DNA from: a virus | Reading direction: 5' to 3' (one strand) | Length of the DNA: 64,000 nucleotides | IMG/VR virus record: IMGVR_UViG_3300044638_008494 | Coordinates: 43,023 to 107,022 of that record | In this document: positions 1-64,000 of the stretch, piece after piece | Layout of the letters: each line of letters starts with the position of its first letter | How positions within the stretch are numbered: the stretch's first letter is position 1 | The notes under the pieces: model-generated | What the model saw: the letters and a program-made list of their open reading frames with translations, nothing else | Databases searched by the model: none | What the model was told of the DNA's origin: nothing | Position numbers and translations under genes: made by a program

Positions 1-1145
1 CTCAATCCTGTTGGTACGCCACTTTTATACAAATTAACAGTAATGCCTGTTATGGTCCAATATTTTTTATGGTACTCTTGAATTCCGCTCTGTTGAAAAA
101 TTCTTCCACCAAATTCACTATTTGTGATATAGCCATTAGATGTATTACTGTATATATTTTGATTATTATTAGTATTGCTTGATAATATTAAATTATTCTT
201 TACCGGAAGATCAAAATTAAACCATGCAGTTGTATTTGCAGTATTTGGCTTTATAAACCATGATCCAGTAAAACTATCTTGATATCCATTTAAAAATCTA
301 TTATTGTTTTGCAAGCCAGACAAAGTTACAAAAAATCCAGAAGTTTTAGAATAGGTGCTATATAAGTCTAGAATAATATTCCAGTTTGAATATAAATCTG
401 AAATATTTAGCGTATCCAAAGATCCAACAACTACATTTCCTACAACGCTTAAAACGCCTGATTCAAGTGGATTTGAAAATCTTAATATTGATAATGTTTG
501 ATTTATAGTTCCAAAATTTGTATTTAAAACTAACGGAAGATAATAGCTAGAATACGGTTCGCTTTGTAAAATTGTTAAATCTACGTAAGACTGTGGATCT
601 ATCTGTATATTTTTATTTTGATTTCCAGAAAAAACAAAATAATTAGTAGCGTTACTTGTAGGATTTATATTAATATCATGTACAACAAATGGAAATGAAT
701 TATTTTGATCGCCAGATATTTTTAAATTTAATGGATTTTTATAATAATCAGCCTGCTTATATATAATATTATATAACGGCCTGTCTCCATTTATTTTAAT
801 ATCTAAATCTTTTTCAAAATTCAAACTACCGTTCCAAGATAAATTTATTCCAGAGCAAAATCCATAATCTCCTGTTGTATTATAAATAATATTATTGTCA
901 ATAGATAAATTAAAATTATTTTTTGATAAATTTCCAGATAGATTAAAAAATTTATTTTTTGGATCAACAAAATATATAAAATTATCACTTTTATCTTTTA
1001 TCTTGCCACTTTCTATTGTAATTTTTTCTCGCACATTTTGAGATAAAAAATCAAAATTCGTACTATAAAAATTATCATAATTCATATAGCTTATGCTAAA
1101 TGATATTCCACTTTGAGGATAAAAATTTATACCAGAATATTTCAT
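1..1145 (-). CDS. Probable virion/tail protein, truncated by the left window edge (not in ORF track)
   Basis: ATG at 1145 overlaps the TGA of the upstream gene (ATGA); reads MKYSGINFYPQSGISFSISYMNY...; frame open where checked (start and window edge); last gene of the tail cluster. Confidence 0.7.
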   Translation of the reverse strand, partial: MKYSGINFYPQSGISFSISYMNYDNFYSTNFDFLSQNVREKITIESGKIKDKSDNFIYFVDPKNKFFNLSGNLSKNNFNLSIDNNIIYNTTGDYGFCSGINLSWNGSLNFEKDLDIKINGDRPLYNIIYKQADYYKNPLNLKISGDQNNSFPFVVHDININPTSNATNYFVFSGNQNKNIQIDPQSYVDLTILQSEPYSSYYLPLVLNTNFGTINQTLSILRFSNPLESGVLSVVGNVVVGSLDTLNISDLYSNWNIILDLYSTYSKTSGFFVTLSGLQNNNRFLNGYQDSFTGSWFIKPNTANTTAWFNFDLPVKNNLILSSNTNNNQNIYSNTSNGYITNSEFGGRIFQQSGIQEYHKKYWTITGITVNLYKSGVPTGL

Positions 1146-3442
1146 GACATTCTATTACTGACGTTTGTTTGAACTGCCGAGACAAGATTTCTTTGCAGTT
1201 TAGGTTTAAATGGTATGTCTTTATAACTATATGAAACTAAAAGACCAGCACTATCTACAGTTGCCGTTAATGACTGTAAGGTTGGGACAATTGGCAAATA
1301 AAATCCATCACATGTTGCACTATAAGTTTTTAATGGCTCCGTTGTGCCCCCAGATTCTGGCGTGTAAAGTTCTTCTCGAACATCCGTTTCTTGCGGGGTA
1401 ATATCTGAAATATTTACAGTATGTGATAATGCTGTACTGCTAATTCCTCCACTTTTTGCCCATGTATTGCTTGGCGAAGTATTTCCATTAGCAATAGTTT
1501 TAGAATATTGCGCGGTAGTTCTTCTAACAACTCTATACTTAGAAAAAGATGGATATACAAATAAAACGGTCTGACCATTGCAAGAACATACATTTCCAAA
1601 ACCACGAGCAGATCCCAAACCAGGAAGGGGAGCGCTTTCGGTATCATCATACGAGGTATCGTCATCGAAATCTTTAATAACACTTTTACATGGATTATTG
1701 TATTCCTTGTCTTTTTCTGCTGCCTCTTCTAGTGCTTTTTCTTGATCTTCATTACTTATTGCATTTGGATCCTCGTAACCAATTGTATCAGGAAGATCAT
1801 TATAGTTAGTAAATTGTGGCATTATTGTAGATCCAGCAGTTACTAGTGGAAAAATTCCACGCTTTGGGTATCTTACATATACTATCCTAAAGCCATCATT
1901 TTCAATTGAACTTCTTAAACTTCCAGGAGCTACGACCTGCTTTTCGTTTCCGCCGCCAAGATCAATCCATGAATATCCATTATTATTATCGTAAAGACTG
2001 CAAAAAATATCATGACTTACTCCGACAAAACAATCCTGCACTGCATCATCAAACTCGGATGAGTCAGAGTTGCCTTCTATCCAAGTAGAAACTGACCTCC
2101 ACAACCCCATTCTTACAAGACCAACCTCATCTTCCCATGTTCCACCTATTGGATTCAATCCTCGCCTAGTTGTTGCTGGACTATATTCTACGCGCTTTAT
2201 TTTTAATGACCCGTCTGCCAATGAGCCTAACCGCGAAACATCAGATGTATTGCTATATGGATAAAAAAGTTCCATATTTTTTGGTGGCTTCTGTATATTC
2301 TCCAAATCTTTAACTAAATAAAATGAACCACCCTCTCCAACACCCAAATATTCCAATATGTTAGCTCTCAAACTTTTGTTAAAATTAAAATTATATTTAT
2401 AATATAAATTTTCTCTTTCATCCCCAGATGGGGAACCGGGTATACCAATTGATCCATAATTTTTTAGCCCAACTAAGCTAAAATTTTCTCCCCAAACAGC
2501 ATATGCAGTTCTGTAGGCTGGTATGGTATCAAATAGTATGTCAAAAGCAGATGGATAATTTGGGTGAGGTATTGGAGATACGTCAAACGAATCATGAACT
2601 ACAGTTGATGCAGATCCATCAATGGCTTCGAAACTTTTATCTCTTTGAAAAAGCCAAGAAGAAAGCGTATATGTCCCTTCTTTTGTCCATCCTTCGTCTA
2701 CAGATAAAATTCCGCAACCTTCTTTTGGTAAATCTTCTGGAACAGAAATGCTACCATTGAATTTTTTCAATGCCTGTCTGGCCGTTGCATATCTCCAATC
2801 CCACCAATAATAACATCCAACATCATTATATATGCTAGCAAGAACAGTTCTGTAAGATCCCTCATAAGACACCCTTCCGCCAGAAATATTTGGAGCGCCA
2901 ATAATATTCAAAGCTTCATTTGGATCATAATCCACATCACTTGGTTCACAAGGGTTAGTTGTAAATTTTTCTCTTCCCAATCCGCCCGCACCAGTGCCTT
3001 GAAACCTTGACACAACATAATACTCATCCCTTGTTTCTATTCTAAATTCAACACCGCGACTTCCTGCAGAAATTCTTAATCTGGTAATTCTTAATGTTTT
3101 ACCTACTGTTGTGGTAGTAGATGGCAATCCTCTTCTAAATAAAACTATAGAATTCTGATCCAGATATATAGAATTATCCATATATTGATAAGTTATTAAA
3201 TTTTTACCTTGCTCATAATGCCTATTATATCCAATGAGCGTTCCGGCAAATTGAATTCCATTAAAATTTAATACCTGAGCATTTTGATTAAAATTTGATT
3301 GAAACGCTCCACCACCAGCTGCAATTTCGCCAGCAGCGAGCGTTGTTACCGATAATTTTGCTGGAGAATCTGTAACTGAAGCACTTAAAGAAACATTGAT
3401 AATTCCCTGATTTGCCCCAATCGATCTGATATTTATTGCCAT
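1142..3442 (-). CDS. Putative tail-tip/baseplate hub protein
   Basis: 766-aa ORF, fourth gene after the tape measure; call is by synteny. Confidence 0.5.
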   Translation of the reverse strand: MAINIRSIGANQGIINVSLSASVTDSPAKLSVTTLAAGEIAAGGGAFQSNFNQNAQVLNFNGIQFAGTLIGYNRHYEQGKNLITYQYMDNSIYLDQNSIVLFRRGLPSTTTTVGKTLRITRLRISAGSRGVEFRIETRDEYYVVSRFQGTGAGGLGREKFTTNPCEPSDVDYDPNEALNIIGAPNISGGRVSYEGSYRTVLASIYNDVGCYYWWDWRYATARQALKKFNGSISVPEDLPKEGCGILSVDEGWTKEGTYTLSSWLFQRDKSFEAIDGSASTVVHDSFDVSPIPHPNYPSAFDILFDTIPAYRTAYAVWGENFSLVGLKNYGSIGIPGSPSGDERENLYYKYNFNFNKSLRANILEYLGVGEGGSFYLVKDLENIQKPPKNMELFYPYSNTSDVSRLGSLADGSLKIKRVEYSPATTRRGLNPIGGTWEDEVGLVRMGLWRSVSTWIEGNSDSSEFDDAVQDCFVGVSHDIFCSLYDNNNGYSWIDLGGGNEKQVVAPGSLRSSIENDGFRIVYVRYPKRGIFPLVTAGSTIMPQFTNYNDLPDTIGYEDPNAISNEDQEKALEEAAEKDKEYNNPCKSVIKDFDDDTSYDDTESAPLPGLGSARGFGNVCSCNGQTVLFVYPSFSKYRVVRRTTAQYSKTIANGNTSPSNTWAKSGGISSTALSHTVNISDITPQETDVREELYTPESGGTTEPLKTYSATCDGFYLPIVPTLQSLTATVDSAGLLVSYSYKDIPFKPKLQRNLVSAVQTNVSNRMS

Positions 3443-3460
3443 TTATTTTATTTAATATTA

Positions 3461-5263
3461 TTATATTTCAAATAATATATTTCCTCCATTTTTTATATAA
3501 AAAAGACTACTTGCTAAAAACTCATCTTCTAGCTCAATATAGTCTATATTATTTGTATACCTTACCCCATTAAGCCAAACAGATGATGTATTTTTTGCTA
3601 TACTATTTACATTAAATAATCTTCCAGAATCATTTAATACATATTTTATTTTAAAATTTTTATTAGCAATATTTTGTGTGGAAATTATATTATAACCAGA
3701 AGGAATGTTTCTTAATATTTTATTTGGCAGCTGATAGTCCATACCAGATGCAAGTAATTGTCCATTTAAAAAACATAATTTATTACTAAAATTAATATTA
3801 TTAATATTAGATCCGCTACTTATATTTCCAGTTACTATGTATTCTTGATTTGGCCAAGAATCAATTAAAATATTGCTCGTAGACAATTCAGAAGATATGC
3901 GATTGGTATATATGTATGCTCCGGTTGTAAAATAGTCTCTTGTTGGATTATAAAAAATTTGACCGCTGGAAACAATAGGATTATATGACTGTTCTTTTAT
4001 TTGTAATTGGCCGTTATAATAATACCCAGAAACATTTTGCAAATTATTAGAAAGGGTTGGCTTAAGTCGATTTGTATTATTTTCAAATATTGCATTTGAA
4101 TATCCAATATTGTCATCATATAAATTTGAACCAAGAATAAACAGCCTATCGCTATTATCAATTGAATTATTTAAAAATATATAATCTACATATTCTGTTA
4201 TATATTTATAATTAGAAGCTATAGGCAATTTATTAATAATAGTGTATTCAAGAACATAGCCAGATTCAAATTCAAAATTTCTAATTCCTGTTAGTGTTTG
4301 ACACACATTAACATTTATTGTTTGCGGCGTAAATCCACTTATTCCATTATTTGATACGCCTTGTAGAAATTCATTGTATATTTCATTGTTAAAATCATTA
4401 AGCTCTATATGGCTAGCAAAATATGTTGACTCATCTGTTAATTGAACAAACGATCCAGTCGTTTCTTGCCTAACGTAACACCTAACCAATTCAATAATTT
4501 CAGAATCAATAATGCCTGTCGTTCCGCTTATTAATCCAGTCAATATCTGATCTTGCAAATCTATAACGCTACCACTAATGAATGACTGCTCGTAATAAGA
4601 TTTATTAAAAACAGAAAGATCATAAATAAATATATCTGATATTTTTGCCTTCAATAAGTTCTTGCTGTTTTCAAAATTAATTCCACTGCCTAAAGTATAA
4701 TTATTAGAATAATTATTATTTATATCTCCGAATTGAACTGTTGATTTGTTAATAGATTTATTAATAGAACTATAACATCCAACCGAATAATTTATTGGAG
4801 ATATTTCACAATAAAAAATACCTGTTTTTGGAGCCTTGGCGTTATGACAATATGTTATTGGTCCAATAATATTATCATAATATTCTATATATGGAAAACC
4901 AAATGGACTTATTCCAAAATTAACTCCTGAATATGTTGAATTTGTTTTTCCAAAAGAGGAAATGAAAACGTTATTTTGTCCAGTAAAACTCTCTATTTCA
5001 TATGTCATTAGAAACGCAACATTTTGAGAATTTAAATTTCTAATTTTTGCAAAATCTTTATCTAAAAATCCAACCCCACTATATTTCCAAAAATTATTAG
5101 GATTAGCTATTTCTAAATTCAAAGATTGAGCAGACCATGCAGATCCAGATAATATTGACTTGCCGCTAACTCCACTTTCATTAAAATCAAAATATGCAAA
5201 AGCCGTATTTTTATTAAAAAACGGGTCTTTCTCTAAAAAAAACTGTGTAGATTTATTTGACAT
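3461..5263 (-). CDS. Virion structural protein, possible LamG/ConA-like N-terminal domain
   Basis: 600 aa; AYFDFNE start and beta-rich N/S/aromatic composition; repeated (Y/F/W)xNGx motifs in the C-terminal half; tail cluster. Confidence 0.45.
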   Translation of the reverse strand: MSNKSTQFFLEKDPFFNKNTAFAYFDFNESGVSGKSILSGSAWSAQSLNLEIANPNNFWKYSGVGFLDKDFAKIRNLNSQNVAFLMTYEIESFTGQNNVFISSFGKTNSTYSGVNFGISPFGFPYIEYYDNIIGPITYCHNAKAPKTGIFYCEISPINYSVGCYSSINKSINKSTVQFGDINNNYSNNYTLGSGINFENSKNLLKAKISDIFIYDLSVFNKSYYEQSFISGSVIDLQDQILTGLISGTTGIIDSEIIELVRCYVRQETTGSFVQLTDESTYFASHIELNDFNNEIYNEFLQGVSNNGISGFTPQTINVNVCQTLTGIRNFEFESGYVLEYTIINKLPIASNYKYITEYVDYIFLNNSIDNSDRLFILGSNLYDDNIGYSNAIFENNTNRLKPTLSNNLQNVSGYYYNGQLQIKEQSYNPIVSSGQIFYNPTRDYFTTGAYIYTNRISSELSTSNILIDSWPNQEYIVTGNISSGSNINNINFSNKLCFLNGQLLASGMDYQLPNKILRNIPSGYNIISTQNIANKNFKIKYVLNDSGRLFNVNSIAKNTSSVWLNGVRYTNNIDYIELEDEFLASSLFYIKNGGNILFEI

Positions 5264-5267
5264 ATTT

Positions 5268-6803
5268 TTATTCAGTATATACGTAAGTAAAACTTACTTT
5301 CCTACCATCAAGATCCTCATTTATAGTTTTTGCTGTTAAAATCGAAAGCTTATATTCATTTACAATTTGTTGTATAAAATTCAAAGTATCAATATACTTT
5401 CCACTTTCAAATGAGGCATTTCCCTGTATTTGTATTGTTTGTGGCTGCTCATGAGTTCCATAAGCGCTCCATTCAGAACAAAGTGGCTGTTTAAATTCAT
5501 ATTGCTGCAAAGAGTATGATTTTGTTATCCCATATGTTAAAGATTTTATATAGCACGGTATTACTGTATTTATCTTATTAATACTCCAATTACATTTATA
5601 AATTATTTTAGATGCAGACTCGCTATATGTAACGTTTTCCTGTGCAAGTTTAAAATATGATAAATTATAATCATTATTATTAAATTCATCTATGTTTTTT
5701 ATAAATTCATTTAGTGGGTTAAATTTAGTATTAAAATAATCAACAACGCGAGTGTATCTTTCGGATTGATTTCCAACTCTGCATGTTATTTCCGAGACCA
5801 TTTCTGCCGAATCTTGGTCGGCCTGTATATCGTATCCAAGATTAAAAGATGCCGTAGATTTGACAGCTATTATTGGACTATTATCATTATTGAATACTGC
5901 GTTGAATTCAATAGTGTTACTTTGCAAGTTCTCATTAACACCAGAAGTTAAATAAAATGAATTAAGATCTCCATTATTTGTACATCCACTATAAACATCA
6001 AAAGCCAAACTCCACAAATCTAAAGTTTTATATTGATTTCTTACATTTTGTATGTTATTTCCCAACCCGCCTTCGATACTTCCGTTAATACTAACCGTAG
6101 TAAAATTATCAAGATCTTTATTAATTGTATTGCTATATCTTATAATTCCAGTAACAATATTTGCTTGATCAAATATATAATCTTCTTTTATTGAATATGT
6201 TCCATTCAAACGATCTGAAAATTCTGAAATTGAAACAAGTGTTGGCAAATTATTATCATGAATATTAATAAAAGCAGGTTTAATAAAATTATTTAATCCA
6301 GTCCTTGAGTATACCCAGTTCCTTGCGTTATAAATTGCTGCGTTTTTATTAGTCACACCATTTGCCGAGACTGAGTGGCTTATATTTACGCTTCTATTAT
6401 TATTTTCTTCTACAACAAATTCATCTACAGGATTGGTTACAAAATGTTTTCCGCTAAACGATAATGGATCAAAAACTTCCACATTAACAGTAAATGGCAA
6501 AATATACGCATAGTTTGATTCATCAAAAGATATATCTCTAATAATAACATTATCGGCATTATAGATAATATTATTATCTTCTTTAATTTGAAAATTTTTG
6601 AAATTTTGCGCGAAATTACTTACCAACTGCTGCTGTTTTAATAACATGCCACTAAAACCCACACCACAGCCTACAATCTCCCCCTCTAAATTAAAAGTGT
6701 CAATAGATTGCCACCAACCATCACTTTCTCTATTAAAAGAGACAAATGGAGTGTAGCATATTCCACTAAATGCATTTTTATTATTATACCAAATTTCATT
6801 CAT
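5268..6803 (-). CDS. Tail protein, probable paralog of 6796-8367
   Basis: 511 aa; overlaps its neighbour; shares patterns with it (I..IS.D.SN, SH.V/L, E..D..N.T.S..E). Confidence 0.55.
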   Translation of the reverse strand: MNEIWYNNKNAFSGICYTPFVSFNRESDGWWQSIDTFNLEGEIVGCGVGFSGMLLKQQQLVSNFAQNFKNFQIKEDNNIIYNADNVIIRDISFDESNYAYILPFTVNVEVFDPLSFSGKHFVTNPVDEFVVEENNNRSVNISHSVSANGVTNKNAAIYNARNWVYSRTGLNNFIKPAFINIHDNNLPTLVSISEFSDRLNGTYSIKEDYIFDQANIVTGIIRYSNTINKDLDNFTTVSINGSIEGGLGNNIQNVRNQYKTLDLWSLAFDVYSGCTNNGDLNSFYLTSGVNENLQSNTIEFNAVFNNDNSPIIAVKSTASFNLGYDIQADQDSAEMVSEITCRVGNQSERYTRVVDYFNTKFNPLNEFIKNIDEFNNNDYNLSYFKLAQENVTYSESASKIIYKCNWSINKINTVIPCYIKSLTYGITKSYSLQQYEFKQPLCSEWSAYGTHEQPQTIQIQGNASFESGKYIDTLNFIQQIVNEYKLSILTAKTINEDLDGRKVSFTYVYTE

Positions 6804-8367
6804 CGTCTATAGAAGTTACAGAGAATTGTGCGGTTCTTTCCATTGGATTTATGGATAATGTAGCGGATGTTGTTATTTCGCCCTCGCCGCCTTCATACAT
6901 ATCTTCAGGAAAAGTATTTAAAATCGTTTCCTTATTATATTTTCTTATTTTTGTTTTTGTTATTTCCTTAAAAGATTTTTGTTGGTGAAATTGTCTAACT
7001 AATTTATTAGATATTTTATATTCATCAAACAATCTTACTGGATAATTTATTGATTTAGACGATACACTTTCAGTATATTCTCCTGATAAGTTTATGTTCC
7101 TATCAGAATATATTGCTGTATAATCAAGGTCGCCATTATACTTAGAAACTGTAAGTGATTTGTTTTTTAAATTTAAAATTGGCTTTTTAATTTTATTACA
7201 AGAAATATTTTTATCTATTAAAGCCTCATAAGCATCATATGCAGCTGGATATAGTAAATTTATTTTTTGCTCATATCCATATTTCATATTTTCATATTTT
7301 TCTTGCGAATTTAATGGCCCATGTCCTTTTATTTTTAAATTTACTTGCGATGCAGATTCATATGGATCCGCAAAATTCGTCGTTGCATCTAATATCCAAG
7401 AAAATCGTGATGATATAAACTTCTGATCAGAATATTTTGACTCTAATTGAATTCTTCCATCAAACCTATTGGCCTGATATCCTTGCGATACGGCAAATGA
7501 ATTAAGAGTTCCGCTCGTATAATTCTGATAAAATGACTGGCATCTTGAATATGATAACCCTGAAATGGATTTTAATTTATTTTTTGCTCCATCAAATCTT
7601 GGATCAGACAATCCCAGAATATCTGCAGTTTCTGTTACTTCTGATACGCCTTCTTCATTTCTTAACAAAGAATATGAATAAAATACATCAGCATCATTAT
7701 CTCCATTTATTGATTTTGAAAAACTTTCTTCAAAAGAAAAAGTTTTATTTATTAAATCATATGTTTCAGAATAATTTTTTTTAACTGAAAAAAAGTTATT
7801 ACCACCGCTTAATAAAAAAAATGGAACCTCTTTTCCTATTATTCCAGACGCTATAGATTTAGCTATATTGCTTGCCAAATTCCCAACCAAGGCATTATCG
7901 AATTCAATATTTAAATTATGACTGTATTCATAAACATTATTTCGATTCAAATTTAAATTAAAATTTTCAGAAAAATTTGTTATCAAAGACAATCTGTTAT
8001 CGTTGATAAAATTAGACATACCGGTGAAATATGCACCGGTCATATTATACAAATTACCTGTGGATCTAATAATTATATCTGCTGTATATTCTGCAGTTCT
8101 AACCCAATTAGAAGAATCTACGCTTATATTAGTTATATATCCAGAACCGAAATTATGGCCATTAATAATTATTTCACTTGTAGATTTTGATAAGTTAATC
8201 AAGTCATTCAGCCCACTAAAAACGCCACTAACACCTTGACTGTTTTGAAGGTCTAATAAGAGTCCTTGTATTTGTAAATTTTTTTCTATAGCATAATTCA
8301 ACCCATAATCTCCAAAGAATTTTGGACTATGCGTGTACGTTAGTAGAGTTGCATTATCAAAAATCAT
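6796..8367 (-). CDS. Tail protein immediately downstream of the tape measure (distal-tail position)
   Basis: 523 aa; synteny. Confidence 0.55.
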   Translation of the reverse strand: MIFDNATLLTYTHSPKFFGDYGLNYAIEKNLQIQGLLLDLQNSQGVSGVFSGLNDLINLSKSTSEIIINGHNFGSGYITNISVDSSNWVRTAEYTADIIIRSTGNLYNMTGAYFTGMSNFINDNRLSLITNFSENFNLNLNRNNVYEYSHNLNIEFDNALVGNLASNIAKSIASGIIGKEVPFFLLSGGNNFFSVKKNYSETYDLINKTFSFEESFSKSINGDNDADVFYSYSLLRNEEGVSEVTETADILGLSDPRFDGAKNKLKSISGLSYSRCQSFYQNYTSGTLNSFAVSQGYQANRFDGRIQLESKYSDQKFISSRFSWILDATTNFADPYESASQVNLKIKGHGPLNSQEKYENMKYGYEQKINLLYPAAYDAYEALIDKNISCNKIKKPILNLKNKSLTVSKYNGDLDYTAIYSDRNINLSGEYTESVSSKSINYPVRLFDEYKISNKLVRQFHQQKSFKEITKTKIRKYNKETILNTFPEDMYEGGEGEITTSATLSINPMERTAQFSVTSIDDE

Positions 8368-8369
8368 AT

Positions 8370-11300
8370 TTATGCAGTCTGACCATTTTTAGTTTGTAAT
8401 CCAGCAATTTGCCTATTAACAGCATCAATTGCCGATGCAAGTTCTGCTCTTAACTGCTCTTGAACTTCCGATATTTTTGCTCCAACCTCAGCAATTGCCT
8501 CTTCAGACATTGATACGTCTATTTTAAAATCAGTACTAATATCAACAGGAAAACTAATATCTTGATTTAAAGTCATTTCTTTTCCACCATCTTCTACTGG
8601 CTGCTGAGATACCTCTCTCTGTGGTGACTCTTGAACTTGCTTAGTTTGTTCTTCAACTATTCCACTATTTTTATTAACAGCCTCACGACTACCATCTAAT
8701 GACTTTTTCAATTCCCTTATTTCTTCTTTTCCTTGCTCGATATTTTTAGGAGGGGCCATCGGGGCTTGAGGCTCAACTCCGATTGGCGGTTTTGATTCTG
8801 GGTTAAAATTTGGATCATAATACCCTAATCCCCCATCTGGCTGTGGAAACATTTTCGGAGGAGGAAGCGTTGGTTTAGGAAATTGAGGAAAAGCTGGGCT
8901 TAACAAAGGAGACTGAGGTGTATATGGTCGAGTTAGTGGCCCACCAATTGGCTGCAATGGAGATTGGATTTGTGGATCCGCAAATTGACCAACCAAAGGA
9001 TTAACTCCTCGATTTGTAAATGGAGACGCAGTAGGTGGAACATATGGTGAAACTGCGGGGTTATTATAAGGAAAAGGCTTTGGAGCCTGAAGCGGCATAC
9101 CCACGCTACCAGCTCCACCCTCTCCGAAATTAGGATCATAAAATCCTTGACTTCCATCAGGCTGAGTAAATGTTTGCGGCGGAGGAAGCGTTGGTTTAGG
9201 AAATTGAGGAAAATTAGGTCTTGGCGTCAATACTTCTCGCATATTTTCCGCTGACCCACCCAACATAACAGATCCTTCTAGCGCACTTACTATCTTATCT
9301 CCATTTAAATCTATAGCACCTATCATTTTTATAGCAAATGGATTAAGAGAATTTTCTAAAACAGACTTTATAATCGGCATAACGTCAGTCGCCATTGTTC
9401 CATCTATACCCTTGTTTAACATACCATCTCTGGAAGCATTTGGGGCTTGATATGGCATTTGCGACAATAATGATGTTACATCATAAGTGTTTCCAGCCTT
9501 TAACTCATCTCTTAAATACTGTATTACTGATATCATTTTATCATCTGATATTTTTTGTCCAGCCAGTAATGCGTCAATTGAAGATTTTAATTGTTGCTGA
9601 AAATCATCGACATTTTTAATTTCAGAATTTGCATTCTGGCTCTTTTGTACGGCGAGCTGATTTACGGACCGACCAGTATCGGTCGCCTCCACTTTTAATT
9701 CGTTTTTCAAATATTTAGAAAAATTTTCTTTTAAACTATCCGCAAACTCTTTTCCATACTTATTCATAGCATCAACTGCCAATTTATTATTTGGATCTGC
9801 CCTCCATTGGGTTAACTGCTCTTTTGTCATTGATTGAGACCATTGGCCCGACATTCGACCTTCTTCATTAAACATTTGATGTGTTTGATATTTATCTCCC
9901 CAACTTAACAAATCAGCACCAGGATCATCTGGTCCGTAGTTGTATTTCCTACGAACTACATTTTGATAATTTTTTTCTTCAATTTCTTTTATTATTTCTT
10001 GAAATGATTTTCCTAATGGGCCACTTGATGCTCCTGATATGTTTGTATTCGGAAGTTTATTTAAAATTTGTTTTAGTATAGAAATATTTTGAGCTACAGC
10101 TTGGTCTTGCTGCGCTTGAGATGCTTCCATTGCTTTAGCGGCCGCTGGGCTTATAATTGTAAAATTTCCGCCACTAGAGCCGCCAACGCCACTAACACCA
10201 CCAACGCCGCCAGCACTACCAGCACCACTAACACTGCCAGTAGTAGCTGCTCCCCGCATTGCTGCTTTTATTGCACTTGCGGCTGCTGTGCTTGTTATTG
10301 GGGGATTTGTTGTGGCGCTTCCTCTAGCATTAGACTGCATACTAAATGCACCGCCAGAAGTTGATGGGCATAATGCATTAATAGCTGTTTGCGCACAATT
10401 TGCCAAATTTAGTAATTTTTCCGCAGCATTATCTGCTTCTTTTTGTAATCCAGTAAAGGCTTGTTGTGAAAATTTATCCATATTTATTCCCACATATCCA
10501 ATAGATTTAACCAGATCTTCAGCTGCTTGATTGAATGGGTTAGCAAATTTTTGCCCAGGCTTCATACCGCCAAACTGCTGATTAACCATATCAACCACAT
10601 TTGCTCGACCCAATCCCTTTAAATTACCCAAACCAATAGCATCAAGGTATTCATCGGATTGATCTTGCAACATTGCTGTTAATCTTGATCTTTCTCCTCT
10701 TTGGTAATTTTCTGGAATTCCAAGAGCTTCCATAGCTTCTAATCTTCTGATTGACTGTTCGCGCTCGAACTTGTCCATTTCTCTTTTATATTTTAATGGC
10801 CCAATTTCGCCAGCTTGGTATGCCCTACGAAGCTCAGTTCCCTCCATTTGTGTTGGGTCAAATCCTGATAATCCAGAAACCCCACCAGCATATCCTTGCA
10901 TTTTTTGCATGCGATCATTAAATCTACCAACTGCAATATCGAATGCCTGTTGAACTTTTTGTGCAGCATTGTTAAAATCTATATTTTGTAGCGCCTGTTT
11001 TAAATTAAAATTTGCATCTTCAAGGCTTTTCTCATATGCGTCCTGCAGCCCTTTAGGCAATTTTGATAAATCAATTTTTTGTATATCTTCTATAGTTACA
11101 GCTTTTGCAATTTGTTCGGATACATTTTGCAAATCTACAACCTCTCCACGGTTAGCAGATGTTGTTAAATCTGCATTTTTTATATTATCTTGCAATTGCG
11201 GAACAAATGATCCCTTTAATGTATCAGCCGCTTCTTTACTTGCTTCTATAAAATCAATATAACTTTGCTGATCAATTCTTGCTGCGCCAATTGCCGCTTC

Positions 11301-14300
11301 TTGTTCAAAAGATGGGGTTCTGTACTGCATAATCGCAGTATCAGTTTGCGTGGCTAAGCCTAAATTAAATTTAGGTATATCTATTTTTAAAATTTTATTT
11401 AAGCTTCCTATTAATTTTGCAGAATTATCAAGCGCGTTTTTATTTTTTCTAAAATTATTAATATAATCTTGAACTACTTGTGGCAATTGTGAAATATTTT
11501 TTCTACTCTGTTCTTCAAGTCGAAGAGTATTTTGATTTTCTTCTAAACGCTTTTTCAAATTTTTAGATAAATCTTCTGATAATCCTCTTAATTCTGCAGG
11601 TGATGCTTTTTTAAATGCTTCTTTTAATTTTTCAAGTTCTTCTGCGGTGCCTTCCCCGCCTTCTTTCAACATGCTTAAAATATTATCAAATTCTTCTCCA
11701 ATACGGACCGCGTCAAATCCTTTTAATTTTTCCACCGAAGGAATTACCTTGTTTAACATGTCTATGCGGCCCTTAGTATCAACATCTTCTCCACCGGCAT
11801 AATCAAATGTAGATAAAATAGAATCAGCAATTTTTTTAGATTGATCTTTTCCTATATTGGTCCATGATGTTATAAATTCTTTACCAATATCTGTAGTTAA
11901 CGATTCAATATTTGCACCTCTTGTTTGATCTTGTATATATTTAGCTAAAATTTCTTGCTGTTTTGCAACATCATTTGTCGCAGATATTTGGTTTTGTATG
12001 CTTGGTGGCAACTTTGATAATTGTCGCAAGTATTCATTTTCTGCTCTTGTTATATCTTTAATTGGGGCATTGGATTCAGTTAAATCACTTAATTTTTCTC
12101 TAGCTATTAGTAATCCTTGCGTAGACTCTTGTGCTCTTTGTGCATTTTCTGTTGCTTTTTGAACTCTTTGAGATGCATCGCCCAATCCATTTATAGATAA
12201 TGCTAGCGCATCTACAATTGGCTTTGCTGATAATGCAGCTCCAACTATTCCTCCTATTATTGCGCCTGGTGCTCCACCGCCAACTGCCGCGCCAGCCCCT
12301 GCAAAACCACCAATATTGCCTAATCCAGTCAAAAGTGACCCCGCAACTGTTTGATCTCCACCAGCTATCTGAGATCCTATTCCGCTTGCTGTTTGAAGGG
12401 CGAATCCCAACCCCAAACCTTTATTTTTTGCAAACTCATCAAACCTTTCTCTTTTAGTCAAGCTTCGTTTATTTATAGCAGATTGAATTGTTGCTGCTCT
12501 TTCTTCAGATTTGGCCTGATCTCTCGCTACACGCTCTCTTCTTTTTTCCCTTTCTATTTGACCAGCCATTCCAGTATCTGTCCATGTCCCTGCTTGGGCA
12601 TTATATAATGTAGGATTTTGTCTGGCTGTATTTTCCTGAATATCTAATTTTTGCAAAAGCTTGTTTTGCCTATTTATTCTTTGCTGGTTAGATTCAAATG
12701 CTTGATCTAATGTTTGTCCGGTGGATTTTAGTTCTCCTTTTAATTTTCTTAATTCTTTTGCTCCATCATCCAGCTGTCCTCCAAAAAATGCTAGAGAAAA
12801 TAGCAATCCAGAAATTGATGCTGAAATTGCTGTAAAATCTGTTGCTCCAGAGGTGAAATTTGTTGCTCCAGAGGTGAAATTTGTTTCATTATCTCCTGCG
12901 GCAAAATTTGGAATGAATCCAGAAGAGGCCAATAATCCAGCACCTTTCTGCATCTCTGCAGAATCCTTCATGGCGCGATTTTTTCCACCATGTTGGCGCA
13001 TAGCTGAGGCAAACGAAGGCTGACTTTTATTTCTTACGTGCAAGAATGGCTTATCATCTATTACGGCTTTTTTTCCAGAAATAGATTCTTCTAAAGCAAT
13101 AACTTCTTTGACATACTGATCTGATTTTGCAAAATTTGGTATAAAACCAGAAGCTGCCATATCAGAAGTTTTGCGTATATTTTGATTATAATTTCTTAAT
13201 TCTTTTATGGCCATTGGGCTACTAGCCAGCGACTGCAAATCCTTATCTGATAAGCCCAACTCTTTTGCTCCTTGAACAAGTGGCTTGTATTTTAAATCTC
13301 CGATCTTAATTGCGTCCAGATTAAATCCAGCATTAGATTTAGATCCGTACAGCAGTTCTTTAAATTTATTTAACTTGTCTGGCGTTCCAAGTTTTAACAA
13401 CGATCCTTGCTGTATTCTTGCCAAGGCAGATTGTGCCGCAGATCTTTCTCCAAGGGTAGCGCCGCGCTTCATCAATTCTTGAATTGCTTGTATATTTACA
13501 AAATTTGGTATAAAACCAGAAGCAAATTTACCAACATTCGGCTGACTTTCAGATGCAATCCTCTTAGCCATATGTCCAAATACTATTGGGTCAATAAGCC
13601 CTACTTTATTTGTTTTTATTAAACCTTCTGGAGAAATTCCACCTTCGCGCGCCTGTATTTGCGCTTCTTTTGGAAGTGGGCGCATAAATGTAAAATTCGC
13701 TGATGAGGCAGTATCTAAAGCTAATGCTTGCAACCAATTTGGCTTTTCGCTTACAGACCTTTTTGCACTCTCAAATCTTGAATTGACAATAGCAATTAAA
13801 GATTTTTCTACCTCATAATCGTTAATTTCATCTTTAAATGTATTACCAGCAAATCTTTGCGATGTTACCAATGAGTTACCAGAGACTCTTCTTAAAGGCA
13901 ATAATTGTAAATTTGAATCAGTTTTTTTTAGTTGCCTTGTAGCTTTTGCCCAATCTATTGAACCAATATCTCTTAATTTACCTCTTTGTTGCATTGGGGA
14001 CTTGTAATCTAAAGTCGGTAATTTTAGAACTTTACTTCCGGTTTTAAACGCATGAGATTCTGCCCCACTGCCTAGATATTGTAAATCAGGATATTGTTGA
14101 TATAATTTATTTATACGCTTTTCAACTGCTGGTTTTTGTTTAATCTCCTCAAAATTAAACGAACTCTTATTTCGTATTTGCTCTAAAATTGGGCTATCTG
14201 CAAAATTTGGTATAAACCCACTTGCCATAGCAAACATCCCTTGCTGGTTTGGATATTTTTTTGCAAATATTGCTCCTAATTTTGCTACAATATCAGGATC

Positions 14301-17300
14301 TCTTAAAGCTTCTTGTGGCAATCTATTCTTTTTGACAAAGTCTTTAATCCATTGTGCTTGAAATTTATTTCTTCCAGCCATCATTGGATTTGCTGCAAAT
14401 GCTGGAATAAAACCATCGGCAGCGCCAGAAGATTGTAACGCTGCCATTCTTTTCTCTACTTCTATTTCAAACTGTGATCGCGCTCCTCCCCTTCTAAGAA
14501 CTAGCCCTTCTTTTCTAATACTTTCAATAGCTTTTATTCTAAGAGCCTGAACTTTTCCAAAACCAGGCCCACTTTTTACTTGTTTAACTGCACCAGGTTT
14601 TGCTTCGTTGAGTAATTTTTGCATTACTTCATTAGTTGCACCCGATGAGCTTTTTGCATCATACATTCCAGGCGCACCATGAAATAATTTTCTTAATCTT
14701 GGCGTTATTCTTTCTTGTCTAAAATCAATACCAGCATTTTGAGAAGTTTTTTGTAAGCCTTGCTGAAGTAAAGTAATTAATCCACCCTCGAAGGCAACGC
14801 CAACGGCACCCTCTGCTGCTCCATAGTTAGGAAGATCTTTTGGTGATTTTAAAAAGTTTTCACCTCCTAAAACTTGTCCGAATTGATTCGCCTCACGAAC
14901 AAGTAGGTCGCCTAAATTTTTTTTCAAATCAGGGAGCTGGCCTTTAATAACATCTTTATTAATTCCAGCAACCGGTATTAGCCCTTTGTATTTTTTGCCA
15001 AGATACGAACCAGCGCCCGGTGCCATTGTGTAACCTTCAGAAATATTAGGATAAATAAGAGATACAACCTTGCCATTTAATGCTTTAGATGTTCTCGTAT
15101 CACCAAGATCAATAATTTCATCGCCTTCCTTTGATGATTTGGCAAAATTTGGTATAAAACCAGAAGCTGCATTTGGAACAACCAATTTATAATTGCTTGG
15201 CATAAAAATATTATCCTTTTGTGGAGGATTTTGTTTTTTGCTTTTTCCGTAATTAGTTTCAATAACTTTAGAAATTAAATTATCGTTGTCTATTGTTCCA
15301 AATTTCACCTCGCCCACTGGTTTTCCTTTTGAATTTAATAGGTCCATTCTTGCAGTTTTTGATTCTGCAACTTGCAAACCAAGACGATTCGCAGCAAATC
15401 TCTCGAAATATTTACCAACAAGATCATTTTTTACCCCAGTGAATTGTCTGTCCTTATTAACTAATTTTGTATTGCCAGATAATAAGCTAGGAACCTTTTC
15501 TTTATTTGTGAGCAAATTTTGTTTTAACTGGCCAATTTGTTTTATAGAATACCCATTTCTTGTAAAATATTTAACAGCAGTCTCTGATAGCTTTGAATCT
15601 TTGGAATTTAAATTATTTAATTGTTTATCAAATTGATTTTCAAATGAAGATCTACTACCAATCGAAATAATATCAAATGAAAATGGAGAATATGTATCTA
15701 AACCCTTATTTGCTACTTGAGATGATTGTACTCCAGTTATAGTACCACCTGGCAAAGATTTTTTATTTTTTGGTTGTGCGAAATTTGGCACAAACCCAGA
15801 TGCAGATATTTTTTTAGCTCCATCAGGTAGACCATATTTGCTTTTCATTTCCCTATTCCATACAGCAGTTCCATCACCACCACCATAATTAGGAACAGCC
15901 CATTCTCCAGTATGAGCCACCATTGTCCCCTTTTTATTATTTCCCATTGGGAAATTTTTCATTACAACTGGTCTATCTTTTGCTGGATTTGCGTCACCAA
16001 CTCTATTATTAATATTATTTTGCTCTGCTGCTAGATGCGGCAAAAAGCCACCAGCCGCAGTTTTAACCTTAGAACCTCTTTGTGTTATAAAAGATTTTCC
16101 ACCCACGTTTTGCACACCAACTTGAGACGCTGTTGTTTTTGCTATCTGTGCTGCTATAGAATTTTGCTTTTGCAACTCTATGGTTTGCTGCTTTACAATT
16201 TCTAAATATGCTTTTGCCCCAGAAGCAACAGAGGCTTGGCCGCTAGATATTGCCTTGTATATACTAGCATTATTTTGTAAAAATTTTACAACACTTTGCT
16301 GTATTACTGCTTGTTCTTTAGCTGCTTGATTTACCCCTAAAATACTTTTAAAAGCTTCAACACCATATCTAGAAAATTCTGCAAATAGTTTAACTACCGC
16401 TGCCGTTACCAAAGCAAGCCCTGGTCCGCCAATAAAATTTCCAATTCCGCTTATTATTCCGCTACCAATTTTTGCACCAATACTATCAGCATCAACATTG
16501 TTCACGGCACCAGTGAGAAATTCAGAAATATTTAAAACATTTTTTGCAGCTGGCTCAAAAAGTCCACCAGCAATATTTCCTCCAGCTTGCTGTATATTTG
16601 CCAAGGCACGCGTACCTCTAGCAGAAAGTGTTTCATTTAATTTTTCATTACGCCTTATGGCCTGATCAGTAGTTCCAAGTGATGTTTTTAAAGCTTGGTC
16701 ATATATTGAATATTCCTTACCAAGATCTCCCAGCGCAGCTTTTAATACGTTAATTTGGAATACACCGCCAACCTGCTCAGCTACATAGTTTTTTTGCGTT
16801 GCAGATAATCCATCGTAAACACTAGCAAGTTCTTTCAATAATTGTACTTGCGTTTTTACATTACCCTCGGCATCTGTAGATTGTATGCCTAGCCCACCCA
16901 AAACTTCTTGTGTTTTTTCTCTACCAAGTCTTGTAAATATAGTTTTTAATGAGTTACCTATAACAGCACCGCCTCGAGCCGTAACTTGTTGCGCGGTGGT
17001 TACTAAAGCGATCAACTCATCAAAAGAAATTCCAGCATCATCAGCGGAAGATCCAACGCGGCTAAGTGCGTTTGCTAAATCCGCAGAACTAACAGCAAAA
17101 GCAGCATCAACGTTAGCTAGTTTATTTACAATTTCAGTTGCTTGTAGCGCAGATCCCCCAAACGAGTTGATTGCGGCTGTTAATGCAGATACGCTAGCGG
17201 CGGCATCCAATCCACTTAAACGTGTTAAGATCAAAGCCGCTTCTGTTCGCTTTAATGTTTCTTCTACCCCAAGACCTTGACGAGAAAGTTCCGTAGCAGC

Positions 17301-17696
17301 TTCGGCAACCACATCAAACGATTGCGCTGTGTTCCCAGCGATATCGAATAATGAAGCTCCAAATTTCGCTAAATTTCTATCTGTCAAATTTAACAGAACA
17401 TTAACATCTGCTAATTTTTTTTCTACATTTACAAATGTATTAAATAAAGAAGTAACAGCGCTTTGTATCGCAAAGATTGCACCAGCAGATGCAGCAAAGG
17501 CAATAACGCGCGCGTTCGCTGCGGCCAAAGACTTGTCGATTTCTTGTATTTGACCGCTAATTTTGCCCAATGGCTGTGCTGCGCCACCTGCTGTTTGAAT
17601 ATTTAGAGTAACACCTTGCTTGGCAACCTGATCAATTTGCCGCCTAAGTTTCGCGGTATTACCATCAACATCTACTCTGATATTTGGATTAGCCAT
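8370..17696 (-). CDS. Tail tape measure protein with internal motif-delimited cargo domains
   Basis: 3108 aa; TP901-type N-terminus (AATELSRQGLGVEETLKRTEAALILTRLSG...IVNKLANVDAAFAVSS); Ala/Gly-rich hydrophobic segments; follows tail tube and chaperones. Confidence 0.93.
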   Translation of the reverse strand: MANPNIRVDVDGNTAKLRRQIDQVAKQGVTLNIQTAGGAAQPLGKISGQIQEIDKSLAAANARVIAFAASAGAIFAIQSAVTSLFNTFVNVEKKLADVNVLLNLTDRNLAKFGASLFDIAGNTAQSFDVVAEAATELSRQGLGVEETLKRTEAALILTRLSGLDAAASVSALTAAINSFGGSALQATEIVNKLANVDAAFAVSSADLANALSRVGSSADDAGISFDELIALVTTAQQVTARGGAVIGNSLKTIFTRLGREKTQEVLGGLGIQSTDAEGNVKTQVQLLKELASVYDGLSATQKNYVAEQVGGVFQINVLKAALGDLGKEYSIYDQALKTSLGTTDQAIRRNEKLNETLSARGTRALANIQQAGGNIAGGLFEPAAKNVLNISEFLTGAVNNVDADSIGAKIGSGIISGIGNFIGGPGLALVTAAVVKLFAEFSRYGVEAFKSILGVNQAAKEQAVIQQSVVKFLQNNASIYKAISSGQASVASGAKAYLEIVKQQTIELQKQNSIAAQIAKTTASQVGVQNVGGKSFITQRGSKVKTAAGGFLPHLAAEQNNINNRVGDANPAKDRPVVMKNFPMGNNKKGTMVAHTGEWAVPNYGGGDGTAVWNREMKSKYGLPDGAKKISASGFVPNFAQPKNKKSLPGGTITGVQSSQVANKGLDTYSPFSFDIISIGSRSSFENQFDKQLNNLNSKDSKLSETAVKYFTRNGYSIKQIGQLKQNLLTNKEKVPSLLSGNTKLVNKDRQFTGVKNDLVGKYFERFAANRLGLQVAESKTARMDLLNSKGKPVGEVKFGTIDNDNLISKVIETNYGKSKKQNPPQKDNIFMPSNYKLVVPNAASGFIPNFAKSSKEGDEIIDLGDTRTSKALNGKVVSLIYPNISEGYTMAPGAGSYLGKKYKGLIPVAGINKDVIKGQLPDLKKNLGDLLVREANQFGQVLGGENFLKSPKDLPNYGAAEGAVGVAFEGGLITLLQQGLQKTSQNAGIDFRQERITPRLRKLFHGAPGMYDAKSSSGATNEVMQKLLNEAKPGAVKQVKSGPGFGKVQALRIKAIESIRKEGLVLRRGGARSQFEIEVEKRMAALQSSGAADGFIPAFAANPMMAGRNKFQAQWIKDFVKKNRLPQEALRDPDIVAKLGAIFAKKYPNQQGMFAMASGFIPNFADSPILEQIRNKSSFNFEEIKQKPAVEKRINKLYQQYPDLQYLGSGAESHAFKTGSKVLKLPTLDYKSPMQQRGKLRDIGSIDWAKATRQLKKTDSNLQLLPLRRVSGNSLVTSQRFAGNTFKDEINDYEVEKSLIAIVNSRFESAKRSVSEKPNWLQALALDTASSANFTFMRPLPKEAQIQAREGGISPEGLIKTNKVGLIDPIVFGHMAKRIASESQPNVGKFASGFIPNFVNIQAIQELMKRGATLGERSAAQSALARIQQGSLLKLGTPDKLNKFKELLYGSKSNAGFNLDAIKIGDLKYKPLVQGAKELGLSDKDLQSLASSPMAIKELRNYNQNIRKTSDMAASGFIPNFAKSDQYVKEVIALEESISGKKAVIDDKPFLHVRNKSQPSFASAMRQHGGKNRAMKDSAEMQKGAGLLASSGFIPNFAAGDNETNFTSGATNFTSGATDFTAISASISGLLFSLAFFGGQLDDGAKELRKLKGELKSTGQTLDQAFESNQQRINRQNKLLQKLDIQENTARQNPTLYNAQAGTWTDTGMAGQIEREKRRERVARDQAKSEERAATIQSAINKRSLTKRERFDEFAKNKGLGLGFALQTASGIGSQIAGGDQTVAGSLLTGLGNIGGFAGAGAAVGGGAPGAIIGGIVGAALSAKPIVDALALSINGLGDASQRVQKATENAQRAQESTQGLLIAREKLSDLTESNAPIKDITRAENEYLRQLSKLPPSIQNQISATNDVAKQQEILAKYIQDQTRGANIESLTTDIGKEFITSWTNIGKDQSKKIADSILSTFDYAGGEDVDTKGRIDMLNKVIPSVEKLKGFDAVRIGEEFDNILSMLKEGGEGTAEELEKLKEAFKKASPAELRGLSEDLSKNLKKRLEENQNTLRLEEQSRKNISQLPQVVQDYINNFRKNKNALDNSAKLIGSLNKILKIDIPKFNLGLATQTDTAIMQYRTPSFEQEAAIGAARIDQQSYIDFIEASKEAADTLKGSFVPQLQDNIKNADLTTSANRGEVVDLQNVSEQIAKAVTIEDIQKIDLSKLPKGLQDAYEKSLEDANFNLKQALQNIDFNNAAQKVQQAFDIAVGRFNDRMQKMQGYAGGVSGLSGFDPTQMEGTELRRAYQAGEIGPLKYKREMDKFEREQSIRRLEAMEALGIPENYQRGERSRLTAMLQDQSDEYLDAIGLGNLKGLGRANVVDMVNQQFGGMKPGQKFANPFNQAAEDLVKSIGYVGINMDKFSQQAFTGLQKEADNAAEKLLNLANCAQTAINALCPSTSGGAFSMQSNARGSATTNPPITSTAAASAIKAAMRGAATTGSVSGAGSAGGVGGVSGVGGSSGGNFTIISPAAAKAMEASQAQQDQAVAQNISILKQILNKLPNTNISGASSGPLGKSFQEIIKEIEEKNYQNVVRRKYNYGPDDPGADLLSWGDKYQTHQMFNEEGRMSGQWSQSMTKEQLTQWRADPNNKLAVDAMNKYGKEFADSLKENFSKYLKNELKVEATDTGRSVNQLAVQKSQNANSEIKNVDDFQQQLKSSIDALLAGQKISDDKMISVIQYLRDELKAGNTYDVTSLLSQMPYQAPNASRDGMLNKGIDGTMATDVMPIIKSVLENSLNPFAIKMIGAIDLNGDKIVSALEGSVMLGGSAENMREVLTPRPNFPQFPKPTLPPPQTFTQPDGSQGFYDPNFGEGGAGSVGMPLQAPKPFPYNNPAVSPYVPPTASPFTNRGVNPLVGQFADPQIQSPLQPIGGPLTRPYTPQSPLLSPAFPQFPKPTLPPPKMFPQPDGGLGYYDPNFNPESKPPIGVEPQAPMAPPKNIEQGKEEIRELKKSLDGSREAVNKNSGIVEEQTKQVQESPQREVSQQPVEDGGKEMTLNQDISFPVDISTDFKIDVSMSEEAIAEVGAKISEVQEQLRAELASAIDAVNRQIAGLQTKNGQTA
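8860..9213 (-). repeat. Duplicated Pro-rich block in the tape measure C-terminus (FPQFPKPTLPP)
   Basis: Identical 33-nt copies at 8860-8892 and 9181-9213, each followed by QPDG..G.YDPNF. Confidence 0.9.
12840..12881 (-). repeat. 21-nt in-frame tandem duplication (TNFTSGA x2)
   Basis: tgttgctccagaggtgaaatt at 12840-12860 and 12861-12881. Confidence 0.9.
12900..16058 (-). repeat. Eight dispersed (A/S)(S/D/G)GF(I/V/L)P(N/A/H)(F/L)(A/V) peptide motifs in the tape measure
   Basis: Copies at ~16031-16058, 15777-15806, 15141-15170, 14394-14423, 14199-14228, 13497-13526, 13128-13157, 12900-12929. Confidence 0.9.
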
Positions 17697-17730
17697 ATAT
17701 TCCGTAATTTGTACCTTTTACCTAAGATAA

Positions 17731-17736
17731 ATTACA
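17731..17736 (-). promoter_or_regulatory. Putative late promoter motif TGTAAT (tape measure)
   Basis: TGTAATTTAT in the short intergenic gap upstream of 17696; motif recurs before many structural genes. Confidence 0.55.
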
Positions 17737-17766
17737 GATTTTAAATGTAAAAATCGCTGCTTATAA

Positions 17767-18753
17767 TCAGCTCTTGCTAGCCAATTCGTATATTCCCATG
17801 CTTCCCTTTGTTTGGGATTCAGAAATTATTTTATCTCCCAATATATCACCGCCAGCAATGCTTTTAACGTCATCCCTATCTCCAAATAAGAAAGTAGATC
17901 CCTTATTTCCTTTTTTATTTTTACTGGTAGATTCTACTCGTTTCCTATTCTTTAAAGATTCAAGCCATTGATCTAATTTATCGGGGTTATCGTAAACCCC
18001 ATCTGGAATTTCAGCGTCAGAGTTTTTAATTATATTTTGATAATATTTCCCCCAAATTAAAACTTCATGCTGATTTTTTGTTAGTTTTATTACTGGCTTT
18101 CCAAACACTTCCATAGATGTGCTCCCTATATACAAGATATTTTGAAAATGATGAGATATGGCTGTTTTTTTTATTATTTTAGAAGAGAAATCGGATAAAT
18201 ATTTAAAATAGTAATATGTTGCCCAATCTAAGATATTTTCAGACTCTTCATCTAGATTTTTATTAAATAATAACTCTTTTAAATCTTCATTTTTAAATAA
18301 AAAATTTTGCAAGAAAAAATCAGAAGTTTTTTTTGTGGCCCACTCCTCTGATGTCATTACGATAAAGGATGATCTTTCTTTATTTAACTTATCTAATTTT
18401 TCATGCTCAGAATTAACTTGCTCGTCAATACGCTTTTTATCAGAATCATAGATTAGTTTTGATCTTGTTGTATTTAATCTATTAATTGTTGATTTTAATA
18501 TTCGAATTTGATTCTCTTTTTCTTCACTCCACCACCCATATTTGGATGCAAGCGCCACCTGATCTTCTTCTCCAAGTATTCCATTAACGCTGGCTTCATT
18601 TAAAAATCTATCATAAATATCTCTTATCTGAAGAGACTCTGATTGGGTTAAATGCTTTAAGTATATTTTTCCGTAATTTTCTATTTGGTATACGGAATAG
18701 CCATTAGATATATCTTCAAAAACGGCCAATACATCAACACTTTGGCCACTCAT
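17767..18753 (-). CDS. Putative tail assembly chaperone
   Basis: 328 aa, charged/helical, directly upstream of the tape measure. Confidence 0.55.
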   Translation of the reverse strand: MSGQSVDVLAVFEDISNGYSVYQIENYGKIYLKHLTQSESLQIRDIYDRFLNEASVNGILGEEDQVALASKYGWWSEEKENQIRILKSTINRLNTTRSKLIYDSDKKRIDEQVNSEHEKLDKLNKERSSFIVMTSEEWATKKTSDFFLQNFLFKNEDLKELLFNKNLDEESENILDWATYYYFKYLSDFSSKIIKKTAISHHFQNILYIGSTSMEVFGKPVIKLTKNQHEVLIWGKYYQNIIKNSDAEIPDGVYDNPDKLDQWLESLKNRKRVESTSKNKKGNKGSTFLFGDRDDVKSIAGGDILGDKIISESQTKGSMGIYELASKS

Positions 18754-18762
18754 AATGTTAGT

Positions 18763-19539
18763 TTATTCCTCGCTTGGCTTTGTGTCTTCTATTTTATTTT
18801 CTTTATTTTCTTCAGTATCAGCGGCAGTACTGTCATCTGCTGATCGATTTGACCCAGAATCGCTATCTTTAAAATCTTGCCAATTCGAGATTCTGTTTAA
18901 AAACCAAAGCGTAATTAAATAATTAAATCTTTGACCAACCTTTATAATAAAGGCTTCATCTTCATTGTCTGGATCAAGCTGATCATACCAGTCCAGCATT
19001 TCATCGTAATTTTCACCATTAAAAAACTGCTCGTCTTCGCTTTTATAAGCTAATTGTGTTAACCACCATTGGATGGTTGCATTTCTTGCCTTAGCCTCTG
19101 CCGTATTTTCAAAAATGTAAATTTGCTCAAGCTCAAATGTTTGAATCTCCCTTTTTGATTCTTCAATTTGCAATTCAAGTTTTGCTTTTTGAAGTTTTTG
19201 TTTATTATCTAATTCGGGCAATTGGTTTAATTTGTTCAACTCGATACTTGATTCAAAAAATGTTCTTTTGGCTTTAGTATAATCCTCTGCTTCAGAGTTT
19301 GAAATTGTTCCTCCTAAGTTTTCTAAAATAGTATTCCAAGCGGCTTTTGGCAATAGGCCAGCCTTAACAAAGCTCGCTAACTGTTTTGCGTATTCAACTT
19401 CGCCAAGTTGCCGCAAGCTTCTTGATGGTTTTAAAATATAAAATCTTTTCTCTTCATTCTTATTGTTTTTAGCAATGAATGAGTAAATCCATTTTTTAGT
19501 ATCAAAGTCCGGTTTATCCTGCACATCATTATTATTCAT
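18763..19539 (-). CDS. Putative tail assembly chaperone
   Basis: 258 aa, coiled-coil, between tail tube and tape measure. Confidence 0.55.
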   Translation of the reverse strand: MNNNDVQDKPDFDTKKWIYSFIAKNNKNEEKRFYILKPSRSLRQLGEVEYAKQLASFVKAGLLPKAAWNTILENLGGTISNSEAEDYTKAKRTFFESSIELNKLNQLPELDNKQKLQKAKLELQIEESKREIQTFELEQIYIFENTAEAKARNATIQWWLTQLAYKSEDEQFFNGENYDEMLDWYDQLDPDNEDEAFIIKVGQRFNYLITLWFLNRISNWQDFKDSDSGSNRSADDSTAADTEENKENKIEDTKPSEE

Positions 19540-19544
19540 ATTTA

Positions 19545-19784
19545 TTACTTTCTATTATTATCATCATTAATAAACAAAAAATCAAAATTTTCTAATTCTT
19601 TTGTTATATCTCTTATTGTATTATTTCCGTGATCAAGAATTCTCTTTCTAATTTTTTGAAATTCTTCATCTGACATGCGGCCATCAGCTACAATATCTTC
19701 TAATACATAGATAAAAGACAAAAAAAGCCTAGTCACAGACTTTTTAATATATCCGAGTACAAATTCTTTTATATTAAATTTCAC
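19545..19784 (-). CDS. Hypothetical protein (GTG start)
   Basis: 79-aa ORF filling the gap after a TGTAAT motif. Confidence 0.6.
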   Translation of the reverse strand: MKFNIKEFVLGYIKKSVTRLFLSFIYVLEDIVADGRMSDEEFQKIRKRILDHGNNTIRDITKELENFDFLFINDDNNRK

Positions 19785-19811
19785 CTTTAAAAACCTTTTA
19801 CCTTACATGGT

Positions 19812-19817
19812 ATTACA
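19812..19817 (-). promoter_or_regulatory. Putative late promoter motif TGTAAT
   Basis: Immediately downstream of the tail-tube terminator, upstream of 19784. Confidence 0.55.
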
Positions 19818-19826
19818 CCATAAAAT

Positions 19827-19858
19827 AAAAAAAGGGGCAGAAACTGCCCCTTTTTTTT
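19827..19858 (-). terminator. Intrinsic terminator after the tail tube gene (bidirectional)
   Basis: A7-GGGGCAG-aaa-CTGCCCC-T8. Confidence 0.85.
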
Positions 19859-19877
19859 GAATTTATTTTGTTTATAA

Positions 19878-20987
19878 TTATACCAAAGCAGCTGCTGGAA
19901 AACTTCCAGACAAGAAGATACCACGTTGATTATCTTCTGGGCCACCAATTGGAACTTCAAAACTTGCAGTTAGCGTAGCATTGTCTCCGATTGATGTTGA
20001 CAAGCTTTGACTTACAAGCTTAGCACCTTTAAGTGTTGCGCTCATTGCCAAATCTCCTGCACCAGAGCAGTCGATCTTCTTAAGCTTTAAGGTTAAATCG
20101 TATACTCCAGTATCGCAAAGAAGGCTAGAAATATTTCCATCTGAAAGATTTCCAACTTCAGCATCTATATCTAGCGTAGCTGTAACTGGAAAGTCAATTT
20201 CTCTAGCAAATGAGAAGCGGCTTCCCAATTTGTTCAATGGCGTTCTTGCTAAATCAAAACTCATGGTTGCTGATTGAACTTTCAAGTCAGAAGCTGAGTA
20301 CCCAATGATTCCAGTAATATCGATAGTAGCATCGCCTGGAAGAAGTGCTGTTGGTTGTGCGCCATAAGCGTTTGTTTTGTGCTGAGGCAATCTGAATGCC
20401 TGTGACGTAATTGGCAATCCATTTACTGGATTAACAGCAGGAACATCGTTATTACCATCAACTGATGAGTAAATTCTAGCATTAAGTGCTTCCAAATCAA
20501 CTGTAGCTGTTGGAATATCGCCCACTGCAACATTCAAGCTATATGAAGTAACATAACTATTTCCAACACCAACAACTCCGGTTACCCCTGCATAGTTTGA
20601 TGCGTCACTACCTTCAGATGCGACTAAAAGATATAGATTTTTTTCGTCGGTTGTCTTTTGAAGAATATCTTTTAAGCATGAAACTTGTGCTTGGGTTCCT
20701 GTAGCAACAGTTAGTCCTAGCAATTTTTCATTTAAACCATCTGTTACATAGTAAGATAAGCTTGCTGAAACTGTTGGGGCTTCTGTGTCAAGACGATCAA
20801 TTGCTGCAAGATTTCCAAATTGGTTAATATCTTGTAGATTTCTTGTGAAATCTGAATCAAATGATTGAACACGGGTAAGCTGTTTGATATCAGCTGATCC
20901 GGTTTGCGCCACTCTAGCACCGTTTGTTCCAGTAGTTTGGCTTGCGAATACTCCTAGTGATTGATATATAATGCGATTTCTGCTCAT
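19878..20987 (-). CDS. Major tail tube protein
   Basis: 369 aa; MSRNRIIYQS...RVQS...INQFG pattern; own promoter motif and terminator; follows head-tail genes. Confidence 0.75.
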   Translation of the reverse strand: MSRNRIIYQSLGVFASQTTGTNGARVAQTGSADIKQLTRVQSFDSDFTRNLQDINQFGNLAAIDRLDTEAPTVSASLSYYVTDGLNEKLLGLTVATGTQAQVSCLKDILQKTTDEKNLYLLVASEGSDASNYAGVTGVVGVGNSYVTSYSLNVAVGDIPTATVDLEALNARIYSSVDGNNDVPAVNPVNGLPITSQAFRLPQHKTNAYGAQPTALLPGDATIDITGIIGYSASDLKVQSATMSFDLARTPLNKLGSRFSFAREIDFPVTATLDIDAEVGNLSDGNISSLLCDTGVYDLTLKLKKIDCSGAGDLAMSATLKGAKLVSQSLSTSIGDNATLTASFEVPIGGPEDNQRGIFLSGSFPAAALV

Positions 20988-21028
20988 AATTTTATATTTT
21001 ATTTAAATAAAGTGTTATTCTTATACTA

Positions 21029-21034
21029 ATTACA
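21029..21034 (-). promoter_or_regulatory. Putative late promoter motif TGTAAT (tail tube)
   Basis: TGTAATTAGT upstream of 20987. Confidence 0.55.
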
Positions 21035-21062
21035 TTTAAAAAGCCCAAAAAGCCAATTTTTT

Positions 21063-21935
21063 TTAATTTATTCGCGGCTCTCTAACGTAACTTAAAGTAA
21101 AATCTGCAAATGCCCCATAAGAGTTATTTCCTACTAGTTTATTAACTGAAGGGGCAAATTTAGATATCGTTACGGAAGAGACTAGTGCCATTAAACTTCC
21201 TGTTTGGGAATATTGATGGCATAAATTTAAATAATTATAATTCTGATTTTTATAATCCCCATATATATTAAATGGCATATCTTTAGGGTGCAAAACAGGA
21301 AAATATTTCCTAGCCATATCTGTTGCGATTGAAACGCCAGCATCTAGTAAGTATGGTGAATCTGCCAAAAATATAGTTCTTATATTAACTACGCTTTCAT
21401 CTAATCCACCGAACGCGAAAGGTTGATTTTCTGTATATTGTGTTTTAACAAAAATAGCCGGATATGTTAACTGGTCATAACTTAATGGCGTTTTAGCATC
21501 ACTTCCAAAAGAGTCATTTGGTCTTACCGGATATTTAGATTCAAATATTAGAGTATCATCTTGAGATTCAGTATAGTATACATTATATTCTTTATAGGCA
21601 TATGAGCATTTTACACTCGATAATGATGTTGATAATGTGTTGTTAAAAATCGCTCTTCCCAATTCATAATCAATGTAAAGACCACCTGTTGTTTTTGGAT
21701 TAAAGGTATTGTTTATGTAAACGCCAGATGGTATATTTGCTCCATTTATTGAATAATCAGAAACAAATTGTCTGTACGGACTGGCATAAATTGTTTTATT
21801 AGAAAAATTTGGATCTTGCGTGTTATATAAATTTCCACTATTGACGTTTATATATGCAGACCCTTTTCTTAAAATTTCATGGTCAATGAAATGTGTAAAG
21901 CTCGGCGCAATTCTATTTAAAAATTGAGGTACCAT
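21063..21935 (-). CDS. Putative tail terminator/completion protein
   Basis: 290 aa; YPAIFV...PFAFGG motif; just upstream of the tail tube. Confidence 0.5.
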   Translation of the reverse strand: MVPQFLNRIAPSFTHFIDHEILRKGSAYINVNSGNLYNTQDPNFSNKTIYASPYRQFVSDYSINGANIPSGVYINNTFNPKTTGGLYIDYELGRAIFNNTLSTSLSSVKCSYAYKEYNVYYTESQDDTLIFESKYPVRPNDSFGSDAKTPLSYDQLTYPAIFVKTQYTENQPFAFGGLDESVVNIRTIFLADSPYLLDAGVSIATDMARKYFPVLHPKDMPFNIYGDYKNQNYNYLNLCHQYSQTGSLMALVSSVTISKFAPSVNKLVGNNSYGAFADFTLSYVREPRIN

Positions 21936-21936
21936 A

Positions 21937-22521
21937 TTATTTCAAATCTATTAAAAATTTTTTCCACATTGATGACCAGTACTGCTTTCTTTGATATTGT
22001 CCAGATCTTACCTTATTATCAGCTTGAATACCGCCGCCAGATCTTCCCAATTTTTTAGAAATATAAAAGGAAAATCCAGATATTCCTTGCTCAATTGATT
22101 TTATCCATGACCTGCCAAGCTCCCAAGGCATTTGGGCATTAGCTGTAAGATCTGCATCTGAAACTCCGTTGACATCAAATTCAAATAATATTTTATCTCC
22201 ACTTTCTGATGTTTTGGGATTTTTATTTTTAATTTGTATTTTATTTTTTAAAAAAGCTATCCACAAATCTACTGGATTATTTCCAGCATCAAATCCTATA
22301 AAAGAAAAAAGATTTCCATAACCACCTAAAGTTCCAGATATATTTGTCGAGCTTGGACCAGCTTTAATCTCTCTCGATACTGAGTGCGATCCAAAATCAT
22401 TAATTAGTTCATTTTTAGCTTTTTCTAATTTTGATTGAGCGATTTCAAATGCCTGTTTTTTAATTTGCTTATTACTTAGAACAGCAATATTCAAATCATT
22501 TTGATTAACTCCTTTAGCCAT
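21937..22521 (-). CDS. Putative neck/tail completion protein
   Basis: 194 aa, basic; head-tail cluster synteny. Confidence 0.45.
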   Translation of the reverse strand: MAKGVNQNDLNIAVLSNKQIKKQAFEIAQSKLEKAKNELINDFGSHSVSREIKAGPSSTNISGTLGGYGNLFSFIGFDAGNNPVDLWIAFLKNKIQIKNKNPKTSESGDKILFEFDVNGVSDADLTANAQMPWELGRSWIKSIEQGISGFSFYISKKLGRSGGGIQADNKVRSGQYQRKQYWSSMWKKFLIDLK

Positions 22522-22967
22522 TACTGCATGTCCCTTCTTTTTGCGTATATTGTATAATACTGCACATCAAATAATCCGTGAAGCCTTGGAACGCCCACAG
22601 CTTCACATGCAATATTGTCAACATAAAATGATTGACTGCCGTTTAAAAATTCATAAGCGTCTTGCTTCATTTTTAATCGGCAAACTTGACCAGGTAATGG
22701 ATTTTCTATACCAGGTATCAACTCTTCTTCTTTGCCATTTAACCATTTTATTCTCATTAAAAATTGGCCAGTAACGGGCACTGTATCAAAGTTAAAATTA
22801 TCGGCCTGTCTATAATTTCTATATGATGAAATATAATCATCGTTAGTAATTACGTCCACTCTTTCTGGATCACGATAAATAACAACATTTCTACCAAATG
22901 TCTCATGCAAATTATTAAACTGCGAAGACATTTCTGCTTTTTCTGCGGCTGATAAAAAAGATGGCAT
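22521..22967 (-). CDS. Putative head closure (stopper) protein
   Basis: Start moved to ATG 22967 (MPSFLS...), which removes the overlap with the upstream gene; synteny. Confidence 0.5.
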   Translation of the reverse strand: MPSFLSAAEKAEMSSQFNNLHETFGRNVVIYRDPERVDVITNDDYISSYRNYRQADNFNFDTVPVTGQFLMRIKWLNGKEEELIPGIENPLPGQVCRLKMKQDAYEFLNGSQSFYVDNIACEAVGVPRLHGLFDVQYYTIYAKRRDMQ

Positions 22968-22969
22968 AA

Positions 22970-23518
22970 TTATAAACCTGGTTCGCTTCTTGGATAGTAT
23001 ACACTGCGATTTGCGCCCGCCCAATACCCTCCGTCAATAACATCAGTTCCGTCAACTGATTGTGGTTTAGATTTTGATTTTAAATATTGTTTTACTAAAT
23101 TATTAGCATTGTCCTGAGCGTCTTTACGAAAGCCTTGGTAAGTTCTAGCAAGCTCTGACCTGTTAACTCTTGTTATTGTCGAGTCGCCCTCTTTTAAAGT
23201 AGTCCATGCGCCAATATTATATGCGCCAGAAAGAGCCATTTTAGCCTCCCTGCTGTAGAAAAATGTATCAAAATTAGCCTTATAAATTGCTTGCTCTTGG
23301 TTTTCTAACGGTGGCTCTATTGCAATTCCGGTTACTTTTCCAATAGGGGAATATTTTGGACTAACCTCAAAGCATCCATCAATTTGATTATTTAAATATC
23401 CCAAGTTGGCAGGATCTAAAAACCATCCGACTAAATAAGTATACGAATAATCGTCTCGATCTCCAAGATCCAGAACTACATTATTTACAAAATCATTAAA
23501 CCATTTAGGGTATTGCAT
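22970..23518 (-). CDS. Putative head-tail adaptor
   Basis: Start moved to ATG 23518 (MQYPKW...); LKEGDSTITR pattern; synteny after the capsid gene. Confidence 0.5.
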   Translation of the reverse strand: MQYPKWFNDFVNNVVLDLGDRDDYSYTYLVGWFLDPANLGYLNNQIDGCFEVSPKYSPIGKVTGIAIEPPLENQEQAIYKANFDTFFYSREAKMALSGAYNIGAWTTLKEGDSTITRVNRSELARTYQGFRKDAQDNANNLVKQYLKSKSKPQSVDGTDVIDGGYWAGANRSVYYPRSEPGL

Positions 23519-23525
23519 GTTACTA

Positions 23526-23531
23526 ATTACA
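23526..23531 (-). promoter_or_regulatory. Putative late promoter motif TGTAAT
   Basis: TGTAATTAGTAAC-ATG. Confidence 0.55.
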
Positions 23532-23560
23532 CGCAATTAGCTCTTAATTAATCTATAAAA

Positions 23561-23926
23561 TTAAGCGCCCTCTCTCAATATTTTATGAATGGTTTTTGGT
23601 ACCGATGACGGTGCAGAAGCTGTGTTAACCTGTCCAGATTTGAACGATGCCACATGCCTCAAGAATTCATTTACCAATCTTTCTTTTAAGATATGAGATT
23701 CAACATCTGGTCTCAGGCCAATATCTCTAGCATGGTTTTGAAGATCTACTGGCAGCATATCATTCAATTTGGCAGTATAGACATCTAAATCCATAGTACC
23801 ATATTTAGATAAGCCATCTGAGCCCCAAATCTGCTCTAGTGCGGTTGGTTTATTGGCGGCAATTTTACCGTCAATTTCAACATTTTCATTTAAAATTTCT
23901 TTAGATGTGCGTTTTTTTCTTGGCAT
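23561..23926 (-). CDS. Hypothetical protein downstream of the major capsid
   Basis: 121-aa ORF. Confidence 0.7.
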   Translation of the reverse strand: MPRKKRTSKEILNENVEIDGKIAANKPTALEQIWGSDGLSKYGTMDLDVYTAKLNDMLPVDLQNHARDIGLRPDVESHILKERLVNEFLRHVASFKSGQVNTASAPSSVPKTIHKILREGA

Positions 23927-23991
23927 AATATTATTTATTCAATTTATTATAACAAGAACAAACTACAATTTCAATTTTATATTTAATATAT

Positions 23992-24023
23992 AAAAAAGAA
24001 AAAGCCCTGATTTCTCAGGGCTT
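23992..24023 (-). terminator. Intrinsic terminator after the major capsid gene
   Basis: AAGCCCTGA/TCAGGGCTT stem with a 4-nt loop, followed by a T tract on the minus strand. Confidence 0.8.
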
Positions 24024-24051
24024 AATCTTTGATTAACTTCTTGAACTTTGA

Positions 24052-25167
24052 TTAGACAATCAAGCCAACTACTGCGCGGCTGTCGAGACATACGCGACCT
24101 TCGCGTAGTTTCATGTACCAGCCCATTTTGTTTGCGCGAGCTTGGAATTGATCGTCAACAAATGTTTGAACTTGACCACCGTTGTCGTCAAATGTTTCGA
24201 CTGGGCGTAGGAAAGCTCCACGGGCCATGTCGAAGCCAATTAATAGCTCGTCTGTTGCATTGGTGAATGCAGCAGCGTTTGTTCCGTCTGCTTCTGCGAA
24301 GGTTTTGCTTCCGGCAAAGAAGTCGAAGAGTTCATTGTATCTCTTTCCTTCGCCAAGCTCTAGCAATTCATGAATTGTCACACCGAAGATTTCGGATGTG
24401 CCAGCACTACGATAGATTTGGCTGCGAACTTCATCAGGAAGAGCAACGTTACCAGCTGTTGTTCCAGCGCCGCTACGGGTGTTAACTGGGTTGTAAGCAA
24501 AGGAACGAATTTGTCCTTTGATTTCTGGGCTAACATAGATATCTGTAAGTCCAGCAGCTGATGCTGTTGATGTTCCGCCTAGGTAATCGCTATTGAAGCG
24601 GCTTACTAGTGTCCAGAGTGAACTTAGATCATCTGGTGTGAATACGCCAGCTGCTGCTGAGCGAATGGCGTGATTTTTTCCATTTGAGCTTGCGTCAGCA
24701 AGAACTTTCATAATAACAGCCCATGCATTGCGCTCTTGTTTTACTAAGAGTTGGTTTGCTGCGAATTCGATGTAGCGAGCTACAACATTTAGGCGTGCTC
24801 TGCGAGCATAACGCTTGTCGAAGCTGATTGCACTGTCGAGATCATATGTGCGAAGTTTGATTTCGCTTGCTCCTGCAACTTCATTTGTTGGGAGACCACC
24901 ACCGACAGTTTGTGACCAAATGGAGATGTCGCCATATCCTTGACCAAAAAGTGTGTCGATTGGGAATGAAGGAGAATCATCCTCATTGTATGCTTCGTCA
25001 CGGTAGATTTGAGCGGCTGATCCAGCGTGCATCAAAACTTCTTGAACGACTGGGCTTAAGAATGCTGCGAAAGCTTCTTGAGCTTCAGCGGCTTCGACTT
25101 TATTGTTAGAAGCCATGGCCTTGATTAGGGCTACTTGCTCTGGTGTATTTTTGAATTCGATTTTCAT
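24052..25167 (-). CDS. Major capsid protein (HK97 fold expected)
   Basis: 371 aa; follows protease/scaffold and decoration genes; biased codon usage; followed by a terminator. Confidence 0.82.
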   Translation of the reverse strand: MKIEFKNTPEQVALIKAMASNNKVEAAEAQEAFAAFLSPVVQEVLMHAGSAAQIYRDEAYNEDDSPSFPIDTLFGQGYGDISIWSQTVGGGLPTNEVAGASEIKLRTYDLDSAISFDKRYARRARLNVVARYIEFAANQLLVKQERNAWAVIMKVLADASSNGKNHAIRSAAAGVFTPDDLSSLWTLVSRFNSDYLGGTSTASAAGLTDIYVSPEIKGQIRSFAYNPVNTRSGAGTTAGNVALPDEVRSQIYRSAGTSEIFGVTIHELLELGEGKRYNELFDFFAGSKTFAEADGTNAAAFTNATDELLIGFDMARGAFLRPVETFDDNGGQVQTFVDDQFQARANKMGWYMKLREGRVCLDSRAVVGLIV

Positions 25168-25199
25168 ATGTTTATATTTTTATTTATTCTCCTTTTAAA

Positions 25200-25739
25200 T
25201 TAGTTAAGATTGAACTCCAATGGAGCGTATCCTTCGTCATTCTTAGGACCTAGGAAACGTCCGATTGAGTTTGCGCTTGTTGCTGCAACAACTTTGAGTG
25301 AGCCGTCACCAGCGTCTGCGATTGCTGCGCCGGAACCAAAAGCTGGTGTTCCGACGATACCACTATAAAGAACAAAGCCTTTTGTTGCAACTGGAGCGGC
25401 TTGTCCGCTTACTGTTACATCCATTTCGGCTGCTTTACGTGGGTCATAAATTAGTGGGTAGCCATTTTCATCAACTGTGCGAACATCTTTAAGAAGCATT
25501 CCAAGAACGCTTGCTTTAGCTGTGCCAGATGGGGCTGCTGTTACGAGCCAAGGAACATTGAATGTTGCTGAAAGCGTACCTTCAACAGAAGATAGATTTT
25601 CAAGCGTTAGCTCGTTTTTTAGGTTTAGACCTTCGCCAACAGCGGTAACAAATGTACCTTTATTGGCAGCTGCTCCGTTGTATGAGAAGAACGGAACAAT
25701 GTCATATTGATTTACTGCACGTAGAGGTTTGATATTCAT
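25200..25739 (-). CDS. Capsid decoration/cement protein
   Basis: 179 aa, Gly/Ala-rich; between scaffold and capsid genes. Confidence 0.6.
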   Translation of the reverse strand: MNIKPLRAVNQYDIVPFFSYNGAAANKGTFVTAVGEGLNLKNELTLENLSSVEGTLSATFNVPWLVTAAPSGTAKASVLGMLLKDVRTVDENGYPLIYDPRKAAEMDVTVSGQAAPVATKGFVLYSGIVGTPAFGSGAAIADAGDGSLKVVAATSANSIGRFLGPKNDEGYAPLEFNLN

Positions 25740-25764
25740 AGTGTTTTATTTTTTCTTAGTATAT

Positions 25765-25770
25765 ATTACA
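25765..25770 (-). promoter_or_regulatory. Putative late promoter motif TGTAAT (decoration-capsid operon)
   Basis: TGTAATATAT upstream of 25739. Confidence 0.55.
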
Positions 25771-25799
25771 GTTAATTTTTATTTTTTACCTAAATATTT

Positions 25800-27389
25800 T
25801 TATCTATTTAAATTAATTTTGATGTTGTCTCCGCTAAATGCAGAAGCCATACGATCTTTAAGAGATTCTACTGCACCAGCAGCATTTACTACATCATTAG
25901 TAACAGCAGCCTCTGCAATTGCTTGTGCGGCAGCTACTTCTGCTTTGACTTCTTCTGGCATTTGCGGATCAATTTCAACAGTTGCAGCCGTAGCTACAAT
26001 CTCTTCATTTGATTTGGCCATTTTCATTTTTTCTTCTTCTTTCATCTTTTCGGCCATTGCTTTTTTGGCAGCTTTATTTTTAGCAGATGCCAATGTTGAA
26101 AATTTCTTGAACCATTTTTGAAAATCATCTTCGCTAGCAACTGCTTTTAGATCTTCAGCGATAATTTCACGATCTTCATCTGTAAGATCATACTCTGAAT
26201 CGATAGTTGACATGCGAGCTTGGAATACTTCTTCAGCTTCTTTAGCTGCGATTTGATTTTTAAGTTCATTAAGAGCTGTTTCTGAATCTTCTTTTGATTT
26301 CTTAAGCTCGTCTAATTGTGCTTGCAATTGGGCAATTTGTTCGCCAAGATTTGTTGCAAGTGTTTCTTTTTCATCAGCTTGTTTTTTCCATGCTTCAGAG
26401 TTTTCTGCAATTTTTTCAGCAATAAAGTCTGTTACTGCTGTTGCAGAAAGTTCCTTCATAGAGCTGTCATTGATTTCTTTGATGTCTGTTATTTTCATAA
26501 TTAAATTAATTGATGCTTCCTCATTTATTACATTTTCTAATTGAATTTTATCACATTTTTTTTCATTCTCTTCAGATCCAACCTTTACAAGTTTTAAATC
26601 TACAGGCTCCTCATCAGGATTGTCTGTTGTGATAATGCCCTTAACTTCTGCTGCTGGAGTTTCAGTCAATCCAATACCAAGGCTCAAAATAGTGTCACCT
26701 TGTAGGTTTAAATATACTGGATTGCCCTCTTCGTCAGCGCCATTGCCGCCAAATGTTTTCAATCTGGCTTTTAATTCATTAACAGCTTCGCCATCTACAA
26801 TTTCACATTCTTTAAGATATTTAGATCCTTTAGCAATATTGAATTCTTTAAATGCAACCTCCCAAGACGCAGAAATAGAACCAAATTTATCAGATGCCAA
26901 ATCTCCTGATTCAGATACAGCATCAGCAAAGTCAGGATTTACTGCTCTCCAAATAATTCCAGAAAGCACAACATTAAATACTTTTCCTTCAGCGGCTAGT
27001 TCGCGCGCACTTGCCTCAGCTATTGGTTGGTCATCTGGAAATGAAGAAAATCCATAATCTGTAATGCATCCAACAACATTCTGCCTTTCATGTTCGATAT
27101 TGATATATTTTCCCTTAAAGCTTTTTGCTATTTCTATACCACGCTCGCCAGAAATCATGTGGCCATTTTTATTGCCAAGATTTGGAGTATAAGCATTGAA
27201 TGCAACGCCTAGAATATCATAACTAGATTCAAAATCAAAATCTTTTGGAAGTAGATTTTTTAGCTTATCTGCGCTAGCTTTAGCAATATATTGGAGATCT
27301 TCTTTATCCATTGATACCGCTTTGATTTGGATGCTATCAAAACGCGCATGAAATGGATAGTCTTTTAATGAAATTTTTTTCTTTTTCAT
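25800..27389 (-). CDS. Prohead protease fused to a coiled-coil scaffold
   Basis: INIEH and SASWE catalytic-type motifs in the N-terminal half; acidic E/K/A coiled coil in the C-terminal half. Confidence 0.75.
   Translation of the reverse strand: MKKKKISLKDYPFHARFDSIQIKAVSMDKEDLQYIAKASADKLKNLLPKDFDFESSYDILGVAFNAYTPNLGNKNGHMISGERGIEIAKSFKGKYINIEHERQNVVGCITDYGFSSFPDDQPIAEASARELAAEGKVFNVVLSGIIWRAVNPDFADAVSESGDLASDKFGSISASWEVAFKEFNIAKGSKYLKECEIVDGEAVNELKARLKTFGGNGADEEGNPVYLNLQGDTILSLGIGLTETPAAEVKGIITTDNPDEEPVDLKLVKVGSEENEKKCDKIQLENVINEEASINLIMKITDIKEINDSSMKELSATAVTDFIAEKIAENSEAWKKQADEKETLATNLGEQIAQLQAQLDELKKSKEDSETALNELKNQIAAKEAEEVFQARMSTIDSEYDLTDEDREIIAEDLKAVASEDDFQKWFKKFSTLASAKNKAAKKAMAEKMKEEEKMKMAKSNEEIVATAATVEIDPQMPEEVKAEVAAAQAIAEAAVTNDVVNAAGAVESLKDRMASAFSGDNIKINLNR
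26527..26532 (-). promoter_or_regulatory. Internal TGTAAT motif before an in-frame ATG at 26498 (separate scaffold product)
   Basis: TGTAATAAAT, then an AT-rich leader and MKITDIKE at the protease/scaffold boundary. Confidence 0.5.
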
Positions 27390-27404
27390 TTGTATTATTT
27401 ATCT

Positions 27405-27410
27405 ATTACA
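27405..27410 (-). promoter_or_regulatory. Putative late promoter motif TGTAAT (protease)
   Basis: TGTAATAGAT upstream of 27389. Confidence 0.55.
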
Positions 27411-27450
27411 CTTAAAAAAAACATGAAACACATTTAATAAAATATTAATA

Positions 27451-28245
27451 TTATTGTAATTTTAAATCTGATGCTGGGCCATTATTAAATAATAAATTAA
27501 ATAATCCATCCATTTCAGATATATTAGAGAAACTTCTATTTATAAAAAGACCAAGGCGCATGGTTCCAGAAAATCCATAAAGTTGGTGCCCAAAGCCAGG
27601 AAAGCCATTAAAAGTGGTGCCATTATTAGCTGATACAGTTCCATTTAAATTACCAGATGGCTTTCTTGTTGCATATCTCACAGTTCCATTATTTAGAAAT
27701 GAACATGCAAAAAAATACCACTCTGTGCCGTTTGGTAGATATCCTGTTGTTTGATTATCCTGACCATTATAAGGCATCAACGTCTGGAACGTTCTTGTGA
27801 AAATATGTGGCCCTGGAAAACTTGCTTGATTGTATCCATTAGCTGCGGTATTGCAATGCATTAGAACATTTTCACTAGTAGGAGTTGCAATAGTATTATC
27901 TGTAATTGCTACAAAAACCATTGTAAAAGGATATCGAAAAAGAATAGAAGTATTTGAATAGGCCCAACTACCTATAGATTTTGAAAACAATAAGCCATCT
28001 TTATTGGGTATCACCCCAAAAGTTTGAAGATTGGGGCCTATTTTTGAAAGCAAATTAGGCCCATCAAGATCTCTAAAATCATATGCCGCAACAATATTAC
28101 TAGCAAAATTGCTTTCTAAAATATTTCTCCATAAATTCCTTTTACTTGTAAAAGCTAAAGGTTTTAAAGCGGCGCCAAGAGGGCCATTATACAATCCGTT
28201 ATCTAATGGCGCACCCAATGAGGAGCTTCGAGTATCTCCATCCAT
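27451..28245 (-). CDS. Virion protein, possible LamG/ConA-like domain
   Basis: IVAAYDF...FTM...WYFFA...FSG pattern. Confidence 0.45.
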   Translation of the reverse strand: MDGDTRSSSLGAPLDNGLYNGPLGAALKPLAFTSKRNLWRNILESNFASNIVAAYDFRDLDGPNLLSKIGPNLQTFGVIPNKDGLLFSKSIGSWAYSNTSILFRYPFTMVFVAITDNTIATPTSENVLMHCNTAANGYNQASFPGPHIFTRTFQTLMPYNGQDNQTTGYLPNGTEWYFFACSFLNNGTVRYATRKPSGNLNGTVSANNGTTFNGFPGFGHQLYGFSGTMRLGLFINRSFSNISEMDGLFNLLFNNGPASDLKLQ

Positions 28246-28251
28246 AAGAAA

Positions 28252-28674
28252 TTAATAGTTTTCTATTATTGAAGTAATATTAATTGCACCAATACTGCTT
28301 GGATTATTTCTGCACGTTGCGCGTATTTGCGTTCCAGAACCAATAGGGTAATATCTTTTTCCAGCATTATCTAATGGAAGAGATGGAATGCCAGATGTTG
28401 CAAATACATCAACAGATGGCGCAATTCCAGACCCTGCAAATGCACCAACTGGAACTGTTACTATTGGATATCCACTAGAAGTCTGCTCTGAAAATATTGA
28501 AAAAACTATTTGTACTGGTATGCTAGAAGTGCTATGTATATTAATTGATTTTACGATACTATCGTCCATACCGGCTGGCGCCACAATTTTGTCAACCAAA
28601 GCATCTCCACTGACAAATGTTTGGCCGGTATTTATAATTTGTTGAGTTAAAAATAGTGATGTTTGTTTTGACAT
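28252..28674 (-). CDS. Small beta-rich virion protein
   Basis: 140 aa in the fibre-like cluster. Confidence 0.5.
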   Translation of the reverse strand: MSKQTSLFLTQQIINTGQTFVSGDALVDKIVAPAGMDDSIVKSINIHSTSSIPVQIVFSIFSEQTSSGYPIVTVPVGAFAGSGIAPSVDVFATSGIPSLPLDNAGKRYYPIGSGTQIRATCRNNPSSIGAINITSIIENY

Positions 28675-28689
28675 ATAGTATCCTTTACA

Positions 28690-30699
28690 TTAAATATATC
28701 TTAAAATAGTTAAATTTCTAATTGTTGTATAATTATCTATCTCTTCTTCTGGTTTTATTACAAGTATTTTTCCATCATTAGTAGAATTTAAAGCGTATGC
28801 AATTTTAATTCTTTTTCCACCAACAGGATCTTTTGTTAAATTTCCAACTAGCACATTGGATAAATATAAAATATCTCCAGCATTGTAAGTTGATGTGTTT
28901 ACGCCCCCAACAACACCAAAAGTTGTAATAAGACCCTCCTCATTATTTAAAATATTATGTGTTGCTACTCCAATTAAATGAGAAGTGTGGAAATCATTGC
29001 TTCCAATTGCTGGCCAAATCCTCGGTCTATTTCCTTGCACTCCTGAAATGTAAACAACCATCCCATTAGATATTGTGCTATTTGATTTATTAACTCCGCG
29101 AACATATTGTTCTTGCCCAATATTTAAAGTAACATCTGGCTTATCTAAATAAGCATTAAATGTTTTTGTATCATCGCTGTAAAAAATTCTACCCTCTTTA
29201 TATGGGATATTAGCATCTAAATTTGTAGCAAAATCAATAGTATTAAAATTTCCACTCGTATATTTAACAGTTATATTTTGTGATGGGTAACCATCCTTAC
29301 TAATCTCTATCCCGCTTACGCCATCTATATCTACTGCGCCATATGAATTATTTAAACTTGTAATTCCAGAATTTCCCGCCTCAACAAGTCCTGTCAAAAA
29401 TCCAGAAAGATAATAAAAATCTCCGGTCATTTGCCCAGAAAAAGAATCAACATATCCAGAAATTTGGTTTATATTATTTGAATAATTATTTAATGTTCCC
29501 GTAACTATACCTGAAAGCGTGTTAAAGTTTCCGGTAATTTGTCCAGATAATTGAATAAATGCGCTTGTCAAATCATTTTCAAAACCAGAATATTGCGCCC
29601 AAACCTGTCCAGAAAATGTTGTATACTGCCCAGTTATTTGTCCAGAAAAAGTATCAAATTGATTTTGTAATCCGCTAGTAAAAACATCATAAGATCCTGT
29701 TTGGAAACCTCCGGAAAATATTTCAAATATATCTTGGGTAACAACATTTTTAAAATAATTAGCCGAAGATATTGACCTTCCACCAAGAACAATATTTAAA
29801 TTTCTTAAATCATTAAGGCCATTATAAAGATCTACCCCTACAATTTTTCTAAATGGAACATAAAATGGAGTATCGAATCTTTTCCAATTTGCAAAACTAC
29901 CCGTACTTAAATTAAAAGCCGCTATTGTATATTTTATATCGTCTTTTGGATCTCTATAATAAAATCTCCCACTAAGAGGAGTGACTGGCGTTAATGGGTC
30001 TAGATTTAATGTTCCCCATCCGGTAGTCATCGAATATATTCCCCACCGTGTTGCTACAAACTGATTCGCGCTATAATATTCTAAAACTCCTTCTCCGGTA
30101 ATTGCCCCATATTCTAAAAAGAACGATATAGCAGCATCACCACTTGACATAATTACGCCTTGGCTGACATTTCCTTCATAGAGATCATGGTATCTACCTC
30201 TTAAAGAAACAGATAAATCTTCAGCATTAGGAAGGCCAGAATAAATATCCCAGCCTAAAATACAATCGCCACTAACTCTAGTTTCTGGTATAACCCCAGA
30301 GCTATAATATTCAGTACCACTAATATAAAACGGTGCAATAATTGTTTTATCTAAAGGATCATATAATGATCTAATATATATTGCTCCGCTCAATGTTGAT
30401 CCGGTAACGCCAGGTATTCTTAAACTACAACTCCATCCAGTAGCTAAATAATTTGATGCATTATATTCTTCGTACAGTGCTATTCCAGTATATGGATATG
30501 ATGCAAAAAAATTTGGAGGCTGTAAGCCTATTTCTGATGGCAGTACTACAAATTGATTATTACCAGGCACAACAATAGGCCTCTCGTCAAGAAGCAATGT
30601 CTCCTCCCAATCATCAAGCCTAATATTTACACCGCTTAAATATAGCTGAGCTACACTTAGCGTTGAATCAGACCTTCCAAATCTTAATTTATTAGTCAT
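28690..30699 (-). CDS. Fibre-like virion protein (two beta domains, SG-periodic coil, C-terminal fibre/decoration-like domain)
   Basis: Two copies of a domain also present in 47136-50258; 11-residue FSGQ periodic segment; C-terminal NKSNSTISNGMVVYISG...IGVAT...GDILYLS. Confidence 0.55.
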   Translation of the reverse strand: MTNKLRFGRSDSTLSVAQLYLSGVNIRLDDWEETLLLDERPIVVPGNNQFVVLPSEIGLQPPNFFASYPYTGIALYEEYNASNYLATGWSCSLRIPGVTGSTLSGAIYIRSLYDPLDKTIIAPFYISGTEYYSSGVIPETRVSGDCILGWDIYSGLPNAEDLSVSLRGRYHDLYEGNVSQGVIMSSGDAAISFFLEYGAITGEGVLEYYSANQFVATRWGIYSMTTGWGTLNLDPLTPVTPLSGRFYYRDPKDDIKYTIAAFNLSTGSFANWKRFDTPFYVPFRKIVGVDLYNGLNDLRNLNIVLGGRSISSANYFKNVVTQDIFEIFSGGFQTGSYDVFTSGLQNQFDTFSGQITGQYTTFSGQVWAQYSGFENDLTSAFIQLSGQITGNFNTLSGIVTGTLNNYSNNINQISGYVDSFSGQMTGDFYYLSGFLTGLVEAGNSGITSLNNSYGAVDIDGVSGIEISKDGYPSQNITVKYTSGNFNTIDFATNLDANIPYKEGRIFYSDDTKTFNAYLDKPDVTLNIGQEQYVRGVNKSNSTISNGMVVYISGVQGNRPRIWPAIGSNDFHTSHLIGVATHNILNNEEGLITTFGVVGGVNTSTYNAGDILYLSNVLVGNLTKDPVGGKRIKIAYALNSTNDGKILVIKPEEEIDNYTTIRNLTILRYI

Positions 30700-32131
30700 C
30701 GGTTAACGTAAGATTAAATTGAGTATAATACAGATTGGCCATAAAAACAGCATCATGCCCAGAAAAACCACTAGCCAATATATATAATTTAGTATCATTA
30801 GCGCCACTTAAAAATATACTATATTTATCATTTCCACCAAACAAATCGGCTTGATCTTTTATATCAATTTTTAAATTTGTTCCCCGCTGCACAACGAAAT
30901 GCTTGCGTCCATATATGCCATCCGAAGCAACATCATAACTGGCATAAAAATCTTGAATATTATATCTTGCAGCTACATAATCAATATGGCCCATAATTAC
31001 AGAGCCTGTTTGAACAAAAATTCCATCGTAATTACTTTTTGGAACGCGCATTTTTTTAATAGGATTAAATCCAGTAACGCCAAATCCGCCAGAAATTACC
31101 GCTTTCATGTGGATTGAATTGTAGAATGTATTATCTGAAGATGTTCCAACAGCGAAACCATATGGATGATTATAGGTAGATCCATGAAAATTATTAGCAT
31201 TTATTAATGTAGCGCCTTTTGTTTCAAAAAACGTTGAGCCTGTAGAATTTATTATGCAAGTATTTTCGCACCGTTGAGCAACGTTATTGCTGCTTCTTAT
31301 TAAAGATGAATTTTTATTGCCAGACGTAAAATTGCTAGATCCATGAACGAACAAATCTTGATCTCCGCCAAAATTATTTGCATTTCCAATAAATGAAGTT
31401 CTGTTATCAGAAACGTTAATAAGCGTATTGTTTGCCCCCCAACCACTTCCTATATAGTCTAATATGATTGTTTTTTGCCCTGTTCCGTTAAATATTCCCA
31501 TGTCTTTACCTGGCAACAAAAACAGTGGACCACCTTGTATGCCATTAATTGCATTTACTCCAGAAAATGCAGCTTGTCCAGCATCAATAATTATTGATTG
31601 TCCCGTTGGAATTACTTCTACCCCATTTCTTCCAATTAAATTAATGTCTCCTGATCTTGAATTAATTCTATATACCGCATCTGCCCTTATTCTTAAATTA
31701 TTTCCAGAAATATACGTTTGAACCCCTTGTTCACCAACAATTGTATATCCACTAATTGCTATTTGATTTGAATTTAATGGCCACACTACAACACTTCCCA
31801 TTCCAGTAAGGCTTACATTGCCAGACAAAGAATTTAAAGTCCCAACTGTTCCACCACCGCTAGGAAAAATATATAATGTAGAATTTTGAAAATAAGTGCC
31901 AATGCCACTGAATCCAGTAATATTGATAGCGCCTGTTACTCCGTTAATATTATTTAAGATTCCCCTATTTCCATTTTGAACTGTTAAAATTAAAGAATCT
32001 CCACTTTCTATTCCAACCAGCCCAGAAGTAGCATATATATTATTATAATTAGGATATAAAGGAGAAGTATATGCTGTTACTAATCCAGAAACATCAGGGT
32101 GCAGTTGAGAGGCGCGAATAAGAGTATTCAT
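30692..32131 (-). CDS. Fibre-like virion protein
   Basis: Repeated V..IN...G.I.L.G..G motifs typical of trimeric fibre shafts. Confidence 0.55.
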   Translation of the reverse strand: MNTLIRASQLHPDVSGLVTAYTSPLYPNYNNIYATSGLVGIESGDSLILTVQNGNRGILNNINGVTGAINITGFSGIGTYFQNSTLYIFPSGGGTVGTLNSLSGNVSLTGMGSVVVWPLNSNQIAISGYTIVGEQGVQTYISGNNLRIRADAVYRINSRSGDINLIGRNGVEVIPTGQSIIIDAGQAAFSGVNAINGIQGGPLFLLPGKDMGIFNGTGQKTIILDYIGSGWGANNTLINVSDNRTSFIGNANNFGGDQDLFVHGSSNFTSGNKNSSLIRSSNNVAQRCENTCIINSTGSTFFETKGATLINANNFHGSTYNHPYGFAVGTSSDNTFYNSIHMKAVISGGFGVTGFNPIKKMRVPKSNYDGIFVQTGSVIMGHIDYVAARYNIQDFYASYDVASDGIYGRKHFVVQRGTNLKIDIKDQADLFGGNDKYSIFLSGANDTKLYILASGFSGHDAVFMANLYYTQFNLTLTDD

Positions 32132-34026
32132 TATTTTTTAGAATGATAAAGTACAGCTGCCTCATCTGGCCCAATTTCATGATATGCGGCTATATCAAAA
32201 ACTTCTTTTGATATTTCATTTTTTGTAACATCAGATATTGGATTTTCAATATAGTTATTAATTGATTTCGTCCAGTTTGTTTTTTCTTCAGAAGAGACGA
32301 TAATGTTGGCAACATCTAATGCTATATTTTTTTGTGCTTGGTTTAATTTTTTAATTTTATATTTTTTCTTCAAAGCGTCACAAATACCCGCTTCCAAAGC
32401 GTCTTTATCTTTAAGAGTCTGGCTAATCAATTTTGTACTAAATTTGTATGAAGCTACAGATTTTTGACCAACTGGGGTGATTTTTTGTGTTGTTTGCGCT
32501 GCTGGCGTAGCTGATGGCCTGCCTGCTTGCCCTGCTGGCTGTTTTGGGTTTAAAAGTGGCTCATAAAATCCCTGCTCTTTTTCCAATATCATTTCTTTTT
32601 GCGATTCAGCCAACTCATAAGGTTCCGGCAACACATTTGTATTGATTGCAGAAATTGCATCTTTCGGAGATATTGCTCCTAACTCAAGAAGTCTTGTATA
32701 AACTCTTGACAAAACAGCAGAATCATTTCTAAAATTATGCGTTTTCCATTTTGGTTCTGGTGCCGATTTAAAATTCATAGTTTTAGCGATTTCACGAATT
32801 TGTGGCCCCAGAAATTTAGTCATAAATTCTTGCCTTGCAAACTCAAGCCTTTTGAAAAATGCATCCATTTTTGCGCTTGCATTTGCAAATTTATCATCAC
32901 CAAAAATAATATTATTTAAACCTAAACGAATATCACGATCTACAATTTCATACTTTTTAGGATCTAAAATGTCTCCAATTTGCGGTATCACAAATTGTGC
33001 CTTTGTTGTATAGTCTGCTATCAAAACTCTTCCAACGCTACCATTTTCAAAAATTTTTCGAAGCACTTCTTGGCTTTTTTGGCTTGGTGGCCCAAGCTCT
33101 TCATCGCCTTGAGTTATTAACAATACAGCTTGCTGTATAGTTCTTGAAATAGCCATGTCTACCTTTTTAAGCTCAAGCTTCCAATTTATATCTTCCAAAA
33201 CAGGAAAGCCCATAGGAACAGCAAGTGGTTCATAATCTTGTTTTTTATAAAAAATACTAACCAAACGATCTGAATCTAATGATATTTCTAAAGATTGATT
33301 TCCATTTTTTATATTTTTAAGCTCTGGGATAGTCGATGCAATTTTTTTATCTTCTTCGCTTGTTGGTTTTAATAAAGCACCTATCTCAAATGAATTCAAT
33401 CGCTTTTTGTAAATTGGCGCGGTAAAACTAGAAGATGCTAATACTTGAATATCATATGGATTCAAAATAATATACTTTAATGGAATTTTAAGCGCTGCTT
33501 CCATAATATTCATTTGCTGCAGCTTGCGTAAACTTTCTCTAGGAAATTCTCCAAATAATTTATAAATGAAAACATTTCCACTGCGGAAATATTCGCGGAA
33601 AAACATATCCGTTAATTGCCATAAATTAATTTTTTCTGCCCAAATATTAAAAAAGTTTCTTGACTCTTTATTTCCGCCAGAAAATGTAATTTCTGAAATT
33701 GCAAATTCTGTCATCAAGTCAATTGTGTTTCTAAAAATTGGCACATTCCAATATGCTTTTTGACACAATAAGATTGTATCTTGCAATGAAATATTTGTAG
33801 CATATTTGCCGCTATTTTTTTCATATAAAAACGGAGCAACTCCAGCTTCAAGATTTGCAAACCTTTGAATTCTGGTTATGCTACCAGCAGAATTCGACCT
33901 TGAACCCCTTTCTGGGGTTGTATCGCAAGAGCCAATTAGCTTATCATAATCATCCAAGCTAGCTGTTAGTGGCTCCGAAATCTCCTTTTTGCTCTTTTTA
34001 GACCTTGTACCTTTTTTAGATATCAT
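32131..34026 (-). CDS. Portal protein
   Basis: 631 aa, directly after the terminase; CQKAYWNVPIFRNTIDLMTEF-type N-terminal helix. Confidence 0.8.
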   Translation of the reverse strand: MISKKGTRSKKSKKEISEPLTASLDDYDKLIGSCDTTPERGSRSNSAGSITRIQRFANLEAGVAPFLYEKNSGKYATNISLQDTILLCQKAYWNVPIFRNTIDLMTEFAISEITFSGGNKESRNFFNIWAEKINLWQLTDMFFREYFRSGNVFIYKLFGEFPRESLRKLQQMNIMEAALKIPLKYIILNPYDIQVLASSSFTAPIYKKRLNSFEIGALLKPTSEEDKKIASTIPELKNIKNGNQSLEISLDSDRLVSIFYKKQDYEPLAVPMGFPVLEDINWKLELKKVDMAISRTIQQAVLLITQGDEELGPPSQKSQEVLRKIFENGSVGRVLIADYTTKAQFVIPQIGDILDPKKYEIVDRDIRLGLNNIIFGDDKFANASAKMDAFFKRLEFARQEFMTKFLGPQIREIAKTMNFKSAPEPKWKTHNFRNDSAVLSRVYTRLLELGAISPKDAISAINTNVLPEPYELAESQKEMILEKEQGFYEPLLNPKQPAGQAGRPSATPAAQTTQKITPVGQKSVASYKFSTKLISQTLKDKDALEAGICDALKKKYKIKKLNQAQKNIALDVANIIVSSEEKTNWTKSINNYIENPISDVTKNEISKEVFDIAAYHEIGPDEAAVLYHSKK

Positions 34027-34038
34027 ATGCAGTTATTT

Positions 34039-34044
34039 ATTACA
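34039..34044 (-). promoter_or_regulatory. Putative late promoter motif TGTAAT (portal)
   Basis: TGTAATAAATAACTGCAT-ATG. Confidence 0.55.
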
Positions 34045-34082
34045 GTAATGTATTCTGAAATTCATTTTATTTAAAAATTAAA

Positions 34083-35987
34083 TTAAATTAGGGTTGGTAT
34101 AAACTGTTCTCTTTTAATTTGAACCTGAGTTTTAACCAATTCAAAATAACACTTTACTCCCCAGTTTCCTAATAATAGCGTGCTGTAGTTATCTTTTCTA
34201 GGTTTATTATTGGCGGTTGAAGTTCTAGCTGACCTTGGGAGATCAAAGCTTTGATGACCTCTGGAAGTTGATGTTACCTCAATATTCGCGCACTGCTCTT
34301 TTGTTGAAATAATAATATCGTCTTGAAGTTCAATAAATTCTCTTATTGATAATTTTCTATTATCTTCTTTGGAGTCGCCCTCTAGAACGCCAGATCCATG
34401 AGGAAATACTAATTTTAATGGAATTCTTAAATTAAACATATAGGACATATATTCTGGATGATTGCTCGCGCGAGAAGCAAACCATATTTTTTTATGATCA
34501 ATACATGATTGCAAATAAGAATTAGATCTCATAATCCAATCAGTACTTGGTGTTTGCCTGATGCACATGCATCCCATATCTGGGCTATATTGCTTTTTTG
34601 CTTTAATAAGCATATCCACTTGATCCTGACCATCTTTAGTAGAATCCCATTCTGTTATATATGTTATTTTTTTACTTATACCCTTAAATAATTCACTTTC
34701 ATTACATGCATCAATAATTGTATCCAAGTTCGAAGAGTCGGCAATTATTAAAACAACGTTAAAATGTGTTAGTACATAATAAATATATTTTATATGATCT
34801 TGAAGATCTGCGCCAACCCTCTGATATCCGTGAACAAGAACTCCTTCTTCTTTTTCCTCATCAAGCTCTATAACTGACATGGCAAAAAAGTCTGATGAGG
34901 CACTTTTTGAATAGTTTGGGTCAATTGATAATATATATTTTTTTAATGGGTCTCCAGTAACTTTAGAATGTGGATACTCACCATCTGGAATGGTACATTC
35001 GTTCATTTTACGCATTGAAAAATACCCATCGCCACCATCACGAAATTGCGCGCCATATTCGCGTTGAAATGAATCTTCTGATATGCTTGCTCTTTGTGAT
35101 TGGATAAATTCTCGGTTTAATATAGTTGCCGGTATAGCCTCCCATCCCATTTGTGATATAAAATAAGTCGGTCTTTCTTCTTCCTTATTATTCATCGTCA
35201 AAATATCCGGACGTTCTACAAAATCAGTCCAGTCAGAATACATTTTATACAAATGCTGAAATTGATAAGATGCAGATGATAAGCAAATCATTTGCGCGGC
35301 ATTTTCAAAAATCATTTTATTATTGGGATGTAATGTGCCAGCTTTAATTAACTCGTCCTCTAACTTTCTAACTTTAATTCTAAATGCTGCATCCCTTGGC
35401 GAAGAAAGGAATGGCGCCAATACATCATTAATCATCTGTGGAGATAATAACAACACCTCATCGAGAATAAGAACGTCACAGCGCATACCTCGCGTATCTT
35501 CGGAAAGCGGAATGGCACATATATATCCGCCATTAACATCCCATTGAAACTTATCGTTTCTTAAATATGGCTTTTTGTCAAAGCATGACCTTGCAAGCTG
35601 AGCCTCTTCCGTGTTTAATAGCCTTACAATTTCTTCAAAAATTCTACGGCTTGTTCTAAAATTTGCTGAAGCAATAACAATTCTAGTACCAGGCTCAAAT
35701 ATGCATTTTAATATACAATACCAACCCGCCAAAGTAGATTTTCCACCACCACGACTAAAAATAAGCATGCAATTATTCTTTTCAAACATTGCATTTATAT
35801 GCATAACCTGCATAGGCTCCATATTAATTCCAAGAATTAACTGCGATGTAAAGCCAATGTTGTGACGCAAGAATTTTGCCAAAGTTATTTTAGCCGTTCT
35901 ATCATCAATCTCGCCATGAAGATTTAGCAGCTCTTTATTTACATCTACTATATCTTTTGCTGGTTGATTTCCTGCCCAAATTGCCAT
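34083..35987 (-). CDS. terL: Terminase large subunit
   Basis: Walker A SRGGGKST, Walker B VLILDE, SSA coupling motif, FQREYGAQF, RNase H-like SIDP...D and terminal KDNYS. Confidence 0.92.
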   Translation of the reverse strand: MAIWAGNQPAKDIVDVNKELLNLHGEIDDRTAKITLAKFLRHNIGFTSQLILGINMEPMQVMHINAMFEKNNCMLIFSRGGGKSTLAGWYCILKCIFEPGTRIVIASANFRTSRRIFEEIVRLLNTEEAQLARSCFDKKPYLRNDKFQWDVNGGYICAIPLSEDTRGMRCDVLILDEVLLLSPQMINDVLAPFLSSPRDAAFRIKVRKLEDELIKAGTLHPNNKMIFENAAQMICLSSASYQFQHLYKMYSDWTDFVERPDILTMNNKEEERPTYFISQMGWEAIPATILNREFIQSQRASISEDSFQREYGAQFRDGGDGYFSMRKMNECTIPDGEYPHSKVTGDPLKKYILSIDPNYSKSASSDFFAMSVIELDEEKEEGVLVHGYQRVGADLQDHIKYIYYVLTHFNVVLIIADSSNLDTIIDACNESELFKGISKKITYITEWDSTKDGQDQVDMLIKAKKQYSPDMGCMCIRQTPSTDWIMRSNSYLQSCIDHKKIWFASRASNHPEYMSYMFNLRIPLKLVFPHGSGVLEGDSKEDNRKLSIREFIELQDDIIISTKEQCANIEVTSTSRGHQSFDLPRSARTSTANNKPRKDNYSTLLLGNWGVKCYFELVKTQVQIKREQFIPTLI

Positions 35988-35988
35988 A

Positions 35989-36909
35989 CTATATTATTTC
36001 TTTTTCAATGCAATATTGCAAATCTATTTTTTTAACTTCTTCTCCAAGTCCTAAAATTTTTAAAATTAAATCAGTCATATGCTTTCTGCCATCACAATAT
36101 ACAACTTGAAAGCATTCATATTTTTTATATAAATCTCTAACTCTATGAAATATGTATTCTGGGCTTGTTGCAAACCACCGTTTTTTATTATAGGCTAAAG
36201 AGCTATATGATGCTTCGACCATTATAATAATATATCCGTTATTATTTTGCGCTCTTAATAATTCTTTTTCAAATCTTTCAAGATTGGCACCAAAAGTTCC
36301 AAAAAAATCACTGAAACTTTTACGCTCAATAACGATTCTGGAAGCTGGAGATAAGGCATAGTCGCCATAATCAAGCGCAACATTTACTTTTCTCAAATCT
36401 TTTGCAAATTTTAAAGGTCTCTTTTCGCGCGTGTCAATTACTATTTGCTTTGCAGGTTTTGAATTCGTAGCCCGTACATCTAAATTATAATAATCATATT
36501 TAGATTCTTTATTGCTTTTGATACATATTTCGTTATAGTTAGCCGAGCATAATTTTTCTATAAAGCGAATTGATGGCAAGCAGCTTATTGTTTGTACGAA
36601 AAATTCTGGCGGTGCATTTTTTAAATTTTTAATATCACAATATTTTTTAATTTTTCCAGATATATAATCTAAAGCCTTCTCTTGACCAATTTTGGCAAGC
36701 CAAGATTTCATAGAAATTTTATCTTCAAAATCTGAAAGAAAATATTGCTCTACTGATTTGAAATGTATTTTTTTGTTATTCGACAAATCATGTCTTGGGT
36801 AAAATTGTTCGAAATATCTTTTTTGAGATATCTTATGTTGCTTTAAATGCTTTGAAAGCTCTATCACGCCGCTAAATTTTTTAGCACAAAACTCGCATTT
36901 GATTTCCAT
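35989..36909 (-). CDS. ERCC4/XPF-type nuclease with an N-terminal C2H2 zinc finger
   Basis: CEFC...HLKQH finger; IVIDTRE, GDY and IERKSFSD motifs. Confidence 0.8.
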   Translation of the reverse strand: MEIKCEFCAKKFSGVIELSKHLKQHKISQKRYFEQFYPRHDLSNNKKIHFKSVEQYFLSDFEDKISMKSWLAKIGQEKALDYISGKIKKYCDIKNLKNAPPEFFVQTISCLPSIRFIEKLCSANYNEICIKSNKESKYDYYNLDVRATNSKPAKQIVIDTREKRPLKFAKDLRKVNVALDYGDYALSPASRIVIERKSFSDFFGTFGANLERFEKELLRAQNNNGYIIIMVEASYSSLAYNKKRWFATSPEYIFHRVRDLYKKYECFQVVYCDGRKHMTDLILKILGLGEEVKKIDLQYCIEKEII

Positions 36910-36910
36910 A

Positions 36911-38023
36911 TTAACCTACCAATTCTTCTACAGTTGCTCCACGAAGAAGGGCTTTTATTTCGGTCATAGAATTAATACGACCAGCCTCTTCTTTAATTTT
37001 CATTTTTTCCAGTTCAGCTAAATGTATTGTTTTTTTTCTAAACTCTTCATCTTTCCAAGCCTGTACTAAATTTATAAGCTTTTCAAAGCCATCACTTTTT
37101 TCTTCTAAACGCTTATTTCTTTTTGTTGTCAAATCATTATATAATTTTGTCTTGATATTTTCACATGAATTTAGTTCTGTTTGAAGTACGTTAATAGCTT
37201 CATTCATCTTCATTGAAATTTCACCAGCGGCCATAGTTGCGCGCAATGACTCTATTCTTCTTTGAATTTCTGCCGCTCTGACGATTTGATTGCACAAAGT
37301 AATAAATTGATCCAAATCTTCCTGTGTTAAATCTGGCTTGTCGTGAGTATACCTAATAAAAGCATCTTCAAAAAGATCTCGATCTCCTTGAATTTTGTAA
37401 GTATTAATTTGATATATAAAGCGAAATATATTAAGATACTTTTTAAGCTGCTGCATTTCAAAAAGCTGTTGTTTTTTCAACGTCTCTTCATTATATCCAT
37501 AATTTAAATATTTGTTTACACGCTCAATTGTTTGCTTTAAAGTTTTTGGTGGCTTATATTCAGAATCTATTAACTCTTCTGGGTTATAATTAATATTAAC
37601 AATTTCTAGCTCATCTTTTGGCTGCGGTACATTATCTTTTTTAATAGCATCTTTGATTTCTTCAATTTTCGCATTGATCGTTCTATATTCTTGGCTTAAG
37701 TTTGTAAGATCATCGTTATTAAAAAGCTCTCTTGCTATTTCTAGCGCACTTTTAACTCTGAAATTATTTTTTATATAAATAATTTGCTCTTCAGCTAAGC
37801 TAATAAAGCCTTTTAAAATAACTGTTCTTGTTTTGAATTTCAACCCACTCTCTTTGCAAAATGCTTTAATTGCCCTAGCTTCTTTTGTTTTTCCGTCCAG
37901 AGCATCATTTTCAAAAACGCTTTTAACAATGTTTGAAAGCTCAGGCTCCAAATCTATAGAAAAAAAATCAAGCACTTTCTTTTTGTGCTCTTCAGAAAGT
38001 TCAAAATTTACTGAATCAGACAT
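36911..38023 (-). CDS. Hypothetical coiled-coil protein (terminase small subunit candidate)
   Basis: 370 aa; HTH-like SALEIARELF; upstream of terL. ORF is solid, function speculative. Confidence 0.4.
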   Translation of the reverse strand: MSDSVNFELSEEHKKKVLDFFSIDLEPELSNIVKSVFENDALDGKTKEARAIKAFCKESGLKFKTRTVILKGFISLAEEQIIYIKNNFRVKSALEIARELFNNDDLTNLSQEYRTINAKIEEIKDAIKKDNVPQPKDELEIVNINYNPEELIDSEYKPPKTLKQTIERVNKYLNYGYNEETLKKQQLFEMQQLKKYLNIFRFIYQINTYKIQGDRDLFEDAFIRYTHDKPDLTQEDLDQFITLCNQIVRAAEIQRRIESLRATMAAGEISMKMNEAINVLQTELNSCENIKTKLYNDLTTKRNKRLEEKSDGFEKLINLVQAWKDEEFRKKTIHLAELEKMKIKEEAGRINSMTEIKALLRGATVEELVG

Positions 38024-38024
38024 A

Positions 38025-38708
38025 TTATATTATCATTTCTTTGACAATTTTCTTTGCTTTTATTACAATCTGTGCCCTTATCTTTTTAACAAATTTATAA
38101 CCAGTTTTTGTAGATCCGTTTTTATAACCAAGCATTGTTATAACTTCTGTTTCTGGATACCCATCTACAAACAAATATGTGTAAACCTTTTGCTGAACTG
38201 GCGTTAAAGATTTTAACATTTCGCTATGAACTTTTGGAACAAACGATTCAAAATCAAAACCGCTAGAATCTGATGCGCGAGCATCAAACTCATTGCCTTC
38301 ACCAAAAATTCTTTCATCATTTACGCTAACTGGCAACTTGACATCATAAGCATGTTTCTTTGTTTTCTCCCATTTTGCATAATCAGCACATTTAGAAGAT
38401 TGAACGTTATATAATTTACAATTATTTCCGCCAGCATTATGTGGGCAATTTAAACACGGTCTGGCATAGTTGGAATAATTGTTTCTAACAAGGTTAATAA
38501 TTTGATTTGTAATAACAGTATTTAACCACGGAAGGAGGGCCATCTCTGGATTCCACTTTTCCCATTTTTTAAAAATATGTAGTCTTAATTTTTGTTCTAC
38601 ATCATTAAAGTCCATCCACGCAATGGATGTTAGCTTCCATTGGGAGCGTCTTTTTGCTATTTCCTGATTTATTACATCCAAGCAGGATTCGAAAGATGGG
38701 CGCTCCAT
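38025..38708 (-). CDS. Phage RNA polymerase sigma factor (sigma70-family regions 2 and 4) with a Cys-rich insert
   Basis: DFNDVEQKLRLHIFKKWEKWNP...WLNTVITNQIINLVR (region 2); LTPVQQKVYTYLFVDGYPETEVITMLG (region 4). Confidence 0.72.
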   Translation of the reverse strand: MERPSFESCLDVINQEIAKRRSQWKLTSIAWMDFNDVEQKLRLHIFKKWEKWNPEMALLPWLNTVITNQIINLVRNNYSNYARPCLNCPHNAGGNNCKLYNVQSSKCADYAKWEKTKKHAYDVKLPVSVNDERIFGEGNEFDARASDSSGFDFESFVPKVHSEMLKSLTPVQQKVYTYLFVDGYPETEVITMLGYKNGSTKTGYKFVKKIRAQIVIKAKKIVKEMII

Positions 38709-38710
38709 AT

Positions 38711-39178
38711 TTATTCTTCGTTATCTATTATATTAATATCATTATCATTTTGATAATTTCTACCTGACATTTTAGCTTCTGAAATAAAACTCGCAGGCAA
38801 CGACTTCGCTATTTTTTTTCTTCCACGCTTTTGTTTTATAGATTTTTTTATACCAACTCCTTGTTTTTGCACCGGCTCATCAGATACCAAGTCGGCAAGT
38901 TTGATGCCATCATTTTGATTGTATTTTTCTATATTAACATCTAGTCCGCGCATAGAACTGTAATCAGTAATATAATCAGCTTCATTTTCAACTTCCTCTA
39001 CTGTATTGCTTTTATTTAAATTTGGCTTTGCTATATTAACCTCAAATTTATTGCTTTTAATATTGCTAATTGAAGACGCCTCAATAGAAAAAGATGACCC
39101 ACAATGAGAGCAAAATTTTGGTTTTTGAAATTGGTAAAGATTTTTACCGCCACATTTTGGACAAAAATAACTTAACAT
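38711..39178 (-). CDS. Zinc-ribbon protein
   Basis: FCPKCG...PKFCSHCG; probable start ATG 39178. Confidence 0.65.
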   Translation of the reverse strand: MLSYFCPKCGGKNLYQFQKPKFCSHCGSSFSIEASSISNIKSNKFEVNIAKPNLNKSNTVEEVENEADYITDYSSMRGLDVNIEKYNQNDGIKLADLVSDEPVQKQGVGIKKSIKQKRGRKKIAKSLPASFISEAKMSGRNYQNDNDINIIDNEE

Positions 39179-39246
39179 AATTAAAATAAATTTATTATGT
39201 AATATTCTACCCAATAAAAGAGTAAAAATCTAATTTTAATTTATTT

Positions 39247-40101
39247 TTATATTTTTTGGCTTGGGCACCAGCTATCCTGATAAACTTGAGAAATATTTGT
39301 GCTATGAGGCTTATTTTTCTTTTCTTTTTCTTTTTCAGCCAGCTTAATAGCCTCTTCTTTTTTATACTCTGTTATTTTTTTAACAACAAATTTGCAAAGC
39401 TCAGATCTTAAAATATCATCTTCTGTAAAATGAAAATGATGTATTCCTTTATTTTTTGACTCTTCGCATGAAAATAATTCTACTATTTTTTCAAAAGCGC
39501 CCTGCTTGTTGTATGGAAGATCAGATTGTGATGGATCTGCACATATAATCATTTTTGTAAATTTGCCAATTCTCGTAAGTAGCGTGCCAAATTCAGACAA
39601 CGTAGCATTTTGCATTTCGTCCATAAGCACAACTCTTGCTGCAAAACTTAATCCGCGACAAAAATTAATAGGCTGATTAGTAATTCTATTGTCGCCTTTT
39701 AATCTTTTAATCTGATCTATTGGCAATAGCTCTTCTAATTTGTCAGCAAACGGCATCATATAAACATCATATTTTGATTGCAAATCGCCTGGTAAATAAC
39801 CAAGTTTTGAATCTGCGCTTTCTACAGCTGCCCTTACGCAAATAATGTCCGAAGCTTTTTTATCATTAAGCATTTGTAGCGCAGCCCTTACAGCTATTAA
39901 AGTTTTTGATGATCCGGCTGGGCCACTTACAAATACAATTCTCGTATCCTTATTACTAATTAATTTAAAAAATTCTTTTTGCTTGTCAGTCCACTCTAAT
40001 TCTCTTATTTTAAGCTCAAAGTCGATTTTATCTCTTTGATAAACCTTTGGGCTCTTATCCTCAGCTTTGCGCATACCACGCGCTGGTTGCTTTTTAGACA
40101 T
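39247..40101 (-). CDS. phoH: PhoH-family ATPase
   Basis: GPAGSSKT P-loop; LGYLPGDL, RGLSF, DEMQN, LTRIG, DPSQSD and DILRS motifs. Confidence 0.93.
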   Translation of the reverse strand: MSKKQPARGMRKAEDKSPKVYQRDKIDFELKIRELEWTDKQKEFFKLISNKDTRIVFVSGPAGSSKTLIAVRAALQMLNDKKASDIICVRAAVESADSKLGYLPGDLQSKYDVYMMPFADKLEELLPIDQIKRLKGDNRITNQPINFCRGLSFAARVVLMDEMQNATLSEFGTLLTRIGKFTKMIICADPSQSDLPYNKQGAFEKIVELFSCEESKNKGIHHFHFTEDDILRSELCKFVVKKITEYKKEEAIKLAEKEKEKKNKPHSTNISQVYQDSWCPSQKI

Positions 40102-40109
40102 ATATTAAT

Positions 40110-40196
40110 ATTACAGTAATTATATTTAGATATTTTTTTAAAAATATTTATTTATTTTTTTATATTTAATAGTGTATACTTACATATTTATGTAAT
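40110..40196. promoter_or_regulatory. Divergent pair of TGTAAT late promoter motifs
   Basis: TGTAAT on minus at 40110-40115 before phoH and on plus at 40191-40196 before 40204. Confidence 0.55.
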
Positions 40197-40203
40197 ATAA
40201 GTT

Positions 40204-41421
40204 ATGCAAGTTTATCCGTTAAGAGATGCGTTACACCCATCAGCACTATTTTTTATTGAAAAATGTGACAGCTTAGGGGTTGAATTAAATGCTCAGGAAG
40301 CAGAAGCTGTTAATTTTTTAGTCACCAGATTAATACAAACAAATTTGTGGAATAAATTTAGAGTAATATATCCATTTGTTGGAAGAAGTGCTAAAACACA
40401 TAGTTTAAATTTAAGAAATATTTTTAGACATAAAGTAAATTGGTTTGGTGGAATTTGGCATGATAAATTTGGAATAAATGCAGATGGTGTTTCCGGATAT
40501 GGAAATACCTATTTTGCGCCATCTTGGCTTGATGATGAAGACATTCATGTTTCAGTTTATACTGGAACGTACTGGTCGGACGCAAATGAAAACTGCCCCT
40601 TGATAGGTACAAGCAGCAGTTCTGTTAGTGTGCCCAATCGTGGCTTGGGCTGGATGCACGCAATATATTTAAGATCCCCAACGCCAACCATAGCTTATGA
40701 AGAAAATGGAATCACGCATTATAAGTTACCCCCAGTTTTCACATACTCGTGCACGCCACCAGACAGTACAGCTTCATCTGGAATGTTTGCCGGAGAAGAT
40801 GCTTCGAATCAAAATCATTGGTTAGCGCACGGTTTAATTGCTGGAACAAATGGAAGAAATTGCTATGTGTGTGGTAAAAGATTTGGAGTTAGCATGTCTC
40901 AAGGAGGATTTAGAAATCCAATCAATCCAGAGTCCGGAAATGACCCCATAGAAGGTAAACGTATTTTATATAGTCAGTTTCCTTTTTTATTATTTGGCAA
41001 TGGGCGTTTTGGAAGCAGCGGTCAGGCAAGAGGCAAAGGAAATTTACGATTTGCTAGCATTGGTTATAATTTAACTGAAAGTGAAAATAAAATTTTTTAT
41101 GATATAGTTAATGGGTTTCAAACAATTTTAAATAGAAATGTTCCGTGCAATGAAATAAACCCAGTACCGGCTTTGTATAAGGAAAAAACAACATTTTATC
41201 CATCAATAAATATAACAGGTGGCAAAAGAAAAATTGGTCGGTTAATTAACCAAATGAAGGACTTTACAAGATTAACTCCAGATAAATCTTCGAGATATAA
41301 AAGAGATGCTCTGTCAGCATCAATGACAATAAAATCATGTACAAGAGTTGGTCCAAGAAGAATTTTTTTGGGTGATGGCGCGATGCCATCTGTTGCAATA
41401 CTAGATTTAATAGAAAACTAA
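40204..41421 (+). CDS. Virion protein, family A (LWNKF..IYPFVG; LamG-like)
   Basis: Paralog of 46284-47126 and, more distantly, of the N-terminus of 50268-53627. Confidence 0.6.
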   Translation: MQVYPLRDALHPSALFFIEKCDSLGVELNAQEAEAVNFLVTRLIQTNLWNKFRVIYPFVGRSAKTHSLNLRNIFRHKVNWFGGIWHDKFGINADGVSGYGNTYFAPSWLDDEDIHVSVYTGTYWSDANENCPLIGTSSSSVSVPNRGLGWMHAIYLRSPTPTIAYEENGITHYKLPPVFTYSCTPPDSTASSGMFAGEDASNQNHWLAHGLIAGTNGRNCYVCGKRFGVSMSQGGFRNPINPESGNDPIEGKRILYSQFPFLLFGNGRFGSSGQARGKGNLRFASIGYNLTESENKIFYDIVNGFQTILNRNVPCNEINPVPALYKEKTTFYPSINITGGKRKIGRLINQMKDFTRLTPDKSSRYKRDALSASMTIKSCTRVGPRRIFLGDGAMPSVAILDLIEN

Positions 41422-41451
41422 AGATATAATTTTATTATAACTAATCGCTTA

Positions 41452-42582
41452 ATGAATGTTTTTTTAAGAAAATTTAAAGAATACAATATTTCTCCAAATA
41501 TTGGTATAGGCGGCTATTGGAATATAGCAATAGTTAACAAAAATGGCCAAGAAAAATTTCCATTTGGTCATCATATGAAAAAAAATATGATACTTGATCA
41601 AGGACTTGACATATTAGCTTCCAATAAATATTATACTAGTTATGGCGGATTGAACTGGAACGCCACTTCTGCATTTCTATTAGGCGATGCTGTCCTTGGC
41701 GGATCTTCTATACCAGTAAGCCCTTCAGACGTTTCGCTTAACAATGAGTTACAATCGACTAATATTATTAATGATGATTCTTGTACAATAAATGATGATT
41801 ATATAAATGGATCCAGAACTTTTAGAAAAGTTTATGACTTCCAAACCCCCCAATCTCCAATAGCGGTAAGAGAGTTTGGAATTAGAACTAGATTTAATGC
41901 CGTGAACAATCAAAATAAAATGTTTTCAAGATTTGTGTTGCCTGAAAATATTTCTATAGGCACGCAAGAATTTGTAAGGTTATTTTATGATTTTACAATA
42001 AAATGCGATGCAATTGTTAATCCCATAAATGTTACAAGATCTTCCGGAACATTAAACTGTAATGGTGTTTTAAAATTATGCGGCAGATTTGATGATATAT
42101 TCGGAGCATATGATGCTAATGGAAATCCAATTATAAGATACGGAGATTCGCCCCAATCAACATTTATGCCATATTGTGAAGAATTTTGTGTGCAGGAAAA
42201 TTGCTTGCATAAATGCATCGGCACTGCCTATTTAATAGCGGACATATTTATACCAACTAGTCCCGGCTCATCAATTATTGGCGAGTGGGTTGGTTCAAAA
42301 CCAACAGAGGATGAAAATACAGTAATAGCATCATCATATATAAATGGCAATTTTTACAGAGACATAACATATATATTTGAAAGAGGAAATCCTTTTGAAA
42401 ATAAACCCTTTCAAGGTTTTTTATTTAGTACGGCAAAGTCTGATAGAGAAAATACGGTAGCCGGATGGTTTTGGGAATTTAATAATAAACAAATTAAATT
42501 AATAGAAAAAGAAATTGTAATACAGATAAGGCAATCTATGTCAAGGATAGATACGCCAGATACCATGTCGTATGCACCATAA
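41452..42582 (+). CDS. Tail-fibre attachment-like protein, family B
   Basis: PFG...KN.ILD...SRTF...YDF...E.G...SRF.LP...YDF motif set shared with 42572, 53656 and 54806. Confidence 0.6.
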   Translation: MNVFLRKFKEYNISPNIGIGGYWNIAIVNKNGQEKFPFGHHMKKNMILDQGLDILASNKYYTSYGGLNWNATSAFLLGDAVLGGSSIPVSPSDVSLNNELQSTNIINDDSCTINDDYINGSRTFRKVYDFQTPQSPIAVREFGIRTRFNAVNNQNKMFSRFVLPENISIGTQEFVRLFYDFTIKCDAIVNPINVTRSSGTLNCNGVLKLCGRFDDIFGAYDANGNPIIRYGDSPQSTFMPYCEEFCVQENCLHKCIGTAYLIADIFIPTSPGSSIIGEWVGSKPTEDENTVIASSYINGNFYRDITYIFERGNPFENKPFQGFLFSTAKSDRENTVAGWFWEFNNKQIKLIEKEIVIQIRQSMSRIDTPDTMSYAP

Positions 42583-45500
42583 TCAAAGCAATAATATTAA
42601 AGCAGATGCCAATGCCGATGCTTTTGTATCGGCAAAATGGAATATTCAGATATGCCAATCTGGAGATATTGACGGTTCTAAAACAATATACCCGTTTGGT
42701 AAAAAAATGAGAAAAAATGCCATTTTAGATAACTGGCTTAGATCGGTAATATTACTATTTCAACAAACTCAATCAAATGTGAAGACCTTAGATGGGTCTG
42801 TAAATATGCGAGAGCTTACTCGTGGATATATACAATTAGGAACCGGAATTAAACCAATATCTTATTCAGATGTTCAATTATCATCATTTATAAGAGAGAG
42901 TGATTATATAAGGCCCTTTTATGGGTTTGAGACTGGTTATGGAATAATAGAATCAGGCGCAGCAATTTTTAGAAGAAGTTATGATTTTTTACCAGAAGTT
43001 AAAAATATAACATATACAGAGGCTGGTTTCAGGCCATACGCCGCATCTCTTATAAACGATAATAATTTAAAAAATAAAATATGGTCTAGATTTTTGTTTA
43101 CTGCAGAAACAGGAGTGATAGGCTTTTTAAGCGGATATATAGATAATAGTGGTATTTTTAGAATGTTTGATCATGAGATTGATCATGTAAGTGGTGTTTT
43201 TGTAGCCAATGATAAATATAATATTTCACCATTCAAATCCCGAAGAAATGAAAGAATAATTGGATTTGTAAGCGGATTTAGATTTCCAAACGGGCAATTC
43301 TCTGGGTATGCTCCAGACCCAAGATATAACTTAAGTGGTTACTTTGTAAGCGGTACAAAATATAATTTTAATCCAATTACAGAACTTTCCAACCAGCCAA
43401 TAACAGGTTATATATCTGGATATGCAGATGAGTTTGGTAATTTTTCAGGGTTTAGTAATCGTTCAATATCTGGAGTTAGTGGTTATTTTATAGATAATAA
43501 TGCTTACAAATTTAAACCAAATAGATATTTTGAATCGGAAACGATCACTGGCTTTATAAGCGGATCAATTGACAAATACAATAATTTTTCAGGAAATATT
43601 AACAATCCTTCAAGTGGGTATCTAATAAATAGCGAAAAATATAATTTTCCAACAGGAAATATGTTTTCTGGCTTTTCAGGTCAAGATTATTTTTATGACG
43701 ATTGGGGTTATAATTATAGTGGATTTAATAATATTAACAGTGGATTTTCAGGCAATAATAAATTTAATGAAAAAATAATTGGATATATAAGTGGATATTT
43801 AAATGTATCTGGAGTTTTTTCCGGATTGAATCTTTTGAATACATCATCCGGATCAAGTGGTTATTTTATTGACAATCAAAGATTTCAATTCCCATCCATT
43901 GGATTTAATAAATTTGATAATCAATATTTGTTTAACAAAAACATCGGATATAATTATACTGGGTTTAACTTTGCTGATGGTAGTGGATTTTCTGGCGTAG
44001 AATTTGGCAATTCTGGCTTATGTATAGTAACTGGATTTATTGGTGATAGAAATTTTTATACAGGAAACGGCATTTATACTAATGATATTGGAAATAGAAT
44101 TTTATTAAAATATAGTGGAGAATTTAGCGGTTTTGATGGAGAAATATTAACTCAAGACATAAAAACATATTCATATTCAACTGTTAATTTCTTCATTAGC
44201 GGAACTAGTGGATTTAGCGGTATCAGTGGAGCGATATCTGGTTATGGAATATTAACAGGAATAATTGGTAGCCGCACAATATTTTATAAAAGTGGTCAAT
44301 TCGAAGCCTTTGAAAATAATCAATTATTTCAAAAATATTTGGATTATAAATATACTGGATTTTCTTTTCCGCAAGGTAGTGGTTTTTCTGGTACAGATTT
44401 TTTAAATTCCGGTCACGGCATAATGACTGGATTTATTGGAGATAGAAATACAGTTAATTTTTCTGGTAGATACAGTGGCCTGAGCGGAATACCAACTCAC
44501 GAATATGGATGGTACTATACAGAAGAAGGTTTTTTTGGCTCAGGGCTTCCAAATTTTACAGGAACTTTTACTGGCGGAAAATTTGATATAGGCCTAACTG
44601 GATTTAGCGGAACACCATTTCCTTCTGGAGAAAAAATTATAGGTTTTATAAGTGGATACGTAAATGAATTAAATAGTTTTGTTAGATTTGACAACGTCAA
44701 CGTTCCAAATTTTACAGGATATAGTGGTTATTATACAGACAATAGACAAAGATTTTTTCCAACAGGAGATTTATTCTCTGGATTTTCTGGGCAAAGCGGC
44801 TTTGATGCTAATTTGCAATACAGATTTACGGGGTTTAGCTTTCCAGAAGGAAGTGGTTTTTCGGGAAATGCCTGGCCTATAATTCAGAAAGAAAACGTTG
44901 TTGGATTTATAAGCGGTTTCATGACTGAAGTTCAGCAATTTATACCATTTCAAAACCTATATCCAGAACTATCATCAAGCGGATATTATATCAGTGGAGC
45001 CCAAAGATTTTTTCCAACTGGAAATTTATTCTCTGGATTTTTTGGACAGTCAGGGCTAGATGTGTCAGCATATGAATATTCTGGATTTTTCTTATCTGGC
45101 CCGAGTGGTTTCAGTGGTGCCAACTTTATTGGATCCGGAACTGGAATATTAACTGGAATTATAGGATATAGAAAATATCCAACATACCCATTTTCTGGAA
45201 GTGGAGTAATAACTGGATACATTGGCGACCGAAATGTTTTAAAATATAGCAATACTGGCATACTTACAGGACTTATTGGTTACAAAGATTATATCTCCGG
45301 TGTCCAACTTGAATATGGTCAATTTGTTAGAGTTACTTATGAAGTTATGAGCCGTATCCCAATGCTTACTGGAGCAATTCAAGTAACAGGGTCTAATTTA
45401 GTAGACGGAGGTTTTAATGCAAGTGGACAATTAAAGCTTATTGGTTTATATGAATATATTTTTGGCTACTGGAAAATGAGAAACAACGGAAGACACACTG

Positions 45501-46282
45501 AAGGGCCATTTGTTGAAGGCTTTTGGTGGCCATCAAATCCGGTTCATTGCTTTAGAGATTGGAGAGTTCCTAATGTTGCCTGCCCATACCCGCTAACACA
45601 TTTAAGTGCAAACTTAATACAGTCTGGGTATGGAACATTTCCGCCAATAGATCAAGTGCGAAGATTACCAGCAGTTAACTTCAATAATGATGAGGCTGGC
45701 TGCATGACAGCATCTACTAGAGGCCCTGACTGCTCACAAGGAGCAAATCAATTTATTTTAGATATTAAAAGGCAAGTAAGGTGGTCTTCAAGGGAGGAAA
45801 TACCAGATGATGGAGATGATAGAATAGACTCTCGTGTTCCAATCTATCCCGTTGTAAGCAATGGTCTTGTTCAAGAAACTTATGACCAAAACACAAAGCC
45901 AGCATATGTAGATATAAAAATAATATTTCCAGCAGAATATCCAAATGCAGATGTTGCTATTAATGGTATATATATATCACCATCAATAGATGAGTGTGTT
46001 TTGTGTCAAGGAGGAAACAGTTGCTTTAATCAATTCTTAAAACCTTACAGTCCAGATCCTGAATGGATAGTCTACCCGTGCAAATCTGGATGGACACCAG
46101 ATCAAGGAGACTATCATGTTGTAAAAAATGAAGATATGCCTGACAGTATAAAAGCAAGCTATGGGATAAGCGGCAGGCAGGGCGTCGGATGGGCATATCT
46201 TTTCAACACGCCGCAAATGAAATATGAAGATCAAAAAATAGAAGTAGATTTTAGATTTTCTATGGTTAGAGACATAATATAA
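42572..46282 (+). CDS. Family B fibre protein carrying seven nested SG modules
   Basis: Family B domain split between WSRFLF and GVQLEYGQFVRVTY by a ~730-aa SG/TG-rich insert. Confidence 0.65.
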   Translation: MHHNQSNNIKADANADAFVSAKWNIQICQSGDIDGSKTIYPFGKKMRKNAILDNWLRSVILLFQQTQSNVKTLDGSVNMRELTRGYIQLGTGIKPISYSDVQLSSFIRESDYIRPFYGFETGYGIIESGAAIFRRSYDFLPEVKNITYTEAGFRPYAASLINDNNLKNKIWSRFLFTAETGVIGFLSGYIDNSGIFRMFDHEIDHVSGVFVANDKYNISPFKSRRNERIIGFVSGFRFPNGQFSGYAPDPRYNLSGYFVSGTKYNFNPITELSNQPITGYISGYADEFGNFSGFSNRSISGVSGYFIDNNAYKFKPNRYFESETITGFISGSIDKYNNFSGNINNPSSGYLINSEKYNFPTGNMFSGFSGQDYFYDDWGYNYSGFNNINSGFSGNNKFNEKIIGYISGYLNVSGVFSGLNLLNTSSGSSGYFIDNQRFQFPSIGFNKFDNQYLFNKNIGYNYTGFNFADGSGFSGVEFGNSGLCIVTGFIGDRNFYTGNGIYTNDIGNRILLKYSGEFSGFDGEILTQDIKTYSYSTVNFFISGTSGFSGISGAISGYGILTGIIGSRTIFYKSGQFEAFENNQLFQKYLDYKYTGFSFPQGSGFSGTDFLNSGHGIMTGFIGDRNTVNFSGRYSGLSGIPTHEYGWYYTEEGFFGSGLPNFTGTFTGGKFDIGLTGFSGTPFPSGEKIIGFISGYVNELNSFVRFDNVNVPNFTGYSGYYTDNRQRFFPTGDLFSGFSGQSGFDANLQYRFTGFSFPEGSGFSGNAWPIIQKENVVGFISGFMTEVQQFIPFQNLYPELSSSGYYISGAQRFFPTGNLFSGFFGQSGLDVSAYEYSGFFLSGPSGFSGANFIGSGTGILTGIIGYRKYPTYPFSGSGVITGYIGDRNVLKYSNTGILTGLIGYKDYISGVQLEYGQFVRVTYEVMSRIPMLTGAIQVTGSNLVDGGFNASGQLKLIGLYEYIFGYWKMRNNGRHTEGPFVEGFWWPSNPVHCFRDWRVPNVACPYPLTHLSANLIQSGYGTFPPIDQVRRLPAVNFNNDEAGCMTASTRGPDCSQGANQFILDIKRQVRWSSREEIPDDGDDRIDSRVPIYPVVSNGLVQETYDQNTKPAYVDIKIIFPAEYPNADVAINGIYISPSIDECVLCQGGNSCFNQFLKPYSPDPEWIVYPCKSGWTPDQGDYHVVKNEDMPDSIKASYGISGRQGVGWAYLFNTPQMKYEDQKIEVDFRFSMVRDII

Positions 46283-46283
46283 T

Positions 46284-47126
46284 ATGTTTAATAGGCAAGG
46301 TACAGATTTTGTAAATGGTCTTGTATATCCGCTTATAAATGCAGCGGGTGGTGAAGATAAATTTTTAAGACACGAAATCGGAGCACTCTCTGAGCTTGCA
46401 GATGCACTAGTTCAATTTAATTTATGGAATAAATTTATAGCCATTTATCCATTTGTGGGAAGAAATATAATCACATCGTCTTTTAATTTTAAAAACCCAC
46501 AACAATATAGAATATCATGGTATGGCGGATTACTTTTTGATAAAAATGGCGTTACAAACAATACAAACTCCTCTTATGGCCAAACAAATATTCCACTGAC
46601 TTTTTTTCAAAAGAATATTAATAATGTTCATATTTCTGCTTATAACAGAACAGACATAAAAGATGTTATTGGAGATGGTAGAATGATTGGTGTGAATACA
46701 TTAGAAATTGAAAGAAATGTAAAAGATATGGGGGCATTTGAACTAAACTTTGGCAATAACAATGGGATTATTGGATATGTTTATAACAAAATAAATGATC
46801 TGGGAGGCTTTGGTCTTCTAAGAAACGAAATGATAAGTAGTGGTATTTCTGGCAAAGGCCTGATGATAGGTCTTAATACAAGCCATTGCTATCTAAATGG
46901 CCAAACCTTTGGGCGCTGGTTTCCGGCATTACCAACGGAAATTCACGATACAAATAATAAAACATTATTATTATTTGGAAATAGATTTTTTACAAGAGTT
47001 ACTTCGAGTGCAAATATCAACCTGTCATTTGCTAGTGTTGGTTATGGATTAAATAAAATAGATGTATATAATTATACAAATATTGTAGAAAACTTTCAAA
47101 AAGCAATGTTCAGATCAGCACTGTAA
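46284..47126 (+). CDS. Virion protein, family A
   Basis: LWNKFIAIYPFVGR...HISAY...LLFGN...FASVGYGL, matching 40204-41421. Confidence 0.6.
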   Translation: MFNRQGTDFVNGLVYPLINAAGGEDKFLRHEIGALSELADALVQFNLWNKFIAIYPFVGRNIITSSFNFKNPQQYRISWYGGLLFDKNGVTNNTNSSYGQTNIPLTFFQKNINNVHISAYNRTDIKDVIGDGRMIGVNTLEIERNVKDMGAFELNFGNNNGIIGYVYNKINDLGGFGLLRNEMISSGISGKGLMIGLNTSHCYLNGQTFGRWFPALPTEIHDTNNKTLLLFGNRFFTRVTSSANINLSFASVGYGLNKIDVYNYTNIVENFQKAMFRSAL

Positions 47127-47127
47127 T
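47122..47127 (+). promoter_or_regulatory. Putative late promoter motif TGTAAT
   Basis: TGTAATATAAATAT-ATG, overlapping the upstream stop. Confidence 0.5.
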
Positions 47128-47135
47128 ATAAATAT

Positions 47136-50100
47136 ATGCCAAGCGTCTTTTCCATCGAATCTATCAATCTAAATGGCTCATTATTAACAGCCAATAATGA
47201 TAGGCTGTACATAAATGGCCAACAAGTAAAAAATACTTCTGGTGTTCAAATAAGCGAAAACTTTTTTATAAAAGGATATGCGCCTATTTCTTTTTATAGC
47301 CGATGGGCGGTTAGAGGTCAATATTTAAATGAAACATTATTGAATGACCTATTTATGGCCACTGGGTATGTTATTACCTGCGGATATCCAGCAACAGGAT
47401 CTATACCTTTGCAGGGAAGATTTTATCAAAGAAAAGTAGATTCAGTCATAGATGTTAAGCCAATAGCTGATTTTGAACTGCCACCAAGACAGGTGTATGT
47501 GCAAAAAGCTATTTCTGAAAAAATATATCCAGATAGTGTTTTGGGCCTTGATATAGCGCAAGCGCCAAATGAAATGCGAGCAATATCATGCCATTTGCTC
47601 GGATATTTTCCAGCGGCTGGCCACTTTGATAAGATGCCAAGAACTTTTAATTTTTATAGCCAATCTGAGCCAAAAGTTGGAAATGGAGCATACGAAGAGT
47701 ACATGCAATATAACGCAACATTTACAGGTGTTTCATTGTATTGTAGCGAAACGGGTCGTGGCCCAACCACATACCGTCAAGAAATAACAGGATATATAAG
47801 CGGATTTTTACAAAACGAACCGTTATATATTCCACTAAGTAGAGAGGCTGTTTATCAAACTTGTGATCCGTGCTATTCTCCACCAAATATGAGTGACTGG
47901 AGTGGATATTTTATAGATGGTAAAAAATATAATTTTAATACAGGAAATCAATTTTCTGGATTCAACGGAATATCTTTATTCTCGCAACAGTCTGGTTATG
48001 AATATTCTGGTTTTAAATTAAACAGCGGTACGTTTTTCAGCGGCTACTCTGATAGTGAATATGGGTTTGGCGAAATGCTGGAAACAGTAGGGTGGAGAGT
48101 GGCGCCATATCCAGAAACTGTTTCCGGCTTTATAAGCGGATACAGAACATCTGGCGGTAGTTTTATATTGCTTAGTGAAATAACAGGCTCTCGTGTTAGC
48201 AATTTTCCTCTTGATCCTAGCGGATATATAATAGGATCTAGTGGTTACTTTTTGAGTGGACAACAATACTTCTTCCCAGATATGATGCCAAGAAGGCAAA
48301 AAGTGGTTGGCTTTTTAAGTGGGTTTATGAGTAGTAATGGTATATTTACCCCATACCATACAACCAATCCTTTTACAAGCGGAAACAGCGGTTACTTTAT
48401 AACAAGACAATATTTTTTCCCAACAGGAAGATTTTTTTCTGGCTTTTCTGGTATGCCAGGCTTTTTAAATAATGCTACTGGTTATGGTTTTGTTTATTCT
48501 GGATTCGGTTTTCCAGAAGGTAGTGGATTTTCAGGCATGCAATTTACAACATCTGGAAGCGGCATAATGACTGGGATTATTGGTACTGGTGTTGTAATTC
48601 CAGATACAATATTTACAAGATTCAGCGGAATGTTTGGGTTTCAAGAAAATATGGGGTATGAATACTCTGGAATATTTTCAGATATATCAAGTAACTTTTT
48701 TTCCGGAATATTTCCTGATAGTTCTGGGGGAATTACTGGAATGGTAATTGGAAAAATTGGATATAGAAATGTTCCTACAAGGCGAGAAATTTCTGGCTTT
48801 ACAAAAGCCAAGTCTGTTACCAATTTTAGTGGATTTAATATTACTGGAAATAACATATCTGGCCTTAGCGGATATTTTATAGACAACAGGACAGTTTCAT
48901 TTTTAACAGGCGCCCCAAACCGCGATCTTTTAATAAAAGGCTTTGAAGGTTTTGATAATGAAAGTGGTTTTGATAATTTTGGATATGAGTATTCTGGGTT
49001 TCTTACAATGCCAAGCAGTGGATTTTCTGGACTCGGTATGCCATATCTTTTTTCAGAGCCTGTGACTGGATTTGTTAGTGGATTTTTAAGCGGACAAAGT
49101 AATACATTCATTAGGTTTACTGGATTTTCTGGTTCTAGCGGATATATCCTTGACGGAGACAAATATCATTTTCTACCAGCAAGATGGAAGAGTGGTCAGA
49201 ATATAAGCGGCTTTCAAAGTGGCACTGTAGACATATCCACCGAACAATTTGTACCTTTCAGCTTTCCAAATTCATCGAGTGGTTATTACATAAATGGAGT
49301 TCAATACTTTTTTCCAACAGGAACTGGGATAGATAATAGATTTAATGGATTTGATGATTCGCTGTTTGGATTTGACATGTCTATTGGATATTCTTATACT
49401 GGATTTGCAGGATTTAGCGCGGCTACAAATTTTAATCAACCGCCGAGGTTTCAAAAAGTTATTGGGTATATAAGTGGACTCCAAGATACATTCAATAGAT
49501 TTACCGGATTTCAACTTTTAAATTCAGCGTCTGGCTCAAGCGGATATTTTATAAATGGCAGAAGATATGTTTTTCCAATTTCTAATATGAGTGGATTTTC
49601 TGGATTAGGCCAGTTCTTTTATAATAATTTGGGCTTTTCATATACTGGATTTAGTTTTCCAGAAGGTAGTGGGTTTTCCGGTACAGTTGCTCAGCCATAT
49701 ACCCGAGGAATAATGACAGGCTTTATTGGTTTTAGATTGCTGCCCTCAGGTACTGGCATGATTACTGGCATGATAGGCTCTCGAAATGTTCCGCAAAGTT
49801 CTGGAACTTTTAATGGATTTAATGGGCTTAGCGGGTTCAATTTACAACAGGGCTACCAATACAGTATAGATATAAATACTTTTAATTATACAAATGCTAA
49901 TTTTATAGGTGAAAGCGGTCTAACATCTGGTCTTGGAGTTATAACTGGAAATATTGGGTATAGAAACGTGATCAGGCTTGATAAAAATTTTGGGACAGGA
50001 ATAATAACTGGAATTATAGGTTATAGAAATGTGCCATACATGAGCGCATTTAGCGGAAAATTTTACCGAAAAGACAAGTATGGAAATAAAAATATTCTTT

Positions 50101-50258
50101 TTCCATTTTCTATAAATTCTGGTGAATTATATAAAGAATATGACTCTAATTCTGTTGGATTTTTTATATCGGGCGGTAGCAGGCTAGGAATAGATATAGA
50201 CAATACACTTTCAGGAATTGGTGGTGTTAATATAGTAATGGAAGGTTTTTACGATTAA
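47136..50258 (+). CDS. Virion fibre protein carrying seven nested SG modules
   Basis: Two copies of the 28690-type domain; the second is split by a ~750-aa SG insert. Confidence 0.65.
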   Translation: MPSVFSIESINLNGSLLTANNDRLYINGQQVKNTSGVQISENFFIKGYAPISFYSRWAVRGQYLNETLLNDLFMATGYVITCGYPATGSIPLQGRFYQRKVDSVIDVKPIADFELPPRQVYVQKAISEKIYPDSVLGLDIAQAPNEMRAISCHLLGYFPAAGHFDKMPRTFNFYSQSEPKVGNGAYEEYMQYNATFTGVSLYCSETGRGPTTYRQEITGYISGFLQNEPLYIPLSREAVYQTCDPCYSPPNMSDWSGYFIDGKKYNFNTGNQFSGFNGISLFSQQSGYEYSGFKLNSGTFFSGYSDSEYGFGEMLETVGWRVAPYPETVSGFISGYRTSGGSFILLSEITGSRVSNFPLDPSGYIIGSSGYFLSGQQYFFPDMMPRRQKVVGFLSGFMSSNGIFTPYHTTNPFTSGNSGYFITRQYFFPTGRFFSGFSGMPGFLNNATGYGFVYSGFGFPEGSGFSGMQFTTSGSGIMTGIIGTGVVIPDTIFTRFSGMFGFQENMGYEYSGIFSDISSNFFSGIFPDSSGGITGMVIGKIGYRNVPTRREISGFTKAKSVTNFSGFNITGNNISGLSGYFIDNRTVSFLTGAPNRDLLIKGFEGFDNESGFDNFGYEYSGFLTMPSSGFSGLGMPYLFSEPVTGFVSGFLSGQSNTFIRFTGFSGSSGYILDGDKYHFLPARWKSGQNISGFQSGTVDISTEQFVPFSFPNSSSGYYINGVQYFFPTGTGIDNRFNGFDDSLFGFDMSIGYSYTGFAGFSAATNFNQPPRFQKVIGYISGLQDTFNRFTGFQLLNSASGSSGYFINGRRYVFPISNMSGFSGLGQFFYNNLGFSYTGFSFPEGSGFSGTVAQPYTRGIMTGFIGFRLLPSGTGMITGMIGSRNVPQSSGTFNGFNGLSGFNLQQGYQYSIDINTFNYTNANFIGESGLTSGLGVITGNIGYRNVIRLDKNFGTGIITGIIGYRNVPYMSAFSGKFYRKDKYGNKNILFPFSINSGELYKEYDSNSVGFFISGGSRLGIDIDNTLSGIGGVNIVMEGFYD

Positions 50259-50267
50259 AAAATAGCA

Positions 50268-53200
50268 ATGTTACATGAAGATATCATCGATCCGCTTGTT
50301 ACTGATTACATCGACAGAGTTACTGGCGAAGGACTAAACTATTTTAATGCCAACGCCACCACTAGATTAAATGATTTTGTAAAATATTTAGTTAGCGTTA
50401 TTCCGGATAGACAGTTTGGCTTTTACCCGCTCAGAAGTGACCAAAATATCGGTAACGGAAATAAAGCGTTTGGAATAGGCAGGTTAGCCTCTGGAAGTCC
50501 AATGATTTTTCCTGGCTTAGCTCAGTGGACAGAAAGCGGCGTAATGTTTGGTGATAAGGTTAGACCTGGCGGAACGTTTGGACCAACATATGAAACGGTT
50601 GGCATGATAGATTTTTCTGGCAAAGTTGAAGGGGGATTTGCTTTTAGAGAAAATGACTTTTCTATATTTTATTTTTTAAAACACCAAAGAGCTGGTGAAT
50701 TTGCAACCTCACTGTATCGTGGCGAAGGTGGCTTATGCCCATATTTTATATGTGATAAATCTCCAGATTGGTTTCAGGCTATTGCTCCAGAGTTTTCAAC
50801 AAGCCGTTTTCGTCCAAGAGGTACAACATATATATATGATGAAATATTTGGCGAAGATAAAAAAGGATTACAAATAGACTGGAGCCAAAAAGAAACTGAA
50901 AAATATTATGCGCCCACCGCAATAAGTTTTTACGATCCTGATAAAGACCAGACAGAGCCGAGATTTTATTGTCTTAATTTAAATGGAAATTTAAACCATT
51001 ATTCCATGAAATTTATCTACGGCAGAGATCCAAACATGCTTTCTGGAAATTTTTTATCACCATACGTTGCTGTTGCTGGGTTAGAAGGTCAGCCAGTTAG
51101 ATATGATATGCCGAAAAGATTTGTTGCTGGCGCTGGCGCAACAAACGACAGAGCTACAGAATATAACAGAGATGGGTTGCCTCATATAGTTCCTGGTATT
51201 TTAATTACAAAAGGCAATTATTCATATATTCATGAAGAAATAGCACAAAATATGGCTGAAGCTATTGGCTTGCTATTTGCAGTAAAACCAGTACAAATTT
51301 CAGGTCTTCAAGACCATGCTTCTAATATTTGTAGTCCAAAAATCGTATCATTAGATTATTATAAAACAGAACCAAAAATATATGATAAGGTATTACAAGG
51401 ATTTGCAAATTTTACAGCAAAAATAAGCTCAATAATAATTGAAGATTATGGTAGGTGGTTGACTGATTTTATTGCTAGCTTATGCGGAACAGATATTGGC
51501 GGCGTTGTTAGATGTTTTGGTGGATGGACTGCTAGATCTCCAATTGAAAAAGCAGAAATACGCCCAACGCTAAATTCTGGATTGTATATTACTGGCAACC
51601 AAATAACAGGAACATATGGAAATTTAAAATTGGGAGAATTTCACAATAACGGAATAGTAGGTTTTGTTAGTGGATATATGGACGTTTCTGGAAACTTTAG
51701 CGGGTTCCAATCACGTACAATTTCAGGACACAGTGGATTTTACTATACAGGATCTTATAATGTTTTCCCCCCATATCAATTTTTTGAAGTACAAAAAATT
51801 ACCGGATACGTTAGTGGGTTTTTAAACAATAGCGGATCATTCGATATATTTAATTCCACACATCCATATTACAATAGTGGATATTTTTTAAGTGGCCAGA
51901 TTACAGATTTTACATATTCATTAATTGAACAAGAAGATATATCTGGATTTCAATATGGTTTTTTAAATAATTTATTAAATTCTTGGGAGCCATTTGCTTC
52001 AACAAATAAATTATCATCAAGCGGATACCTATTAAATGGACAATTTATTGAATTTTTACCAGAAAAAATAATCGAAAAAACTCCAGTTACTGGATTTCGT
52101 GTTGGTTTTATGAACGGCCTTGGTATTTTTTCTGGATACTCAACTGGAGAAGGTGGTACAAGCGGTATATTATTAACTGGTGACGTTTTTTCTGACGATC
52201 CAAATTCAAGAATATTTTTTCCACTCGATGGCAATTTTGTAGGATTTGATGGCATTTCTGGATTTGATCCCGAAATTGGGTATGAGTATAGCGGATTTGA
52301 TTTTTTTGATTCTAGCGGATTTATTTCTTTTGATCAAGCTAATCCGTTTTTTGGAACCGGAGAAATGACGGGGCTTATTGGTTATAAATACATTGTTTAT
52401 TTATCTGGGGAATTTTCTGGGGAAAATAGCATTACTGGCGTCAATGAAGGCTTTGGGCTAGATTTCAATGGATTTTTTGATGGAGACACTTATTTTTCGG
52501 GAGTTGAATTTGACCCACTAACAAATAGTTTTTTGAATTATGGAACTGGATATTTAATAGGCAAAATAGGTACAAAAAATGTTCAAAACTTTTATGGTGA
52601 TCCTGGTTTTGATAATAGACCAGGGTTTGATCCGCTTGCTGGTTATAGCTATACTGGCTTTTCATTTCCAGAAGGTAGTGGCTTTGCTGGTATAAACGGA
52701 AATACTTTCGGAACAGGGTACATGTCAGGATTTATTGGTTCAAGAAATTTTATTGACTATACTGGCATATATTCTGGATTTACTGGTTTACTAGATAAAT
52801 ACAACCAGTATTTACCATGGGTTATATTTCCAAACTTTGAATTTACTCGAGGAAGTGGATTTATTGGATCAGTTCCTGGTTATGGTTTATTAACTGGAGT
52901 AATAAGTACTGGAGATGTGAGCGGCGATGCAGCGTTTGTTGTAAGCAATATTGGATCAGGCCTTTATCTAACTGGCCTACAAAGAACGGGAATAAATATA
53001 TCTGGTATTGATTTTGGACCAATAGATTTTTCAATTGGAAATATAAGCGGAATGGTTACTGGGGCAAGCTATACTCTCGCTATTATAAGCGGAGGAACGT
53101 TTTTTGAAACAGGATATACTGGATTTAATTCAGGAACAGATTCTGGATATTATGATATAAAATCTGGAACATATATGAGTGGACATATTACTGGATTAAG

Positions 53201-53627
53201 TTATATTACAGGAAATCTGTCAATTGGCAGTGGCTTGTTTTATGAACTAGAAACTGGATTTACGTTTGAGTCTGGATATATTGATGCAAACGTAACAAGC
53301 GTAACATTAACAGAAGCAATCTCTGTATTATTAGTGGTTCAAGACGGTGTTCCAGAAACCACATCTTTTACTTCAAGCATTACTGGTATTATATATGCAT
53401 CGGCTGATATAAATACTGGCCTAAGTATGGAAACTGGATCGGTTTCTGCAACCATCACTTCTATCGATCACTATACATTCTTACGTAACGATGTGACTGG
53501 AAATTTTGAAACTGGTTATTATAATATAAGTGGACTATATAGGATCAGCACTGCATATCCAGCAATAACCGGAGAAAATATATACTACAACATATCTGGA
53601 GTGCTATTAAAAACAGGGTCCCCATAA
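50268..53627 (+). CDS. Virion fibre protein carrying four nested SG modules
   Basis: Family A-like N-terminus, nested SG region, S/T/G-rich C-terminus. Confidence 0.62.
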   Translation: MLHEDIIDPLVTDYIDRVTGEGLNYFNANATTRLNDFVKYLVSVIPDRQFGFYPLRSDQNIGNGNKAFGIGRLASGSPMIFPGLAQWTESGVMFGDKVRPGGTFGPTYETVGMIDFSGKVEGGFAFRENDFSIFYFLKHQRAGEFATSLYRGEGGLCPYFICDKSPDWFQAIAPEFSTSRFRPRGTTYIYDEIFGEDKKGLQIDWSQKETEKYYAPTAISFYDPDKDQTEPRFYCLNLNGNLNHYSMKFIYGRDPNMLSGNFLSPYVAVAGLEGQPVRYDMPKRFVAGAGATNDRATEYNRDGLPHIVPGILITKGNYSYIHEEIAQNMAEAIGLLFAVKPVQISGLQDHASNICSPKIVSLDYYKTEPKIYDKVLQGFANFTAKISSIIIEDYGRWLTDFIASLCGTDIGGVVRCFGGWTARSPIEKAEIRPTLNSGLYITGNQITGTYGNLKLGEFHNNGIVGFVSGYMDVSGNFSGFQSRTISGHSGFYYTGSYNVFPPYQFFEVQKITGYVSGFLNNSGSFDIFNSTHPYYNSGYFLSGQITDFTYSLIEQEDISGFQYGFLNNLLNSWEPFASTNKLSSSGYLLNGQFIEFLPEKIIEKTPVTGFRVGFMNGLGIFSGYSTGEGGTSGILLTGDVFSDDPNSRIFFPLDGNFVGFDGISGFDPEIGYEYSGFDFFDSSGFISFDQANPFFGTGEMTGLIGYKYIVYLSGEFSGENSITGVNEGFGLDFNGFFDGDTYFSGVEFDPLTNSFLNYGTGYLIGKIGTKNVQNFYGDPGFDNRPGFDPLAGYSYTGFSFPEGSGFAGINGNTFGTGYMSGFIGSRNFIDYTGIYSGFTGLLDKYNQYLPWVIFPNFEFTRGSGFIGSVPGYGLLTGVISTGDVSGDAAFVVSNIGSGLYLTGLQRTGINISGIDFGPIDFSIGNISGMVTGASYTLAIISGGTFFETGYTGFNSGTDSGYYDIKSGTYMSGHITGLSYITGNLSIGSGLFYELETGFTFESGYIDANVTSVTLTEAISVLLVVQDGVPETTSFTSSITGIIYASADINTGLSMETGSVSATITSIDHYTFLRNDVTGNFETGYYNISGLYRISTAYPAITGENIYYNISGVLLKTGSP

Positions 53628-53655
53628 ACATTTAACTGTAAATAAATAAAATAAG

Positions 53656-54741
53656 ATGAATGAAAAAAATATAATTATTTCACAAAATAATGTGGCCGGA
53701 ATAAGTGGAGAATATTTAATCCAAGTTATTAAAAGTGATGGAAGTGTTGAATTTCCATTTGGGCAAGAAAAAAGAAAAAATTTAATACTTGATAGTTTTT
53801 TCCGTGCAATTTTGACTGGATATAAATTTGGAATACAGTCATTCGTACAAACCTGCCGAGTGGGTAATAATATTCAAGCACCAGTTAGAACAAACACAGG
53901 TCTTGTTGGGACTATTCTTGGGCAAACATATAAGAGTGATAATTTTATATCTCAAATAAACAGTCAAAACAATACCATTTCGCTAACACGCGATTTTATT
54001 TTTGACGCTATCCCTGGTGGAATTGGGCAAGTTTCTTATGCCGAGGCCCTAATTGGTAGCTTTGCAATAAATGAAATTAGCGAAATTGCAACAAGTAGAT
54101 TTGTTTTTCCCGGCACGCTAATTTTACAGAGCGGAGATCGCTTAAAAGTACAATATACATTGACGATTTATCTCCCATATTTAAATAGCGATTTGCCAAT
54201 AACGCTGACTGGCGATGGATTAAATTTTACGGGAAAGGTAAGGCTATCATCAAATGTTACTGGAATAATAGGTCAATTGAGCGGCAGTAAAACCTATGTT
54301 GGTTTGGGCGATAGCGACACAACTGTATTTAGAGATTATACAGCAAACAGCAATGCTTTTTCTACAACCACAGAATTTCAAGAATACGGTAGGTATCAAA
54401 ATATTTTTGGCACGCCACTATGGGCCAACAATATTGGTTTTTATCCGAGTGGGCACATTCCAGCCAATTATCCTACGGGAAGGCTTGATTATACACCAAC
54501 AGGAAGCCGAGCAACATTAACAACGGGCCTTATAGATCAAAATGATAATTACAGTTCAGTTCCTATAACATACTATTTCCCACCATTTTCTGGAGATCGC
54601 AGCGTTGGTGGCATATATTTGTGGCACCATAATACAGGCTCATCATACAGCGCGATATATTATTCATTTAATAGTGGGCAAGTAATACCATCCGGGCTGC
54701 CCGTAACAATAACCTTAGACTGGCGATTCTCCAGATCATAA
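53656..54741 (+). CDS. Tail-fibre attachment-like protein, family B
   Basis: FPFG...KNLILD...SRFVFP...LKVQY. Confidence 0.6.
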   Translation: MNEKNIIISQNNVAGISGEYLIQVIKSDGSVEFPFGQEKRKNLILDSFFRAILTGYKFGIQSFVQTCRVGNNIQAPVRTNTGLVGTILGQTYKSDNFISQINSQNNTISLTRDFIFDAIPGGIGQVSYAEALIGSFAINEISEIATSRFVFPGTLILQSGDRLKVQYTLTIYLPYLNSDLPITLTGDGLNFTGKVRLSSNVTGIIGQLSGSKTYVGLGDSDTTVFRDYTANSNAFSTTTEFQEYGRYQNIFGTPLWANNIGFYPSGHIPANYPTGRLDYTPTGSRATLTTGLIDQNDNYSSVPITYYFPPFSGDRSVGGIYLWHHNTGSSYSAIYYSFNSGQVIPSGLPVTITLDWRFSRS

Positions 54742-54805
54742 ATAATAAAAATAATATTTTAATTCCAATTGGATGTGTATATAATAGAGAAAGTAATATA
54801 AAATT

Positions 54806-56050
54806 ATGGCGAATTTAATAATTAATCGTACTCGTGAAGTAGAGGTTGGTACTGAAACATTTGTAAAAGGAATGTGGAAGCTAGAAGTGGTTTGCCCAAA
54901 TGGGGAAATAAAAAAACCATTTGGCGATGGGTGGAGACCAAACTTGCTTATGCGCAGAGGCTTACAGCAGCTAGTTGGCGGCCTTGATGGGTTCTCAAGT
55001 ATAGCATATCTAATGAATACAGCGCAGTACGGTAACGTGGTTACCTCACCAACAGATAGAACTTTTAATGGCGGGCTTGTTAATAGCACAGCCTATCCAA
55101 GTATTACAAACGATACCCAGCTTGGCATATTTGGTTTTAGTGCTTTTAGTAGCGTTGGCGCGGCAGGAAATATAATAACTGACAATTTAAATACTGGATC
55201 AAGAACTTTTCAAAAAACATATGATTTTTTAGCAACACCAAACCAGCAAACAGTAAGAGAAATTATAATAACTGACTATCGGGACCCTAACAACCCAACC
55301 GTTAGAGGTACTGGTCGTGCGGATAGCGACATGCTTTCAAGATTTATATTGCCATCGCCAGTTGTACTCGCTCAATACCAATTTTTGAGACTTACATATG
55401 CTTTGCAAATTACCATCCCAGCAATTACTGCCGCTGGTGAAGTAAATATTGATGTACAAAGCGGAAGTTTTAACGGTCTTGGCAAATTAAGATGTGTTGG
55501 CTCTTTTAATCAAATATTTGGCTCAATGACTACGAATGGTGAGCCAATTGATACTCTTTTTCGTTCTGCATTCTGTGGAAATATTACCAAAAGAAATCCA
55601 TGGTGTCTTGTTAGTAGTTTTAGAACACATGCAACGCTTGTTCCTGGCGGTGACCTGTCTGGAACCGCACAAATGGCATTTCCGGCAGTTAATACAGATG
55701 TTAATGCATCCATAGCAGCACAAACTAGCGCGGCATCTGTTCAAAGTGATGGTGCTGGCGGAAGCGTTATTGATCTAGGGCTTTCAAATGGAAACTTGTC
55801 GTGGACACGAGGTGCAACACTATTATTCCCAGCAACAAATCCAAACCTGCCAGATCAATATATAGGCGGAGTTTTTTTTACGCCAGGAGCTAGTACAGGA
55901 TCTAGCTGTAATACTGCACTAAGTACAGGATTTGACTTTTCTGGCTGGTACTGGAGATTTGTAGATCTTTCTGGAAACCCTCGTGGACAACTCAAAGACA
56001 TTAACTTTGCCCTTGCCATTAATGTAGCACACACGGCATCTATTACATAA
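54806..56050 (+). CDS. Tail-fibre attachment-like protein, family B
   Basis: KPFG...NLLM...GSRTFQKTYDF...SRFILP...LRLTY. Confidence 0.6.
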   Translation: MANLIINRTREVEVGTETFVKGMWKLEVVCPNGEIKKPFGDGWRPNLLMRRGLQQLVGGLDGFSSIAYLMNTAQYGNVVTSPTDRTFNGGLVNSTAYPSITNDTQLGIFGFSAFSSVGAAGNIITDNLNTGSRTFQKTYDFLATPNQQTVREIIITDYRDPNNPTVRGTGRADSDMLSRFILPSPVVLAQYQFLRLTYALQITIPAITAAGEVNIDVQSGSFNGLGKLRCVGSFNQIFGSMTTNGEPIDTLFRSAFCGNITKRNPWCLVSSFRTHATLVPGGDLSGTAQMAFPAVNTDVNASIAAQTSAASVQSDGAGGSVIDLGLSNGNLSWTRGATLLFPATNPNLPDQYIGGVFFTPGASTGSSCNTALSTGFDFSGWYWRFVDLSGNPRGQLKDINFALAINVAHTASIT

Positions 56051-56060
56051 TAGATAAACC

Positions 56061-56726
56061 TTAATTATCTAAAAACTTTAGTTTGATTTTGCCATTGCTG
56101 TCTATTAATGCATAGCTAACTGGCAGGTCGCACTGTGAGCCTAAGTTTACACACTCTACCCCATCCACAGTTTTGTGTTCGGGCATATGGGTGTGACCAA
56201 AAACAACCGTATTGCATCCGAGATCTCGGCCATGATGGGCAACCCGGCGCAACACTCTTTCCGCCGAAGAACGCCACGTTTTTATTTTTCGCTTGAGTTT
56301 CCGGGTGAATTTTTGCCCACGATCTATTTTTTGCAAGAAATAATACACTCCAGATGCTATTTCAGTGAGTACTGGCCGCATTTTAATAATATAATCCCAA
56401 CGATCACCGTGGACAAAATAAAAACGCTTTCCATTAATAACCTCAATGTGTTCGTGTTTAAAATCAAAACCTAATAGCGCACTAACAGTATCCAGATCGC
56501 GGTCATGATTACCCTTAATAAAAATGCATTTTTTATTTTTTGATAGCTTACGTAACAGCGATAATACCTTCCACTGACGTTTGCATAAACGATGAATATT
56601 GTACGAATCCAGCAAATCTCCACATATTATTAAACTATCATACGTTTCCTCTTCAAGTATTTTTAAAACTAAATCTGCTTGGCATACAGGGCTGCCAAGA
56701 TGTATGTCTGAAAGGCACAGTATCAT
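56061..56726 (-). CDS. Calcineurin-like metallophosphoesterase (UDP-2,3-diacylglucosamine hydrolase-like subgroup)
   Basis: SDIHLG, GDLLD, GNHD, HGD and GHTH motifs. Confidence 0.85.
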   Translation of the reverse strand: MILCLSDIHLGSPVCQADLVLKILEEETYDSLIICGDLLDSYNIHRLCKRQWKVLSLLRKLSKNKKCIFIKGNHDRDLDTVSALLGFDFKHEHIEVINGKRFYFVHGDRWDYIIKMRPVLTEIASGVYYFLQKIDRGQKFTRKLKRKIKTWRSSAERVLRRVAHHGRDLGCNTVVFGHTHMPEHKTVDGVECVNLGSQCDLPVSYALIDSNGKIKLKFLDN

Positions 56727-57041
56727 AATGTTTTATATTATTTTTTTTATTTACTACTTTTTACCTCACTTGATTACACTCTTCGACCATTTATAGCATA
56801 TTACAATATAGAAACAAACAGCCCATGCATTTTTAATTCTTTTTTATTATATATGGGTTGATTTTATTGGTGTTAGGATACCCTAGCCCCCTGATAAGTA
56901 AAAGAAGGATAGATTTAAAAGTTGTAGAGTTTTAAAAATAGGCCCCAGCGAGCAAAAGTTCAAACGCTCGTATGAATTTTTTTCAAAAATGGGGGGGGTG
57001 TTTGTCAACAAAAAAAGTTTCATTAATCGTAAAAAAATCCC

Positions 57042-57069
57042 TTGCTTTCTGGCTGTTTTGTGTTACCTT
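57042..57069 (+). promoter_or_regulatory. Sigma70-type early promoter, leaderless
   Basis: TTGCTT-16-TACCTT with extended TG; ATG 6 nt downstream; upstream A tract. Confidence 0.65.
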
Positions 57070-57075
57070 GTAGAC

Positions 57076-57366
57076 ATGAAAGAAATAGAAAACAAATTCA
57101 CCAAAGGACAAATCTACCGCCTCGAGTATCTGTCTCGGATGGGTCGCTTCCACTACCACAACGTAGAGTTCGTTCGCTACGTTGGCCCCTTCTACTTTGA
57201 AGGTCGCTACTCTTGGGATGATAACTCGATCCCTTGCGGCAACTACTGGTTCCGTAACGAAAAGGATGAGCCTACTCAAGTCGTCGAGTGGCAAGTCAAC
57301 GAAAAGACTCAAGAAGTCGAAGCGTTCGGCAAGTGGGAAAGAAACTTCCGCTACCAAGACTGGTAA
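57076..57366 (+). CDS. Early hypothetical protein (MKEIENKF...)
   Basis: Start set by promoter geometry. Confidence 0.75.
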   Translation: MKEIENKFTKGQIYRLEYLSRMGRFHYHNVEFVRYVGPFYFEGRYSWDDNSIPCGNYWFRNEKDEPTQVVEWQVNEKTQEVEAFGKWERNFRYQDW

Positions 57367-57372
57367 AAAATC

Positions 57373-57603
57373 ATGAACACATACGATAACGAAATCATCC
57401 ACAAAGGTAAGGAATACTACCTCTCGACGGAGTATGGCTTTGACCATACTGACACCCTGCAACTCTCGGGCTTTCTCTTGACCGATGAGGATGGAGAAGA
57501 AATCTCGCAAGAGGACTTTGAGGCGAACACCGATCTTTATGATCATGTTTGCACTATCCTCGCAAACGAAAGTGCCGTCTGTTATGGCGGCGCACCTTGC
57601 TGA
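57373..57603 (+). CDS. Early acidic hypothetical protein
   Basis: 76 aa, 6 nt after the previous stop. Confidence 0.7.
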   Translation: MNTYDNEIIHKGKEYYLSTEYGFDHTDTLQLSGFLLTDEDGEEISQEDFEANTDLYDHVCTILANESAVCYGGAPC

Positions 57604-57607
57604 CACT

Positions 57608-57694
57608 ATGACAAAGAACGCTATGACATACATCGCTGAAGCACTCGCCGTGGTGCTCATCCTCCTGCTCGGCGTTGCGATTCTTTCGCTCTAA
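57608..57694 (+). CDS. 28-aa membrane peptide
   Basis: MTKNAMTYIAEALAVVLILLLGVAILSL; its stop is the first TAA of repeat R1. Confidence 0.5.
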   Translation: MTKNAMTYIAEALAVVLILLLGVAILSL

Positions 57695-57766
57695 GTTGTT
57701 GTAAATCAACGACTTACAGAGCCGGGCCGGGCCGCCGGGCGTAAGTCCTTGGTATTCAACGACTTA
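57692..57766. repeat. Cassette repeat R1 (25-bp box / 25-bp GC core / 25-bp box)
   Basis: taagttgttgtaaatcaacgactta-cagagccgggccgggccgccgggcg-taagtccttggtattcaacgactta. Confidence 0.95.
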
Positions 57767-57778
57767 CACAAATACACG

Positions 57779-57795
57779 TTCAAGAAGTGTGCCAA
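57779..57795 (-). promoter_or_regulatory. Sigma54-like -24/-12 element
   Basis: Minus strand TTGGCACACTTCTTGAA, 12 nt from R1. Confidence 0.5.
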
Positions 57796-57835
57796 CTCTC
57801 CGAAAAAAAGTTTTACATAATCGAAAAAAAATCCA

Positions 57836-57863
57836 TTGACTTTTCCGAGTCTTGTGCTATTCT
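57836..57863 (+). promoter_or_regulatory. Sigma70-type early promoter, leaderless
   Basis: TTGACT-16-TATTCT with extended TG; ATG at 57870. Confidence 0.75.
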
Positions 57864-57869
57864 ATATAC

Positions 57870-58244
57870 ATGAACAAAAACGAAACCACATTCAACGTCA
57901 ACGGAACCCTCTGCACCCTCGTCATCTCTGAGGACAACGATGGCGACTGCATCAAACTCTGGCACGATCTCGTCAGCGTCGAGACTGGCAAGGTTCTCGC
58001 AACCCTCGACTGGTCGCCCTACTCCATCCCTTCCGATGAGGAAGTGCAACAGATCATCGACTTGGGGGAAGTCGTTCTCGGAAAATTCACCTTGCCCGAA
58101 GGTTTGCGCTGGTCTAACTCTCACCCCATGTCCCGCATGAACTTCTGCTCGGACGTTCTCGCCATGTTCCTCGCTGGCGAGGAGCATCCCCAAGGCGGGA
58201 AGCTGGAGCTTGTGTTCCGCGTGCGTCATTCCGTTGCCGCATAA
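57870..58244 (+). CDS. Early hypothetical protein (MNKNETTF...)
   Basis: Start set by promoter geometry. Confidence 0.75.
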   Translation: MNKNETTFNVNGTLCTLVISEDNDGDCIKLWHDLVSVETGKVLATLDWSPYSIPSDEEVQQIIDLGEVVLGKFTLPEGLRWSNSHPMSRMNFCSDVLAMFLAGEEHPQGGKLELVFRVRHSVAA

Positions 58245-58252
58245 AAAATCTC

Positions 58253-58281
58253 TTGCGTTTCCGCTCAACATCCCATACTCT
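58253..58281 (+). promoter_or_regulatory. Sigma70-type early promoter, leaderless
   Basis: TTGCGT-17-TACTCT; ATG at 58288. Confidence 0.65.
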
Positions 58282-58287
58282 AACAAC

Positions 58288-58503
58288 ATGAACAGCATCC
58301 ACGACGACTACAGCACGCAACCGCAATCCGACGAATACGCGACCGAGCACGAGGAAGTGCGCGGCGCGTTCGCCGCCGAGCCTGCCGTTGAGCAGGAGCC
58401 CGAGCCCCAACCCTATGATGGGTTCGAGGGCCAATGGGCAGGCGATGGATCGGGCTTCGACGACCTCGCGGACTTGGGTGAGCAGGAGGGCTGGGACACG
58501 TAA
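58288..58503 (+). CDS. Very acidic small early protein
   Basis: 71 aa, D/E-rich, MNSIHDDYS...EQEGWDT. Confidence 0.7.
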   Translation: MNSIHDDYSTQPQSDEYATEHEEVRGAFAAEPAVEQEPEPQPYDGFEGQWAGDGSGFDDLADLGEQEGWDT

Positions 58504-58574
58504 GAGTGTCATAAACTTTCTCCGAACGTTTCGATGCGCGTCTCCATGGCGCGGGAATAAACGATGAGGAGAGT

Positions 58575-58606
58575 GAAACGCTCGTTCTAAACGGGCGTTT
58601 CTTTTT
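58575..58606 (+). terminator. Intrinsic terminator
   Basis: GAAACGCTCGTT/AACGGGCGTTTC stem followed by TTTTT. Confidence 0.75.
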
Positions 58607-58625
58607 GCCTAAATTGCTTCTTGTG

Positions 58626-58700
58626 TAAACCCTTGATATTCAACCGCTTACGCAACCGGGCGGGGCGCCCGGCTCTAAGTCCTTGATACTCAACCACTTA
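58626..58700. repeat. Cassette repeat R2 (variant core)
   Basis: taaacccttgatattcaaccgctta-cgcaaccgggcggggcgcccggctc-taagtccttgatactcaaccactta. Confidence 0.9.
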
Positions 58701-58791
58701 CGTAATGCCTTGCGAACCCGCATGGATACTGGCTTCGCGGGCGTCAAGCTTTTTTATGAAAAAAAATTCTTCATCAAATCAAAAAAATCCG

Positions 58792-58819
58792 TTGTTTTCT
58801 GCGAGGCCCGTGCTATTCT
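58792..58819 (+). promoter_or_regulatory. Sigma70-type early promoter, leaderless
   Basis: TTGTTT-16-TATTCT with extended TG; ATG at 58826. Confidence 0.65.
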
Positions 58820-58825
58820 GTATAC

Positions 58826-59017
58826 ATGAGAAACAACAGAAGCTGGCGCGACGAAGAACGCGAAGCAACCCTCGACTACCCGCTGGCCGTGGATCGTGAA
58901 GATCCCGCCTACCGGCAGAACCCAGACGCTTACGAGCGTGAAATCGAGCGCCTTAATCGGCACGAAGGCTGGGAGCGTAGCCGTTGCGGTTACTACTATA
59001 GCCGCAACTACCGCTGA
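58826..59017 (+). CDS. Early hypothetical protein
   Basis: 63 aa, start fits promoter. Confidence 0.7.
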   Translation: MRNNRSWRDEEREATLDYPLAVDREDPAYRQNPDAYEREIERLNRHEGWERSRCGYYYSRNYR

Positions 59018-59026
59018 AAAAGCCTC

Positions 59027-59055
59027 TTGACTTTCAGCCCATTTTCACCGATACT
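59027..59055 (+). promoter_or_regulatory. Sigma70-type early promoter, leaderless
   Basis: TTGACT-17-GATACT; ATG at 59062. Confidence 0.65.
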
Positions 59056-59061
59056 TTCGAT

Positions 59062-59229
59062 ATGACAGAAAACACCACACCTACTGGCTGGCCCGAAGTC
59101 TGGAACTTCGACGAACCCAAAGACGACAACCTCACCCCAGAGGAAGCGTTTGACATCCTTTTCGGCTACGCCGAGGAGCGTCATCGCAACGACCCGTGCG
59201 CTCGTCCCGCCCCCAAACCCAAACACTAA
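59062..59229 (+). CDS. Early hypothetical protein, 55 aa (not in ORF track)
   Basis: MTENTTPTGWPEVWNFDEPK...PKPKH, hand-translated. Confidence 0.65.
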   Translation: MTENTTPTGWPEVWNFDEPKDDNLTPEEAFDILFGYAEERHRNDPCARPAPKPKH

Positions 59230-59233
59230 CACT

Positions 59234-59443
59234 ATGACAAACACAGACGGCATCATCAAGTCGCTTGAAACCCTTATCAAGCATGAAAAAGCAATTCAAC
59301 GCCAAGGGGATCAAATCGAAGAAATAAAAAATGTCATTCAAGGAACCTTGCAAACAATTCAAGGCTTGATTGTGGTCAACGCTGTTCTCACAAGAGAGAT
59401 TGAAAATTTGCGAAATAACAAGCCTTTCTTTGGACTGAACTAA
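59234..59443 (+). CDS. Early coiled-coil protein
   Basis: MTNTDGIIKSLETL..., starts 4 nt after the previous stop. Confidence 0.65.
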   Translation: MTNTDGIIKSLETLIKHEKAIQRQGDQIEEIKNVIQGTLQTIQGLIVVNAVLTREIENLRNNKPFFGLN

Positions 59444-59444
59444 C

Positions 59445-59600
59445 ATGAGCAGAATCATTATGACAATCGACACGCGACCGCTTGCGCGTGTCATAGAGCG
59501 CAGCGTCCGCAAGACATCTTGCCGCCCATCCTTCGCTATGCGCGTCAAGACAAAATTCTCACGCAAGGCAAAGTTTTTTCGCGGTTGGAAAGACGAGTAA
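59445..59600 (+). CDS. Basic early protein, 51 aa (not in ORF track)
   Basis: MSRIIMTIDTRPL...KTKFSRKAKFFRGWKDE; its stop is the first TAA of R3. Confidence 0.55.
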   Translation: MSRIIMTIDTRPLARVIERSVRKTSCRPSFAMRVKTKFSRKAKFFRGWKDE

Positions 59601-59672
59601 AGCGTTGGTAATCAAGCACTTGCGTTACCGGGCCGGGCCGCCGGGCGTAAGTCGTTGATAGTGAAAGACTTA
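59598..59672. repeat. Cassette repeat R3
   Basis: taaagcgttggtaatcaagcacttg-cgttaccgggccgggccgccgggcg-taagtcgttgatagtgaaagactta. Confidence 0.95.
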
Positions 59673-59700
59673 TATAAAATGTTTTTTTAAAAAAAATTCA

Positions 59701-59728
59701 TTGACTTTATTCAAAAATCACTCATAAT
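59701..59728 (+). promoter_or_regulatory. Sigma70-type early promoter, leaderless
   Basis: TTGACT-16-CATAAT; ATG at 59735. Confidence 0.7.
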
Positions 59729-59734
59729 AAAGTT

Positions 59735-60040
59735 ATGAAAAAAATAATTAAAAGAGTTATAGTTACCGCATTAGCAACTGTCAGCATTGCAATGAACTGC
59801 ATTTTTGGCTTTATAATATATGCCTCATTGAAGTCAGAAGCGAACATGAAAACTTTTTGCAATTCCGAGATCGCACAAAAAGCATCTGTCACTACTCTGA
59901 AAGAAAATGGCCAATTAATGCTGCTGCTTAACAGAGATGGTAAAGAAATAAAAATAAATATTCTTGAAGCTGCTAAAAATAAACTGGCATTTGATATTCT
60001 GTCAGGTTTTTCTGCCCACGAAAAACATATTAAAAATTAG
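59735..60040 (+). CDS. Membrane-anchored protein, AT-rich
   Basis: 101 aa with an N-terminal hydrophobic helix. Confidence 0.7.
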   Translation: MKKIIKRVIVTALATVSIAMNCIFGFIIYASLKSEANMKTFCNSEIAQKASVTTLKENGQLMLLLNRDGKEIKINILEAAKNKLAFDILSGFSAHEKHIKN

Positions 60041-60047
60041 TTTTATA

Positions 60048-60122
60048 TAAACCCTTGAAAATCAACAACTTACGTAGCCGGGCCGGGCCGCCGGGCGTAA
60101 GTGCTTGATAATGAACGACTTA
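60048..60122. repeat. Cassette repeat R4
   Basis: taaacccttgaaaatcaacaactta-cgtagccgggccgggccgccgggcg-taagtgcttgataatgaacgactta. Confidence 0.95.
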
Positions 60123-60134
60123 TGCAAAACACCA

Positions 60135-60151
60135 TTCAAGAAGCGTGCCAA
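60135..60151 (-). promoter_or_regulatory. Sigma54-like -24/-12 element
   Basis: Minus strand TTGGCACGCTTCTTGAA, 12 nt from R4. Confidence 0.5.
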
Positions 60152-60212
60152 GTCTGGGCGAAATGATAAAAAATCTTGCAAAAAATTTTTCAAGGTTGTG
60201 AAAAAAAATCGC

Positions 60213-60241
60213 TTGCACTTTTTCCGAGGTCGTGCTACTTT
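60213..60241 (+). promoter_or_regulatory. Sigma70-type early promoter, leaderless
   Basis: TTGCAC-17-TACTTT with extended TG; ATG at 60248. Confidence 0.65.
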
Positions 60242-60247
60242 TTAACC

Positions 60248-60775
60248 ATGAAAGAGAAAAAAACAATCGAAGAAAGAAAGGCGTATTGTCTTTTGATGTT
60301 TTGTTTTTTTTCATTCATAGCTTTTTTGTTAGCACGCGCAGGAATGTTGTTTGCTGCTGCGAATATCATTGTGGGAACAATCATTCTTTTGCTCTCTTTT
60401 TTCTTCCTGTATGTTGGATCAGCCTTTTTGGCGATTCAAGTAGTTTCTTGGATCGGTAACAATTTTGGAAAAATTTTTACTTTTGGCGGCCACTTCAATA
60501 AACCACAACCCGCTTACAGCCTGCCAGATGGCCTTGCCGCTACCGGACAAAACGCTTGCGCTATCCTTGCCTACAATGAACTTGCAAAAAATCATCCCGA
60601 AGAAATCTTGCCCCATCTTCGCGTGATGAGGATATGGATTGAAAAAATGAATGACGTTGACGCTGCGGTTATGGCTTACAATCTCGCCTTAAAAAAAATT
60701 CGCGGACAAAAAAATCGCAATGAGTTTGTAAAAATGGCAAAAAATAACTTCAGCAAATTCATCAGCTTTGAATGA
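60248..60775 (+). CDS. Membrane protein with a TPR-like helical C-terminus
   Basis: Two or three hydrophobic segments, then PAYS...GQ...AILAYNELAKNHPEE. Confidence 0.7.
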   Translation: MKEKKTIEERKAYCLLMFCFFSFIAFLLARAGMLFAAANIIVGTIILLLSFFFLYVGSAFLAIQVVSWIGNNFGKIFTFGGHFNKPQPAYSLPDGLAATGQNACAILAYNELAKNHPEEILPHLRVMRIWIEKMNDVDAAVMAYNLALKKIRGQKNRNEFVKMAKNNFSKFISFE

Positions 60776-60793
60776 GTGTCATAGTAATGTCAT

Positions 60794-60824
60794 AAAGCGT
60801 CCGCGCAAGCGGGCGTTTTACTTT
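60794..60824 (+). terminator. Intrinsic terminator
   Basis: AAAGCGTCCGC-GCAA-GCGGGCGTTTT (GNRA loop). Confidence 0.7.
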
Positions 60825-60843
60825 GCGCGAATCCAATTCTCCA

Positions 60844-60918
60844 TAAACCCTTGAAAATCAACAACTTACGTAGCCGGGCCGGGCCGCCGGGCGTAACCCC
60901 TTGATAATCAAGCACTTA
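60844..60918. repeat. Cassette repeat R5
   Basis: First 53 nt identical to R4; right box taaccccttgataatcaagcactta. Confidence 0.95.
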
Positions 60919-60930
60919 TGCATTATAGCA

Positions 60931-60947
60931 TTCAAGAAGTGTGCCAA
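60931..60947 (-). promoter_or_regulatory. Sigma54-like -24/-12 element
   Basis: Minus strand TTGGCACACTTCTTGAA, 12 nt from R5. Confidence 0.5.
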
Positions 60948-60986
60948 TCGTAGCGAATGGGCAAAAATAAAAAATAAAAAAATCCC

Positions 60987-61014
60987 TTGCATTTCTGCGG
61001 CTCTGTGATATTCT
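60987..61014 (+). promoter_or_regulatory. Sigma70-type early promoter, leaderless
   Basis: TTGCAT-16-TATTCT with extended TG; ATG at 61021. Confidence 0.7.
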
Positions 61015-61020
61015 TTAAAC

Positions 61021-61173
61021 ATGGAAAAGAAAATGACTCAATACGCGGACAAGCTCAATGCCTTCCGCGCTGGCGAAATCACCGAGGACGAATGGAAAGC
61101 GTTCTGCTTTGAAGCTCTCTCCGAGATCCTCGAAGACACGAAAGATGTCCTCATCAGGCTGAAAAACGCTTGA
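61021..61173 (+). CDS. Early hypothetical protein, 50 aa (not in ORF track)
   Basis: MEKKMTQYADKLNAFRAGEITEDEWKAFC...RLKNA. Confidence 0.65.
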   Translation: MEKKMTQYADKLNAFRAGEITEDEWKAFCFEALSEILEDTKDVLIRLKNA

Positions 61174-61198
61174 CTCAATCGCAACAATTAAACATACT
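61170..61198 (+). promoter_or_regulatory. Sigma70-type early promoter, leaderless
   Basis: TTGACT-17-CATACT; ATG at 61205. Confidence 0.7.
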
Positions 61199-61204
61199 AT
61201 CACC

Positions 61205-61384
61205 ATGAATAAACAAACACCACAAAAAGCCCAACTCTGGGCAGTCGGAAACAAAGTCTATCGCGTCATCCGTAACGAAGGCGACAAGACTCACGTTCAC
61301 CATCACGGAGAAATGGCCCTGTTCTACACGCGCCATTTGAAAATGGCGACACCTTCCCAAGTTGCGGAATACTTGGGAAAATAG
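61205..61384 (+). CDS. Early hypothetical protein, 59 aa (not in ORF track)
   Basis: MNKQTPQKAQLWAVGNKVYRVIR...VAEYLGK. Confidence 0.65.
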   Translation: MNKQTPQKAQLWAVGNKVYRVIRNEGDKTHVHHHGEMALFYTRHLKMATPSQVAEYLGK

Positions 61385-61385
61385 T

Positions 61386-61414
61386 TTGACAATCACCACA
61401 AAACCTAACAGAAT
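61386..61414 (+). promoter_or_regulatory. Sigma70-type early promoter, leaderless
   Basis: TTGACA-17-CAGAAT; ATG at 61421. Confidence 0.65.
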
Positions 61415-61420
61415 AACAAC

Positions 61421-61609
61421 ATGACAAAAAAACAATTCACCGCCATTGCTCACATCTTGGCAAAACGCTTGGCCGAAAAAGTCAAAGCTCCCATCGGAGA
61501 ATACGAAGTTGTCGAAGTCCTCGCCTTGGACTTGGCGAAATACTTCTCGACAGAAAACCCTCGTTTCGACGAAGATCGCTTTTTGGAAGCTGTCTACACT
61601 CACAGATAA
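61421..61609 (+). CDS. Small phage protein (MTKKQFTAIA...ENPRFDEDRFLEA)
   Basis: 62 aa; NPRFD..RF..A pattern. Confidence 0.75.
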   Translation: MTKKQFTAIAHILAKRLAEKVKAPIGEYEVVEVLALDLAKYFSTENPRFDEDRFLEAVYTHR

Positions 61610-61614
61610 AAACC

Positions 61615-61704
61615 ATGTCAATCTGGGTTCCACTCTTTTACCTTTGCATCATGCCAGCCGCTTGCGGATTCTTAATCCTCTGGGCTGATTCCAGAAAAAA
61701 ATAA
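61615..61704 (+). CDS. 29-aa membrane peptide
   Basis: MSIWVPLFYLCIMPAACGFLILWADSRKK, tightly packed between neighbours. Confidence 0.45.
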   Translation: MSIWVPLFYLCIMPAACGFLILWADSRKK

Positions 61705-61708
61705 TCAC

Positions 61709-61888
61709 ATGAAAAAATACATCACATTCGACAAGATTGCTTACGCAATGTCCCTCTCAACCTTCATCTTCATCGCGGTAACGCTTTGCGCTGCTTGTGT
61801 TAACTTGCAAAACAGAACCAGCAAGAACCAAAAGCAAATGCAGGAAGAAGTCCGCGCAATGTTTGCCCACATCGAGGCACCTCTATGA
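61709..61888 (+). CDS. 59-aa single-pass membrane protein
   Basis: MKKYITFDKIAYAMSLSTFIFIAVTLCAAC...; ATGA overlap with the next gene. Confidence 0.6.
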   Translation: MKKYITFDKIAYAMSLSTFIFIAVTLCAACVNLQNRTSKNQKQMQEEVRAMFAHIEAPL

Positions 61889-62085
61889 TTACCCCCAATA
61901 TCCAAAAAGCTCTTGAGTCAAACGGAGTCCGTTTCTTTGCAAAAGACTTTCTCATGGAAGGCATGAGGAAAGATTGCGTTGACGCTGTGCATGATGCAAA
62001 ACTCGTTTATGAGTTGCTGCGCGAACGCATGGAAGCTATTCTTTCACTCACGCCAACTTATCCAGAAACAGAAACAAATGAGTAA
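61885..62085 (+). CDS. Early hypothetical protein
   Basis: 66 aa; KDCVDAVHDA motif. Confidence 0.7.
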   Translation: MITPNIQKALESNGVRFFAKDFLMEGMRKDCVDAVHDAKLVYELLRERMEAILSLTPTYPETETNE

Positions 62086-62266
62086 AGACCAAGTCAAAGC
62101 CGTGTGCGATTACTCGCATGATGTCATAATGAAAATCAAAGCCGTGTTGGGGTTCAAAAAGAAAAGTCCTTCGCTTCTTTGTCATAGTCTCGCGCACCTC
62201 AACACCGCGACATGGCTTGAGCGCGCGGTCTGCAACGGCACAATCATGGACTACAAGCCGCGATAA
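62078..62266 (+). CDS. Early hypothetical protein (MSKDQVKAV...)
   Basis: ATG overlaps the end of the upstream gene. Confidence 0.6.
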   Translation: MSKDQVKAVCDYSHDVIMKIKAVLGFKKKSPSLLCHSLAHLNTATWLERAVCNGTIMDYKPR

Positions 62267-62268
62267 CG

Positions 62269-62343
62269 TAAGTCGTTAGCAATCAAGCACTTATGCTACC
62301 GGGCCGGGCCGCCGGGCGTAAGTCGTTCAAAATCAATAACTTA
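62269..62343. repeat. Cassette repeat R6
   Basis: taagtcgttagcaatcaagcactta-tgctaccgggccgggccgccgggcg-taagtcgttcaaaatcaataactta. Confidence 0.95.
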
Positions 62344-62428
62344 TGAATAAGTGCAGATACTATCATGCCCATGAGAGAATTTCAAGTAAAAAAGCAAAAA
62401 ATAATTTTTAAAAAAATAAAAAAATTCA

Positions 62429-62456
62429 TTGCGTTTTCCATGATGTGTGGTATACT
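62429..62456 (+). promoter_or_regulatory. Sigma70-type promoter with no protein ORF behind it
   Basis: TTGCGT-16-TATACT with extended TG; the position 6 nt downstream reads ATG ATT TAA. Confidence 0.7.
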
Positions 62457-62462
62457 GCTTAC

Positions 62463-62663
62463 ATGATTTAAAAACAAAAGACATAATCCAGCCCAAAGAG
62501 AACCTTGGGTGTGCAAGCTGGATGTCTCACTTTCACCCTACTTTTTCTTTGAAATTTTTGATAGGACAAGAGGTTCTCCATCGAGAAGGGTTGATCGCCG
62601 GAAAAAAGGTGGAGACGTAAGCGTCGGATCGTAATGACAAGGCCTACTCCTATCAATTTTTTT
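62463..62663 (+). ncRNA. Candidate structured non-coding RNA (~200 nt)
   Basis: Own promoter, no ORF, several stems, 9-bp closing helix followed by a T tract. Confidence 0.45.
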
Positions 62664-62664
62664 C

Positions 62665-62693
62665 TTTACTTTTTTTTCTGATTCTGTTACTTT
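62665..62693 (+). promoter_or_regulatory. Sigma70-type early promoter, leaderless
   Basis: TTTACT-17-TACTTT with extended TG; ATG at 62700. Confidence 0.55.
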
Positions 62694-62699
62694 AGCTTT

Positions 62700-62894
62700 A
62701 TGACAAAAGAAACCACTAAATGCCCCAAGTGCGGGGGGAAAGCCACGCAAACCTACGAGCCACCCTATCAGGAATACGCTGGAGCCAGCGTGCAGGGCGG
62801 CTACTACTTCGTGGAGTGCGCTTGCGGCCACGAAGGCTTCGAGAAGGCCAGTCTCGACGACTACAACTGGCAAGAGAATACAAGGGGCTGGTAA
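62700..62894 (+). CDS. Small zinc-ribbon early protein
   Basis: CPKCGG...ECACGH; its stop is the first TAA of R7. Confidence 0.7.
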   Translation: MTKETTKCPKCGGKATQTYEPPYQEYAGASVQGGYYFVECACGHEGFEKASLDDYNWQENTRGW

Positions 62895-62966
62895 CCCCTT
62901 CATTCTCAAGGACTTGCGTTACCGGGCCGGGCCGCCGGGCGTAAGTCGTTGAATATCAGCAACTTA
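62892..62966. repeat. Cassette repeat R7
   Basis: taaccccttcattctcaaggacttg-cgttaccgggccgggccgccgggcg-taagtcgttgaatatcagcaactta. Confidence 0.95.
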
Positions 62967-62978
62967 TAGATTATCCCG

Positions 62979-62995
62979 TTCAAAAAGTGTGCCAA
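62979..62995 (-). promoter_or_regulatory. Sigma54-like -24/-12 element
   Basis: Minus strand TTGGCACACTTTTTGAA, 12 nt from R7. Confidence 0.5.
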
Positions 62996-63044
62996 GTCTC
63001 GCACCAAGTAGAAAAAAAATATTTTTTTAATCATAAAAAATCCC

Positions 63045-63072
63045 TTGCGTTTTTGCGCGGCTGTGCTACTCT
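63045..63072 (+). promoter_or_regulatory. Sigma70-type early promoter, leaderless
   Basis: TTGCGT-16-TACTCT with extended TG; ATG at 63079. Confidence 0.7.
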
Positions 63073-63078
63073 ATAAGC

Positions 63079-63231
63079 ATGACAGAGAAAGAAAAAGAAT
63101 TGGCGAAGCTCTACGCTCAACTTGAACAAGCCGCAGAGGACTTACTCAACCCTTGTCTGGACGATCAAACAACTTGCTTGCTTGTCCACATGAACAAGCT
63201 CCGCAAAAAAATCCGCGAAGCTCAAAAATAA
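63079..63231 (+). CDS. Early helical protein, 50 aa (not in ORF track)
   Basis: MTEKEKELAKLYAQLEQAAEDLLN...KIREAQK. Confidence 0.65.
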   Translation: MTEKEKELAKLYAQLEQAAEDLLNPCLDDQTTCLLVHMNKLRKKIREAQK

Positions 63232-63269
63232 TCCTTGCAACCGAAAACAAAATCAAAGAAAATAAAATT

Positions 63270-63512
63270 ATGAAAATCACCAAGACTGACCTCTACGACA
63301 CCCTCATCCAAGCTCGCGTAGCTTTGTCAAAAGACATCCGCGAAACCTTGCGCGGTCGCCGTCACTCTTTCTCTCCGAACCTCTTGCGGGAATCTGTCCG
63401 CGAAAAAATCGCTGCCTATCGGTTGCTCTCCAACCTCTCGGAAATCAACGCGGAAACCTACACGCACAGCAAGCGTGACCTCGCTCGCGTAAAAAAAGCT
63501 CTTGCCAAGTAA
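63270..63512 (+). CDS. Basic early protein (MKITKTDL...)
   Basis: Start 63270 fits a weak TTGCAA-17-GAAAAT-6-ATG promoter. Confidence 0.65.
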   Translation: MKITKTDLYDTLIQARVALSKDIRETLRGRRHSFSPNLLRESVREKIAAYRLLSNLSEINAETYTHSKRDLARVKKALAK

Positions 63513-63537
63513 CGCAATCTCTGACAAAATCACCACC

Positions 63538-64000
63538 ATGACACTACTAAGCACCAACAACACCAAAATCAAAAAAGGCGAAAAGCTCGGCTGGCGCACT
63601 TACGGCCTTTCACTCTCACCCGCTGGCAAAAGTGGCAAACAATTCTGTCCGCATCGCTCGGCTGGCTGTGAGTTTGCTTGTCTCGACACTTCGGGCATGG
63701 GCATCTTTTCAAACGTGCAAGACGCACGCCTTGCAAAGTCGCGTTTCTTCATCGACAACCGCAACGAGTTTCTTTCTCAGTTGCATAAAGAATTGCACAA
63801 TGCAGAAAAGTGGAGCGCAAAAAATAATATGCCTGTCGCCGTTCGTCCGAACGTGCTTTCTGATCTGCCTTGGCATAAGCTGATCGACATGGCGCGCTTT
63901 CCGTCAATTCAGTTTTACGATTACACGCCGAACCTTCAACGCATGATGCAGTTTCTAAACGGCGAGTTGCCTAAAAATTATCATCTGACCTTCTCGCGCA
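63538..64000 (+). CDS. Gp88-like Cys-rich (radical-SAM-related) phage protein, truncated by the right edge
   Basis: Hand-translated MTLLSTNNTKIKKG...SLSPAGKSGKQFCPHRSAGCEFACLDTSG...VRPNVLSD...FYDYT...NYHLTFS; frame open to the end. Confidence 0.7.
   Translation, partial: MTLLSTNNTKIKKGEKLGWRTYGLSLSPAGKSGKQFCPHRSAGCEFACLDTSGMGIFSNVQDARLAKSRFFIDNRNEFLSQLHKELHNAEKWSAKNNMPVAVRPNVLSDLPWHKLIDMARFPSIQFYDYTPNLQRMMQFLNGELPKNYHLTFSR

Follow-up and report, generated by a model that had tools for sequence, protein, structure and literature searches.

IHF classically acts upstream of the sigma-70 early promoters of phages (lambda pL and Mu Pe), in att sites, in iteron origins and at sigma-54 promoters. 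In the BIME / RIP-RIB elements of E. coli, which are chromosomal and unconnected with promoters, a single IHF site lies between GC-rich REP hairpins. In the KorB OB operators of IncP plasmids and the TF1 sites of SPO1 early promoters, a single palindromic or preferred site recurs in many copies, at variable distances from promoters. T4-type phages carry promoter-early stem-loop (PeSL) cassettes, in which adjacent repeats recombine to yield mini-circles (Arbiol et al. 2010, PMC2839356; Comeau et al. 2014, PMC4122927). Here, we describe seven 75-bp modules, each with two palindromes and a GC-rich spacer, in the early region of an uncultured large phage. With a tape-measure protein and a terminase that shares only ~23% identity with Firmicutes phage terminases, this phage is not T4-like. 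No published description of the module was found. The window is a stretch of 64,000 nucleotides (positions 43,023 to 107,022 of IMG/VR record IMGVR_UViG_3300044638_008494), and all coordinates are those of the window. That these units as a whole constitute a protein-docking boundary or upstream module is the explanation we favor, with slightly better than even confidence.

Module anatomy and early promoters

The repeat search yields a single seven-copy family with starts at 57692, 58626, 59598, 60048, 60844, 62269 and 62892 (R1 to R7), giving unit-to-unit spacings of 934, 972, 450, 796, 1425 and 623 bp, and no further copies of the cores or box pairs exist elsewhere in the 107,022-bp contig. 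Alignment of the copies gives a 25+25+25 layout, with TAA, TT, TCAA and TTA columns that are invariant in both boxes; each palindrome spans 25 bp, or 29 bp with its CG flanks. Thus, in R1 (57692–57766; the units are annotated without strand; ortholog G002:169689) box L occupies 57692–57716, the GC core 57717–57741 and box R 57742–57766. A 20-nt GC core is exact in six of the seven copies, the exception being R2 (58626–58700), whose divergent core forms a perfect hairpin (7-bp stem, GGG loop). R4 (60048–60122) has a box L and core identical to those of R5 (60844–60918; ortholog G002:2681), and R6 occupies 62269–62343 (ortholog G002:4044). The perfect IHF consensus WATCAR-N4-TTR is found in 12 of the 14 boxes, as against a chance expectation of ~0.06 boxes; genome-wide there are 31 matches, 13 of them in boxes, with a genome background of 0.29 matches per kb. 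In R1, R3 and R7, the first TAA of the box doubles as the stop codon of the upstream ORF: that of R3 (59598–59672) ends the gene of a 51-aa basic early protein (59445–59600, + strand), which is conserved in 17 related contigs, and that of R7 (62892–62966) ends a zinc-ribbon ORF (62700–62894). The intervals between units each hold one or more promoter-like sites and 1–7 small ORFs. In all these respects, i.e., the seven repeats and their geometry, the spacing of 450–1425 bp, the core common to six copies, the consensus in most boxes, the shared stop codons and the content of the intervals, an earlier note made from the sequence alone has been borne out.

The units are followed by a conserved family of promoters, predicted from the sequence, with a TTGC-type -35 preceded by three phased A-tracts, an extended -10 and an ATG 7 nt past the -10. 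All lie on the + strand. The promoter after R1 (57836–57872) would give a leaderless mRNA, since its ATG at 57870 begins 7 nt after the -10, and leaderless starts are likewise predicted for those after R2 (58792–58828, ATG 58826), R4 (60213–60250, ATG 60248), R5 (60987–61023, ATG 61021) and R7 (63045–63081, ATG 63079). The promoter after R3 (59701–59737) has its ATG at 59735, and the ATG at 62463 in that after R6 (62429–62465) opens a 2-codon ORF, beyond which lie an untranslated leader of ~240 nt and then the gene at 62700. One early promoter (57042–57078, with -35, extended -10 and ATG 57076; repeat family D2) lacks a unit. An intrinsic terminator with a 12-bp stem and T-run (58575–58609, +) directly precedes R2, and a probable one (60795–60826, +; from repeat family D19 and reading of the sequence) directly precedes R5. 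An early gene of the GP88 family (63538–63999, +) is cut off by the contig end.

The family in phages and bacterial chromosomes

A pattern scan of IMG/VR returned 72 stretches from ~60 uncultured phage contigs, with 334 units, of which 281 are distinct; a genome carries from 7 to 14 or more copies. In all units but one, the two boxes are set 50 bp apart, and a variant array with a 42-bp register exists. What is conserved in this family is the box sequence, with the palindrome nearly invariant over very diverse phages, and the 50-bp register. The perfect IHF consensus is present in 381 of 562 boxes, and the N4 positions, which are free in the E. coli consensus, are themselves 58–87% conserved (C63, G76, A87, C/G). 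The core is kept only in length and GC richness (80–100% GC): close relatives retain the boxes with wholly different GC cores, and many family members have more than one core sequence in a single genome. The earlier note had suggested IHF-bent hubs with an unknown factor on the core; the first part accords with boxes that behave as protein sites of the IHF-consensus type, and the sequence-specific core factor is weakened because the core differs completely between close relatives, often within one genome, with only its GC richness and length maintained. A weaker form of the core-factor idea is kept alive by the homogenization of the core within a genome. The coincidence of the first TAA with an upstream stop codon is only occasional family-wide (~30 of 169 units). 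A leaderless promoter motif occurs within 250 bp on exactly one side in 169 of 269 units and on both sides in none (0 of 269), and none of these 269 units lies between divergent promoters. The distance from unit to promoter is usually 70–100 bp, with a broad overall spread of 0–200 bp and weak helical phasing (R about 0.2); given this and the one variant array at 42 bp, a single fixed three-dimensional geometry is not universal.

The exact palindrome also occurs in 26 stretches of GTDB species genomes, 23 of which are, by record title, from Bacteroidota, Fibrobacter, Verrucomicrobia or Lentisphaerae; of the remaining three, two share a phage-like contig in a MAG with the title Enterobacterales, and the third is from an untitled MAG resembling the Akkermansia loci. 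With up to 3 mismatches, single palindromes number 17 in an Akkermansia genome, 11 in a Fibrobacter genome and 16 in a Verrucomicrobiales genome (0 in the reversed control). Bacterial sites are found 3–13 nt after tRNA genes and adjoining an integrase gene, repA iterons and a DUF932-like gene. One site lies 16 nt before a perfect sigma-54 promoter, though a sigma-54-like promoter is present beside only 2 of 41 host sites (~0.6 expected by chance). The same argS-proximal site recurs in three Akkermansia genomes. The palindrome-bearing bacteria encode HU-family paralogs that score best against IHF models but below the curated IHF cut-offs. To judge by these sequences, the bacterial copies point to a host IHF-like protein, without proving it. 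Near-perfect sites (up to 2 mismatches) are patchy, being present in only 4 of 61 sampled Verrucomicrobiota genomes, a pattern also compatible with a factor borne on mobile elements.

Related phages have gained, lost and reordered cassettes, and the units mark the seams. One cassette together with one unit forms an exact indel with respect to a close relative; the segment 59672–60467, which contains R4, is not shared with that relative, its left breakpoint (59671) falling at the right edge of R3, and the relative lacks the cassette to the right of R6. When the cassettes of 20 loci are mapped, their order is seen to vary: clusters 14-16-11-11-19, e.g., stand before or after 20-7-10, and cluster 114 changes place. 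Some breakpoints interrupt genes or separate duplicated ones, and the share of synteny breakpoints no more than 20 bp from a unit is only 17%, a figure that is itself inflated by core divergence. No tyrosine or serine recombinase (PF00589, PF00239) was found in the contig, in agreement with the earlier note, or in a CheckV-complete relative of 170.5 kb; hence the shuffling is probably by homologous exchange, as with PeSLs. The earlier proposal of a PeSL-like gene-shuffling platform thus stands as regards evolutionary behavior, and the dedicated platform is unsupported: the pattern needs no more than ordinary homologous exchange among the dispersed repeats, and, as the complete relative has no recombinase and some breakpoints are in or between genes, nothing suggests an integron-like platform.

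Proposed function and competing explanations

We propose that the module, i.e., two palindromes in a fixed 50-bp register separated by the 25-bp spacer of 80–100% GC, would carry a dimeric protein on each palindrome, for which the likeliest candidate is a DNA-bending IHF/HU-family protein of the host. The palindrome pair would thereby form a defined bent nucleoprotein structure, placed downstream of one early transcription unit and ahead of the curved A-tract DNA that lies upstream of the next strong sigma-70-type leaderless early promoter, where it might serve as an upstream architectural element or as an insulating boundary. As it is repeated every 0.5–1.5 kb in one orientation, the module would also be a substrate for ordinary homologous recombination, by which related phages would gain, lose and reorder cassettes and undergo gene conversion. 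The protein's identity, the bending and the effect on transcription are what we infer; a host IHF-like protein as the specific reader is plausible, if somewhat short of an even bet.

The units could instead act as RNA: each early transcript would end in three hairpins, forming a terminator, a processing site (cf. the RNase III sites of T7) or a stabilizer (cf. REP). Every box is foldable in principle, R1 folds well (z = -4.7), and R2 and its ortholog (G002:310) both have hairpin cores with the GGG loop, one compensatory pair change apart in a reading of the two sequences; moreover, many units are probably transcribed, because only 23% have a separate terminator upstream. However, across 481 distinct boxes mirrored positions are complementary as often as independence predicts (0.407 observed vs 0.402 expected for positions 7/19; 0.607 vs 0.612 for 6/20), with no compensatory covariation between the box halves. 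The RNA folds of the seven copies are mutually inconsistent and mostly no better than those of shuffles (z between -0.4 and -2.2 in the six other than R1), the cores fold at -11.2 kcal/mol vs -10.9 for shuffles, no T-run follows the unit, which is terminator-like in only 1 of 169 cases, and a search of the region 56500–64000 against Rfam returned nothing with E up to 1. A role as RNA is accordingly very improbable, and the absence of covariation favors reading the boxes as putative dimer-binding DNA sites, not as RNA or cruciform hairpins. As DNA, the units might be dedicated attC- or lox-like recombination sites, with the identical core as crossover, the boxes bending DNA and cassettes moving as circles. 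The clean indel and the reordering would suit this, as would a layout recalling attP, with the core between IHF-type sites, and a core that is identical in six of seven copies and homogenized within the genome while the orthologous units of the relative carry another. Against it stand the missing recombinase, the core differences within many genomes, the promoter that every cassette owns, the lack of a single-strand folding signal in the boxes and the breakpoints set out above, which make it most unlikely. We give as little credence to the units being selfish miniature repeats of the MITE or Correia kind, spread within the early region with no function for the phage. They are indeed short, multi-copy and palindromic at both ends, with an association with IHF-type sites as in Correia elements, and the palindrome does occur in scattered bacterial lineages; yet no empty site was found, all orthologous positions in the relative being occupied and the differences always being whole cassettes, and no transposase came to light in searches aimed at other gene families. 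Moreover, the units occur nowhere but in the early region, where they share one orientation and lie upstream of promoters, and the geometry is kept across very divergent phages while the core changes freely.

The docking module retains its main contender in the nature of the protein: the boxes may be operators for a dimeric or tetrameric regulator encoded by the phage and made early or carried in the virion, such as a repressor that silences every early promoter simultaneously, or else a loader acting at a distance like KorB at OB, with the bacterial copies deriving from related mobile elements. We regard this as unlikely, though well above the foregoing alternatives. Two points count against IHF in the explanation that we favor: selection at the N4 positions is not expected of IHF, which reads the minor groove; and, from the IHF-H′ structure, a mirror-symmetric IHF site should have its TCAA words 5 bp apart, not 3. 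In favor of the operators, a palindrome of 25–29 bp with its near-invariance is more specific than the IHF consensus. The patchy near-perfect bacterial sites are often beside mobile-element genes (integrase, repA, DUF932-like), and the variable promoter distance fits a KorB-like or boundary mode. Further, two small conserved early proteins, the 51-aa basic one (17 contigs) and one of 72 aa (16 contigs), are mutually exclusive between clades, and the former is, speculatively, a candidate phage-encoded DNA binder. However, it has no Pfam match, and fold searches with its model gave no informative match. No HU/IHF, ParB or XRE gene was found in the phage, nor any HTH_3, ParB_N or HU/IHF domain in the complete relative. 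No candidate protein is common to all contigs, the loci of which are partial. Finally, three Akkermansia and four Fibrobacter genomes have sites at the same chromosomal spot beside housekeeping genes, which speaks for a reader encoded by the host.

Comparison with known systems

Like the KorB OB and TF1 sites, the boxes are present in many copies over early or control regions and would act on promoters from variable distances, but the site sequences are unrelated, and the phage has no detected ParB-like or HU-like gene. The array resembles those of integron attC sites in that small genes are separated by imperfectly palindromic repeats and cassette content varies among relatives; it differs in having no integrase, a promoter for each cassette and breakpoints beyond the repeats. 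Moreover, attC acts as a folded single strand, in which pairing and not sequence is kept, whereas here sequence is conserved and pairing is not.

With classical IHF sites, the boxes share the WATCAR-N4-TTR match in most cases and a position upstream of the A-tract/UP-like DNA of early promoters, and the settings of the bacterial palindromes (tRNA-integrase junctions, repA iterons, a sigma-54 promoter) recall those of IHF. In contrast, classical sites are asymmetric, single and N4-degenerate, while those here are symmetric, paired at 50 bp, N4-conserved and repeated; moreover, the carriers of the palindrome are Bacteroidota, Fibrobacter and Verrucomicrobia. The BIME / RIP-RIB elements offer a parallel: they too are intergenic repeats in which GC-rich DNA is joined to IHF-type sites, they too lie between transcription units, and an architectural or topological role has been proposed for them, but the layout is inverted, with two IHF-type palindromes here flanking a GC spacer.

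PeSLs, which belong to T4-type phages, unlike the one described here, differ in that their non-promoter part is a terminator stem-loop, whereas here it is a rigid protein-type pair of palindromes around a GC spacer, with neither covariation nor a T-run. In both, however, small composite motifs are repeated between non-essential small early genes and joined to a strong sigma-70-like early promoter (here predicted), and recombination between the repeats leaves related phages with flanked genes inserted, deleted or replaced.

The repeat unit and the phages that carry it

A repeat search of the window recovered a single family of seven copies (R1 to R7, starting at 57692, 58626, 59598, 60048, 60844, 62269 and 62892), and their alignment resolved in each a 25-bp box of the form TAA-N4-TTGA-N3-TCAA-N4-TTA on either side of a 25-bp GC segment. 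The central 20 nt of this segment are identical in 6 of the 7 copies, with the R2 core deviating as a perfect 7-bp hairpin with a GGG loop; the core, G/C runs of 17–18 nt and box pairs were all found nowhere else in the contig. Perfect matches to the IHF consensus (WATCAR-N4-TTR) are present in 12 of the 14 boxes, and 13 of the 31 matches across the contig lie inside boxes. The ORFs ending at R1, R3 and R7 use the first TAA of the box as their stop codon. The earlier note's account of the array, namely seven repeats of exact 25+25+25 geometry, a core shared by six of them, IHF consensus sites in most boxes and upstream genes terminating within the box at R1, R3 and R7, is thereby confirmed in every detail.

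The contig is linear, 107,022 bp long and about 70% complete by CheckV, with the window forming its right 64 kb; its products include a 3108-aa tape-measure protein, a capsid protein and a terminase with no more than remote similarity to known phage terminases. The array, 1 kb short of the contig end, occupies a stretch of 42–49% GC, against about 33% genome-wide. The phosphoesterase gene adjoining it leads to close relatives with 98% protein identity, among them a 170.5-kb genome that is complete by CheckV. These relatives have 25+25+25 units with matching boxes but a completely different GC core, while more distant relatives, with the phosphoesterase at 65% identity, have neither units nor GC runs. 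Since the 14 units of the complete relative extend over 16.5 kb and wrap round its contig ends, the array in the window is truncated by the contig end.

A pattern of the box words plus 15 G/C positions, run on IMG/VR, retrieved 72 stretches in about 50 further contigs, giving 334 units (281 distinct), a single one of which departs from a box-to-box distance of 50 bp. The cores of the family are 80–100% GC and highly diverse in sequence; CG flanks every box on both sides, and the core-facing half-sites are slightly better conserved. A variant array is seen on an 11.9-kb MAG contig labelled Enterobacterales (L101 and L106), where at least 14 units combine the same boxes with a 17-bp GC core, resulting in a 42-bp rather than a 50-bp register. 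Against GenBank phage isolates the array had no match and the unit only two weak partial ones (E = 0.07 and 3), the element itself not being found there; nor did a literature search by sequence words and by topic return a published description of it.

In a set of 481 distinct boxes the outer TAA, T9, A17 and TTA vary little or not at all, and mirrored positions pair only as often as independently varying halves would (e.g., positions 7/19 are complementary at a frequency of 0.407 against 0.402 expected, and positions 8/18 at 0.665 against 0.706). Independent variation of this kind marks the box as a pair of half-sites for a dimer and not as a hairpin. A structured RNA is rejected on this lack of covariation, on the inconsistent folds of the seven copies and on the absence of a match in Rfam. 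An intrinsic terminator fares no better: the DNA that comes after the unit is A-rich and not T-rich, and only 1 of 169 cases qualified as such. As for a hairpin in the core, there is at most a weak excess over shuffled sequences, due in part to the CG ends.

Early promoters and the exchange of cassettes

Each unit is followed, 29–92 bp after its right box, by a member of the D2 promoter family, which consists of an A-rich upstream stretch, a TTGC-type -35, a 16–17-bp spacer, an extended -10 (TG-n-TATTCT) and an ATG. In eight early promoters (57042–63540) the A of the ATG lies exactly 7 nt after the -10, which predicts leaderless mRNAs; Shine-Dalgarno motifs are missing from long ORFs genome-wide. 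Further promoters of this type are found inside cassettes and, without a unit, before R1. Intrinsic terminators separate from the units are also seen, a clear one preceding R2 and a probable one preceding R5. In the wider family, among the 269 units with enough flanking sequence, 169 are accompanied within 250 bp by a leaderless promoter motif on one side only, and no unit has it on both sides. The -35 lies 0–200 bp from the right box, with a peak at 70–100 bp and weak helical phasing (R ~0.2), and alignment of the promoters on the -35 brings out three A-tracts at intervals of about one helical turn. In 23% of the units, as against 8% in the antisense control, a separate terminator is found in the 120 nt upstream, and the coding-strand core is mostly C-rich (111 units versus 48).

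Several features of the transcripts and genes in and beyond the array may be recorded alongside. A TGTAATATAA-like word stands some 6 nt ahead of the ATG in many structural and late genes and suggests a second promoter class giving leaderless late mRNAs, and the relatives encode a protein with a sigma-70 region 2. The promoter after R6 starts a 2-codon ORF (62463–62699), beyond which about 240 nt are free of genes up to the zinc-ribbon ORF at 62700; this stretch matches nothing in Rfam and gives no sign of folding (z = -0.02), and it may be a decayed gene. The 64-aa zinc-ribbon protein itself (62700–62894) has a faint, non-significant match to the restriction-alleviation protein Lar (E = 0.09), which would fit an anti-defence role for the cassettes. 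A 28-codon ORF (57609–57694) that ends on the first TAA of R1 encodes a hydrophobic peptide, and the cassette genes at 59735–60040, 60248–60775 and 61709–61888 begin with hydrophobic, membrane-like segments.

The comparison of related genomes for cassette gain, loss and reordering, which the earlier note had proposed, brought out all three: maps of ORF clusters and units at 20 related loci display whole cassettes as present, absent or reordered, as well as events between duplicated genes that also remove a unit. In the comparison with the close relative, R1, R2, R3, R5 and R6 have orthologous units, the R6–R7 cassette together with one unit is a clean indel, and a replaced segment, which takes in R4, runs from the right edge of R3 to 60467. 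Of the synteny breakpoints, 17% are no more than 20 bp from a unit, as against 6% of random positions, an enrichment that is real even if inflated by the divergence of the cores. The window had been noted as lacking a recombinase, and this holds more widely, as neither the whole contig nor the complete relative has a tyrosine or serine recombinase. The cassette pattern is sufficiently explained by homologous exchange from repeat to repeat, the mechanism proposed for PeSLs (PMC2839356, PMC4122927).

Concerted cores and the candidate reader of the box

Between the two close phages, orthologous units are 76–96% identical in the left box, 64–92% in the right box and 48–72% in the core, the last being near the baseline for GC-rich sequence; within the phage of the window, the cores are 84% identical. 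This likeness within a genome, set against the divergence of orthologs, argues that the cores evolve in concert by short conversion tracts bounded by the boxes, with R2 alone having escaped. R2 and its ortholog each retain the hairpin with the GGG loop and, when the two sequences are read by eye, differ by one compensatory pair change. Most members of the family (L025–L099) are nearly devoid of CCGG, with 0 sites observed against 7–30 expected per locus, cores included, whereas the contig of the window does not avoid it (85 observed, 104 expected) and has about three per core. On the evidence of this correlation, which is seen for CCGG only (Spearman 0.58), restriction pressure may have a part in core replacement. 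Other sites are skewed elsewhere: GTAC is depleted in the 170-kb relative (42 observed, 105 expected), and at three loci (L030, L046 and L051) GGCC is found 0–1 times outside the cores against 14–20 expected but about 1.6 times per GC core, such that nearly all regional sites sit in cores.

A search for the exact palindrome in 185,579 GTDB species genomes, with taxa assigned by record title, found it in 26 stretches. These come from Fibrobacter (seven), Akkermansia (two, plus one Akkermansia-like untitled MAG), other Verrucomicrobiales, Lentisphaerae and Victivallales, and Cytophagales, Chitinophagales and Flavobacteriaceae; two more share a single phage-like contig in a MAG with Enterobacterales in its title, and a few others are likewise contigs of phage type in MAG bins. 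When up to three mismatches are allowed, one genome each of Akkermansia, Fibrobacter and Verrucomicrobiales has 17, 11 and 16 sites, the reversed control having 0 in each. The bacterial sites are single and intergenic. Five different tRNA genes have one 3–13 nt past their 3' end; another separates a tRNA fragment from an integrase gene, another separates iterons from repA, and a further one precedes a perfect sigma-54 promoter by 16 nt. A site recurs at the same spot beside argS in three Akkermansia genomes and ahead of the same two-gene operon in four Fibrobacter genomes, and one stands before a DUF932-like gene related to the gene that recurs most widely in the phage arrays. In one of the three argS-site genomes, the divergent region adjoining argS has a sub-threshold match to 6S RNA about 60 nt from the box (locus L113, 2819–3004; 38 bits against a gathering score of 46). 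Many copies of the box in the Akkermansia chromosome (L130, L132, L133, L135, L137 and L138) have, 4–18 nt away, a second small palindrome of the type CAGCATT-N3-AATGCTG, followed by GGG, the two making up a composite element that is repeated between genes.

IHF classically acts at attachment sites, iteron origins, sigma-54 promoters and phage early promoters, and the bacteria bearing the palindrome possess HU-family paralogs whose best-scoring models are those of IHF, albeit below curated cut-offs. Set against this, the N4 positions of the boxes are conserved, the symmetric box spacing may not fit the geometry of IHF at H', near-perfect sites have a patchy distribution, occurring in 4 of the 61 Verrucomicrobiota genomes sampled, and the link of host sites to sigma-54, seen at only 2 of 41, is not convincing. 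Weighing these points, a host IHF-like protein is the best single candidate for the reader of the box, a proposal that we consider possible but somewhat short of probable. Second to it we rank a regulator encoded by the phage or element itself. The search for an IHF homolog in the rest of the genome, suggested in the earlier note, ended without one, and genes for HU/IHF, ParB-N or XRE-type HTH proteins are absent from both the contig and the complete relative. A 51-aa basic early protein (59445–59600) looked like a possible ribbon-helix-helix candidate; it has no Pfam match, its AF2 model consists of two helices (pLDDT 69), and in fold searches Foldseek returned nothing and VIA-align only coiled-coil noise (Z up to 4.1). 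Among related contigs this protein (17 contigs) and a 72-aa early protein (16 contigs; L069, 7787–8002, and relatives), which has no Pfam match either, are mutually exclusive.

A proposed boundary module of early regions among known systems

The element would be classed as a boundary module with a putative regulatory role that is repeated through the early regions of phages. A wider reading, which we regard as unlikely in its entirety, would have a symmetric architectural protein of Bacteroidota, Fibrobacterota and Verrucomicrobiota, IHF-like or otherwise, bind the twin palindrome with high affinity, and a large group of uncultured phages would have built this site into a promoter-boundary device. 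With a stiff GC spacer clamping its two sharp bends, the device would act on newly injected DNA to insulate or activate each of the leaderless early promoters, and the uniformity of the cores would come from short-tract gene conversion, possibly driven by restriction. If true, this would define a widespread cis-element organizing the early islands of host-takeover and anti-defence genes in many uncultured large phages, account for the swapping of genes between such islands, and furnish a sequence tag by which early regions and candidate anti-defence genes might be spotted in metagenomic phage contigs. The palindrome in the chromosomes of Akkermansia, Fibrobacter and Bacteroidota would likewise offer a direct route to a new DNA-binding specificity in these bacteria, and the bacterial palindromes may hint at the hosts of the phages.

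Among known systems, integrons share with the units none of their defining features that were tested. IHF sites upstream of early promoters are the closest in sequence logic, but the units lack the asymmetry of classical IHF sites. The earlier note had likened the cassettes to the PeSLs of T4-type phages; while the units do not have the stem-loop terminator by which PeSLs are defined, the likeness stands as regards behaviour, in which PeSLs are the closest system.
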